DNA of 64,000 nt from Azolla caroliniana (Eukaryota > Plantae > Polypodiophyta), in the NCBI GenBank assembly GCA_043228905.1, contig JBHGNT010000001.1, positions 30,380,001 to 30,444,000 on the forward strand. The letters run 5' to 3'. Shown piece after piece: positions 1-64,000 of the stretch. The position numbers and the translations under genes were made by a program. The notes beneath the pieces are model-generated. The model did not search any database, was not told the origin of the DNA, and saw nothing but the letters and a program-made list of their open reading frames with translations. Positions within the stretch are counted from its first letter, which is position 1; the number at the start of each line of letters is the position of its first letter.

Positions 1-1240
1 ACACGTATAGACAAAGAAGCACACGGGAACGCGGCCCAACAACACAGGAAGCACGAGTTGAGCAGGAGATAGAGTATAAGAACACTAGTGCATGTATATA
101 AGTATACGTATGTATTTGTATGTATGCAGACGACTCGAACGGTTACAGCCGATTAGGTCGGCGAGATGGATGCCAACGCCTGATCACCCACGCACACAGG
201 GGAGCAAGATGGAGATTCTGCCGGAAGCACACGAGCGTTCCACGAAGCAGAATCAGCCTCTCGAGAACCTGCGCAAAAGAAAGCTATGGAGAACGATAGA
301 GCTCGGTCCCAGTCCGACATCACTTCGTCCCCTCTAGTGCGCAATACCTTCTCTCCTCGTCTCCCTCTCTTTTATAGCTCAAGGAGGGAGGTCGTTTCAC
401 CCGTTTACATCACATTAATTCTCTGTCCTTTTGGACAGAGATACTCCTCGATTCCCCCTATAGAATATTGCTACCTAGGATTTGACTTTTGTGCCTACCT
501 ATCTACTATACAACAAGGAGCGTGCCCACGTGTAAGGGCCGGTTCACACACGCTATACACGGTTTGTGCCTGGGAACGGTTTTCTTCACAACACCGTTAC
601 ATCACATTAATTCTCTGTCCTTTCGGACAGAGATACACCTCGATTCTCTCCCTATTGAATGCGTGCTACCTAGGATTTCACCTCAACCGACTTGTACCTA
701 CCTACTTACCATACAACGAAAAGTGTGCTCGTGTGTAAGGGCCGGTTTACACACGCTAAACTCGGTTTCCGCCTAGGGACGGTTTTCTTCACGACACCAT
801 GGTGAGAATTTACTGTAGTATTCTATACACGTGGATAAGTGTGAGGGTTAAATGAGAGTGTAAAGAAGGGGAGGATTACTTCTAATACTCGGGATTTAGA
901 CAACCCATTAGGCCAAGTGTGAACATGGCTGGGGGCCTTGGGTATTGCTATAAATAGAGGCCTAGCTACCCTCATTTTAGGATCTGGTTGACTACATCGA
1001 GACTCTGTCTTGTGGTGGGTCAACTCTTGTAGCGAGCGCGCCAGCACCAGGTAAGACTCGACGCCACGGCAGTGGTATGGGACGCCGATCGAGGCTCAAG
1101 TTCATCTCGATCCCTTCGCTCGGGGGTTGTCGAGTGGATCGGCACCCTTCTCTCTGTCTCTCCTTTCTTTCTATCTACCTAGATCTATCCTTATCTAATG
1201 CTTATTTTAGTACATGTCTCTAATAGACCTCATCCTTGGC
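1..1240. mobile_element. Probable non-coding LTR-retrotransposon terminal sequence(s)
   Basis: No credible ORF. Contains a ~190-bp tandem duplication (402-798), a TATA-like TATAAATAG at ~949 and a TG..CA-bounded segment (814-1240) that abuts the truncated gag. Boundaries are not confirmed by a TSD. Confidence 0.4.
402..798. repeat. Diverged ~190-200-bp tandem duplication
   Basis: TACATCACATTAATTCTCTGTCC...TTTTCTTCAC(A/G)ACACC occurs twice, starting ~402 and ~594. Confidence 0.85.
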
Positions 1241-2010
1241 ATTTGTAACTGGTGTTTCGAACGTCGTTCGAAAAGCCGGTTATCACATCGTACCGCTCAA
1301 TTGATTGCCTCCATGGGCGATTTTGGTTCTTCGGGGAAAGTCAATAGTAAGTCTTTGACATCATTTCATAGGCCATATCGAAATTGCTCCATCAATGCTT
1401 GATTATCCTAGGGGATATTAGAGGTGAGTAGATGGAAATTTGCAGCGTAAGCGGAGGCTGGACGATCATATTGACGTAATCGTTGGATTTTGTTGATTGT
1501 CTTCCTTATGCTATCAGTATCTCCAAAACAAGCTTGAAACTCGCTGATAAGCTCCTCAAAATTATTTAGTAATTGAGATCTTTTTTCTAACAACAGAGCG
1601 AATCATGCCAAAGCTGAGCCGCTCAACAACGTGTCTACTAGACCCACTCATGATGCATCGGTGGGATATCGGGAAGGGTGCATTTGAATGACTAATCGTA
1701 CATAATTAAGGAATCCTCTAAACTGTGAACCCGTTCCATCGAATTTAATAGGAAGGATGATATTGGGTTATTTATGAATCCCTTGAGTACTTGGTCCTTG
1801 TTGTTGCAATGCTACAATGGTTGCTTAAAGTTGTTGCACTTGTAATGCTAGCTCCCCATGTTGTTGTTGCACTTGCTGCTTTTCTAAAGAGATTTGTTGA
1901 AGATCCCCTAACGACTGTTGATTTTCTTGTTCCAATGCGACAAACCTTTCTTTCAAGCACTGCAGCTCCGAGAAAACAGATTAGTATTCTTGATCGTTAA
2001 CAGTTGCCAT
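1241..2010 (-). pseudogene. Ty3/gypsy gag remnant (chromovirus-like)
   Basis: Minus-strand translation gives LPIKFDGTGSQFRGFL, LLNNFEELISEFQACFGDTD..INKIQRLRQ..RPASAYAANF and AVRCDNRLFERR, typical retrotransposon gag motifs. Stops and frameshifts are present. ATG at 2010. Confidence 0.8.
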
Positions 2011-2439
2011 AGTATTGGAGGAAGGAAGGATAAGAAGATTAGTATGAAGGGAAGGAGGGATATGAAGCTAAAGACAATTCGGTTCAAACTATCAGGGATA
2101 GTACTAGAGGCAAAGAGAATTAGTACTAAAGATAGAGGAGAAGAATGAGGATTAGTACTAAGAAGGCAAAGTGTGTGAAAATCACGAGAGAGAGAGAGAT
2201 AAGAGAGATAATGATGACAACAAGAAGTATATTATTTTATATGAAGAAAGATTCAAGAACAGCTAGGAGGCTTAAGACTGGCATTGAACTGAATTGGTTC
2301 TCAATAATGTCATGTGCCTCTTTTTATAGTGTGCTTAGGAGTAGTCTTGACATTTCTAGAATGTTCCAGAGAAATCTAGAATATACATGGATTTCCTAAG
2401 TGAAATAATAAATGAAAACAATATTTTTTGTATTAAAAT

Positions 2440-2507
2440 GTATAGCTTAGTGGTAGGGCTTCAACCCATGTGACACAAGGTCATGGGTTCAAATCCTTTT
2501 GAAGCCA
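2440..2507 (+). other. tRNA-derived (SINE-head-like) sequence with Pol III A and B boxes
   Basis: A box TAGCTTAGTGG at 2443-2453 and B box GGTTCAAATCC at 2486-2496, at tRNA-like spacing. No complete cloverleaf. Confidence 0.6.
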
Positions 2508-2609
2508 TACCACACTGTATCATTGCACTACCCCCCCCCCCTCCTTTAGACGACAAGTGTTATGAGTCGTCTTAGATTGAGGACATGGTTTGTCAGGAGC
2601 TTAACCGAG

Positions 2610-2896
2610 CCAGATGATTTACAACCGCGGCCATATAGGCCGGACTCAAGCATAACTAAACGAAACCTTAACCAGATAATGAGAAGAAGAACAAGAACTA
2701 AACCCTAATCAAGAGAAAGGAAATTGATAGAAAGGAACCTCGAAACAAAACCACCAGATGATTTACAACCGCGGCCATATAGGCCGGACTCAAGCATAAC
2801 TAAACGAAACCTTAACCAGATAATGAGAAGAAGAACAAGAACTAAACCCTAATCAAGAGAAAGGAAATTGATAGAAAGGAACCTCGAAACAAAACC
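2610..2896. repeat. 144-bp near-perfect tandem duplication
   Basis: CCAGATGATTTACAACC...GAAACAAAACC starts at 2610 and again at 2754. Confidence 0.95.
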
Positions 2897-3349
2897 CTAA
2901 AACGAAATGGGGATAACTAAAACCCTAACGGTTTACCTCAAAATGACAAAATGGCGACCCCTCATCCCTTTTTATAGTAGAAAGGGGTGAGTCTTATTAC
3001 AAAAGGGAGAGGCTAAATATTCCACTCCTTTCAACGGGGGAATATTTGCCTTGATCTTAGGAGGAGAGATTGATGGGGCCTTAACTCCCTCTCCTCTCAT
3101 TTTCACACACAACCATGCCCCTACTTATTACACCCGTACTTCCATGCATTCCTCTTTAGTCTACATGTGCATGTGCACCTAAGTGCGCATCACCTTTATA
3201 CTTCACGAACTTTGTAGTGCATTTTTAGCACCTTACATTTTATCCTTCCTTTTACATTTGTTTTCTTATTCTTATTTACAAATTTACCAAGTGCATGTGC
3301 AATGTTGCAGATCCCGTTTTATCTGTCTCGCTCGGGTTTTCTCACCATA

Positions 3350-4385
3350 GCTGAAAATCCTCACGGCACCATAGATACAAAATGGCTTCATGATAGTCTA
3401 GTAGAGGACTTTGTAGAGGCTAGAAAGACATGGGATGGGCCTTTGCCAAGCAAGACATTTACTATCCCATCATAAGACTTGTTGAATCCTTTAAAAGTGG
3501 CTATTATTCTTTTCTTTTCATGTCAAATGCTATTATTCTTTTGCAAAAGAGGTGGCTCAATGGATAAATGTCATGTTTAAAGTCTATGCAGTTAGTGGAG
3601 TTTATTTCATCGCTAGAGGGTTTTACGAAATATTGCTATCAGAACTGAACTACAAAACTCAATTACTTGAGGAATCTCCTTTAACATATAGAGATCAAAT
3701 GGTTCATGCATTGCCGTGGTTTTTGACAAAAGACTATCAAGGGTTAATTCGTCACAAATGTCCTATCTAGGTTGAAGTGCTTGACTTTCCACGAAATTGA
3801 AATCACTTGTTACCTACAATTGCAGTGGGAATGGGGAGAGTAGTATGCCCCCAAAAAACTACAAGTACTTCTAATAGATTTTGCATTCTTTGGGATGTAG
3901 GTGTTCCGATCTTGGAAGGTGTCACTCTCAACTCAGATGATCCAACTATTGGTGCAAGACCTTTCAAGCTGAAATGGGGCAAATTTATAGGTGCATGTTA
4001 CACATGTAACAAGTTTGGTCATATGCAATAAGAATGCCCAACACTGATTATTCAGGCACCTGAAACCGCAATGTTGAAACCTGCATCACTAAAAGAAAAT
4101 AGTTGGGTTTATTCTTCAAAGGCAACAAACCAATCTATGATGCAACCCATCCAAAAACCGAGAGTACAAGACAAAGGGAAAAGTAAAGTCTCGCAATCAA
4201 ACATGCACGATTTGAGACAAGCCTTTGGTGTGGACAAAGAGAACATTGAAGGATGGCAAATATCTAAGAAATCCTTTAGAAGCAAGACACATGTGGTGGT
4301 GAGGAACTACACTCACACACTTGAGAATCAAGGTTCATTTTTACAAGTTAATGCTTCAATGTTCTCTTCAGTCTTAGAAGCTTAG
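3350..4385 (+). pseudogene. LINE ORF1 remnant (plant L1 ORF1-like, CCHC zinc knuckle)
   Basis: IARGFYEILL, CPI*VEVLDFP and the zinc knuckle CYTCNKFGHMQ*EC. In-frame stops are present and the start is approximate. Confidence 0.7.
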
Positions 4386-4533
4386 AAAAGGGTGAGTAGA
4401 GGCTCATATGTGGACATTTACAAAGATGGATCAGATAAAGATATTAGTCTTCATGCAAATAAGCATGGCGGTGATACTAATATCCAATCATATTAGTATT
4501 TTGCTTTGTTTTAGATCTTCAACCATATCAATC

Positions 4534-7500
4534 ATGCATAAACAAGTCAAATGTGTCTCCTTCAATATATGGGATCTTTGTAACCTTAGTAAATGGAAAC
4601 TATTTTGGAACTATATTACCTCTTCTCAAGCAAATGTAATTTGTGTTCAAGAACATAAACAAGTTGAATTCAGTAGTCAAGTTGGTTCATTTGGAGGTTT
4701 TGACATCTTCTATGCTTGTTAGGGTACAACATCTGGAGTGCTTATGATCATAAAACATGAGCTAAATCCTACGATTTCCTATAATGATCAACGTGGGAGG
4801 TGGATGGTTGTGCAATGCATGATAAATGGTGAGACATATGATTTTGTTGGAATATATGTCCCGGATGCCTCAAGGAATAGAGCTTTACTTTGGCAAGACA
4901 ATGCTTAATATATCCATTGCCACAAAATGCATTTATATGTGGAGATTTCAACAACTCTCCAAATGCAAGTGATAACACTAGTGGTCACTCACATATGTTG
5001 AGAGAGGAACAAGGTCGGTGGTATAATATGCAAATCTCATTGGATTGGGTTGATTTATAGCAAATGACACACCCACATGTTCCGGGTTTTACCTTTCATC
5101 ACACCACCCACTCCGCATACTATGCAAGGCTTGATAGATGGTATTTGTTGCATGCTAGTCAGTATGAAAATTTCACATGTACAATGCATATAGATCATGC
5201 TTTGCAATTGTCAGATCATGCTCCTGTCTAGCTAGACCTTCACTTTGGGAATCATTCCTATGATGTGCATCTCCAAAGGAAGAGACTTATGCTCATTAAC
5301 AACAACTACCTCAAGCATGAACTCTTAAGAGGATGGTCTATGACATAATACCTCCTCTTTATGTAGAAGTCAACATAGATGTTGATATAGTGTGGGTACA
5401 TTTTGTACATAGATTACAATTGACAAACAATAATACAAGAGTATGGGAAGTGGTATGTCTCAAGACAGAGAGATTACACTCAACAAGCCAAATTTACTTG
5501 TCAGGACCTAACGGAGTTAGCACATAGAAGATCTTTGACCTTACATGAAGAGGATGCATTGTGTATGGCCAAACACACAATGATGCTACATGACAAAAAT
5601 AAATTGGAAAAATGGCAAGTTAGGCCAAGACAATTTCCATTGAAGGACTAAGGATGCTCAAAATCTAAATCCTTCTTCAAAAGTTTGCATCTAATACACC
5701 AAGGGAATCCATTAAATTCATCAAAATTGGTGATGGTTTGTGGACTACAAACCGACTTGAACTAGCCAAGGAATGTGTAAGTCACTTCTCTCACATCTTT
5801 GAGAACAATGTAGTTGTTACAGATGCAGTTAAACAGGCTAGAGATACATTCTTGTCACTAGTTCAACCAACTATTTGAGTTGATAAAGCTATTGCTTTGG
5901 ATGCAACATTCACAATGGAGGAGCTTTTGGAGGCTCGGAAGGGTCTCGGGAAAGGAAAAGCGTATGGTTGGGATTGTATTACGTTAGAGTTCATTGCAGA
6001 ATTATGAGATGTCCTTAAGGATTTAATCCTATCTATGGCAAATAATGCTTGGCAACAATGGGATATGTTGATCTCATGGAAAGAAGGTTTGGTCAAACTA
6101 ATACCCAAAAAGAAAGTGTGTGAATCTTTTTTGGATTGGCGATCAATCACTCTCATGCTAGTGATCTATAAACTTATTGCAAAGGTAATTGTTAATCATA
6201 TTAAGGACATTTTGTTGGGAGGCGTTCACGTAAACTAGTACGGGTTCACTCCCCGAACGCAAATTATAGATAATATTGCTAATGCCTATATTGGAATGGA
6301 GTATGCCAAATACACTAAACAAGATGTATTGCTCATGCAAATTGACATTGAAAAGGCCTTTGACACCACCCAATGGGGTTTTGTGGCAGCCACAATGGTC
6401 AAACTAGCATTTGGTCCGAAAATGTCTCAAGCAATCTATTGGCTTTATGGGTCTGGCACATCTTCATGCATTATTGAGGGTGAATTGATAGATTCATGGA
6501 GCTTAGCCAAATCAGTACGACAAGGTTTTCCTGTAACTGCATTGTTGTATGCAATCGCAACTCATCCACTGCTATTGTACATGGATCATCTAGTATCAAT
6601 TGGTCAACTTCACGGTTTGCAAATGAAAGACGAACATGATTTCATGGCTCATGCATATGCAAATGATACATCATTCCTGTCACAAAACAATCCAAATGAT
6701 ATGAGGGTGATTATGGATGCCCTCAAATTGTATGGATTAGCTATTGGATTGCATATTAACTTCAACAAGTCCAAACTCCTACCCTTGACACCATATAGTT
6801 GGCATCAACTTTTGTGGCCAAGTCAAGTTTTTAGCCCAAACGAAATGACCGTTTGACATCTTGGCTATCCATTGAGATGGAATGCAACAAGGGAAAGAAA
6901 AGTTGAATGGATTCTGCAAAAAGTGAGACAAAAGCTAAGCTATTGGAAGATTGCAACATGGTCACTCCATGTCAGTTTGAGGATAGTGCAATCTATATTC
7001 ATGGCTTACATGCAATATTACTTAATTATGATTGATTGGCCGAAACACATGATACAAAAGATTAACTCAGAAACCATGAGGAGCTTTTGGTGCTCTAAGC
7101 AGTCACATAGAGGTTACATACGACTCCTATCACTAGAGAAGATATGCCCTCCACGATTGAGTGGAGGGCCAAATATTCTTAATTTGCATTTGCATATGTT
7201 GGCTAGAAAAGCTACTTCATTGCCAAAATTTGCTAAAAAAAACATTGCCTTGGGCAAGAATGCTATCTGATATTTTTGATCATTTGAAAACCAAGTCATT
7301 TTGCTCATGGGATAACCATTGGGATGTAATGTTTGGAAAGCTTGACGGGCACATCAAAGGTTGACCGTTTAGCTCAAAGCTTCTAAAGCACTAGAAGGAA
7401 GTATTGCACCACATAAAATGGAGAGGTAGGAATTCAGAATCATGGAACTCTTTACACCTTGAAAGCTTACACTGGAGTGCTATATTCCCACAATCACTAG

Positions 7501-8374
7501 CTAAACAAGGGCCTAGGAAAGCTTATTTTTTAGTAAAGAAGGGGTTGAAATCAATTGCAAATGTGGGAAATGACCAAGGTCACTTATTGCACTTCAATGA
7601 CATTACATGTCGTTATAGTCTTGTGCCATATCATCACGTTATTTGGAATCAAGTCACAGAGTTGGTACTTTCACAGAGTTGGTAGTTTCCTTAGTATTTT
7701 TGCCACCTCCAGATGGAGATCGCAAGATTTAGGATTGGATCTTACAAAAAAAGAACATTATTATTCCAATGCATAACATTACAACACATTTAGTGTATAT
7801 GTTGTTGCAACCTGTCCCGTGGTTTCATGAACATGCAAATGCATTATGGAACCTACACAAAACGCAATCCTAGTGGAAAAATGGGCTTACAAGCTTATGG
7901 AGCTCTGGTCCTCCACTTAAGCAACAGGTATTCCTATGGATATGCCTATTGGGCATGCTCCCGACTGGGTCGAATCTTCAAAAGAGATTGATAGCCTCAC
8001 CACATTGTGCAAGTTGTGGTGGACGATTGGAAACAGTCCCACACTTATTATGGACTTGCTCATTCACTACAAAATTTGTACAAAGACTAAGTGCATCTCT
8101 TTATCACGGACTTCTTGGCCAAAGGTTTGGTAAACACTTTTGGATATTTGGACAAATTCCATGCGCCCTATCCAACAATGCCTATTTTCTCCAACATACA
8201 CAATTTTGGGCACTCTTGACCATTTGGATAGCCCACAATAATAAGGTCTTTGATCGAAACCAACTACATGAAGTTAGCTTCTTTCAGCAATCCCTCAGGA
8301 AATCTCTATTTGATTGTCTACAACTTAGAGACATCACACTGCAAATTTACAATCTTTACTTTGAGTGCTTTTAA
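4534..8374 (+). pseudogene. LINE ORF2 remnant: AP-endonuclease, reverse transcriptase, C-terminal zinc-binding region
   Basis: EN motifs SFNI, ICVQEHK, ICGDFN, RLDRWY, LSDHAPV. RT motifs WRSITLM, IDIEKAFD, SVRQGFP, YAND (degenerate YADD). C-terminal CASCGGRLETVPHLLWTC. Multiple stops and frameshifts. Confidence 0.92.
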
Positions 8375-10008
8375 GCTCTTTAGTGTCTAATCGACACTTG
8401 TATATTTTTCATTCATTGTGAGTTTTCACCTCACTTTGAGGTTTCCTACTAGTAATAAAAGTGTTAATAAAAAAACAATACAGAAAATAACAATGGGTTA
8501 AGTGGGCATCTTGATGGATAGTTGTTGTGAGGAATCATGTTATGTAACTCAATAACTGAGCATTACTTGGAACACTACATCTTTGCCTTAAATAAGAATA
8601 TAAGGCGGAACATATGTGGTCCAAAGTCCATTGCATGCATTAACCCTAAAATTAAAGAATAATTGATACAATCATAACCTTTCTCCAATTCTAACTATAC
8701 AATAATGCATGACCATTTGAACATTAAGCACTTTATGCAACATACTATTATGTGTAATGAAATCATGTTGGGGTTGGATGGGTCATCTTTGGCAAATATT
8801 CGTAACCATTTTTCCAATGCCTTTGTAAATACAATATATACTACCCCCCATGTTAGAGAAATAGTAGACATTAATGAAATGACTCACATAATGCAATATC
8901 TTATATATATCTCCCCCATCATTGGGATTAATTCGATGAGACAAACGTTCCACACTTGAGGCATACAACCAAAATCCCAACAACATTGGAACATCAGAGT
9001 AAGAGGCCCGTAAAAATGTTGAACTGTAATAGTGTGCCGAACTCATGGGCTGTGTCCGGAATGTCCGGATACTTCAGGACCTCGCATTTTGTCGTACATC
9101 ACTTTAAAAATTCATTTGTCAAACTATCCTAAAAAGAGCTCTTGCCACTAGGAAGACGCCTTAAAACATATCTACCTCATCCTCCATCTAATCTACATCC
9201 AATTCTTGACTAAGAGGGTTGTGCACAATACATCCAATTGTCATAAAACTCATGGCGTGCACTAATCACCTATTTAGTCAAAAACAATTGGAGCCCAAGA
9301 AAATCCTTAAAGTAATTAGTCCATCTCACAATTATTGTAGTTAAATCCACTATAAAATTTTCCCATTTCTTAAAACACTACATTAGATTGAGCATAGGTA
9401 CGTACGATATAGTGTTTGAAAAAAATAAAACATTGACATTGATTGCCATGTAACCCATCCCCTAGTTGTTGCATTTTACCATAGGACAACTTTCTCATTG
9501 TACTCATGAAAATGACGACTTGCAATTGATTCAAGATATCTAGAGCTCCTCATTTAATTGTGAATGTATCGATAACACAGTAAACCTAGAGAGAAGCTGT
9601 GAGAATTTTTGAGGAAAATCCTCTCATTAGTTAACCATACATTCCATGAATGATCTTAAGTAATGTTTCATAGATTTATACCCCATGCCAATATATCATT
9701 TCTATCCAGTTCTTAAGTAATGTTTCAACCACTGAGTAATAGAATCGAATGGGAGTTCCCCATAAAAATATAAGATAATTGCGCAACCATAGACTATGTC
9801 AAAAAAATTGCAAAACTAACTTAACATTGACATCCACATCATGCACATCCTCATGAAAGCAAAAAAAAAAATCTTCATTCTCCTCTACTATTTTTAACAA
9901 CAAGGTACTCTTTATAAGACCAATTTTTTTATGATTTGACCCTTTTCGAATGTTTGCATGATGTCTCCATAGTATAATAGATTTTGTGGATTTATTTTAA
10001 AGTAATAT

Positions 10009-11160
10009 TGTGGTGTACATGTGTTCCTTTGTGCCACCCTTTTTAGGATGCATGTACCTAAGTCGACCCACCCTTTTAGCCCACCCTTTTTAGGATGCAT
10101 GTACCTAAGCCGACCCACCCTTTTAGCACACCCTTTTTAGCTAAGCCAACCCAAATGGGTACCTTTGTATCAACTATAAATTGAGTAAGAAGTAAGAAGC
10201 TAACTAGGTTGATTTTGATCTCTTATGTGCATGTCACATATTGGTGGAGATGCGGGGTACCAATCCCCCACGTCCAAGCATCCACCTCTTCCCCCTCACC
10301 TTAGGTTGCCCACTAACTTCTTGTCCAACGAGATTCTCCGATCCCCCTCCTACACAATAGCCCTCTTGTCCCCCACCTCAGCCAAGTCCAGGTGGCCCTC
10401 AGTCCACAAGAGGGATTCATCTTTCTCTGCCAATTGCTAGCTCATTTTCCGTCACTAGTCTCATCCAACTATTATCTGATCAAGGCCGCCAGTTCCATGG
10501 GGGATGTCCTCAACGTCCTTGCAACTCAACTAGGTGTCTGGTAGTCCCCATACCATCCTCAGACGAATGGTCTCACTGGACGCCTCAACAAGACCCTCAA
10601 CAAGGAGTTGCCGCTTACATTGAACCATGCAACAAAACTTGGGATCAAATCTTGCCTTTCGTCACCGACACCGACAATACATCCGTGCAGGCATCTACAC
10701 AAATCAACCCTTTTCGAGCACTCTATGGGCGTAACCCTCGCCTCCCACCAAAATCGTCCATTGATGTCCATTCAAAACTTGCCAACATGAATAGTGCCAC
10801 TTGGGGGGCTCTATCTCCAACAAATGCTCATCATCCTTCGACAAGCCAATGCGCATGTTCCTGTTCATGTTCATGCTCCTCAGTCTCTTGTTTCTCTCAA
10901 GGAGGGAAATGTGGTGTGCATGTGTTCCTTTGTGCCGCCCTTTTTAGGATGCATGTACCTAAGCTAACCCACCCTTTTTAGGATGCATGTACCTGAGCTA
11001 ACCCACCCTTTTTAGGATGCATGTACCTAAGTCGACCCACCCTTTTAGCACACCCTTTTTAGCTAAGCCAACCCAAATGGGTACCTTTGTATCAACTATA
11101 AATTGAGTAAGAAATAAGAAGCGAACTAAGCTGGTTTTGATGTCTTATGTGCATTTCACA
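10009..11160 (+). mobile_element. Internally deleted (TRIM-sized) Ty3/gypsy LTR element
   Basis: LTRs at 10009-10238 and 10910-11160 (TGTGG...TCACA). PBS TGGTGGAGATGCGGGG at 10242-10257 is complementary to the tRNA-Ala 3' end. PPT AAGGAGGGAAA precedes LTR2. Integrase remnant SPYHPQTNGL..LNKTL, WDQILPFV, PFRALYGRNPRLP. ATAT lies on both flanks. Confidence 0.92.
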
Positions 11161-11573
11161 ATATAATTATAAATTTTGAGATAAAAGTTGAAACAATGAT
11201 GGCCAATATGTTTGGATTTGTGTACAATGGATGCTACATTAACATAAAAAATGGACAGATACCCAAAATGAAGACAATAATGATGACATGTGGTTTATAT
11301 GAGTGAAAGCAAGTACCTACCAACTCCCTCAAAGAACTTAAAATACCAACAATTTGAGTGGTGTCCTCAACATTAAATACAACATTGAACAACTTTTTGA
11401 GAAGCCACATGACCTATACATATGTGTGAATTTGGTCAATCTCAAGTTTTTCTATTGCAACACCATAGCCTTTTCAAGACAAGATAATCCATTATCTATT
11501 TGTTCATATTACATTTCATTACAATCATTACAAATTGCAATCAAGCCTTTATACGCCACTCGTCCCTTGGAAG

Positions 11574-12460
11574 TAGCAATGGGCACGGTTCAGTGTCATT
11601 TCGGTTCGGTTTCAAGGCAAAGAAAGCAAACCCTTTATATAAAACAAAAACCAAACCAACCCGTTTAGGAAAAAGTTGAAACCAAACCAAACCATTTAAT
11701 AAAAAATTTAAACCCAAACCGTTTAGGGAGAAGTTGAAATAACAATCGGCAACGACTCGGTTTGAACCGAACCAAACCACGAAACCACGGCTTAATGGTT
11801 TAAACGGTTTGGTTTGGTTTGGTTTCAACCGCGGTTTAAATGGTTTAACGATTTTTTTTTAATTCAAATACAATTTAAAAAATTGTTTTTAAATAATCTT
11901 TTCATTTTCATGCCTTATTCTCACATTTTGGGAAAAATTTTAAAATTTAAAATTTAAAATTTGACCTAAGCTAAAAACCGAAACCGCGGTTTAACCAGTT
12001 TAATGGCTTAACAGTTTGAAATTTTTTTAATGGTTCAATTCGGTTCGGTTTGGTTCAGGTTTCAACATCTCTAAACGGTTCGGTTTGGATCCTCTCAAAC
12101 CGAACCGAATCGTTGTCAATTGTTAAATTGAAACCAAACTGAACCATTTAATAAAAAAATTAAAACAAACCATTTAAATCAAACTAATTAAACATCTAAA
12201 TAAACAAAAATACATTAAATTAAATAAGCATTTAAGTTAAATTTATTAAATCAATAAAAAACAATTAATTAAACCATTAAATTAATAAATTATTAAGGTA
12301 AAACAAAAGTTAACCAAAAACCTATAAACTTATAAACCCAACTTTTAGAACCGAACCATTTATCGAAAATCCAAACCATTAAATTTTTTTGGAATCAATA
12401 AACTGTTAACCATGGCTTAACGGTTCGGTTCGATTTGAGCCAAAATCGTGCCCATTACTA
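11574..12460. mobile_element. Non-autonomous hAT-type DNA transposon (MITE)
   Basis: TIRs TAGCAATGGGCACG / CGTGCCCATTACTA, a perfect 8-bp TSD CTTGGAAG (11566-11573 and 12461-12468), many GGTTCGGTT/AACCGAACC subterminal motifs and an AT-rich interior. Confidence 0.93.
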
Positions 12461-13657
12461 CTTGGAAGAAACTTCTTCAGAAAAGGCCTGCATCAATAAA
12501 TAACAAAACAATATTATTATCAAACAATAGGATTGTGAACAATCAAGTGGTAAAGATGAGGGAAGATACAACCAAGTTGACAACATGGAGTTGACAGTTT
12601 TGACACTGAGATGAAATAATCCATTTGTTTCACTCATCACATAGGCAAAACAATCTCTTCTTGTAAATGAATTTCTTTCCCACTAGAGGAAGATACATAC
12701 ATTCTTGAAAACCTTATGATACTTGACCCTTCCAATGCTATACTTGAAACCCCATTCTCAAATAATTTTCATGAAGCCAAACAATCAAAGTTTCCACACA
12801 TCATATGTAAACTTGGATTGCAAATAGTATACATCTTTTTATGGTAACAATCTCCTCTTGTAAATGTGCTTCATTCCAACAAAAGGAAGATATATGCAAT
12901 GTTTAAACCATTTTGATACTTGACCCTTCCAATGCTATACTTGAAACCATTGGGAGTCAGAAAGAAAAGTTTGGCCACTTTCAAATCATTTTCATAAGCC
13001 AAACCATCAAAGTTTCTAAACATCATATGTAACTTGGATTGCATACAATATACATACATCTTTTTTTGGTAGCTAGCAACATCAATCACCGTTATCATAG
13101 CTTGTACTTAAACAATTGTTTGCCTCCACCCACCTAGATCCAATACCAAGTATACAAGCATCGCTCTCATTTGCAAACCTTTCATGCGACTACAATACTA
13201 TCATCACATGTCTCATGTCTCAAAGTTTGCATTCAATCGAAGGCTTCATCATCATTGAACAAATCATTCATCAAATTTCAATGTCTCTCATTTCTTGCTA
13301 AAAATCTATCATGTACTATCAACCACCACCATGTTGAATGTAACAACCACCACGTTTTTTTATGTCTATTGATGATCACTTTCCCCTATCTTGCCACCAA
13401 TAGGGAAGAGGCAATGGAATGACCCTAAAAAACATCTATTTACAATATGTGCTTATTTTAATCAATCATTATGTTGAACCCTTGTAGAAATTTGAATTTT
13501 TTTGACGGAAAATTCGCAATAGCATGTTGAATGATCTAGACCATGAATTTAGATGTCATGCAATGATATTGAAAGAGATAGAGAAAGAAATGATATTTTA
13601 TTACCCAAACCGCATGATATTGTGGTGTCCCTTCAATGCAAGTTCATGTCTTCATGT

Positions 13658-13806
13658 TGTGGTGTAGATGTGTTCCTTTGTGCCACCCTTTTAGCAAGCA
13701 TGTAGCTAAACCAACCCAAGTGGGTACATTTGCATCTATTTTATATTGATCAAAATTTAAGAAGCTAGGTAGGCTGGTTTTTTATTCTCTTTATGTGCAT
13801 TTCACA
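13658..13806 (+). mobile_element. Solo LTR of the same family as 10009-11160
   Basis: TGTGGTGTAGATGTGTTCCTTTGTGCCACCCTTTTAG...TTATGTGCATTTCACA. Flanks are ATGT and ATAT. Confidence 0.85.
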
Positions 13807-14936
13807 ATATGCATCACATACTAAACTAGAAAATATATGTTTTTTTTTCACAATGGTTTATATTATATCTAAACGATTTACATGATACTTCATCATATAT
13901 TTTTACCTTTTCAACTGCTCTTAAACTGTCATAGTCAGACATATCTCCCAAAGCATTACCAAGAACGATTATACATGGCCACATGCCTCATGTTGATGGA
14001 GGAAATACCGAGGGAGATGGTTAATACCTCCAACGTATATAATTCATCCTTTCCCATCACTTCTTAAAAACCTCTTAAAAAATACATGTATACACACAAA
14101 TCAAACTCGGTAGTATATATTGTCACCACATCAATGCAAAGAATTGTAAAAAATTGGTCATCAACATCAAATCAAAATCAAACATCAATATCAACATTGA
14201 AAACTTTCTAGTGATATGTTGGTTTGATGATTACACTATAGCAACATAGAGGAAAATCAAACCAAAATATAGAAAACATAACGTTGAAATTATGTAAACC
14301 CTTACCACAAAATTGATGTGCTACATATAACAAATAGACTCAATATCTCAAAAGAAAAAGAAAAACAAGCAACAATATTAAGATCTTTCTCTCTCTCATG
14401 GTATGCTTTTTGTGTTAGCATATTCTATCTTGAAATCTCTTGCTTACGTTCATTAAGAAGAATCGCGAGGTTTGGAATGAATACCATTAGAACATGGATT
14501 TCATGTTATGTTTACTAATTAAGAAACCTCGAAAACCTCAACAACTTTTCCACGACGTCACATAGTTTCACACATATATCTTTGCTTAAAGCGCGTTTTT
14601 AGCTGATAGCATGATTTCAAGATGTCATTCAAAAGGATCATATTTTGATTCACTTCAACAAAATGAAAGTGTTCGACTCCGAGTTGCATAAACTGAAAGG
14701 AAGGCAATGACTCAAGTTGCACAAGTTCGAGAACGTGAATGTGAAATGTTGTTGCATGTAAAACAATATAGGGACAAGGATAGATATGAAACATGAAGAG
14801 TTGCACACATAAAAATAATTGTGGGGAAGACGTGTGAGCACTAGGTGCAACAAATATGACTAGATTGTATATATGCAAAAACATGAATCTAGCATTTGCA
14901 TGGAGGCCTTAAAAACAATGCAAACTAAGAATGCAT

Positions 14937-15044
14937 GGGTTTTAAAAGGCTAAAACCATTGCACTCTAATGAATACATGGTGTAAATAAAGGGTTTTAAA
15001 AGGCTAAAACCATTGCACTCGAATGAATACATGGTGTAAATAAA
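14937..15044. repeat. 54-bp tandem duplication
   Basis: GGGTTTTAAAAGGCTAAAACCATTGCACTC..AATGAATACATGGTGTAAATAAA occurs twice. Confidence 0.85.
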
Positions 15045-15534
15045 GACCTAAACCAGTATTGACTAATGTGTGGGTTTTAAAAGGTCTTACCAAAACCAAC
15101 ATAAACATGTGCGTGCATGCGGAGGCTATGGCTAGCAAAAACATGTGAATGTGGAGGACTTGACTTTAAACCAATGTACAGGTTTGATAGTAGGACGAGT
15201 GTTTATAGGCCATTCGGCACAAAAGTGGATTGGCAAGATGCATGGTGGGGAATGAAGGAAAAATGTATGAATGCTGGAGAATAGGTTGTCGAACGATGGA
15301 GAAGAGGGTTTTGAGAATAATGGAGGTTGTGTGTACTTATATCAGCTATGGAGGTGTTGGTATATTGAAGAGGTACTTAAATCAAGGTGAAAGACTTGGG
15401 GGTTGATATATAAATAGGTTATATAGTATTTCTACTCCAAGGTTTAACAAATAGCAATAAAGATGACCTTGTAGAAAACACTAGTAAGGTGTGATACATT
15501 ACTTAAGCTCCTAGGGGGGGAGTTAGTTAGTTAG

Positions 15535-16062
15535 TTAGCTACTAGGGACAAATTGGGGCATGAGGTGGCATTGGGCAGGGAGGCGAAATGTGGCCTGGGT
15601 GAGGCGGGGCGCCGCCGAGGGCGGGATCCACGGCCCTAGAATGGCGCGGACACGAGCCATGATGGTGCAAAAGCACGTGGGATTGACGGCGTGGAGCGAG
15701 GAGCAGCAGAGCGAGCTGACCGCGGGGGCATCGTGTGTGGCGCCATTCATGTCCTCGGACCCCATGTTGGCCACCATGGCCGCAAGGGACGGCACGCATA
15801 CCGCGAATGCCACCATTGAGGATCGGCATTCCGGGTCGACCACCACCACCGATGGTTGAGATTGAGATGGAGATGGAGCTGAAGATGAAGATGAAGGTGG
15901 AGGAGGTTCTTGTGCCATGGCAACAACTGATCCTTTGTACTCCTCTTTCGGTGCATTAAAGATGGGTGCCAAGATCATCATCATGAGGATACATTTCATG
16001 ATCTTTGCCATGATGTTCGATGATGATGATGATGATGATGAAGAGCTATGCAACAATATCAT
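15535..16062 (-). CDS. Non-specific lipid-transfer protein / eight-cysteine-motif (prolamin superfamily) protein
   Basis: Hydrophobic N-terminal signal-like segment and a Pro/Ser linker, then the cysteine pattern C-X9-C...CC...CxC...C (CRSSMVAFAVC, SLCCSSL, PTCFC, LPAQC). The true start may be a downstream Met. Confidence 0.8.
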   Translation of the reverse strand: MILLHSSSSSSSSSSNIMAKIMKCILMMMILAPIFNAPKEEYKGSVVAMAQEPPPPSSSSSAPSPSQSQPSVVVVDPECRSSMVAFAVCVPSLAAMVANMGSEDMNGATHDAPAVSSLCCSSLHAVNPTCFCTIMARVRAILGPWIPPSAAPRLTQATFRLPAQCHLMPQFVPSS

Positions 16063-18336
16063 GTGTTGATGTATGACTTCTTTTTTGTTGGGGATGGGGT
16101 GGGGGTGAGTGCTCTTCGGGGCCTTCTGATGATATAGGAAGGATGATCTCTTCTACTTGGATTGCTTGAGATCTTTACTGTAACTATTTATGATTATCGT
16201 AAATGCTCTATTTTAAACCCTAGCCCAGCAGCCTCTGTATCTGTCTGTCTGTCTGTCTTCCTTCACGCCGCTGATTGCTTATCAATCAAAAGTATTGTAA
16301 ATAAGAATTTGCGCCGTTATTATCTGTGTACCATTACGCAATGAGAGAAAAAGAAAACGAACCCTCCCCCCAAGGAGTTCTTTTTTATTCATGTTGGCTA
16401 GGGATTGTCTAGACTCTAGACTCTAAATATACACCGTTTCCTTCCTGCACCCCCACGTTCACAATTGTATAGTATGTATGTCTTGGGCGTCATTTATCTT
16501 AACCCATCACTTAGTTACGAGCCTCTCTCTTGTAATTTTATTTATTTTTGGATGCTTCTTTCTCCACTACAACAATTTCTTGTGTTGGACCAACATTGTG
16601 TTATGAGCTTCTTATGACATAATAATGGCATTCATAGTGCCGAGACAGAAGCATAATTTCGTTAAGTTTTGGTATGCTTTTGACTAGCATCCTACATAGT
16701 TGCAAGCCTAGATAGGGGGGCAATGCTTCCGACCCAATAAATTTTGTAGAGGATATGAGTTGAGTTAGGTAGGTGTGATGGGTTCAATGGCCTTTGTGAC
16801 AAAACATGGAGAACTTTTATGCATGCTAATTGGGGGTGGGGGGGCGCAAACAATTTCATGCAATGTTTCCATCTTAATAGAATCGATTTTGAATGAATGT
16901 TCCATTAAGAGAGTTAACATATCGAATGCCCCTATTCTTGTTTATTTGAAGGATCAACATGCAAGAGTTATATCCAAACAATACTTGGGTTCAATGGCAA
17001 AACGAAAGGAATACTTTTAAATTTGACGAGATTGAATTTTTATTCTATAAATATCTAAAAATGGGAAGTCTTTTTTAGTAGTTTTCTAGTACACCACAAG
17101 CTAGGTTACAATGTCTATTATCTACAACTTTATCGATAATAATGCAAATTTCATATCTTTCTCATGTCCATTTCCAACGAACAATGGATTGCTAATCCAA
17201 TTAGTTGCCTTGGCATATACAAAAAAACATAGTGATTTCCATGATTGTTGAGTTTGTTATAGGGGTTCAAGGTGTATCTAAGATCGACTTACTTTTCCAA
17301 AAACAAAAATGGTTCATAGAATATACAACACAAGTTGTTTTTTTGCATGAATATACCTCTAACGTGATCATCGGAGCAGAAGCGAGATTTGACATGAGAA
17401 GTAAACCTAGAGCCAAAGAAAACAAGGATGGAAAGGAGAGGGAAATGGACAAAGTTTATATAACGTGTATTACAATAACAACAAAGACCCAAGCTGTGGT
17501 TGCCTAAAGAGGAAAAAAAAATCTAGGAGTGGAAGGCATGATGAGGGGTGGGGTATGAAAAAAAACCATTCACCCACGTGTTTACAAAATCAATGAAATC
17601 AATTCAACTGATTTTTGCAACATCGATCGATGTAGGGGTGAACTCTCTTGTAATTAGCTTACTCTAGTGGTAAGCCATTTACATTACTAGTACTACATCT
17701 TGAGTTTGAAACCCAATTTTCTCACCTTTCTATTACTTCATAGATATCTCCTATTTCACTAGATGCCACTATGGAATGTAGGGGTGATCTCTCTCTCTCT
17801 CTCTCTCTCTCTGAATGGGTAAATACCCCATTTTTTATTGTAAACCAATTGTCTCATGGGCCAATTTTGGTTTTAGAAGACGTTAATATATCTTTCTTTC
17901 TTTCTCATTGTTTCTTGTATCATCTTCTTTGGCTAGATCTTCCAACCGAAGCTAGACAATTGCTAGCGGCCCAACAAGAAAAGAAAAAGAAGCGGATGGA
18001 CATGGTCACTCGTTTCCAATTGGCAAAGTGTTTATGGACATGTGGATGATCTGCGCTACCAGGCCTTGGTGGCCCTCCGGGCCACGGACAAACATGAAGA
18101 AGAAGAAGAAGAAGAAGAAGATACTAATGAGGAATATATATGTACATTATCATACACCCATCTGCTCATGCTTTAGACATCACATATCGACGTGTCTATT
18201 ATGACACAAATCATAAAGAGGCCTGGTGAGGGAATCGCGGCCACAGACGGTGCAGGTCGCTCAGAGAAGGCGCGTGTGATCTGCACCGTCCGATTTGGAT
18301 GAGGAAGAAGGCGCCAAAAAAAAAGCTGCGCAGGCG

Positions 18337-18832
18337 GTCGCCCAACCCTGTCAGAGGTCTCCCAACCGTTTTTTTTTTAAATTTTTGGTTGATTTGGTCA
18401 CCCAACCAACTCAAAAAAAAAAGCAGGTCACCCAATTGTTTATTTTTAAATAGGTTGGGTGACCTGTTTAACCAGGTTGGGAGACTCCTTTAGAGTTTAT
18501 ATTGAGTTGGTCACCCAACCAACTCAATAAAAGAAGCAGGTCACCCAATTGTTGATTTTTAAAACAGTTGGGCGACATGTTTATCCAGGTTGGGAGACTC
18601 CTTTAGAGTTTATATTGAGTTGGTCACCCAACCAACTCAATAAAAGAAGCAGGTCACCCAACTGTTGATTTTTAAAACAGTTGGGCGACATGTTTATCCA
18701 GGTTGGGAGACTCCTTTAGAGTTTATATTGAGTTGGTCACCCAACCAACTCAATAAAAGAAGCAGGTCACCCAACTGTTGATTTTTAAAACAGTTGGGAG
18801 ACCTGTTTATCCAGGTTGGGAGACTCCTTTAG
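18337..18832. repeat. Left subterminal array: GGTC(A/G/T)CCCAAC motifs in 113-bp tandem units
   Basis: CCAGGTTGGGAGACTCCTTTAG recurs at 18472, 18585, 18698 and 18811. Each unit has four motif copies in both orientations. Confidence 0.93.
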
Positions 18833-19069
18833 GGATGTCTATAAAAGCCCTAAACCTGTCATAATCTGTCATTTTTTCAAACGAGATTGACAGGTTGGGT
18901 TTGCCAGGAAAGAGGTGGGAGCTCCTCCATCACAAATCGTCTGTGGCTGCACAAATCGATCTCCTCCATCACAAATCGATCTCCTCCATCACTATTCCCA
19001 GGTATGCTCCTTGTTATTATATCTTCCACAATGTTATATTCATCGCTTCTTAATAATAATGAAAACAAG

Positions 19070-19213
19070 CAAGATTGTATGGACCATATTGATGCATAGA
19101 CATGTTTAAGCTTTAGGGTTTAGAGTCACTATAGACAAGAAGATTGTATGGACCATATTGATGCATAGACATGTTTAAGCTTTAGGGTTTAGAGTCACTA
19201 TAGACAAGAAGAT
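19070..19213. repeat. ~69-bp tandem duplication inside the MULE
   Basis: AAGATTGTATGGACCATATTGATGCATAGACATGTTTAAGCTTTAGGGTTTAGAGTCACTATAGACAAG occurs twice. Confidence 0.9.
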
Positions 19214-19518
19214 AAGCGAACCATAAGTGAAGTATAATAGGATCTAATAGGCAAGGCTTTGTTGATTTCCAGCCACTCTAATCCCAGCCAGTATCTTGAA
19301 GGCATAATCTAGAAGAGGATGTAACCACTCTTATCCACACTATAGGTGAGGCCTATCAAACTTATTATGATCTTGCGTTCACTAGATTTGCTTGCTTAAA
19401 CTTGATTTAATCATCTATATTTTGATTGTTGGTTTTAATGATTTGCTTGCTTAAACTTGATATTTGGTGTGTTTGAGTACTAAAATAAAAAAATGTTTGA
19501 TTACTTGAATGGTGGTAG

Positions 19519-21520
19519 ATGACTTCCAACTCCAAGTACAAAGATTGGTGGGATTTCGATAACAGTGATATATATCCAACTCAAGAGAGGTATGTCACGA
19601 ACCAATCTCCCCCAAGAATGGTTTAGGGTTTGATGCATGTATGTTGACTCGTGATTTGTTAAAGGGTCTTCGTTAGAAGACATTGGCGAAGTCGAGGAGC
19701 CGACATGTGTACGAGTGGGGACAAAATGGACCAAGATGCTCCTCCAAATGGTATGTGGATTTGGTGTCGTTGTAATATCTCAATCTTTATGCCAATCTTT
19801 ATGTCAATCTTAAATATGTAACACAGGTGCAGAAGGAACAGTTGCTCCTCGTCCCGACTTGTTGTATAAGGTTGGAAGAGATGCAAATGGGAACAAGGCT
19901 CGTGCATGTATCTACACTGAGTTTTGCCGCCTCTCGCCAAGGTGGTATCGGAAAAAAAGTGACATGGAGTCACATTTACGCAGAGAACATGCAATAGACG
20001 TAGTCCTACCACGAGGGATGCGTATAGAGGAGGAGGAGGGTATTCCGGGGGCATGCTTTAACAGTTATGAGCGTCAAAGATCACTCAAAAGATTCATGGA
20101 CCCGGAAATCAAGTACTACAGAAATCGACAAAAATATATCCGAAAGTTGAAGGTTAGGGTTGTTTCGAAATACAACTCTATTCCTGCTGAACTCCGTCTT
20201 GACACACAGGCAGAGTTCGTGGCACGATTTATGGACAAAGAGATGACTATATACGACTCCAATAAGGATGAGCGTTTGGAGATGTTGACGAAGAAGATAG
20301 CAGCTGGTTTGGATTCTTATGTAAGTATGAGTGAGGATTTCATTTCAGATTGTTGGAGGGTTTATTGGCAAAATTCAGATAATAAGATGTGTCTTATTGT
20401 GGTGAAACAGTGTAAAAAGGCGGGGATATCCACCCAACCGCAGGGTGTGTCCACGGATGTGGATGAGAGTCAAAACCCATCTGAGGGTGGTGTGTCCACT
20501 CCACCGAGACGGAGACGACCGAAAATGCCAATCCGACGGAAGGAGGTCGAGTCAAACACTGATGTTGTTTCCCTAACATCAGATTCAGATGACGCTGCAT
20601 CGGATGTGGCCATAGTTCAAATTCAACATGGCAAGGGCATAAGGTTATGGATTCAAACCCCAAATAAACACTTTTCCAGGTAGGGTTTAAGTGAAATATA
20701 AACTAGTATCTTACTAATTGACATGGAGTGTGATTTACCTACTCAAAACTACATATTTCCATGCATTCAGGTACCAGCTAACTTGCCCACGTCTCGATAT
20801 GGCCCTTGATGTTACCGAGTCAGATCTTGAGACCATATGCAAGAGCCGTGAAATGGCATCGACATGGACTATGACCTTATTCACGTTGTGGATGGAATAC
20901 TCATTGCCACTCGAGGTGACAGAACGCTTCACCATCGTCGACCCACTATGGGTGCAGCTACACCAGCAGGCAATGAAGGAGCAAGACATCCTTAAGAAAG
21001 TTGCGCAATGTGAGATTACGCTCATTCCGATCGTGCTTGATGGGCATTGGAACTTGTGGTTCACCATGCGACAACAAGCTTCTAAGCTAACTAGCAAAGT
21101 AGTCTTCTGCGATCCATTGAACAGACCAGCAACAGACAACATGCGGAGAATGGCAGAGTTGGCGATTCGGACAATTTCATCTGAACCGTCAGACCACACC
21201 ATTGTGCCCAATGGTCGACATCAGGTACTGCACATCCCAACACAGCCAAATTGTTGGGATTGTGGCTTTTATGTGATGAAGACTATCCAAATGTTGGTGA
21301 GGGAGTTCTTACAAGGATGGATATCTTCGACTTTTGTAAGTGTAATTGCAATTCCTTGTTCATGTGGATTGTGTATAGATGTGTTCTTATACATATTTGG
21401 TTACAGGGCACAGAGATGTGGTTCACCAAACGCGAAGTGGATTCACTTCGGATTCATGTGGACGAGTGGGCACGATCGGTATTAGGATTTGCACTTGCGA
21501 CCGGTGGCTCCATATTGTAA
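19519..21520 (+). CDS. MULE-encoded C2H2-zinc-finger / Ulp1-family (peptidase C48) SUMO-protease-like protein, spliced, ~532 aa
   Basis: Predicted GT-AG exons 19519-19589, 19665-19750, 19827-20320, 20411-20679, 20771-21335 and 21407-21520 join in frame without stops (the 90-nt intron 3 is in frame and could be retained). Catalytic motifs IPIVLDGHW, FCDPL, QPNCWDCGFYV and C-terminal WFTKREVDSLR. N-terminal CIYTEFC-X12-HLRREH. Confidence 0.82.
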
Positions 21521-21856
21521 ATTTTGGGAATGTTGTTTTCAACACAGATTTGGCTATAGAGCTGATGTTGTAACTATATTTTGGAATCCCCAAAAATTTT
21601 GTATAGTGAGAATCGACTCATTGTATATCGCGATATTACTTATTAATGGAAATGTTGTTTACAACAATTATTTATCTCAATCTGAATGTATTTATCTCAA
21701 TCTGAATATTGTGGATGATCTGAATGTATGGTTTTAAACCAATCGCAAGTTGTGGTATTGTAAACGCGATTACTTGTTAATGGAAATGTTGTTCCCAACA
21801 ATTATTGTGGATGTTCTGAATGTATGGTTTTAAACCAATCGCAAGTTGTGGTATTG

Positions 21857-21969
21857 CCCAAACCTTTTAAAATTAATTATCTTTTGTTTTGGTCACCCAA
21901 CCAGGTTGCCCAAACCTTTTAAAATTAATTATCTTTTGTTTTGGTCACCCAACCAGGTCGCCCAACCTG
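21857..21969. repeat. Internal cluster of the subterminal GGTCACCCAACC motif (~52-bp duplication)
   Basis: CCCAAACCTTTTAAAATTAATTATCTTTTGTTTTGGTCACCCAACCAGGT occurs twice, followed by CGCCCAACC. Confidence 0.88.
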
Positions 21970-22140
21970 TTATGTAAACGGCCAGAAAAACGGTCATCTT
22001 AACATGTAAATTAATCGCATTCTCTGTCACTTTAAACCATTCTCTGTCATTTTAATCATAGCTCATTGCATCTCCAATATCTGTCTTATAATCACATTCT
22101 GCGTCTTAATCACATTCTTATTTTGCACAATCTCTAAAAG

Positions 22141-22582
22141 CTAATCAGGATTAGTTATATTCTTAATCAGTTATAATCAGATTAGTTAGATTCTTAATAA
22201 GATTAGTTAGATTCTTAATCAGATTAGGGGGATTCTTAATCAGATTAGTTAGATTCTTAATCAGTTATAATCAGATTTTGTAGATTCTTAATAAGATTAG
22301 TTAGATTCTTAATCAGATTAGGGGGATTCTTAATCAGATTAGTTAGATTCTTAATCATCTTAGTTAGATTCTTAATCAGTTATAATCAGATTTTGTAGAT
22401 TCTTAATAAGATTAGTTAGATTCTTAATCAGATTAGGGGGATTCTTAATCACATTAGTTAGATTCTTAATAAGATTAGTTAGAGTCTTAATCATATTAGG
22501 GGGATTCTTAATCAGTTATAATCAGATTAGTTAGATTCTTATAACCAGATTAGTTAGATTCTTAATCAGATTAGTTAGATTC
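22141..22582. repeat. ~21-bp minisatellite (ATTCTTAATCAGATTAGTTAG) directly upstream of the transposase ATG
   Basis: Roughly 20 units with recurring variants (..TAATAAG.., ..TAGGGGG, ..TTATAATCAG). Ends ~7 bp before the ATG at 22590. Confidence 0.95.
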
Positions 22583-22589
22583 ATTCGAG

Positions 22590-25514
22590 ATGAATCCCAA
22601 CGAAATAGATTTAATCACGTCCTTGTATGATTCTGAGGATGGTTATGCATCACCATACTCCGCAACCATCGACGATGACTTGGATTCGTCTACATCCGAA
22701 GACTATGAGTCGGCTTCATCCGAAGAAGAGGCGGAGGAGGTTGATCCCTTCATGTATTGTTCGGCGAGGTATATTGCGTTCACTAGAGGTATGTACGATT
22801 TAATGCTTAAAGATTTATTAGGTCAAGTTAAGGTAACATTTGAAATGTTAAGCACACTCGCAAGGGGGGCACCTCTTAATTTACATGCATGGAGGCGCAT
22901 GAAGAGTCGTCTCACGCTTATGAATGAGAATGCAATACACCTTAAGGCATCGCCTCATCTTCAGATTACGCACGTAGAGAAATGGAGGGAGATAGTATTG
23001 GCGTCACATTGTGGCGCATCGCACCGTTCTTTGACAGGTACTCTGACAGAATTAAAGAGAAATTGGTCCAATGACCTTCGTGACTATGGGATCCCTAGTG
23101 CGTATGTGAAAGCAGTGATTGACCAATGCGGTTGTCAAGTTGTGTCGAGGTTAACTCCATCTGACATGGAGGGGACAAGTGTCGTGAAATATAAAAAGTC
23201 TAGACCCATAGAAGTGATCAAGATAGAGGCACATAGGGTTGATGATACGTTGATAGATGTTCAATTGAGGTATCACACACGCTTTCGTACAGGGGTCACA
23301 AGGGGTGCACATGTGACTAGGTATAATTGTCACCGATCCGGTGTGGCCAACAAGCAATATCCATGCACTCGACGTAGAAAGCATTCATCTCGATGTGGGT
23401 GTACTTTTCATGTGAACGCTCGAATGAATGGCGGGGTTGACCATGGGACAGTGACCCTTTCAATATATGGACCTCATATGGGTCATGTACCGGGAAGTAG
23501 ACCAGATGCATACTATTTGCCAGTGGCCCCAAATGTTATAAGTTGTTGTAGAGATGACCTTTTTGATGTTGGTTGCGCACGACACGTGGCACGGATGAGC
23601 ATGCGTAAGGAAGCATATCATAAGTCCAAGGCTAGTCCATTAGACCTTGTGAGTTATAGGTTCTTTATGATACCAAAGGAGGTCAATAACATGGCCAACA
23701 AGTTAAAAATCGGGAGTGCCATGTCAGGGGTTGATTGGTCTTTGATGATGCAAGATGCCTATGCCCTCCGAGATCTTGGGAAGGTGGCTCATGTCCAACC
23801 CTACTTGCCTGGTGAATATGGATCTCCCGCAAGGCAACCGTTCATCTTGGTGCTCCAAGATGAATGGATGTTAGAGATGTGTGAGCGACTGTCGATAAAC
23901 AACTCTTGGGCAATCGACTCCACGTTTAAAACAAACCAATTTGGCTTGCCATTATATGCAGCTGTGGCTCCAAATGCCATGGGAGTTGGTATCCCATTAT
24001 GGTACATGATATGTAGTTCTGATAAGGGGTCTAACCATGAGCAAGTAGCTTTAGAAACTTGCTTGAGAGTCATATTTGCACAGATGCCCAATGTGAGGCC
24101 AAATGCCATAGTCATCGATAAAAGTTGGACATCGTATAATGCCATAAGTAATGTGGTTGCAACAGACCGATTATCTTGGATAGTTACAAATGGGCAAAGG
24201 TCGCAAACACATTGTCGACTTTTGTTGTGTCACTTCCATGCAAAAAAAGCATGGTTGGACAACTTGTTGCCAAAGGTAAGTGCAAGTGAGAGAAACCACC
24301 TTTATAATCGGATGTGCCAACTCATGCAATGCATTACGGAATCCACATTCAATGCCCAATGTGAGGACTTAAAGGTAGAATATGCAAACAAGCCAGGTGT
24401 TTGGCAATATATAGAAGGAGGATGGTGTGGCTTGACATGTGTGTGGAGGAAACTGTGGCCCAAATTTGGTAGAATGTTCAACTACGGACATGTTGACACT
24501 ACCAATCTTGTGGAGAGACATTGGCAGTTTATCAAATATACTGCCTTAAGAGGGAGGATAAACTGATCAATTACCGATCTTGTGCATGTTTTAATCGGGG
24601 ACAGTCAAACTGGCACTTGCATCGGGGGTGCTGTTATTGAATGGTACAAGCAACGACAAGAAATATGTGAGAGTGGTAGATTTGCACCACGTGCAAATTG
24701 TAGGGATCAAACAACTAGACTTAAAGAGGCCGAAAGGCTACTAGAGAGGTATGAAACTAATAATGCGATAATGCATATTGTGGACGAGCCTCGATATTGG
24801 TTTAAAATATTGAGCTTGACAAAACCAGATGTATGGTATAATGTATCGCTCCAATGTTCATATTGTGATTGCCACGACCCTGCGAGTAAATGTAAGCATA
24901 TACTTGGCATCAGGATGATTATTGAGAGGCACATGCCACATCTATGTGGGTCATTGCCTTTTATAGATCATGCAACCTATATGCGCAATGACCATTTCAC
25001 AGAGACGGAAATGGAGACAGAGGTAGAACCAGTCGAGGAGACAAACCCTATAACATCACGAGTGGAGGAATGTTTGTCGAAATTACAAACGCTTGAGGGG
25101 GCTATTCAATGTTTTAAGCAAGGGTTACAATCCCTCGACTGTGCAGCAATTTTGGCATGTATGGAGTCCATTCAAGAAACAAGTGAGACATTGGTGTATC
25201 ACACAGGTGCACCGAAACCAACTAACGAAGAAGACCGTGGATCCATAGGGCGTAAGCAAGCAATTGGTGCAAAAAGGGGAGCATCAATCAACATTTCACA
25301 AGATCTTATTGGCAGCTCCCCAAACACTTCCAAGGCACACACAGGAAAAATGCAAAGAGGCGCAAGTCGAGCTAGGAGGCGGTTGCCAATATGTGCGACA
25401 GATAAAATGCGATGCTTGCATTGCGATGCCTTGACCTTTAGATCAAGGGACTCAAATGTTGATTGTTGCAAGAATTGTGGTCGCATCTTGCCATCATCTC
25501 CGGATGAGCCATAA
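22590..25514 (+). pseudogene. MULE (Mutator) DDE transposase with SWIM finger, ~974 aa, one internal TGA at 24564-24566
   Basis: ORFs 22590-24566 and 24582-25514 are in the same frame. Motifs IDSTFKTNQFGLPL (D1), IVIDKS (D2), LLCHFHAKKAW (CxxH), TTNLVERHW (E), WRKY/FAR1-like YNCHRSG..SRCGC..HMGH, and SWIM CDCHDPASKCKH. Confidence 0.92.
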
Positions 25515-25846
25515 ATGTTTGGTAACTTTCAACTTTTATGTTTTGCCAGGATTATTTGTTTTAACAGAAGTATGGTAAAGATCGTCGGTTTTAAGTAATT
25601 TAAGGTTGAATTTTGTGACTATTTGATATGTTATTGTAAGTTTACATTCTTCGTTTTATGTTTTAAATGGTTTTTAACTTTCAACTTTTATGTTTTAATA
25701 TGATTATTTGTTTTAACATAAGTATGGTAAAGATCGTCGGTTTTAAGTATTTTAAGGTTGAATTTTGTGACTATTTGATATGTTATTGTAAGTTTTAAGG
25801 GTAATTAACAAGCTTATTTGAAGATTTTGGTTGGAATGATACATTT

Positions 25847-26131
25847 GGTTGGGCGACCTGCAACGGTTGGGAGACCAATCGGTTGGGCAACCTGTAACTG
25901 TCAGGGTTGGGTGACCTAAAACGGTTGGGCAACTTGCAACAGTCATAGTTGGGTGACCAATTTCGGTTGGGCGACCAACGACTCAGAGTTGGGTGACCTC
26001 TGACAGGGTTGGGTGACCATCGACTCAGAGTTGGGTGACCTCTGACAGGGTTGGGTGACCATCGACTCAGAGTTGGGTGACCTCTGACAGGGTTGGGTGA
26101 CCATCGACTCAGAGTTGGGCGACCTCTGACA
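25847..26131. repeat. Right subterminal array: GTTGGG(T/C/A)GACC motifs including 42-bp tandem units
   Basis: GACTCAGAGTTGGGTGACCTCTGACAGGGTTGGGTGACCATC occurs ~3.5 times (25980-26131), plus further motif copies from 25847, all in one orientation. Confidence 0.93.
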
Positions 26132-26312
26132 ACTTTTTTTTTCGCGCACTCTTCCTTATCGAAATCTGACGGTGCAGATCGCACGCACCTTCCTCTAGGC
26201 GACCTGCACCGTCTGTGGCCACGATTCCCTCACCAGCCCTCTTTATGATTTGGTGCAGGATAGCAACGAGCATCACATATCGCGTGGGCGTGAACGCATA
26301 CCCATACCAATC

Positions 26313-29300
26313 ATGAAAGGAGGGGGTCATGGCGCTTCCACCAAATCGACCGTTAAATTTCGAATGTACGAACCAGAAGCTGAAGATGATGATGATGATG
26401 ATGATGATGCAGATGCATCTCGTAGATCAGGTTTCCTTTTGCTTATTCTCGTTCCCTTCCCTCCTTCTCAACCTCCGTATTTGTTTTGTTTTGTTTTGTT
26501 TTTTCTTTCTCAGGCCTACTGCAGAGAATCTCATCCCTATTCGCGTAGATGTGGAGGTAGATGGGCAGCGTTTCAAGGATGCCTTCACTTGGAACCCTAG
26601 CGGTATGCGTCAAAAATAAATTTTATTTTTTATTTTTATTGTTTTCTTCTTACTCGTATGCTTCTTCATGCTTATGATTCTGTTAAAAAACTGTTATTTT
26701 TGTCATCTTCTTATTCGTGTAACACACTCGATCTCTCACAGGTAAGACCTTTCCTTTCACCTCATTTTTTTATGTGGCTGCTTCTTCACACCACTGTCAT
26801 TCTGTTGTGGAGAAATGGATTTTCGAAGAATCCTTCTTTAGTAGGTTGATGACAAGAGCTATAGATAAATACACTTTGTTATGTCCTCTGAAGTCAAAAT
26901 ATGACGTATTGAAACACAATATATTATATTTTCCACTAGTGCGTATGGGGTTGATAAATTACACAAGGCAATTACCCAAAGTCAAGAGAGCCAAAGTGAT
27001 CACCAAACGTGTGTGCAAGGTGAAGGTTACTCCAAATGGTTCCTTGTCAAAATACAATGCTAGAATGGCTGCCAAAGATTCAACGAAATGAATGGTTTCA
27101 ACTTTCAGGGCATTCACATTGAGATGCATGCTTGGATTAGCATTATGGATGATGCGGAGTTGGTCCAAATAAATTTGAAGTGCATGGTGATCTCCTTGAG
27201 GAGATTTAACCCAGAAGGTTCGTAGATAATTGAAGACATTGCATGTTATGCAAGCTTAAGAAGAGCCTTTATGGTCTCAAGTATGCACCCTGTGAATGGC
27301 ATCCAAAATTTGTTGTAACATGATGTTTAATATCTATACATGTAGCAACAATAAAAATTACCTCTACACAGAAAAACTGAAGATAAGTAAAACTAAGATT
27401 CCTTCAGGGCGTAATTTGTAAAGCCAATGAAACTCATCTTCGACGCCTTAACACCCTTGCATCAAGAGAGCGCGAGCTAAGCCAAATGGAAACATTGGTT
27501 TGGATTGCAGACATGGTGGAATGATTTCAAGCAAGAGAGAGAGAGAGAAATGATAATATATTATTGTCCGTGGGGAGCCAACAGGACCCTCAGGAACAAC
27601 AATTATTGCAAAGCACTCTCCATGATTTCGAAGTAAATGCTAAGTAAAAATCTAAGTTTGTTTCCGAATTTCACTGCTCATCATCACTTTCACAAGTTTG
27701 GATCTGTGGTCAAATAGACGAAAGACCATGCCTGGTGTCATCAGCAATCATTCTGTGCTTGTTAGAACATCTTGAATGCTAGTACAACAGGACAGGAATT
27801 CCTTGAAATCATGCCTGATGTCCTATTATGTATGGCATTCTGTGGTCAAATAGACGAAAGACCATGCCTGGTGTCATCAGCAATCATTCTGTGCTTGTTA
27901 GAACATCTTGAATGCTAGTACAACAGGACAGGAATTCCTTGAAATCATGCCTGATGTCCTATTATGTATGGCATTTCAAAGTGACATACTCTTCAATTTC
28001 TGGTACATCAAGGCAACATAGCTCACATATTCTCGTCGGTTCAATTTGTTTCCAATATCTATGAGTGTGTGGGCATCAAGTTGATAGCATATCCCTCTGT
28101 GGACCTGGGTGTGTGGGTATGAGGTTAGGCATCGGTGAGCCACTCCTGGATTTCCTAATATTAATTCATCAGTGTGATGGTGGACTTTGTTTTTGACATT
28201 TGTGTCTAAATTTCCAGAAATTCAAATCTCTTTGGATAGATACAATGTCATGATTTAAGTCTACTATTATCTATTGAAGGTTTTGATGGTAGAGACTATT
28301 CATATGTGTGAGAAGGCACCTACCTACCTTGGGCCAATGTGATGGCAACGATAATGAAAGAATTTATGTGTTTTAATTAACAGTATTGTTCCTTGATTAT
28401 TCTGCTCTTTTCTTGTTTTTCTCATCATCGTTTTACTTACAGAACACCTTTTATAGTTGAATGCATTCTCTGCTGTATTTCTAAGTTCCATCTCAAGTTC
28501 GTACTTATGAACTTAAAGTTAAAATAGATATGGCATAGCAATGTAAGACTCTTCCATATGTTATTTTAGCAGCCTTGAAAAACCTTGTACCCATGCAGCT
28601 ATTATTTCTCCTCATAATTCCTACTCATATTATTTTTCTCTGTAAAATACAATGCATTATTTCTCCTCGTTATTCTCAGGAATACTAAAAATGTGTCCTG
28701 TTTTTGTATTCTTCTCTCATGTTCCATCCAAAACTTGATTTCAAAATTCAACACTTGATTCTTCTCTCTAATGCAGAGCCTGATTTTGAGATATCTGCTT
28801 TTGCAAAGCGTACTGTGAAAGATTTGAATCTGTCAATGGCATTCATAACACTTATTGCACAGTCAATTCAGGTAAACTACTTTCACAACACATTATCTTA
28901 CGAAAAAAAAAAATGCATAGCAATTACTAAATCTTTAGTTTGGTTATCCAGACACAAGTTAATGAATTCCGCAGCTATGAAAACATGGAGATGGCAACTG
29001 GAGAAAAAGTCCACTGCTTGAAGGTTGTATTTCCAGCTTCTAAATATTTGTACATATTTTTATCTGCATGATCTCAAAGAGTATCTATAATGAATATAAT
29101 ATTACCATATATTACTTGACACTTGACCGACAAAGTTAATGTTCCAAAGCACAAGATTTACTTTGATGATAAACTAATTATTTTAAGTTCCTAAACATCT
29201 CACATACGCTTCTGCTATTTTTGCCAAAATACATCTTTCAAGTTTATGTTTTTCCTTGTAGATTGACTTAAGAGCGAACACCACTGTCATTAGAGACCAG

Positions 29301-31839
29301 TTTTTATGGGTAAGTTGTAATAGTAATGTTCCTTTATTTTAGATTTTTTTCTCCCTTGATATTGATCAATTCATTTCTCACTTGATCAAATTTCAAATGT
29401 TTTGTTGTTTTGGTTTGTAAAGGATCTTGGTAACCTTGATAGTGATCCTGAGGACTTTGCCAGGCATCTATGTAGTGATCTTGAATTTGATGATCCTGAA
29501 GTAGCGGTGAGCCACATCTTTTTGTTTACAGTTCTTTTTACCTGAATGGTACATATTTTCTTTTGCCTAAGTTCTTTTTCTACAAGTTAGATCAGTTATA
29601 TTCTAGTCATGAATAGAGAAAGCATTCCATTGAGACGTATATAATACCTCGAGAGATGAAGCACATATGGTAAAGTTCTTGAATATATTCGATATCTTTA
29701 GGATATTAGCGCATTGTGCATAATTGAATTATGTTGTGTTTTCTCCGTTTAACAATAAATTTAAAGAAGTAATTATGTCAAACATCTAACTTTAGCTGTT
29801 GCAATGAATTATATCTATAATCTATGCATGTTCTATTTGCCTTTTCTATGATCTCCTAACAACAGTTACACAATCCAAATGCATACCAAGAAGATTGGAA
29901 TAAAGTTTGTGACACTTATTGACCTAAAGTTTTTCGCTGTTATGCTATATGGTAACTGCTTGATCAACAAGAATACCTTGAATCTTGTTAAACAACTCAA
30001 ATATAGATTGCAATAATTTATTACAAGACTGATACTTATCTCATGATACAGATCTCCCGTGTTACCTGAAGAGTATATCTCAGTTTCTCTACAAATTCTT
30101 CCTTGTAGATTCTTCCATGTTTATGTAGATGTCACCATGTTCATGGGGCAAGGCTCTCTAAGGTGTGATCCAAGTCTCTTGGAGCTGCCATAGATATTAT
30201 CTTATGATTGTTCTCTAATTATGTGCAAATCTTTGCGGTCCTTCACCCTGATCCCAGTGTTGAAGATATAGTGAGGCGAGTTTTAGAAATCTCCATGATC
30301 CATTCTGATGATCTTGCAAATGTGACATCTAGATAAGCGAACCACCACAACTTTTCCTCTCTAGAGTGAAGAGTGTTTACTGACTGACGCTTGTGGACAT
30401 GTAGAAAGTCATGGCTTTTGTCTTTTCAAGGTGAATGGTGAGGCCTTGTGGGCAAAAATTAACTAGAGCTTGGAGATGTTGTAAACCTGAATGTGGCTCA
30501 GAAATTAAGATTATGTTATTTGCATAAAGCTAATTATAAACTGGGGTACCAAACAAATCCACTCTATCTCTTCTGTACATGCGATGTAGTCATCTAACAT
30601 GTGACTGTATTTTTAGTTTTATACATTAAATGTAGATATGCTTTTAAAAAGTACAAAAGAGAATTGTCTGTCTGCAGCCAGCTGTTGCGTTGGCAATAAG
30701 AGAACAACTATATGAGGTAACTTTTGCAAATCAGTTGATATTGTTGAAGAAATGGTGTATCCCAATTTTAACAAGCATACAATGAAATGCTTTTTTTAGC
30801 TTGCCATCCAGAGTGTGTCTTCTGGAAGGGAGACTAGAGTAAGCAAAAAAACACGAAGAGATTGGGGGTCAGACTTCAGTCAAGCAAGGTAAATAAAAAA
30901 GTTTTAATAAGTTTGATATTCATTGAGAATAAAAGATGCATATACTAGAAGCAATAATTAATTCTATAATATTTCAGAATATATGCTGAGTTTTACATAA
31001 TTTTTTCATTTATTTGGACTCAGATGGTTTTAAATGGAAGAATTTTCTTTGGTTACAGCAAGGCAGTTTCAGCCTTTGAGCTCATGAAAAGGTCAAGTAG
31101 CAAGAGTAGTGTTGTAAGGTAAATATATCTGAAATATCAGTAAAGAACTTCATTTTCAAGGAATCCATGTGGTTGTTATAACACTCTAAAATCAATAGGA
31201 AAAGAAACGAATGGGACTTGTTTGAACCTGTCGTAGAGATATTGACAAAGGAAGAGGTTGAAGTCGTGGAGGCACGAGAGGAGCGAAATGCACGGTATGG
31301 AAGTTCACGATTAAAAGTTCATCCAATTAATTCTTCATTAAGGACCCTTAGTTGATTAAAGTCATTCAATTTGTTCCTGATTAAAGCCATTCGTTTAGTT
31401 CTTGATTGAAGTCAGTTGATTAAGTGTGAATTAAAGCCATTTATTTGGTTTTTGGTTGAAATCCATGCAGTGTAGTTCTTGATTAAGTAATCTCTTTAAT
31501 CCTGGATTGAAGTCATTCATTTACTTCTTGATTGAAGACACTCAATTAATTCTTGATTAAAGTTATTCCATTAGTTCTTTGATTTAAATCATTCAATTAG
31601 TTTCATTGATAAAAGTAGTCCATTATGGTCATTCAAGCTGTTCTTCATTAAAGTCATTCAATCAGTTCTAGATAAAAGTGAGATTAAATTAGTTCTTGAT
31701 TAAAAATAAACCTTTTCTTGATCAAAGTGATTGCAATTAATTTTTTATTAGTGAATAACCCGTTTCTTAACACAGCCTTAAGAAGCGTCAAGAGGACAAT
31801 GACCCGTACACAAATCGGTATTCACGAGTAGAAAGGTGA
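26313..31839 (+). CDS. BSH: SNF5-type SWI/SNF chromatin-remodelling subunit BUSHY, 11 exons, ~262 aa
   Basis: GT-AG exons 26313-26365, 26514-26602, 28777-28871, 28952-29023, 29262-29309, 29423-29506, 30678-30716, 30800-30888, 31059-31118, 31199-31294 and 31776-31839 splice in frame. Product reads ..VKFRMPTAENLIPIR..FKDAFTWNPS..FAKRTVKDL..DQFLWDL..DPEDFAR..PAVALAIREQLYE..EAREERNAR, recognisable as plant BSH. Confidence 0.95.
26960..27310 (+). pseudogene. Ty1/copia reverse-transcriptase fragment in BSH intron 2
   Basis: LPKVKRAKVITKRVCKVKVTPNGSLSKYNARMAAK and KLKKSLYGLK resemble copia RT motifs. Highly degenerate. Confidence 0.7.
27703..27975. repeat. 136-bp tandem duplication in BSH intron 2
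   Basis: TCTGTGGTCAAATAGACG...TATGTATGGCATT starts at 27703 and 27839; the copies look identical by eye. Confidence 0.93.
31310..31740. repeat. Degenerate ~26-bp minisatellite in BSH intron 10
   Basis: Recurrent TTCTTGATTAAAGTCATTCAATTAG-like units. Confidence 0.75.
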
Positions 31840-34800
31840 TGGTTTCCATGTCTTTGGAATCATTGGAACGTGGGTTGGTGGAGATGCAAAAGTTACTCGA
31901 TGTACTTCACCATTCTTGGGTTTGGTATGTGTTTTTTGTTTGTGCATATATTCCATCCATGGTACGTTGTAGTGTGGTGTGAACATTAGATTAATGTGCA
32001 ATTTTACAAGTTGACATCCAAATTTAATATTTTGAATTTGAAACAATGAGGTACTACGAATGGCCTTTGCTAAAGTGAGCTATCATACCAACTTAACATG
32101 AAAGTTTGACATTGTGTAATATTGTGAGTTTGAAACGAAAATGTTTTCTCAATTAGCCCTTCCTAAAGTGATTATGTGGGTTGTCATACAAACTTACATG
32201 AAACCAATTTTGTGATTTTGAAACAATGGTGTTTTCTGAATTGGCTCTTGCTAAAGTGGGTATGCCAGTTGCATGCAAATATTACTCCTAAGTGTAACAA
32301 GTAGAAAGATGATTTTGGGATGATGATTTTTTCACATTTGTTAAAATATATATAGGTTGGAACACCATAGTTAGCGTCACCACCAACAGTAATACCTTAT
32401 ACTTGGATAGGTTCTGTTTTTTGAATATTTCAATTAAATAATTGGATAAAAGTTCAATCCCTAGTCACTCTATTGTTTGATATATATACATTGCATCCCT
32501 CGCCTATCCTTAATTTATTAGACACCATTGTGGAATGAATGTAGGGGTTGCATGCATGACCTTGTCTCCACCTGACAACCGTACCAATTGATCTACATTC
32601 ATCCATCTTCCTCCTTTTCCACTAAATTTAATCACAACTCTCCACGAGTAGAGGGGCTGATCAGATTCTAGAAATAGGATTAAGGGTTATGCCTAGAGAT
32701 GGGGGCTGATGTGAGTTTAGAAGGTAAGACATATAGGGAACACTTTAGTAATCATCATGAGATTATTGTTAAACTACATCAATTGGAGCACAGTTCTTCA
32801 CTAGTGATAGATTGTATAATTTAATATCATCCTCTTATTGAAGCTCAAGTCCATGAACTTGATTTTATTAAGTCATGCGTAAATGATCCAGCTAAACACT
32901 CATTGCATGCTCAACAATATATCAAAACCATCGCAATTTGCATGCCGTGGCCCCTTTATTTTTTGTAAAAACTTGCTTGCACATTTAATGAGGTCAATAA
33001 GTTGCAAAATCAAAGTCAAGCGATGTTTTGGGGGGGATTAGCACATATGCTACTTTGCCAAAACATATGCACAAGTATCATGCGAAGTACATCATTAGAA
33101 ATGAGTGGCACATGTAAAAGTGCAATCAATAGAAATTTGATGCGTTGTTGTATCATGAACATGAAATTGGGAACAATTGTTAGAAGAGCTAATGTTATGT
33201 GTTTATTATATTTACTTGGGAAGGGTAATTTCCTAAGGAAATTATTTGGCATTGTTGATCCCCATGTTGGTAATGTGTGATTCCTTGGGATATGTAGACA
33301 ACAATTGTATTTAAAATAGTTTAAATGAAATGATTTCATGAATAGTAAGAAAATAGGCAATAGGTGGACATGTGAGGAACTTTTGTTTTGATTCTATCAC
33401 ACCTGCACACCAATGGTTAAACATGATTGGTTTGCATTTCATGTCGGATATTTTCGTTATATTGTATGATCACTTTTCCTAGGAATAATGTGTAAACTCA
33501 TATAAATGAAAAATCAACCTTTTTTTTAATCAGACATGAGTTGGTTATTGCATTTCAAACTCGAGAATGTTGCTCGTTTGTTCTCTTAAATTGTTGCATT
33601 TTTGGGGTTATATCACTAAGCACTTAACAATCATTCTGATTCTGGTTGTTGCAAGAATTGATTACTTTTGTCATAGGTGAATTGCTTTATGTTACTTTCT
33701 ATTGATATGTTTTAGTTGTAGGTTCATGCATAGGTTTCCAAGTTCTTCTCGTACTACTACTACCAAAATACCTCATATTTAACGTTTATAGTCACTATCA
33801 CATTTTGGAAACGATAAAAACATAGCTACATTGTAATGATGCACCAAGGTATGGAATGCTTTGTCGTAGTGTGTGCATGTGTATCCATCAATCGGCAAAT
33901 GATTGTAGCAACTCACGAGCATTACATTGTCTCTCTTTATAAAAGAGAAGTATTTGTCGTAAACGCATTGTAACAATACAATGTGTGTTGGATCTACTTT
34001 TATATGATCCTTCCATCTATGTTGCAACAATTTTCATTGTGACATTCTCATGCTCATGCCTCATTATCTTAACCTTTTCTTCCAAATCTTAATCATAATA
34101 ATCAATACATGTAATTTTGTGGATGAGGTTCTATGTGATGCGATATACACATATTATTATGTTATGGTGTGGTGAGAGCATGTGTCATTGACTAGTAATA
34201 AATTATGTATGCACTTTAGCATATGTAGAACCAACATGCTTATGGATATACATTGAGCTAATGACATCCCTCAAGTTTCAACCACCACACACACAAGCAT
34301 AATATGTCCAAAATAAAGATGTACACGAGTATATATAGTAATAAATAATCGCATTCATGTGTGGACACCCGCACATACACAAATGCATGCATGCATTTGC
34401 ATTTGAAATGTGATAGTTCTAGTGACAATGATTGTTTTACTGAACCACAATAATGATGGATTGCTATGGAATAAGTGATGAACAAGAAAAGGATTCCTCC
34501 ATCAAGAAGTCAATAAAGGAGCTATCCATCACATATTGTTTGCTTTAGGTTAGTGCTCCAAAAGCTCAAAAGCTAGCACTAGTGTCTTTTACAATTTTAA
34601 AACCATAAAGTTAAACTTACTTGTTTTTTTGTACCAATGTATTCCATCTTATCAACAAAAAATATTGCTCAGATTTGATGTAAAACCATGTTTTCTTTTG
34701 CATTCGAGGGATGTATCTCTCTTGAATTAAATGACTCGACAAAATTAGGTCTTTTGTTGGAATTTGATCACATTCACAAGTAGGGGTCTTACAAAATACA

Positions 34801-37800
34801 TAAAATATTCACTTTTAAACAAGGTAATATAGATAACTGCTTTCCTTTTCATGTCAAATACAATGATGAATACACATGTGTATATATAGGACATGTCTAA
34901 ATTCTTGAGATGGGATGTCCTTATGAGATTATGAGGTCAACAAGGTATTAAAAGAACATCGGTGTGATATAATTGTTTTGCTACTACTTTCGGATCATAC
35001 AAAACCTTGGAGGTGTTTGTTGGCAAATTTATGTTGCGTTGAAATCTTAAACTCTAATAAAACACCTTAATAAATATCCCTAGATTCTCAATATCTAGCA
35101 AAAGACATTTCCATTGCAAAGCCATTTTCTTGTAAGTTTTTGAAAACTTAGAGGGCTATTTTGATAAGTATGTAGAAAGGTGGGGGTATTCATGTGTTTA
35201 TGCCCCAATAATAAATTGGCTATACAATTCTTTACGGTAGAGTTGAAGTCAACATACATAAGGGGATAAATACCTAATGTCGACACTCGAATAAGTTTTA
35301 CAAGGTTGTATATCAAGACTTAATATTGAGGTAGAGGCATAATGATTTATCATTGTATGTATCTAATCTAAAGTCCCAACAAGGGTTGGCGATGTTCAAT
35401 ACTCATGAAAGAGTAGGTATCAATTGCATCCCACTTTATAGGCTTAAAAGCCTTGATGCTTTGCAAGATAGATTTCTTCCCCCGCCCCCTCAAAACATCA
35501 AATGGGCAATGATCATGCATATAACATTTCTGAGTGATGTGATTTTGTCTTTAGATTTACCGGTTAAATTTATACCACTATTTCGAGCAATTATCAAAGA
35601 AAATGGTTTATATCACTATTCATCAATTTTATTGACTTTCGAAGTTTTCTTCGTCATGTGGCCACCTTTGCTTACGTAACCAATACAAATATTTTATATA
35701 CCCAAATTGATGAAATGGAATCTACACCTATAAGTTGTAACATACATCATGATACACAAACTATATGACGTAAAACTCATCAACATTTGGAAGAAGCTAG
35801 CAACTTTATACCATTGATTTTGAGTCCATTGTCTTAAATATTGAGATGATAGCATAACTGCAAGCATCCGACTCTTTAGGCTCACAAAGGTTTAAGAGAA
35901 CATACATAACATAAATCATTAGTCAATGCTCACGAGATGGTCATGTATCTATTATACCCCACTTTTATTATGTCTATATCCTAATTTTCTAAGGCAGGCA
36001 AAGATCTCGTTTTGCATTTTTGCATCAAGAAGGGGGAGAACCATGAGTATAAGATAAATGAGAATAATGCAAGAACACTTTGATTTTAAAAGGTAACTTT
36101 AGGTTCAACTCATTAAGTTTCTCTAATTGGGTTTTGCTATGTAGAATAAACCTCAATCAACCTTTTACACCCTAATAGCTTTTCACTTTCTTTGTCTAAG
36201 AATTGTTCTCAATAACATGACAAATGCACATTGTTTATGTAACCTAGGAGGCATGGAAGTATGGGGTGGATTACCACTAAAGGTTATAAAATGTGAGGTA
36301 TATAAAATTTGTATCACCTAATGCCTTGTGTTTTTTAGATTTAGGGGGACAATGATCATCAACTCTATGATGCAAAGCCTATGAATTTTTTCAAAAAGGG
36401 TAAAGAATTTATCTCGTTTTTTAGAACGCAAAAAAAATCATGAATTTAGGATCCAATAGTAGCTAGTAGCACGAGGTTAATAGCGAAAAACACCATCTTA
36501 AGATGTTCATTTTGATCGAAGGAAATCATTAGAGAAATAAATTGCATGCAATAAATGTTAAGCCAAGTGATGAGAATAGGGTCGCGAACAACTAACACCT
36601 TGTAAAGTCATATATTGTAGCTATTCGGAAAAAGAAAAAGACTACATTGAAACTTTAACCAACCATCAAGACACACTAGCTAAGAATGCCCCCCATGCCC
36701 CACCCCAAACCAACACGAGAAATGCAATTGGTAATGCCATGTCAATCAATAATGGGCACATATGCCCATACAATAAGCTCAATAAAGTGAAAACCATTGA
36801 CACCAAAATCATATTCATTTTGTCCACACGGGATGCCTTAGAAACAAATTATTCTCCACCCCAATTTTGGTGCAACCGATGGTTTTATTTTCACCATGCG
36901 AACCCTTAAATTTAAATTCTAACTTCAAGTGTATTTAAAGAAACCGCGAAGCCTCGGTGAGGATGTCTTAGTGGGCATTTGTAAACTTCTTAACAAGCTT
37001 CTACTTTGTGACTTGACAAATAAACGAGTATTATTCATTTATTTTTATGATGTTGCATTAAGACATCTAATACAAATAGAGAGTATGGTGCTCAACTCTC
37101 ATGATCCATACCCACCATTTGTCCATGCATACTTGCTCAATACCATTTAAAACCCATTAAAAACTATTTATATGCTCGAGATATTACCTATACATGCATA
37201 TGGGTTGTGAAAATATATATTCTTCTTGATGGAGATAGTTGGGAATATTCATTCAAGTTAAAATGCTACAGTTTTGTAAACACGTAGGTGAATAGTTTTT
37301 TTGCAATTTGAAAAGCGTAAGGTGCGAATAGCAAGGTAGGCATGTCTTCAATGGAGTACTTCACATGGTTGCTTCTAAACTCAATCACAAGTTTGCCCAA
37401 GTAAAGAACATTGTTTGTGCGACATAGACAAGACCATGCAAACTGACAGTGTTGGATGACAAATTTGTTTCATGGGGTGGACTGATGCTTTCAATTATCC
37501 TTTTTGAGCCATAGCATGAATTCAAACTATGGATAATAAAGGAAAACGAGAACAATCATAGTAACACGATCACCTAAGGCATAATGTACAAGCCTTGCTA
37601 TTACAATTTACATGTTGAAAGGAGTGATTATGAACACACATGTATAGTATAAATAAAACATAATATGTACAACACAGTTCTTCGTAGATATGTCGACTGA
37701 TGAGGAATATATACATGAATAACGGTCTCCGAGCGCATGGGCAAACCACGCCTTTTTTACGATAAGCCTCGGAGTGAAGAACCTCCATTGACATGGCTTT

Positions 37801-37929
37801 ATAAAATTCACTTGTCTACGAGTAGGCAACATATGTGTATTTCGACTGGCCAAGAACATGAATATGAAACCTGGTAAAGAAGGGAGCGTAAAAAATATAC
37901 TTACATACATGCATACATATGTATATACA

Positions 37930-37933
37930 TACA

Positions 37934-37996
<63 letters not shown>
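37930..37996. repeat. (CA)n microsatellite
   Basis: Long AC dinucleotide run. Confidence 0.97.
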
Positions 37997-38000
<4 letters not shown>

Positions 38001-38648
38001 GTACATACATACAATAACTATATACATACATGCATGCATACAATAACTTGTACAAACATACATACGATAAATAAGTATATATGTACATAAAACATGCTTG
38101 AACCTCCAATTTGTCATTACATGTAATGAATAGCAAAAGGCTGGGGGGGGGGGGGGGGGGAAGAGATTGTGCGCTTCAGAATCTAAAAAGATGATGAAAG
38201 AAAGAATAAGATAACAAAAAAAGGAACCGCCCACCCGGCGGGCAGGCAGGGGTGGGGGGGTTTGCTTTGTTGTTATTATTATTATTATTATTATCCACAT
38301 TATGTTATTATTATTATTATTATTGGTGTCTTTTCAGTGGAGAGCGACAAAAAATGGAATCGAAGCGAAAGACATACGAATAACCAACCAACCATACTTC
38401 TCAATTTATGTTTAAAAAAGAAGAAGAAGAAGAAGAAGAAGCAGAGCACAAAATGTTATATTGTAACCGAATGAATTATGGTAAAATATGACATTCCAAT
38501 CGCGAGAGAGAGAGAGAGAAAGAAGAAGAAGAAGAAGAAGAAGAAGAAATAGAAGCAATATGTAAAGAAATGAGGAAGTAAATGGTGTTGTAGTAGTAGA
38601 CTGTGTTGTTTTTGTTCCTTTTGAGGGAAGGGCAGCAAAATGACCTCC

Positions 38649-38812
38649 GTCCGTCCGCGAGAATTGACGGCAGAGGCGGATGATGACCCCACGTGGAGGT
38701 AAACGATTGGCCGCCTCCTCCTCCTCCTCCTCCTCTTCCGTCCGCCCGTCCGCGAGTATTGACGGCAGAGGCTGACCATGCCACGTGGAGGTAAACGATT
38801 GGCCGCCTCCTC
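38649..38812 (-). promoter_or_regulatory. Duplicated promoter module with two ERSE-like elements (CCAAT-N9-CCACG) overlapping G-boxes
   Basis: CGTGG-AGGTAAACG-ATTGG at 38692-38710 and 38784-38802; the reverse complement is CCAAT CGTTTACCT CCACG. Each overlaps CCACGTGG. Upstream of the TZF gene leader. Confidence 0.6.
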
Positions 38813-39047
38813 CATTCTTTTTGCCTTGCCCTTTTTGGCACGATTCGTTTTATTATTATTATTATTGTTGTTGTTGTTGTTAATTGTGTTCTCTTGAGAG
38901 ATTTTTGGGATATTTTTTTAGTTATTTATTTATTTTGGTTATATATAATTGTAATATATTTTATATATTACTCGCAGTTTTCTGACGCTCGCTTGGAGTG
39001 GCGTTTAAACTGAGGAGAAGCCGCCATCGCCGCCATCGCTACCCGAA

Positions 39048-39610
39048 GGAAGAAGAAACAGAAGAAGAAGAAGAGAGAAGAGAGAAGAGAGAAGAGAGAA
39101 GAGAGAAGAAGAAGAAGAAGAAGAGAGAAGAGGAGAGAAGGAGACTGCAGAAGAGAGAAGAGGAAAGAAAGCGACGAACACCTGGTGTTCCCCGAAACTG
39201 AAGACGAAGATGAAGACGACTAAAGTTGCAGACAACTGAAGAAGAAGAGGGATGAAGTAGCAGAAGACCGGAGAAGAAGAAGAAGAAGAAGAAGAAGAAA
39301 AAGGATGAACTAGCAGTAAACTGAAGAAAGAGATTACTAAAATAGCAAGCAGGAGGAGGAAGAGGAAGAAGAAACTTAAGTAGCGGAAAACAGAAAGAAA
39401 AAGAAGCAGAAGAAGACACGGGACAAAACAAAGACAACAGAGAAAATAAAACAATTACAAACTACGGAAGAACTCAACAAGTAGAAGACGACGCCGAAGG
39501 AGAAAGATGCAGGATAATGGTCTGAAGTAGATGAATCTAAGAAAGAAGAGAACATCTGGAACGTCCTGATACAGAGACATGCTAGGTTTTTCAGAAGAAG
39601 AAGAAGAAGT
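39048..39610 (+). repeat. GAA/GA-rich low-complexity region, probable 5' UTR of the TZF gene
   Basis: Purine-rich AAG/AG runs followed by candidate splice donors (39617, 39741) and a pyrimidine-rich stretch ending TTTCCCAG at ~40198. Confidence 0.6.
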
Positions 39611-40244
39611 GACAAGGTAGTTTTTTTCCAAAGAAAAAGAAGCTAAAACTCCTCCATAGCCACAATTTCTTGTTCTACTGGAAGTTGTACTGGTCACTTC
39701 ACTTCTTTGAACGGATTATTGCAGACTAAACCTTCTCCAGGTTAGTTATCTATCTCTCATGGTCGCATCTCTGCCATTCTCCTGTTACTGCATCATGTCT
39801 ATGACATCTGTGCTGTTTTTTCTTTTTTCGTTCTCAAGCACATTTCTCCACTTTCGATGGCATAATTCTGTCCGTCTCGTCTCTCTTACCTTTTCTTTTG
39901 CTGTTTCAATCCTCCAGGATTCCAACTCAAAAAAATTTTCATTCATACCTTCTCTGCTTTGCCAAAGTTTTTTGCCTCCCTTCCTGCCTCTTCCTTACAC
40001 ATTTCTTTTTTCATCTCAAAGAAGCTTTACCATGGATTAGCCCTGCAACTTTTTCCAGCATATATGAACTTTGCATCACTCAGTGGTAAACCACACCGCA
40101 ATATTCATTGTTTTCATTCTTTATTCTTCCGAATAGAAAAAAACTCACATGCGTATATTCTTTTTCAAGAAGTTTTCTTGCTTTTTGTTGTTTCCCAGCA
40201 AGCTGGCGATTATAAACCTGGAACCATGGAAAGGAAATGGTGGG

Positions 40245-42494
40245 ATGTGTGGAGGCCACGGAAATTCCGAAGGAAAAGTACCCTCTCTCACTGAAAGTGA
40301 GTCTTCTTCAAAAAAGGGGTCAACTTCTGATGCTTCTCAGGACTCTTCTTTCCTCTTACTTGAGCTAGCCTCTAAAAACGACCTGGAGAAATTCCGAAAA
40401 TTTGTTGAGAAAGAAGGTCTTAATAGGATAAACAGTGTAGGAACTTGGTATATTGGAAGGAATGGTTCTAGGGAAATGTGTGTAGAACAAAGAACCCCAG
40501 CGATGATTGCAGCCTTGTATGGAAGTCTGGATGTTCTGAAGTATATTGTGAAGGAGGCTTATATGACATACTGTGGAGATATTAACCAAACATGTGGGAA
40601 TGATGGTACCACAGCTCTGCATTGTGCTGTTGCTGGAGGTTCTACCTTTGCTGTAGAAACCACAAAATTTCTAGTTGAGTCTGGTGCAGATGTGAATGTA
40701 ATTGATGCTATGGGGAGAACAGCTGCAGACATGATTAATGTTTCATATAGACCTGGGAATGTAAAGAGAAAAGCATTGGAGGAGATTTTGGCAAGAAAGC
40801 CAAGTGAAGGTTCTGATGTCTCTTCTGATGAGTGTGAGAGCATTTTTTTGCCATCTGGTGAAGCTTACATTGATGAAGCTGAGTCCTTCTTATCATCATC
40901 ATCAGCTGTTTGCTGTGCCTTTGGAGGATCCATGTCATGCTCTTCATCTTCAACATCTCCAAAGTCCCCTCTACTGTCTGGGTCAAAGTTGCTTGGGGAT
41001 GGAAACGAGAAGGCTAAAGGGTATCCTACTGATCCATCTCTTCCAGATATTAAGAACAGCATTTATACCACCGATGAATTCAGAATGTACACTTTCAAAG
41101 TTCGCCCTTGCTCAAGGGCATACTCACATGATTGGACAGAATGTCCTTTTGTTCATCCAGGTGAAAATGCACGTCGAAGGGATCCTAGAAGATACCATTA
41201 TAGCTGTGTTCCTTGTCCAGAGTTTCGAAAAGGTGCATGCAGAAGAGGTGATTCATGTGAATATGCACATGGGGTGTTTGAATGTTGGTTGCATCCTGCT
41301 CAATATCGAACACGCCTATGCAAAGATGGTATTGATTGCAACCGAAGAGTTTGCTTCTTTGCTCATACCCCAGAAGAGCTTCGTCCCCTCTATGTTTCCA
41401 CTGGCTCAGCCGTGCCTTCTCCGAGGTCTTCTGGATGTATGGATATGTCTTGTATGAGCCCGCCTCTTACACCAGCATGCAGTTTTCCATATTCTCCTTC
41501 GTATCATGTCCAAAATACAATACAAGGATGTCTTGGGACACCACCTATGTCTCCACAATCGGTATCTGCGAATTGCTCTTTGGCCGGGACTTTGTCATTA
41601 TCTCAACAAAGTATGCCCAGCCTACATCTTCCAGGGCCCAATCTTCAGGCAAGCAGGTTGAGAAGTGCGTTGCATGCCCGAGACACCCGATTGAATGATT
41701 TTGAATGTGAGCTTTTGGGGGACTTTCAACAATCCTTATCAGTTCAGTCCCTCTCAGCTCAAGCACGATTAAATGCTGCAGTAGCAGTTTCTACGAATGG
41801 AAACCCATCTCTACAGTCTGGAAAGTATAGGAGTTTAGGGCTTACACTGCCTCCTACCAATCTTGATGATTTGTTTGCATCGGAGAGTGTTTGTTCACCT
41901 AACTCTCTTAACCTTGAATTGATGTCACTTCCACAGCTCGAAGCCCAGATGCAATCTTCCCCAACCCAATATCAAAGCCATTTTCTATCTCGACAAACTT
42001 CCCTCCAAAGACAGCTTAGTGCCCAACAACAGGCTGGCCTGGAAGCTCAATTCCAATCCACTATTCTTCAATCACCAAAGCAACACCCGTCATTTAGTCT
42101 TGGTCCACTTTGTCACATGGATATGGAAAGGCGAGAAGCTCCTCTATCTGCAAGATCTGTATTTGCACAACATGATCGACAATCACAGGACCTTGAAGGT
42201 GATTTGCTATGGTCTGATTGGGGTTCTCCCACTGGAAAACCAGAATGGAGTGTTCATGGGAATGAGTTTCCTAAACTAAGAAGGCCACCTTCCAGTCTGA
42301 AAGGTTCTGATGATTCAGATTTAACATGGGCACATAGATCAGTGAAAGGAGAGCTGTTGGATGGATGTGGTGTTGCATCTTCTACTGCTGGTGTTAATGA
42401 TGGTGCTACTGGTGTAGAGAGAGTGAATGTTGATGTGTCCCTTATTGGGTCATGGATTGATAAATTTCACCTTGACGATCACATCGTGGCATGA
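40245..42494 (+). CDS. Ankyrin-repeat tandem CCCH zinc finger protein (RR-TZF, OXS2/TZF7-11-like)
   Basis: Family-typical MCGG start at 40245. Ankyrin motifs [11 protein letters not shown] and [10 protein letters not shown]; [39 protein letters not shown]; two CCCH fingers. Single coding exon. Confidence 0.95.
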
Positions 42495-44639
42495 GTTAAT
42501 GTAGGAATTATTCCTTGCCTCTACATTTTTACATTTGTTCTATTTCTTTGTTTGAAAGAGTTACACAGCGTGTAATAGCACGATAGCAGGGGGCCACACC
42601 CAACTCAGTTCATGATGTATACTTACCTAGGTTAGTTGCCGATCCATGTGGAGTGGACAGCAGACTTCAAAGAGGTCAGTGCAAAAACTCAAATGTTTTA
42701 TTGCCAAAATGGGTTTCCTTTACATCAACAGGTTCAAACGTGAGTTCCAACATCAAGGTTTTTGTTTTTGTTCATTCAAAAGGGAGTGAATTGTGTATCT
42801 TATCCAAATGGAAGGTTGTATTTCTCCAAATTTGCAAGTTCATGGAGAAATGAACTTTGGCTTTTTTCAGAAGTTCATTTTGGGTTCTAGATATTCTTCC
42901 TTTAGGATATGAGATAGGTATGGGAATTGGCATTGTTACAGTCTACAGAGATTACACTTGTGCATATCTTTGGTTATTTATAGAAGGCGAGGCACTATTT
43001 GCATGAGCTTTTTCCTGGATGCAATGGTTCGCTCTTCTTTGAAGCAGCCCATCATACTGTTCATTTTATTATTATGTTTATTATTTATGCCATTGATTTT
43101 GCTATACCCTCTGCTTCTAATTAAATGCTACATAAGTTTATGATTCGGATGCTGATACTGGTTCTCTGATGTCGTATTAAACATTACATAGTTGTTCCAT
43201 AAGCGTGAAAATAGATATTCGTTACAAACATGTTTTATGCTAGAGAATACAAGAAATGTGCTTTTGTTTTTGTTTCCATAAACAAGAAAATCTGCTTGAC
43301 TATTTAATAATTCCTTTAGCATCAGAGGTTTCATCTTTCCATCTGGAAGCTATGTCTCAACCATGGTGCATTAGAGAATTATAACCGGGTGATGTTATAT
43401 TTTATGCTTCTTGGTTGCAGTAAAGAACATTGCAATAATAGTGTAACCATTGGGAAATATGAATGCATTTTCTGGGAAAAGAGAGCCAGCGGTGCTGCAT
43501 TGGCAGGGGCTGCATGCTCACCAACTTCATGTCCATTGTTGGAATTTTGAAGCTAAATTTAAGGAGGTGCTGAGAATTATGCCTTGTGCTTCATGCTAGG
43601 CCCATTACAAAAGGGACGTGTTATCCTGTTTCTGGTATTCAAGGAGACATAGTATACATATTCTCCGTTTCTACTCCAATATCCGGCCAAAACTAGCTTG
43701 CATATGGAAGCAAAATTTGGCTCTTGCATGAAAAGAAAACTTGGGGAGACTAATACCCATTCAATTGTAATTATTAATTTTGTCAGTGGTTCCCAATGAT
43801 GTCTATCTATATTTCCAATGCTCTCAATATTAGATCAAGATTTTCATATATGGTGATTGCTTTCGATGATGGTGGACCTTGAAAACGTTCTATTATCTTA
43901 TGATTATAATTCTATACAGCACACCCTAACTTCATTGTACAATGCTAGCATGGAATTAACCTGATTATGGTTGTTTGGTGATCTATTTGTCTATTCAAGC
44001 ATATTTCTGCATTCTGCACCTCTTATACTGCAGCATCAAATTGTCACTTCACTTCAATTGATTTAATTCTTCAACAGATGTGCATTATTTTTGTGCACGA
44101 TAAGACAAGTTAGTATAGATCTTTCATTTTGTTGCTAATACAAGTTAATCAAAATTCAAAGCATTAAAATAGTAAATAAAATTCATTATTATATGTAGTG
44201 TGTTTCAGAGTTACATAATAACAAAAGTAAGGTGTTTGCAACTCGAGAGGCATTTTATTGAATGAGAGTTATATTTGGACCAAATCTTGTGAGACACCAG
44301 GTGAACTATTACTATATGATATGCATTAAACGATAATAAAAAAACATTACTACATAATAATCTTTTCACTTTTATGGTATCTAACAATTTGACCATTCTA
44401 TAATAGTTAAGAGTAGTCAATTGGATTATTAAATATACCAATTTGTGCACCAATATTTTATGGACTGAAACTATTTGATGTGACTTGACCTTCTAATACT
44501 CTACATTCTAAGCTTCTAATGCAAGACCCCTGCCCTTCAATCATTGAAGTAAAGAACACATAACAAGAGGTTCATCCTTTCTTGACATCCCACTAGCATA
44601 TACAAACTTAAAGTAAAGTTTGGTTACATCTGGAATTAA

Positions 44640-46289
44640 TTATACAAATGGAACTAGTGCAAGTTCATCGAACTCCAAATGTACCATGAAAAACTTTCGG
44701 TTCAACTCCTTAATGACGTTTGATCCACTGAAGCGATAGCTCATCTGTACAAATCGGAACCATGTGCATGCTTCGGATATGGCAATAACCCCTTGCCCTT
44801 CTACATATTTACAATATGCAATATTCAAGCTTCTTAATTGGCAACAATGAACGAGGTGCTTGAGTCCATCATCTGTCACCTTTGTAAAAGCTATACTAAT
44901 GTCAACTAATTTAGTACAACCCAAGGCAATGGTTTGAAGTGCGTCATCATTCACAAAATAGCATTGATCCAGATTTAGAGACTCCAAAACTGAAAAATCA
45001 GCGATAATCTCTACATCTGTGATCATTTCACATTTAACCAAAGTCAACTTCTTCAAGTGTTTTACGTTATCTGCTACAACCATGAGGCTAAAATCATCAA
45101 CATTAGTGAAGCTCAAGTTTAAAGCTTGTAGATTCTTACAGAATGCAATGGAACAAAATCCATTCCGTGACAAACTGATGCATCTCCTCAAATCAAGAAA
45201 CTCGAGCTTGCAGCTACATTCCATGAGTCTCTGAAACTCAATATCTTGGAATCCCTTTCCAGAGTCGAGTGCAAGAGATTTTAATGATCGGCAATCCATA
45301 AGGCCATGTAGTGCCAATCCAGTCAGTCCAATAGCATTTATATGTAATTTCTCCAGCTTTTGGCATCTTTGGATGACCCTAACAATTGTTGCTTCCTTAG
45401 GATGGTCATATTGGCTCCGAAAGACCAATTCCTTTATGTTTTTGTTTGCTTCTACTACCGCAATTACCATTTCATCAAGATCAATTGGTGCACGTGTAGC
45501 ACCCAACTCCACTCTTAGACAAGTTAGTGTGGAACATTTGGCCATGCACCACAGATCCATTGTTCGGGCTTTCAATGAAAGCTCTTGTATGAGTGGGCAT
45601 CCAGTGGATATAGATTTCAAGGCATATCCGACCTCAAGACTGAAAAACTCGAGGCAAACCTTGAGCAATGAAGGACAATCACTCCCGATGATACCTAAAC
45701 CTTCTGAAGTAAATCCAAATTTCCCTTTTAAAGTGATCTCTTGCATATTGTTCAACTTGCAAATGGCTTTAAGAGATGCATCTCCAAGATTTAAACAATC
45801 CTCAAGTGAAACCACTCGCAAGCATGGACAGCCTTTAGTGATATCCACAATAGCATCATCTGATATATTTTCCAGAGATGATAAGACAATTTTATGGAGA
45901 AAAGCACAATGGGATGCAACACTGCGTAATCCCACATTAGAGATTTTCTTTTGTGGGCTATCTGGATGTCCAATGAGAAGAGTTTGAATGCCATGGAGAA
46001 GATGGGATGCCAAGAGAAGATCTGAATCTGTAATCTCATCACAACATCGAGAGGCATCAAGCTCTTTGATGCATGAGAACCTCGTCAAAAGGCCACACAG
46101 GCTTCGAGATTTGATGAATATATATTGTGTCCTTGTGATCATAACTTTGTTCCATAGATGACATACAAGTGAAGCTGCGAGACGATCTTGAGGGCTGCTG
46201 ATGAATGAGAAAATGTGATACATCAAATTGAAATCACTCATGACAGGAGAGGAAAAATGGAAACCTGAATACGACACACTTTCTGCCAT
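44640..46289 (-). CDS. F-box/LRR protein (FBXL-type, cysteine-containing LRRs)
   Basis: F-box LMYHIFSFISSPQDRLAASLVCHLW followed by many LRRs (e.g. LESLNLDQCYFVNDDALQTIALGC). Likely ATG at 46289 (MAESV). Confidence 0.9.
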   Translation of the reverse strand: MAESVSYSGFHFSSPVMSDFNLMYHIFSFISSPQDRLAASLVCHLWNKVMITRTQYIFIKSRSLCGLLTRFSCIKELDASRCCDEITDSDLLLASHLLHGIQTLLIGHPDSPQKKISNVGLRSVASHCAFLHKIVLSSLENISDDAIVDITKGCPCLRVVSLEDCLNLGDASLKAICKLNNMQEITLKGKFGFTSEGLGIIGSDCPSLLKVCLEFFSLEVGYALKSISTGCPLIQELSLKARTMDLWCMAKCSTLTCLRVELGATRAPIDLDEMVIAVVEANKNIKELVFRSQYDHPKEATIVRVIQRCQKLEKLHINAIGLTGLALHGLMDCRSLKSLALDSGKGFQDIEFQRLMECSCKLEFLDLRRCISLSRNGFCSIAFCKNLQALNLSFTNVDDFSLMVVADNVKHLKKLTLVKCEMITDVEIIADFSVLESLNLDQCYFVNDDALQTIALGCTKLVDISIAFTKVTDDGLKHLVHCCQLRSLNIAYCKYVEGQGVIAISEACTWFRFVQMSYRFSGSNVIKELNRKFFMVHLEFDELALVPFV

Positions 46290-48049
46290 AGCTACAATGG
46301 TGAATGATGGTGGGAACATAAATAAAATACACCTGGAAAATGTTCTCTTATGTAAGTCAAACTTCTTGAAAGGTTGATATAATCTTCTATGAAACCAACA
46401 TGAACCCTCGATATGGGCAAAGAAACCATCAAAAGACACAGATTCCAGTTCATTTTGATCACAATATGCTATAGCTATTATACATACTAGATAGATGATA
46501 GCATGTTAATCAAAACCCTAGGAAAGGATAAGCAAAACCAAACCTTGGCTAGAAAAGACATCATAGGACACAAATTCTCTTCATTTTGAAAAACGTATTG
46601 CACTATGTATTCAAATTATCTCAACAAACTTAAAAAGAATGAGGAAACGTTGGTTATAGAAAGAAAGACACTGTAGGACACAAATTCTACTTCATTTACA
46701 AGCAACAGAAATATTCATAGCTACTACACATACTACAAACCATAGGAAAACTTTCACAAGATACAAACGATGCTTCATCTTGAAAGAAACAAACACATCG
46801 ATTGCTATTATACATGCTAGGCAGAAAAGTGAAAATTTTATCTCTATACCCTATAGAAGGACTATAAAAAATACCTTCAGCAAAGAAACCATCACATGAA
46901 ACAACTCACTTTGAAGCAATAGTATGTAAGCTTTTATGCATATAGACAGACATCATAATCTGATCAAATGATCTCAAAACTCTAGGATGGGCAAAAACCA
47001 CAGACACAAATTCTCCTAGATATTGTACATACTAGATAGCATACTGTGATCAAATGATTTCAAAATCCTGGACAAAAATGGGGAAACCATAGCCAAAACA
47101 AAGAAACCATCAGCGAACATAAATTCTACTTCATTTTGAAGCTATTGAAGCATCAATAGCTATTGTGTGTGTGTGTATTTATATCCAAAATAAATACTTA
47201 AATCACATGATCCGGAAAATACGAGCAAAAACCCTAGCCGGAATATCACATATAGTTCCTATCAAAACCCGAGTAAATTTTTAAAAACGAATGAGAAAAC
47301 CACAGCCAGGAATCATTCATCGAAGTACAGAAAACAATCAAATTTAACCAGAGAAACAGAGGTACCCATACCGATCGGTACATATAACAAAGCGTTTACT
47401 TTTGAATCACAGAGAAAGAGGAAGGCTTTAAAAACACGGGGCTCACCTCTGCAGACGATATCCGCCCAAGATCCCAAAAAAACAAACCTTTGAGTTTCTT
47501 TAAATTGCGAAGGACCCAGTTCATAAAAACATTCGATAGATGAAAAAAAAAGAGAGACTATGATTTCTTTAGAAGCAAGAGGAGTTGTTTTTTGGAGATT
47601 TTTCCGAAGGTAGTCACATTTTATGACATTGTTTGGGCCACACAATTAAGTTTCCTCATACTCATCCTTTCGGCAAATTATACTTATGATTTGGGGACCA
47701 TGGGTTCGAGATTGTGCTTGTAGAGTGTTCAATGTCTGCATTTTTGAATTGGTGTGGCTACTTGTAGGCCGGTGCCAAATCTTTTATTCTAACATTCGAG
47801 TTTGTGTTTGTCAATGGCAGGGTTTGAGCTTATGGTGTTACTGGGTTTTTGGCTACTATATTATGGTTTTGGGACCTGGGTTCAAGTTTGTGTTAATATT
47901 CACATACACATTTGATCTTTATACCACGATCCTTTTCCTAACTCAATTGCTAAGTGGTGGCTATATAGGGATGTGCAACTATATTGTTAAAGTTTACAAG
48001 CTCGACATCGTCATCATCAAGGTTTGCTTTGTAGGAAAGTCAAGTTGTT

Positions 48050-48750
48050 TCAAACAAACTCCTCAGTAGTTTCGAAAATACTTTCAAGTAGTTCTATACT
48101 TTTCTGGATCCATTGTGATGACCTCGATAGCTTCCAATTGGTGGACATAGTCAAACTTGTTGCTTGATGGTAGATATATTTGAAAAAGTGTTTAGGGCAA
48201 ACATTCAAGAGAATAGTCAACCTACGCCCCCTTGATCCATCAACTGTGAGAGTGTGAGGGAAAATCAAGATCATTGTTTCCTTAATTTATGACATAATTA
48301 AGCTTGAAGGGACATGTTGAGATAACAAAGCACAACTAGACAATGTAAACCTCATGTTTGAACACGCACTCCTCGGGACATGCATGGCTTAAAAAGTCCA
48401 CTATTGATAATGAATGGAAGATGCCTTTGGATTAATGAAATGAATATGCTAGATATCCCACTCACTCTTCATTGCTAGACTGATCCTAAGGCATATACAT
48501 GTATATTCTTACGATTCCAATCATGCATGCATATGTTGAGCACAAATGCATGGATGTTGGAGAGGAGGGTTGCTATATTACATGGGCAATCTCCTTGTTT
48601 GTGACATTTTCCATGTCTACTGACTCCTCAAAATTGATCCAATGGTTTCATAAAGACACATGTCAAACAAACATCGCAACAAAAGTATGTACCTTTATCA
48701 CACAACCTTTTGTCCCAATACGTAAAATGTTTCTTCAAATCATATACTAA
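48050..48750 (-). pseudogene. Possible highly degenerate LINE ORF2 remnant
   Basis: Fragments such as LTMSTNWKLSRS..QKSI loosely resemble the post-RT region of the LINE at 6872-7270. Confidence 0.3.
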
Positions 48751-49700
48751 GAAGTGGGTTGTTCCGGCTCATTATTTTTCAAATAAGAAAGAAAGAAAGA
48801 ACTAATTATACATCATTGATGAATTACAAGTTTGTTTGACTTTAGCAACATGGTTTATTGGGGGTTTATGTTTATGGGAAAGATTGTTAGGAAGAAAATG
48901 CTACTACATTATGGAGGGGTTGAAAGATGCGAAGGAGCTTGTTTTGGTAGAAAAATTGTTTCAATACCAAGAAAAGAGGTGGACAACTTATAGTTTCACT
49001 AACATTGACCTGCATTTGGTAGTATCCTTATCTATGGTCAATAGGACCAGAAGAAGGGTTAGTTGTGTTGCCGTTGACAAAGTGATCTAAAAAACACTCA
49101 AAAACTAAACGCTAAGTTAAGGAGTCAAGTTGGAACAATAAACGCAGTGTGAAAACACAACCCATAGAAGAGGATGGGGTTAGTAATTTGATTAAGAATG
49201 ATAATCGTCATTAGTGGAAGATTAACTTAAAATGGTTGGTGTAATTAAGTCACGTTGCACCAAACAAAACAAAGGCGAGTTAGATGCGAGTGTAGAAAAG
49301 AATTATCAGTTTGGAAAATCAGGACTCAGGAGGAATAAACTGAAAGCAGCCTATGAAGCATCCCCCCTTTTTAGAGCCATGGTACTTGGAGAGAGGTCAG
49401 AACATCCCTTAGCACATCTAATGGTCAGTCTACTAAGGATATTCGAGGAAACAACAAGAACTGGGTGGCGTGCAGGGAAATAAAGATTTTTTCTATACAT
49501 ACATACATACATACATGTATATGTATATATATGTATGTATGTATGTATGTATAACATACTTACTCAGGCACATAGTGAGACTGAGAGAGAGAGAGGCAGA
49601 GGTTCTTTAGCATTGGATAGCCTCAAATCAAGGTCAATCATGCCAGCGATCGGTCAAGACATGCCGATGAGAGAAACATGAAAAACATATAGAGGAAGAT

Positions 49701-52148
49701 ATGGGCAATGAAGAATTCAATCTTATGACCTTACTCAAGGCTTGTGCAAAGAAGAAAGACCTTCATGAAGGTATTAGACTACATGCTTATATTAAAAAAT
49801 TGGGTTTGCTTGAGACTAGTCCTTATATAGCTAGTACCCTAATAAGTGTGTATGCTAGATGTGGAAAGCTCGAGAAAGCTCATAATCTTCTAGAAGTCCT
49901 TCCTTTCCGAGATGTGGTTACTTGGTCAGCGTTGATGGCAGGATATGCTCAATATGGGCATGGTCACATGGCATTGAAGTGTTTCGAAATCATGCGAATA
50001 GAAGGTATATCTCCTGATTCAGTGTCCTATGTTTGTGCCTTGAACGCTTGTGGCATCACTGGGTCCATCGAGATTGGAAAGAGTATTCATGAAGAAGTTA
50101 TGAATTATGCTGAACATTTGACTGATAAAGATGTTGTGCTTGGTACTGCATTGATTGATATGTATGCAAAATGTGGTATGCTTAAAACAGCGCAAAAAGT
50201 GCTTGATGAGCTTCCCTTCAGAGACGTGGTTGCGTGGTCGGCATTGATTGTAGGATATGCCCAACATGGCTATGGGCATGAGGCTATAGATTGCTTCAAA
50301 CAGATGCAGGAAGAGGGTCTGTCTCCAGACACATTCACTTTCAGTTGCATCTTGAAGGCATGTGGTAACACTGGATCTATACATATGGGAATAAGAATCC
50401 ATGAAGAGATTGTGAATAAGAGGTTCCTGGAGAAGAGTGTTGTGCTTGGCAATGCATTGGTTGATATGTATGCCAAATGTGGCGCTCTTAGAAAAGCGCA
50501 AGAGGTATTTGATAAGCTTTGTATACGTGATGTAGTATCATGGAATGCACTCATTTCAGCTTATGCTCAGGATGGCCAAGGTCATGAAGCATTAAACTAT
50601 TTTGAACGTATGCAAAGCGAGGGTCTCTCTCCAAATCAAGTTACCTTTCTTTCTGTCCTCAATGCATGTGGAACTGTAGGGGCTATAGATAAGGGCATAC
50701 AAATCCACCAACAATTTTTTAATAGGGACATGTTGGAGAAGGATATAGTGCTTGGCACAGCGTTGGTGGATATGTATGCAAAATGTGGTATGCTTGCAAA
50801 AGCACAAGAGCTCATTGAAGAACTACCTCTTCGTAACGTGGTATCTTGGTCAGCACTGATTGCTGGATATTCCCAACAGGAACAAGGCCATGGAGCTTTT
50901 GATTGTCTAGAATGGATGAAGAGAGAGGGCCTCTCTCCTAATGCAGTTACTCTTACTTGCATCCTTAAGGCTTGTGCCAACATTGGAGCTATAGACAAGG
51001 GCAAACAAATCCATGATGAAGTTGTGAAGGGAGGCTTGTTGGATAAGGATGTTATGATAGGGAATGCTTTGGTGGACATGTATGCTAAATGTGGTCTCCT
51101 CAATAAAGCACGACAAGTGCTTGATGATGAACTTTCTATCCGAGATGTAGCCACTTGGAATGCACTTATTTATGGGTATGCTCTCCAAGGCCATGGTCAC
51201 GAAGCATTAAAGTGTTTGCAACAAATGCAACATGATGGACTCTCCCCCAATTCAATCACATTCTTATGTGTTTTAAGTGCATGTAGTCGCTCAGGGCTAT
51301 CAAAAGAAGCCCAGACAGTTTTCAACGATATGACTCTAAAGCATGGGATTGCTGCAACTATGGAGCATCATACTTGCATGGTAATAGTCTTTGGATGCGT
51401 GGGTCTCTTTGAGAATGCCATGTCAGTTATTAAGGTAATGCCATCTTCAGATTACTCTGAAGTTTGGCTTGCACTGCTAGGTGCTTGTAGAAAATGGGGG
51501 AATCTGGAGTTCGGAAGAGTGGCTTTTGATCAGGTAGTACAACTTGATAATACTTGTACTCAAGCTTATGTCCATATGGCTAATATCTTTGCATCTGCTG
51601 GTATGCAAGAGGATGCTGAAAGGCTTGAAATGTTGAGACTGAAATATGGTGCTAATGACAAGAAGAAGAAGAAGAAGAAGCAAGGGAAGAAAAGCATGTG
51701 GGCTGATGCAAATGGAATTGTGCATTCATTCTCTTTTGGGGATACAAAGCATTCTCAAATGAAAGGTATTTATGCAAAGCTAAATACAATTGCCTTAAAA
51801 GTATCCCAAGGATGTTCGTCCAATGCTGATTGGGTGTCAAATCATATCATGGATGTAAAAAGGAAGGATGTTCTATGTGGGCACAGTGATAAGCTAGCCA
51901 TAGCTTGTGCTCTTCTCAATACTTATCAAGGGGAATCTATACATATTGTCAATAATATGCATCTTTGTGAGCATTGCCATATCTCGATATCACTTATATC
52001 GAGAATGGAGAAGCGAAAGATTGTAGTTAGAGGTCTGAACGAGCTTCATGTTTTTGAAGATGGTGAATGTGCTTGTGGTGGATTAATGTGGAATGGCCCA
52101 GGAGTTCATCTTCCTTCCCTTTGTTTCTTTGAAAGTCAAAGATCATAG
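49701..52148 (+). CDS. PLS-class PPR protein with E and degenerate DYW domain (RNA-editing-factor family)
   Basis: P-L-S triplets (DVVxWxALIxGYAQ, LxACG, ALVDMYAKCG), E domain (WLALLGACRKWGN, AYVHMANIFA) and DYW-like LCGHSDKLAIA, CEHC, HVFEDGECAC. Confidence 0.95.
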   Translation: MGNEEFNLMTLLKACAKKKDLHEGIRLHAYIKKLGLLETSPYIASTLISVYARCGKLEKAHNLLEVLPFRDVVTWSALMAGYAQYGHGHMALKCFEIMRIEGISPDSVSYVCALNACGITGSIEIGKSIHEEVMNYAEHLTDKDVVLGTALIDMYAKCGMLKTAQKVLDELPFRDVVAWSALIVGYAQHGYGHEAIDCFKQMQEEGLSPDTFTFSCILKACGNTGSIHMGIRIHEEIVNKRFLEKSVVLGNALVDMYAKCGALRKAQEVFDKLCIRDVVSWNALISAYAQDGQGHEALNYFERMQSEGLSPNQVTFLSVLNACGTVGAIDKGIQIHQQFFNRDMLEKDIVLGTALVDMYAKCGMLAKAQELIEELPLRNVVSWSALIAGYSQQEQGHGAFDCLEWMKREGLSPNAVTLTCILKACANIGAIDKGKQIHDEVVKGGLLDKDVMIGNALVDMYAKCGLLNKARQVLDDELSIRDVATWNALIYGYALQGHGHEALKCLQQMQHDGLSPNSITFLCVLSACSRSGLSKEAQTVFNDMTLKHGIAATMEHHTCMVIVFGCVGLFENAMSVIKVMPSSDYSEVWLALLGACRKWGNLEFGRVAFDQVVQLDNTCTQAYVHMANIFASAGMQEDAERLEMLRLKYGANDKKKKKKKQGKKSMWADANGIVHSFSFGDTKHSQMKGIYAKLNTIALKVSQGCSSNADWVSNHIMDVKRKDVLCGHSDKLAIACALLNTYQGESIHIVNNMHLCEHCHISISLISRMEKRKIVVRGLNELHVFEDGECACGGLMWNGPGVHLPSLCFFESQRS

Positions 52149-54143
52149 TGTTCAGGCTTTGGACCATACACGTTGGAACCATGAAAGATGAATGAACCGT
52201 GTAAATCTTTCTTCTTGTGGGCAAGCAAAGAACTCTAGAATGCTAAAACTCTAAACCTATGTCCAGTACTATGGTTGCCTGTATAGCACACTAACCATAT
52301 CGCTGATAACACTCTCAAAACATTGCCTTACCAAAAAGATGTTTCATCTTCAGGGTAAAAATGAAATTGCAAGGATTATACACACAGGAGTATGCTAATC
52401 CATTTGACAATGGCGATCTCATGGAACTAATCTGGTTAACTTATGTCCCAGCGAGATCACATGGAAGAAAAACTGTTCTCCATCTAGCACAAGAATTATA
52501 TAATTGTGAAACATTTTATATGTGAAACCAAATGCTCCATCGTGAGGGATAATAAATTGAAATGGCATGTTGAAACACATGCGCACACATAATATGCACC
52601 TCCAAAATATATCTGCAACATTTTAAATACAGTCTTCTTTGTTAAACCTCTGACCATGGTTGGAAACCGCTGACAAATATGAAGGGTTGGTTGTAATACT
52701 ACCTTTTGAGAGTTTCCAAAAGTAGTTCCACAGTTACGGTGAACAAAAACTTAGGATAAGCTCTTGAAATATCATAAAAAAGGATCTTTGAAGATTCTGA
52801 ACGTAGAGAAAAAATTATGATTATATCCCCAAGAAGAGAAAACGTTTAGTTTTGCATTTCAGCTTAGTTGAAATTCATTTTGTAGAGACCATATAGCTAG
52901 AAAATATTTCTTAATGGGGACAATAGTGCTAGAAATATCATTCAAAGAAGTTATTAAGATGTATTGTTTGTAATGAGATTAAGATTTTGGATTCGCAATT
53001 TGTTCCTGGATAGAAATAATCTTACTAGTCTATAATAAACTTATTTTGTGATCATAAGAATCTCGCTGGAATTTTATTTTGTGATTATTATTGTCTTATT
53101 ATGTTACTGCCGTTGAAAGTTACATTGATACAAACGGAGCAAACAAAGAGAAGTATAGACTTATGAAGCAAAGCAAACAGAGTATCATATAAGGAAAGGC
53201 GTTAAGAAGAAGAAGAAGAAAGTAAACAGAGCAAAGAAATACCCATATAGCAGAAGACATTAAAAGAAGAAAAGAATATCAACCATAACAGAGAAAGAGA
53301 CAACCTATTTATAAGCAAAGCTAACAGAGAAGAGAAGGACCTACAAAATATAGTAAGAAGCAAAGCAAACAGATGAGAGAGAGAAATATGAGAACGTCTG
53401 TAAAAGACTAAAATGGGCTAAAAGAAACAGCTAAATATCTTGTTTCATGAGAACAAATAAACAAGTATGCCTAACTATGCTTCCTAGAGCCATGTGGCAC
53501 GAAGAAGAAAAGCAAACATTGAACTCTGTTTTCTATTGTGCAACGAAGACATTGATCTATTGGGCTGTCTATGATAAGTGGAGGGAAATGTTACTATTTC
53601 TAACGAATGCTAGACTAAAGAAAGATTTCTGGTTTGGTGGGAGAAAGAAAGAAAAGAAAATGTATTAATGTACTGGAGGCCAAAGTCTGCCTTTGAGACA
53701 AATAATGGTTACAAATTTGAGCAGTTCAAGTCATCCATACTTTAAAAAAACGAACATTTAAGAGATTGCTACATTCGATGTAGGTTTCATGAACAAACCA
53801 TGTAGAGTCAATGGTTCTTATGATAGAGTTGACCACTCATGGGGGGGCAATGGTGGCCCCTAAGTGTGTGCGTATATATGTGTATATATATATATACACA
53901 CAGTCTACCAATTAATCTAATGTTTATGCATATATTTGTCTGTGTAATATCATGCATCGCAAAATAAAATAGTATTATTTATATGACGACCTGTTACGAT
54001 CATGCATTTTTCATAAGTTTGCACCTATTCTTCAATAGAGAGCATATGCATGTTTCTACAACATCTCAAATCTCGGAATTTTTACATGCAAAATCAGGTA
54101 TGTGTCTTAATGGGTCCATGGTTGCTGTTGGGTTTGGGAAGAG

Positions 54144-57140
54144 ATGAGAAGCACTGGCATTATGGCATCAGGCCATCATCTTAAGGAAAAACATGATAAT
54201 CACAAGGAGAATATGGCATTTGGGGCCTTGATCAAGGCTTGTGCAGTAAAGAAGGATCTTTCTGGGGGAACTAGATTACATGCTGATATTGTGGAAAGTG
54301 GATTGCTCGGAAAGAGTCCTTTCTTGGCCACCACTTTAGTGCTTATGTATGTGAAATGTGGAGTGCCTTCTAAAGCACAGGAAGTGCTCGACCAACTTGC
54401 CACTAAAGATGTGGTCTCTTGGTCAGCATTAATTTCTGGTTTTGCACAACATGGACAAGGAGACGAAGCCTTAAGCTGTTTTGCACGGATGCAAAATGAG
54501 GGCGTTTCTCCAAATGCGATCACCTTGGCTTGTACCTTGAAGGCATGTGGCAAAGTAGCATCTATCAGCAAAGGAAAGCAAGTTCATGTAGAGATTGTTA
54601 GTATGGGTTTCCTTGAGAAAGATATTGTGCTTGGCACCGCTTTGGTAGATATGTATGCCAAATGTGGTGAGCTTGTGAAAGCACATGACATGCTTCACCG
54701 GCTTCCTATTCGAGATGTCATTGCTTGGTCTGCATTATTGGCTGGGTACACCGAGCATGGACAAATTCATGAAGCTCTAGGTTGTTTTGAACAAATGCAA
54801 TACGAGGGCCTTTCCCCTAATGCAATCACTTTCACTTGCATCTTAAAGGCATGTGCTAACATAGGAGCTCTTGAGAAGGGCGAAGGAATTCATGAAGTGA
54901 TTAGTAGCCATGGCATGCTTGAGAAAGACATCGCGCTCGGCACTGCTTTGGTGGATATGTATGCTAAATGTAATGCACTTGCAAAAGCCCAAAAAGTCCT
55001 GAAAGAGCTTCCTGTTCGAAATGTGGTCACTTGGTCTGCCTTAATTACTGGTTATGCCGAACAAGGGCATGGTCATGAAGCATTGAATTGTTTTGAAGCT
55101 ATGCTATGTGAGGGCCTCTCTCCAGATGTAGTTACATTCATTTGCATCTTGAAAGTATGTGGTAGCATACGGGCCTTAACTAAGGGCAAAGAAATCCACA
55201 AAGAGCTTGTGACTAGGGGCTTGCTCAAAGAAAGTATTGCTGCCGGCAATGCTTTAGTTGATATGTATGTCAAATGTGGAGAGCTTGCAAGAGCACAACA
55301 AGTGCTTAAAGAGCTTCCCCATCGAGACGTTGTCTCTTGGTCATCACTGATTTCAGGATTTTCTCAACACGGACAATGGCATGAAGCTTTGGAGTGTCTT
55401 GACTGGATGCAAAAGGAGGGTCTCTTCCCAAATGAGGTTACATTCATTTGCATCTTGAAAGCATGTAGCAACAGAGAAGCCATACATAAGGGAAAGCAAA
55501 TTCACGAAGAGATTGTGAGACGGGGTCTTCTGAGTAAGGAACTTGTTCTTGGCAATGCTTTGGTGGATATGTATGTTAAATGTGAGCTAATGACAAGAGC
55601 TCAAGAGGCATTGGAAGAGCTTCCTATTCGAGATGTGATCTCTTGGAATTCAGTAATCGCAGGATATGCCCAACTAGGGCAATGCCATGAAGCATTGAAC
55701 TGTTTTGAACGCATGCAAGTAGAGGGTATTTCTCCAGATGTAGTCACTTTCATTTGTATCTTGAAAGGCTGTGGCAGCATAGGTGCTATCAACAAGGGCA
55801 ACCAAATTGAAGGTCAGGCTGTGAATAGTGGCTTTTTGGAAAAGGATATCGAATTGGGGAATACTTTGGTAGATATGTACACAAAATGTGGAGTTCTAAA
55901 AAAAGCGCAACAGATATTAGAAGACCTTCCTGTCCGAGATGCAATCTCCTGGAATGCATTAATTGCAGGGTGTGCCAGCATGGGGCAAGGCCATGAAACT
56001 CTTTCTTATTTTGAACAGATGCGAAGCGAGGGTCATTCTCCAGATGCGGTTACCTACATTTCCATCTTAAGAGCATGTGGTAGCATTAAAAACTCAGACA
56101 AGGGTGAAGAAATTCACAAAGTGATTACAAGGCATGGTTGGCTCGAAAAAGATATCACTCTTGGCAATGCGTTGACTGATATGTATGTTAAATGTGGCAT
56201 GCTTTCAAAAGCACAAGAAGTGCTGGAAGGCCTTCATGGTAAAGATATAGTCTCTTGGAATGCACTGATTTCAGGGTTTGCCCAAGAGGGGCAATATGAG
56301 GAAACATTGGGCTGTTTCCAACGGATGCAAAGCGAGGGTTTCTCTCCTGATACCATCTCATTCATTTGCATCTTGAAGGCTTGTGCTAGTACAGGTGCTA
56401 TAGACAAGGGGAAATGCATACACAGCGAGGTTGTGAATAGAGGATTATTGGTGAATGATATGATACTAGGAAATTGCTTATTGGATATGTATGTGAAGTG
56501 TGGGGAGCTTACACAAGCTAGACAAGTACTCGAAGAGCTTCCAAGTCGAGACATGGCTTGTTTTAACACATTGATCACAGGATATGCTTTGCAAGGTAAC
56601 GGCTATGATGCATTGAACTGTTTCCGGCAAATGCAAGTAGAAGGTCTCGCTCCTGATGAGGTTACTTTCCTATGTGTTCTCACAGCGTGCAGTCATTCTG
56701 GGCTCTTGGATGAGGCTGAAATGCTTTTTGGCAACATGACTAGGGATTATGGCATTGCTCCTACGTTAGAGCACCTTACTTGTATGATTGTGGTTTTTGG
56801 ATCCAGGGGTTTTTTCAAAAAAGTAATGTGGCTGATTAAGGTGATACCGTCGTTTGATAATAATCCAGCAGTGGTTTGGGTTGCATTATTGGGTGTTTGT
56901 AGAAAATGGGGAAATGTAGCGGTTGGAAAGCTAGCTTTTGGTCAAGCAATACAATCAGATAAGGAATGTTCTGGAGCTTATGTCCTTATGGCTAATATAT
57001 TTGCGGCTGCTGGAATGCGAGAGGATGCAGAATGTGTTGAATCTATGAGGCTGAAATATGCTTCAAGGGATCGCATTCAACATTCTCAAAATAATGATAT
57101 CTATGCAAAAGTAAGAGAAATCGCGCTCGAAATATTTTAG
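54144..57140 (+). CDS. PLS-class PPR protein with E domain, DYW domain lost
   Basis: 998-aa intronless ORF of PLS triplets. E domain WVALLGVCRKWGN..AYVLMANIFA. Ends in the E+-like HSQNNDIYAKVREI. Confidence 0.95.
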   Translation: MRSTGIMASGHHLKEKHDNHKENMAFGALIKACAVKKDLSGGTRLHADIVESGLLGKSPFLATTLVLMYVKCGVPSKAQEVLDQLATKDVVSWSALISGFAQHGQGDEALSCFARMQNEGVSPNAITLACTLKACGKVASISKGKQVHVEIVSMGFLEKDIVLGTALVDMYAKCGELVKAHDMLHRLPIRDVIAWSALLAGYTEHGQIHEALGCFEQMQYEGLSPNAITFTCILKACANIGALEKGEGIHEVISSHGMLEKDIALGTALVDMYAKCNALAKAQKVLKELPVRNVVTWSALITGYAEQGHGHEALNCFEAMLCEGLSPDVVTFICILKVCGSIRALTKGKEIHKELVTRGLLKESIAAGNALVDMYVKCGELARAQQVLKELPHRDVVSWSSLISGFSQHGQWHEALECLDWMQKEGLFPNEVTFICILKACSNREAIHKGKQIHEEIVRRGLLSKELVLGNALVDMYVKCELMTRAQEALEELPIRDVISWNSVIAGYAQLGQCHEALNCFERMQVEGISPDVVTFICILKGCGSIGAINKGNQIEGQAVNSGFLEKDIELGNTLVDMYTKCGVLKKAQQILEDLPVRDAISWNALIAGCASMGQGHETLSYFEQMRSEGHSPDAVTYISILRACGSIKNSDKGEEIHKVITRHGWLEKDITLGNALTDMYVKCGMLSKAQEVLEGLHGKDIVSWNALISGFAQEGQYEETLGCFQRMQSEGFSPDTISFICILKACASTGAIDKGKCIHSEVVNRGLLVNDMILGNCLLDMYVKCGELTQARQVLEELPSRDMACFNTLITGYALQGNGYDALNCFRQMQVEGLAPDEVTFLCVLTACSHSGLLDEAEMLFGNMTRDYGIAPTLEHLTCMIVVFGSRGFFKKVMWLIKVIPSFDNNPAVVWVALLGVCRKWGNVAVGKLAFGQAIQSDKECSGAYVLMANIFAAAGMREDAECVESMRLKYASRDRIQHSQNNDIYAKVREIALEIF

Positions 57141-57410
57141 ATTCATTCCTCTTGAAACCTTGTGTATTGCAAATCCACCGCTAGCTGTAACTTCACTATT
57201 AGCTCTGGGAAATTGTATATGTATTTTTCGATGCCCATGATTGAAATTGCTGGCAAATACAAATATTAACATCGTCAGCAACTCAGATGATTGAAATTAA
57301 ATCGTTCTGAATCCCCACTCATGACATGACGATAAGTGGTAAACCAATGTCATGATGACAAGTAGTAAACCAAAATCATGACATAATGATCATAATGTTT
57401 GTCAAATGAC

Positions 57411-57512
57411 ATTTATTTATTTATTTTAATTAATGGGGTTGTGGATGGGGGCTAGGAGGTTGAACTCCTGACCAATGGGCACATATTGGCTTCAATACAA
57501 TTTGAGCATGCA
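57411..57512 (-). mobile_element. Possible degenerate tRNA-derived SINE
   Basis: Minus strand reads GCTCAAATTG ... B-box-like GAGTTCAACCTCC ... then an (AAAT)n tail. Confidence 0.4.
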
Positions 57513-57914
57513 GAACAAATTGTTGCCAATAACTTTTTGCCATGACAACAACAGGCCTTTCTTTAAATCTAAGCCTGTTGGTGATACGGCCCTAGGTTCT
57601 AACAAAATTGTTGCTCTTTTTAGTAAATTACTTTTGCATTGATCTGAAACATGACACCCAGTAGATGTGTAGTTAATAAGCAGTGTCTCAAAATTGTGGT
57701 TCCTTTATTTAATCACTATCACATTGATCTTAAAACGAAACACCTAGTAGGTGCTTAATAATCAACATCTCAAACACAACACCTACCATGTCTGCTTATT
57801 TGTCTTGGTTTGTTTGTATTGGTATTTTTGAAGGTTGTATACCTAAGGTGTCTTTGTTGACTCTGCCCCTCTCTTAGGTCACTCAATGAACATATCTGGT
57901 AATTCACTTTTTGT

Positions 57915-58070
57915 TAGCAGATTGTTGAGTATTCACTGACATTTAATGGTAACAGGTTTTCATGAACACGTCAAAGCTTTAAAATAATTTACTAGCAGAT
58001 TGTTGAGAATTCACTGACATTTATTGGCAACAGTTTTTCATGAACAGGTCAAAGCTTTGAAATAATTTAC
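57915..58070. repeat. 78-bp diverged tandem duplication
   Basis: TAGCAGATTGTTGAG..TTCACTGACATTTA...GTCAAAGCTTT.AAATAATTTAC occurs twice. Confidence 0.85.
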
Positions 58071-58265
58071 TTGTATAAATAAATATTTCTCATCTCCTAA
58101 TGGACTTCCCATCAAACTTAATTGTCATACAAGCAAATTACACTAAGTTGTAATGAGACGAGTTTTTCATTGTCATAAGAATAAAAAAATTTAACTAAAT
58201 TGATTGTCAAGACGTCTTTAAATTCTCGCCTCTTGCAAAGTGCGATACGTGAATAAAAGAAACAG

Positions 58266-58338
58266 TGGAGATGACGGGCATCGATCCCGCTACCTATCGC
58301 ATGCAAAGCGATCGCTCTACCATTTGAGCTACATCCCC
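58266..58338 (-). tRNA. tRNA-Ala (anticodon UGC)
   Basis: GGGGATGTAGCTCAAATGGTAGAGCGATCGCTTTGCATGCGATAGGTAGCGGGATCGATGCCCGTCATCTCCA (73 nt) folds into a cloverleaf with G3:U70 and discriminator A. A T-tract lies downstream. Confidence 0.93.
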
Positions 58339-59732
58339 TTGTTTATATATCAATATCTTTTACCATACTATGTTCTGGTTCTTTATTTTCACATTATTTA
58401 TCTCTTTTCCTTTCACACTCGATGACCGCCTCGTATCAATCACGTCTTCTAGGAAACTACTAAAGGGAGAGGAGTTCCATGGGGTAAAATATAATTGGGG
58501 CAAGTTTGAGGATGTCTACTAATCGATATACTAATTTTGTATAATCTATACGTTAGTTCATCTATTTATAATGACCATGCATGCCTAATGGTCATACTGA
58601 GACCTCTATTTGAAACCCTCCAACTGGACAACAGTAGGCCACTCTAAGCAGCTACTGAATCATTCTTTACTTGTTAGTGATGTATTGGCTCTTTCAATTG
58701 GTAAGGTCATTCCTATACTTTGCTTTGCTTGCAGCTTACAATTCTCGCTTTTGAAGGATGACTAGTTTCTCACAAGCATCATCGTAATCATACTTTGTTC
58801 TCTAGCAACAGTTTTTAGATACTTCTGCTTGCATTACTTTCATGCTGATGTGTTTGCATTACTATAATTGTGCTTTCATTTTGGTTGTAATAGTTTCTGG
58901 ATTTCTTCTAGCAAGCGTGTTATCATTTTCACATTTTGTTCTAGCAACATTTCAGGTTACTTGTTATTGGATTATATACTTGTGCTTGCATGATTTTGAA
59001 ATTTTACTACTCCATATGTCCCACTCTTCCCATCACAAATCCCTGCATAACTAATATCTTTGGTAAACCCAAGCATCCTAATCAACCAAAAGGAAATGCA
59101 TATAGATCCATATAAAGTCTTTAAAGCCTAGTAGAATGGATTCCTTAAGCCTCATGATTCAATACTGTAGAAAGAAATGATTTCTTTGAGCCTACAAATG
59201 ATGCATTTCAATACAGATTGATTTTGATGGCCACAATTTGTCATACCTACAAAAATGAAGAACCTTCAGGAATTTAAATAGAAAAGACAATTGACTGCAA
59301 TAAAGCTGGCCATTTACACTGGCGTACATCAAATTTATTTTCATATCTATTAGAATGAATAAAGCCCCCACATATTCACACAACAGAGACTTTGACTACA
59401 GCCAAACTACCAATAATGTGGTGATGTACATTGACAAATACCAAATTGAGACCTCCAAGTACGTAATCTTCTCAAATTGATTGCGGTTACGTTGCATAAG
59501 AGACCACCCAATCAAACATATATCATTAGGTAATCTTCTCTCAGATGACTAACACCTAGTGTTTTGAATCTAGATCCGTTTTTCTTAAAAATGCTTCGTT
59601 CGAAAATTGAGGCAATGAACCCAAAAGACATGTTTACCCTGCAGTGCTTTTACTTTGTTGAGATCCTTTTTAGAGAGATAAGCAAAGGAGTAGCCTCTTC
59701 TCAAGGCCAAAGAATATGATTTCGATTGATAA

Positions 59733-60400
59733 TCAGTTACACCAATTTAACATTATTCCAAAAAAGAATTGAAAGTTTGAATGCTCTGCATGTCTAAAAT
59801 GTGGAGAGTGGCAAATGCTATTGAGCTCCACCATACTTTTAAACAAGAACCTCCATAACAATGCCCTGGCCCAGTAAATCTTGCATGGTACAGCTGCAAA
59901 TAAATCTGGGTATAGGACCTCAATGGAGGCACTCTCTTCTTGCCTGCTCAGATCTCTTTCTTGGGAAGCCTTAATGCCTTTGCCTAGTAGATATTGAGTA
60001 GTACATCCAGAAGGAAAGCCTCCTAAGATCCTCCAGCAAAAACACATAGGATTTAGGGTTTATATATTGTATTCACGACCACACATATTGTTTTAACTCC
60101 AGCTAAAACATATACAACAAGGCAACCTCCATTTGATGCCCACAATAATGATTAAACATTTCCAGCTGCAATAAATATCTCAAGGTAATCTCCTTGGCAT
60201 AACCCCATCCATTGTTCTACATCTCAAGCATTTTAACAAAATACTTAATAACTGCCTTGCCCGGTAAATATTGCAGAGTCAAGCTTCAATTTAAAAACTC
60301 GATAACACAACTCCAAGAAGGCAATCTCCTCTCGCATAAGCACACAATATATCCAAATGTTCTACCTCTTCCCTTCTTAGCGAATGCTGCATCCAAAGTC
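59733..60400 (-). pseudogene. Possible degenerate LINE 3' fragment
   Basis: CFCWRILGGFPSG resembles the zf-RVT-proximal FLWxxLxGxLPTG region of LINE ORF2. Very eroded. Confidence 0.3.
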
Positions 60401-60441
60401 ATAATAATAAAATAGAATGGTACTTAACATATCCACTGCCT

Positions 60442-61860
60442 CTATTTCCTGAAACGTTTCGCAAACGCTTCATCTGATGTGGTAACAACTGAACACAAAG
60501 GCACATGCTTCTTCAGCAATCCTTTCTCTTTGAGTTGGTTTATGAGGGCAAATCTAGGAATGAGCCTCTTCTCAAGGCTTGAGGTCATATAACCAGGGCA
60601 GCTGAGAAGTTCCTCAATATCTCGTCCCAACGTCACAGAAAGATAACTGATCTTCTTATTCATAGCATCTTCTCGCATACATAATACATTAGGCTGTCTC
60701 CGAACCATTAATATAGCTTGATCATGAGAGAACCCTAATGTTTTCATGTACTCGAATTTCACCATTAATCGTGCCGGGGCATATTTGGACCATAATCCTA
60801 AAGCTCTTACCCCACCTTTGGTTTTCAGATCTAAGCCAAAATACTCAAGAAGCTCTAGCCTTTTTGATAGACCAGGTTCTAAAGAACCAGAGAAAACCCT
60901 AGGATGACTTCTCAAAATATGAGCAAGGCTTTCTTTAGACATACCCTTACTGTACAGAAGGTCACATCGTGGCATCACATTCTTCTCTATGCTAAGCTTG
61001 AAGAATTCTGGAAGCCTAGCCATGGTGAGACATATACCAGAAGGATTAAGACCTATTTCTTTAAGAAAAGAAACGTGTTTCTGCAGGTTTTGTGGCGATG
61101 AACACAGAGATAAGCTTCCTGACTTGAGCAAAATGAACCTTCTAAGGAGTTCTCCTGTGAGACCAGACTCTTCAAGAAGCTCTAGCTTCATTCTGAAGCT
61201 ATTAAGGTTAGAGTTGATGAAGGATGGATTTGAACAAAGGAAGTTACCAGCTAGGGTTCCTGTGATACCTCGATTTTTAAGGAGATGCAGGAGGAGAGCG
61301 AGCTTATCACTTCGTGGTTCAGCAGAGAGGACTGTATTGATCTGTGACTCGCTTAATCCTTCTTGACGAAGAAGATCCCTCTTCGACATAACATCTGTTC
61401 CTTCTGTCCCAGCAGAGGTGTTGGAATTAAGAGAAGTTTCACCTTGAAGAAGATCTCTCTGCAAATTCACCTCATTTTCTTCTTCTTCTTTTTCATCCGC
61501 TTTTATTGCTGAATTGTCTACTTCTCCTTCTCCTTTTGCCGCTGATCCTTCTTCTGTTCGTATGAAGATATTAGAGCAGAACAATCGATGGTGGATGAAT
61601 GCGAGTTTCTTAAACTGATGCTGATGAGACCTGCAGGTGACACCCCCATGGATCTTGGACATAACATACCGAGCTTCTTCTTCTCCTCCTCCTTCTTGCT
61701 CTGCGTCTACTTCTACTTCTACTTGTGTTGGTACAGAGACATTGGGGCAGAAGAACGGTGGACGCCTCTTCTTCTTGCACTGATTCTGACAGTGATGATG
61801 ATGAAACGAGTCGGTGGTGATGATCCTTCCGCGCATCCATGCAAGGAGAACACGCATCAT
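60442..61860 (-). CDS. mTERF family protein (organelle-targeted)
   Basis: mTERF repeats (FLKEIGL, ILRSHPRVF, MVRRQPNVL) and C-terminal CPGYMTSSLEKRLIPR..SDEAFAKRF. First ATG at 61860 gives an Arg-rich presequence-like N-terminus. Confidence 0.92.
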   Translation of the reverse strand: MMRVLLAWMRGRIITTDSFHHHHCQNQCKKKRRPPFFCPNVSVPTQVEVEVDAEQEGGGEEEARYVMSKIHGGVTCRSHQHQFKKLAFIHHRLFCSNIFIRTEEGSAAKGEGEVDNSAIKADEKEEEENEVNLQRDLLQGETSLNSNTSAGTEGTDVMSKRDLLRQEGLSESQINTVLSAEPRSDKLALLLHLLKNRGITGTLAGNFLCSNPSFINSNLNSFRMKLELLEESGLTGELLRRFILLKSGSLSLCSSPQNLQKHVSFLKEIGLNPSGICLTMARLPEFFKLSIEKNVMPRCDLLYSKGMSKESLAHILRSHPRVFSGSLEPGLSKRLELLEYFGLDLKTKGGVRALGLWSKYAPARLMVKFEYMKTLGFSHDQAILMVRRQPNVLCMREDAMNKKISYLSVTLGRDIEELLSCPGYMTSSLEKRLIPRFALINQLKEKGLLKKHVPLCSVVTTSDEAFAKRFRK

Positions 61861-61885
61861 ACACTTTAACCCTAATCCATGGAGG

Positions 61886-62045
61886 GATACAGAGAGAGGT
61901 GCATGTAACACTTTTGCTCAAAACCCCGAGCTTTAAAGCCCTAAACCTAATCCTGATACAGAGAGAGGTGCATGTAACACTTCTGCTCAAAACCCCGAGC
62001 TTTAAAGCCCTAACCCTAATCCTGATACAGAGAGAGGTGCATGTA
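61886..62045. repeat. 69-bp tandem repeat just upstream of the mTERF start
   Basis: GATACAGAGAGAGGTGCATGTAACACTT.TGCTCAAAACCCCGAGCTTTAAAGCCCTAA.CCTAATCCT occurs ~2.3 times. AACCCTAA (telo-box-like) motifs continue to ~62250. Confidence 0.85.
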
Positions 62046-64000
62046 GCATGAGGAGTTTTTGTTCCGAACGCGAAAGACACTGAACCCTAACCCTGATTCC
62101 TAGAGGAGTACTTCTAGCCAACAAGAAGGGAAAGGGGCAGGGGCATATCGATCAAAACCTTTAACTTAACCTAAACCCTAACCCTAACCCTAACACATAG
62201 AGAGGTGTTTCCAAAAGCGAAGTTTTGCTTAAAACACCCTAACCCTGATCCATGCAATTGCTCTGTTGTTGTTGTTGTTTTTTTTCTTTTTAAACCAAGA
62301 GGGGCATTTCCTGGGAATAACAGAAACATGAGTAAGGAGCGTTTCCGGAAACGAAGATAAAACTGTCGGGTATGTATTTGTTCGGGAGTCCTTCGGGTTC
62401 CGATGACGAGTCCTTTTTTTATTGCCATCCCTTCAATCTCCGAATATTCATAATTTTTTATTAACTTTCTTATATGAAATGGGATCTCCATTTGAATGAT
62501 GGATAGATAGATAGTTAGTTAAGAAGATCGTTCCCGCTTTGCCCAACACCCTCTCTGTAACCTCTTTGGGATGAATAATCCTTGGGATATGTAGTTCTAC
62601 ATGAGATGTTAGTTTCAAGAGCCTCCATGGCCCTCCAAGAGACGTTGTTGACCCTAGGAACACCTAGATTTAACTTAGCCAAAATCACCATGTCATGAGA
62701 CTCGTCTCACTATTTATTTGCATCATATGTTGTTGGTGAACAAGTTTGCGGGCCAAAGTATCGCTCTATGAAATGTTGTTAGTCTCTTCCAATCCCCTAC
62801 GTGCGCATTTGTCTCACGATCTCACAATTTGTGATATACCCATTTGCCATGCTTGTTACTCGAATATTCTTGAATATTGAGAGTTGCGTATCAACGCTGT
62901 ACATAGTACATGAAAAATGTTTCATATTTTACATGAGAAGGACAATAAGGATGTCTCGCTTTTTGTTTGTAATAATAATAATACTTGTTCTCACGCTTTG
63001 TAGCTTCTCTCCTCTCATGTCTTTTCAAGAAGAACTAGAATGATCTGAAGTCCGCATAAAGTACATCGATCATCGTGTAGCCTAGTTTAGAAGCGGATAT
63101 TGGAGGTATGTATTGGCACAAACATGACAAGAATCACAAAGAATTGAATAAAAACTGGAGAACAATCTAGAAAGAGCCTAGTTACGCAATAACTCCCAAA
63201 AGGTCCATTTGTAAGGGAATGCAGTTGGCAAAGGGTGAGACGTGAGACGCAGCTCCAAGATAATTGCCAAAACTATAACAAGATTCAAGCAATAATTGAT
63301 ATACCAAACATGGCCAAAATTAGGTTTTTGGCAACGAGAACATTTGGAGAAACAAAAGATACAAGTTTTGGAGCCAAAGATGCACAACATTTGAATTTTC
63401 GAGATTGGAAAATGGAATTGGTGTTCTCGTTGCATGAAGGACCAATCATAGAGCAACTAGTGAACAAAAAAGATTAAAAAAAAAAACCATGGCTTAATCA
63501 ATCATAAAAGAACCTCTCAAAAAAGTTTGAAAACCATAGCAAAATTTGAATTATGAGGACATGGAAATAGCACAAACCCAATGAATGAATGAATGCATAA
63601 TCATAAATATTAAGTTCTGAGTGGATTCATTGGGGAAAACTCTCGATAGGTAACTATGTAGTATGTAAGTAATGAGAATAAATGAGAAATTAAATTTCAG
63701 AAATTAATAAATAGGGAAAATAAATAAATAATAAATGGGTTTTGTAGGGGGGGGGGGGGGGGGGGAGGTGATGGGAACAGGGGAGGGTCCACGTTGTACG
63801 TGATGCGATAAAAAAGGAAGGAAACAAATGATTGCCTCAAGGACATGATTAATGAATTACTACTACTGTAACATAAATCCATGCATATACATACATAATG
63901 TAATCAAATGATTCTGTCTCTGTCTCTGTTTGCTGCCTCTGACAATAGAAACAGAGGCTTCATGCAAGGCAGAGGAGGAAGAAACAGAGGAGGATAATAC

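Follow-up and report, generated by a model that had tools for sequence, protein, structure and literature searches.

The 64-kb stretch of DNA analysed here (the window) holds a recently inserted, non-autonomous member of a fern family of Mutator-like elements with terminal inverted repeats (TIR-MULEs; Table 1). Its bounds, 18188 and 26271, are exactly those of independent copies set in different flanking DNA, and the inverted repeats align as 18191-18328 against 26130-26268 (~138 bp, 86% complementary). The long terminal inverted repeats (TIRs) are accompanied by a target site duplication (TSD) of 9 bp, which lies within the 9-11 bp range of MULEs, and by a MuDR-type DDE transposase. The TSD seems to match over 11-12 bp because the element's own first bases are CG. 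An earlier note on this DNA had described the TIRs, a TSD and two genes, all of which we recovered: the 9-mer ATCACATAT stands on both flanks, and a gene for a finger joined to Ulp1 lies beside the transposase gene. The same note had called the element complete, which is wrong, as an in-frame TGA at 24564-24566 splits the transposase ORF; this copy is therefore non-autonomous and unable to move on its own. The element lies 41 bp upstream of the start codon of a gene for the SNF5/BSH chromatin remodeller.

Table 1. Features of the element and its immediate flanks, in window coordinates
Feature	Position	Strand	Details
Mutator-like element (TIR-MULE, fern)	18188-26271		8.1 kb; bounds set by independent copies with different flanks
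Left TSD, ATCACATAT	18179-18187		9 bp; identical 9-mer at 26272-26280
Right TSD, ATCACATAT	26272-26280		9 bp; matches left 9-mer
Left TIR	18188-18328	+	~138 bp; inverted repeat, 86% complementary to 26130-26268
Right TIR	26130-26271	-	Terminus 26271 common to copy L007
Left subterminal array	18336-18832 (sites 18336-18825)		18 sites (10 on +, 8 on -); 113-bp unit x3.9
CCHH-finger + Ulp1 (C48) helper gene	19519-21520	+	Six predicted exons; open frames, in-phase GT-AG junctions
Helper predicted exons	19519-19589, 19665-19750, 19827-20320, 20411-20679, 20771-21335, 21407-21520	+	
CCHH finger-like motif, C-x5-C-x15-H-x4-H	19907-19990	+	Cys codons 19907, 19925; His codons 19973, 19988
Ulp1/SENP catalytic exon	20771-21335	+	His 21045, Asp 21111, Gln 21243, Cys 21261
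Intergenic array	21854-21972 (sites 21891-21966)	+	3 sites; 52-bp unit x2.3
Second, unrelated tandem array	22142-22582	+	21-bp unit TAATCAGATTAGTTAGATTCT, ~16-20 copies; adjoins transposase ATG
MuDR-type transposase gene	22590-25514	+	Inactivated by in-frame TGA at 24564-24566
Transposase N-terminal WRKY/GCM1 (FAR1-like) putative zinc finger	23295-23489	+	~residues 236-300
Right subterminal array	25848-26124	-	13 sites, all on -; 42-bp unit x4

The transposase and the finger-Ulp1 gene

The transposase matches the MULE domain (Pfam PF10551, E 2e-8), its DDE residues (D443, D510 and E642) and SWIM signature (CxCxnCxH) are invariant in alignment A3, and the nearest named transposases are those of Adiantum nelumboides. 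The codon that reads TGA here is CGA in 4 of the 4 copies compared (L004, L007, L010 and L011), and L007, a 98% copy elsewhere, has an intact open frame of 979 codons (a 974-aa transposase from its ATG); the two flanks of L007 show no TSD. The Cys and His positions of the putative N-terminal zinc finger are invariant from the window's family to Adiantum. Its assignment as WRKY-like is based on sub-threshold scores: Pfam FAR1 matches at E 0.024, below threshold, and the best PDB matches of an AF2 model (pLDDT 67) are the DNA-binding domains of WRKY18, WRKY1, GCM and AFT2, with prob 0.96-0.97 but E 0.04-0.2. Compared with a subfamily at 90% identity, dN/dS of the transposase is 0.16-0.35, and these substitution ratios show that the transposase, like the helper, has evolved under selection.

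The helper gene was searched exon by exon. The Ulp1 exon (20772-21335) matches Peptidase_C48 (Pfam PF02902) at E 4e-8, and a 5-sequence profile of this exon retrieves yeast Ulp1 (1EUV) at 3e-7, its catalytic residues in register with those of the helper; phmmer of the exon against the PDB gave no match. In the alignment to 1EUV, the catalytic HW, DP and QPN..DCG place the His-Asp-Cys residues and the oxyanion Gln in order, and alignment A4 shows these residues without variation, even across families at 48% identity. The finger that had been reported as joined to Ulp1 is indeed present as a conserved CCHH motif preceding the intact Ulp1 domain. This pattern is kept in relatives down to 23-30% identity, and an AF2 model has two beta strands followed by a helix bearing both His (pLDDT 81). 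Its spacing differs from the classical C-x2-4-C-x12-H-x3-5-H and Pfam zf-C2H2 does not match it, yet the ligands are conserved and the model is beta-beta-alpha-like, and we therefore call it a CCHH finger-like motif only.

Neither the finger exon nor exon 4 matched any Pfam family at E<=1, the other ORFs likewise gave no Pfam hit, and a profile of alignment A2 had no match among PDB chains, a library that should include VANC21. These searches support the earlier observation that the element has no separate VANC-like ORF. Foldseek and VIA-align of the finger-helical model returned generic helical hairpins only (Z <= 6.6), and the ESM Atlas gave weak C2H2-flavoured leads only (<= 0.91). In the predicted protein the CCHH finger is joined through a helical region and a basic/acidic linker to a Ulp1 (SUMO-type) protease that looks active.

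The gene had been described as a spliced Ulp1 gene with an intact frame; the frame is open, and splice joints were not seen in RNA, where three polyA runs held 4-6 reads per ~12 M reads per run, none across a joint; exons 1-2 and all junctions are predictions. Against the 90% subfamily, dN/dS of the helper gene is 0.15-0.34, with 0.15-0.16 for the finger exon and 0.31 for the Ulp1 exon, and it is 0.15-0.4 in every intact helper comparison; judged by these ratios, the gene is under purifying selection. Many of the helper copies in metagenome contigs are decayed, with stops in L014 and L017-L024. Exons 3, 5 and 6 are colinear with the Adiantum capillus-veneris protein P0088 (finger+C48), and protein comparison at this depth shows the helper gene to be fern-wide in age.

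Motif arrays and their turnover between sister families

The motif GGTCNCCCAAC, an 11-mer with A, G or T at its fifth position, occurs at 25 exact sites in the 64-kb window against 0.03 expected, and at 34 sites when one mismatch is allowed (1.6 expected); these counts give a figure to the "dozens" of copies in the earlier note. All 34 lie within the element, in the non-coding left end, the spacer and the right end as had been claimed, and none was found in the remaining 56 kb of the window. The element carries short, family-specific motifs in tandem arrays of its non-coding DNA. The left array ends 8 bp ahead of TATAAAAG (18840-18847), which reads as a TATA box, the intergenic array lies ~620 bp upstream of the transposase ATG and has 8 sites in the 90% subfamily, and the sites of the right array are mostly 20-22 bp apart. 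The reverse complement of the A-type motif holds TGACC, a resemblance to the W-box, and the variable base breaks TGACC in the G and T variants.

The second tandem array, of the 21-bp unit, had been overlooked in the earlier note; near-identical copies share it, and in L010 and L011 it is short or missing. The 135-bp repeats of a further locus (L003) were considered as a motif array and rejected, being coding exon repeats.

Three sister families (L025, L026 and L027) carry the motifs CTAACCCGGG, GGAGCCCGAC and GTAGCCCGGC, respectively, in 8-11 copies each. These share a CCC-R-R-S core and are related to, but different from, the window's motif, and as far as the contigs reach (to the intergenic and right-end arrays in L025 and L026, to the left-end array only in L027) their positions and orientations match those in the window. 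The sister loci come from fern-derived metagenome contigs, built from short reads of a multi-copy repeat, and some may be chimeras. Their outer TIR is 78-84% like the window's over ~100 bp. Between families the transposase is 71% identical, with 85-90% in its DDE core and 52-60% in its zinc-finger region, and the helper is 44-48% identical in amino acids. Because sister families bear different motifs at the same positions, the arrays behave like a family-specific recognition code, and comparison of the contigs shows motif turnover between sister families. The faster divergence of the helper than of the transposase is a VANC-like pattern, and it fits equally well the model of the earlier note, in which the finger steers the protease to the arrays.

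Co-variation of the finger with the motif, which the earlier note had proposed to look for, was followed in the available copies, and motif, helper finger and transposase finger change together. Since the helper and the transposase finger both diverge, co-variation does not tell which of the two proteins reads the arrays. L016 is a recombinant whose finger exon is divergent (dS 0.66) although its motif is that of family 1 and its transposase N-terminus is 99% family 1; its 12 changes are spread across the finger segment, 5 of them inside the 11-residue recognition-helix stretch, and the motif is unchanged. L027 runs from a TIR through an array to an intact transposase without an intervening helper gene; it may have arisen by deletion and be supplied in trans, and its contig ends 318 bp past the transposase. 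A further copy with the same motif and 56% finger identity (L022) was dropped as evidence against co-variation, as it is decayed (7 stops) and its dS is only 0.41, and the contigs of L019 and L023 end before the array position.

Comparison with known systems

Ulp1 domains have been acquired repeatedly by plant transposons. As far as we are aware, sequence-specific anti-silencing has so far been linked to the dicot-specific VANC fold. The idea of Ulp1 with a targeting domain is itself not new, as the eudicot VANC-Ulp1 fusion (KIU) already does this according to a 2026 review. In some VANDALs the VANC gene is joined to Ulp1 (KIU), and these are reported to recognise motifs in non-coding parts of their own elements and to bring about hypomethylation (PMC13317346). 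Peptidase_C48 also recurs as an accessory domain among active TIR transposons of plants (PMC12973397). The earlier note had not recognised the arrangement as a described family, a statement to be softened in view of the Ulp1 fusions known from Arabidopsis VANDAL/KAONASHI elements. What is new is the same layout with a similar outer TIR in sister families with different motifs, the helper-less sister contig and the Adiantum homologue of finger-Ulp1.

Like KAONASHI and the KIU-bearing VANDALs, the fern element is a member of the Mutator superfamily with an accessory gene that encodes a C-terminal Ulp1 (C48) and an N-terminal non-protease domain. The KI-MULEs are without TIRs and have the Ulp1 gene in reverse to mudrA (PMC2528002), whereas the fern element has 138-bp TIRs and both genes in the same direction. 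The N-terminus of VANC is DUF1985/DUF287 (PMC5735166) and that of the fern helper is a CCHH finger with helices and no Pfam match, so the element shares with KAONASHI the Ulp1 accessory gene, and neither the non-TIR structure nor this N-terminus. VANC is described as dicot-specific (PMC13547354), in contrast to the window's family, which is from ferns. VANDAL21 (Hiun; VANA, VANB and VANC) likewise has tandem-duplicated short motifs upstream of its genes, a motif that differs between families and an accessory protein more divergent than the transposase (PMC5735166); the fern element differs in having no VANC or VANB homologue and arrays that are also subterminal at both ends.

AtMu1c and maize MuDR are TIR-MULEs with a WRKY + DDE + SWIM transposase; the fern family shares the TIRs, DDE and SWIM, and its putative N-terminal finger may be WRKY-like. 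By itself, the transposase of AtMu1c binds its own TIRs and both demethylates and activates cognate copies (bioRxiv 10.64898/2026.08.24.746577), and the product of the second helper gene of MuDR contacts the variable transposase N-terminus (PMC12973397). In contrast to the fern family, AtMu1 lacks an accessory gene and the MURB protein of MuDR is no protease, and the fern elements have discrete 11-bp arrays inside the TIRs instead of a single TIR site. CACTA elements (En/Spm; TnpA and TnpD) likewise place short-motif subterminal repeats, in both orientations, inside short conserved termini and have two genes, one of them an accessory regulator, but they belong to another superfamily and TnpA binds DNA through a double HTH. 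Fusions of CACTA proteins with Ulp1 are known as well, though these involve Tnp2 (PMC2528002).

Candidate readers of the arrays

The picture that we favour, with a slightly better than even chance of being right, is one of family-specific self-recognition arrays in a two-gene fern MULE, represented here by a non-autonomous copy. Intact members encode two proteins, a MuDR-type transposase (N-terminal WRKY/GCM1-like putative finger, DDE, SWIM) and the predicted finger-Ulp1 helper, and the arrays of the 11-bp motif, which adjoin the inner edges of the two TIRs as mirror images and also precede the promoters of both genes, would serve as the self-recognition sites. The most likely reader, at a little short of an even chance, is the transposase's own zinc finger. 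Binding of the arrays by the transposase would unite the two termini and activate the promoters of the element, in the manner of MURA and AtMu1c at their own TIRs. Finger-Ulp1 may be a co-evolving helper at the same sites, reached through its own finger or through the transposase, and would plausibly deSUMOylate silencing or chromatin factors there; both the motif binder and the protease substrate are what we infer. It counts against the picture that CACTA TnpA, too, operates with subterminal arrays and an accessory protein, and that transcripts are nearly absent from the three polyA runs.

It is possible, though we think it doubtful, that the helper's CCHH finger binds the arrays and steers Ulp1 to element DNA in a VANC/KIU-like anti-silencing, with the transposase reading only the outer TIR. 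The finger is kept from the window's family to Adiantum under strong purifying selection (dN/dS 0.15), and of the proteins compared between families that differ in motif, the helper has diverged fastest, with the outer TIR and DDE core remaining similar, mirroring VANC versus VANA (PMC5735166). The arrays are in non-coding DNA ahead of the two genes and expand by tandem duplication, like VANC targets (PMC5735166), the helical region could oligomerise, as VANC reportedly does (PMC13547354), and KIU (VANC-Ulp1) provides a precedent (PMC13317346). This reading is opposed by the changed finger segment with unchanged motif in L016, by the private array of the helper-less L027, and by the transposase's possession of its own diverging putative DNA-binding domain. 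A single C2H2-type finger, moreover, reads ~3-4 bp and not an 11-bp motif, and the helper finger has a non-canonical spacing and no Pfam or PDB match for a DNA-binding fold. The broader proposition, that ferns hold a convergent counterpart of eudicot VANC/KIU in which a lineage of TIR-MULEs directs a CCHH-finger-Ulp1 deSUMOylase to family-specific arrays with a fast turnover of motifs, where it would remove SUMO from the silencing machinery and keep the family active, we regard as unlikely; if it were true, sequence-specific anti-silencing by Ulp1 fusions would have arisen at least 2 times with unrelated targeting domains.

That no element protein recognises the arrays specifically, which would then be unstable repeats or else minisatellites through which host transcription factors act on a promoter or enhancer, appears improbable. 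The left array does stop 8 bp ahead of a TATA box, array copy number is free to vary between copies, and an unrelated 21-bp array also lies at the transposase promoter; however, the identical motif stands at the two ends as mirror images, one of which (the right end) has no gene start, sister families have replaced the motif coherently at all positions their contigs cover, and the motif is absent from the other 56 kb of the window. MULEs often capture pieces of host genes, Ulp1 captures among them (PMC2528002), and many metagenome helper copies have decayed, as might be the case if the element had no use for the Ulp1 gene and carried it passively, as a transduplicated piece of the host genome (a Pack-MULE-type passenger). 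We disfavour this explanation as very improbable, given the dN/dS of 0.15-0.4 in every intact comparison, the catalytic residues invariant across families at 48% identity, the finger+C48 architecture also in Adiantum, and the helper gene's own promoter-proximal array.

With an unrelated N-terminal domain on a Ulp1 protein, the fern family offers a second, independent test bed, in which at least 4 sister families have a swapped motif with kept termini and catalytic core, and in which natural variants (the recombinant finger exon and the helper-less element) could separate the roles of the transposase and the helper.

Boundaries and coding capacity

The ends of the Mutator-like element (MULE) were set from other copies among 27 related loci, which came from scanning metagenomes with the finger exon and from look-ups of transposase homologues; the contigs with close copies are ENA metagenome assemblies. 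L001, L005 and L006/L007, with flanks unlike those of the window, start at the base equivalent to 18188, and L007 (98% identical overall) ends on the right at the base equivalent to 26271. The terminal inverted repeats (TIRs) and target-site duplication (TSD) described in the earlier note were confirmed, and the apparent 11-12 bp TSD match arises because the element's own first bases are CG. Microsatellites of GAA (18096-18121) and TGA (26381-26409) lie on either side of the insertion. An SNF5/BSH-type chromatin-remodeller gene lies downstream: its likely ATG, at 26313, is 41 bp from the right end, and its exons reach to ~31350, among which exon 26515-26598 matches Pfam SNF5 (E 5e-8).

Features of the element (window positions)
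Feature	Position	Description
Whole element	18188-26271	8,084 bp
TSD	18179-87 and 26272-80	9-mer ATCACATAT, ends set from other copies
TIR arms	18191-18328 / 26130-26268	86% complementary
Left array		just inside left TIR; both strands; 18 sites; 113-bp unit x3.9
Helper gene	19519-21520	six predicted exons, GT-AG junctions in phase, frame open
Helper exon 3		C-x5-C-x15-H-x4-H, kept in relatives to ~25% identity
Helper exon 5		Peptidase_C48, E 4e-8
Intergenic array		between helper and transposase genes; 3 sites in 52-bp repeat
Second tandem array	22142-22582	21-bp unit TAATCAGATTAGTTAGATTCT, ~16-20 copies, adjoins transposase ATG upstream; no relation to main motif
Transposase	22590-25514	MULE domain, E 2e-8
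152-bp unit	25512-25795	1.9 copies, 93%; transposase 3' region, ahead of right array
Right array		just inside right TIR; - strand only; 13 sites, spacing mostly 20-22 bp

Helper searches were performed exon by exon, with exons unjoined. The claim of a Ulp1 gene with an intact frame held up: the six predicted exons are open, and beyond the C48 match a five-member family profile matches yeast Ulp1 (1EUV) at 3e-7, in an alignment that pairs all four catalytic residues (His, Asp, Gln and Cys). The model of the exon 3 finger (pLDDT 81) has two strands and a helix with both His, followed by long helices; this N-terminal domain returned no Pfam family, no PDB sequence and no specific fold match. Only 58 relatives of it were found among 1.84 billion representative proteins, the named ones from Adiantum capillus-veneris. 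One of these, P0088 (KAI5078656.1, 700 aa), carries C48 C-terminally and is colinear with exons 3, 5 and 6 of the window helper; judging from these sequences, the architecture of finger plus Ulp1 is old within ferns. Another finger-exon relative (L003:1-420, 46% identical) is preceded by three 135-bp repeats, which were rejected as a motif array as they look like repeated coding exons, each of which ends in a splice donor.

Selection was assessed as dN/dS between the window element and the 90% subfamily (L009, L010 and L011), giving 0.15-0.16 for the finger exon, 0.34 for the linker exon, 0.31-0.33 for the Ulp1 exon and 0.16-0.35 for the transposase. Constraint on the helper, which is intact in the window copy, matches that on the transposase, and the helper is therefore no decaying passenger. 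Transcript evidence is minimal: three polyA RNA runs of the same species label contained 4-6 sense-strand reads per run (among ~12 million read per run) and no splice joints. Four reads of run X15 carry G>A at 20957 and diverge into unlike sequence at 20968; they clearly derive from another, transcribed family member and not from the window copy.

The DDE residues and SWIM CxCxnCxH of the transposase are invariant from family 1 (the family of the window element) through Adiantum, and among named transposases the closest, at 37-38% identity across 93-98% of the query, are hypothetical proteins from the fern Adiantum nelumboides. The element had been called complete, but an in-frame TGA at 24564-66 breaks the transposase ORF where L004, L007, L010 and L011 have CGA; in L007 the frame is open for 979 codons without interruption. 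This stop, a CpG-type C>T change, makes the window copy non-autonomous; the dead transposase aside, what the earlier note had observed is real. The N-terminal Cys/His module matches Pfam FAR1 weakly (E 0.024), and the top PDB matches of its AlphaFold model (pLDDT 67) are the DNA-binding domains of WRKY18, WRKY1, GCM and AFT2 (prob 0.96-0.97, E 0.04-0.2), which gives moderate support to a predicted WRKY/GCM1-type finger. At the C-terminus (25380-25511), a Cys-rich C-x2-C ... CC-x2-C module with a basic stretch before it is kept in the sister families and partly in Adiantum, and may be a zinc ribbon.

Motif arrays and sister families

Exact sites of GGTC[AGT]CCCAAC number 25 against 0.03 expected; with up to one mismatch there are 34 against 1.6 expected, all 34 within the element when the 64-kb window was scanned. 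The three blocks are confined to the left end, spacer and right end as claimed, with "dozens" of copies to be read as these two counts. The left array ends 8 bp before TATAAAAG. The motif is stable within family 1; at its variable base, A prevails in the window's subfamily (window copy, 18336-26124) and G, making a CpG, is nearly always found in the 90% subfamily (L009-L012). There are GGTTGCCCAAC variants too. Such a distribution is consistent with an ancestral CG that underwent CpG deamination before the arrays were amplified. The 21-bp array is a recent expansion of the promoter region, because near-identical copies have it and it is short or absent in L010 and L011.

Three sister families have the same layout with other motifs. 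In L025 (transposase 71% identical in amino acids), (C/T)CTAACCCGGG occurs 11 times, 5 on the + strand between the genes and 6 on the - strand ahead of the right TIR; in L026 (75%), GGAGCCCGAC occurs 8 times, 4 on + 5' of the transposase and 4 on - ahead of the right TIR; and in L027 (67%), GTAGCCCGGCTC occurs in 8 exact and 2 near-copies on the + strand directly after the left TIR. A CCC-R-R-(C/G) core is common to the four motifs, whose 5' halves vary, and the outer ~100 bp of the sister-family TIRs are 78-84% similar to the window's. The subterminal arrays, which mirror each other, and those near the promoters are replaced coherently from family to family and are best read as a putative self-recognition code of the family.

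Candidate readers of the motif

Between families, identity is 85-90% in the core of the transposase versus 52-60% in its zinc-finger region, and the L025 helper is 44% (finger exon) and 48% (Ulp1 exon) identical to the window's. The co-variation comparison proposed in the earlier note did find motif and helper finger changing together, but the transposase finger changes too, and because both candidates co-vary with the motif this comparison cannot separate them. Two loci lean modestly toward the transposase. L016 (1-3338), a mosaic copy that points to recombination between subfamilies, has a diverged finger exon (75% aa, dS 0.66, 5/11 helix positions changed) and a closer remaining helper (dS 0.11-0.21), together with a transposase N-terminus that is 99% family 1-like and arrays of the family-1 motif. 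L027 (1-3753) runs from left TIR through array and transposase promoter straight to a 955-aa transposase that is intact, and no helper gene lies along this stretch. The lean is only modest because each of the two is a contig assembled from short reads over a repeat, and L027 is possibly a deletion derivative served in trans. Another tandem repeat, AAATTTGGAC x9, follows the L027 transposase stop codon.

We tentatively place the transposase finger as the reader, at a little short of an even chance, given L016 and L027, the MURA/AtMu1c precedent and the reach of a single C2H2-type finger, which reads only 3-4 bp. The AtMu1c transposase alone binds its own termini and activates cognate copies (bioRxiv 10.64898/2026.08.24.746577). 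That the helper finger reads the motif and steers Ulp1 to the element's own arrays, as the earlier note had it, is plausible, unproven and rather unlikely by our estimate, and its core idea is already known; in its favour, the helper is the fastest-evolving protein, like VANC relative to VANA (PMC5735166), and a CACTA accessory protein binds subterminal repeats. The remaining probability falls to both proteins jointly, or to host factors. At the arrays, the helper protease would deSUMOylate silencing or chromatin proteins, a role proposed from its domain alone.

Relation to known Ulp1-carrying elements

Motif recognition and hypomethylation by KIU (VANC fused to Ulp1) were reportedly described by Sasaki et al. 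in 2022, the source cited for them in a 2026 review. According to that review, some VANDALs carry VANC-Ulp1, and the motifs recognised lie in the element's own non-coding DNA, with hypomethylation as the outcome (PMC13317346), so a targeting domain fused to a deSUMOylase and acting on the arrays of its own element is a described concept. Ulp1 in MULEs has been known since KAONASHI and occurs in melon, rice and grapevine too, with TIR-MULEs and both orientations among them (PMC13317346, PMC2528002), and across 1,007 plant genomes Peptidase_C48 recurs as an accessory domain of active TIR transposons (PMC12973397). For fern Ulp1-MULEs we found no publication in the literature searched, which is not proof of absence. 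The suggestion that the family is undescribed has to be tempered as to the concept, known from KIU and VANDAL; the differences concern the host, TIRs, gene orientation and N-terminal domain: VANC is called dicot-specific (PMC13547354) whereas the host here is a fern; unlike KAONASHI, the window element has clear TIRs and its two genes on the same strand; and the VANC-type N-terminus is DUF1985/DUF287, in contrast to the CCHH finger plus helices of the window helper.
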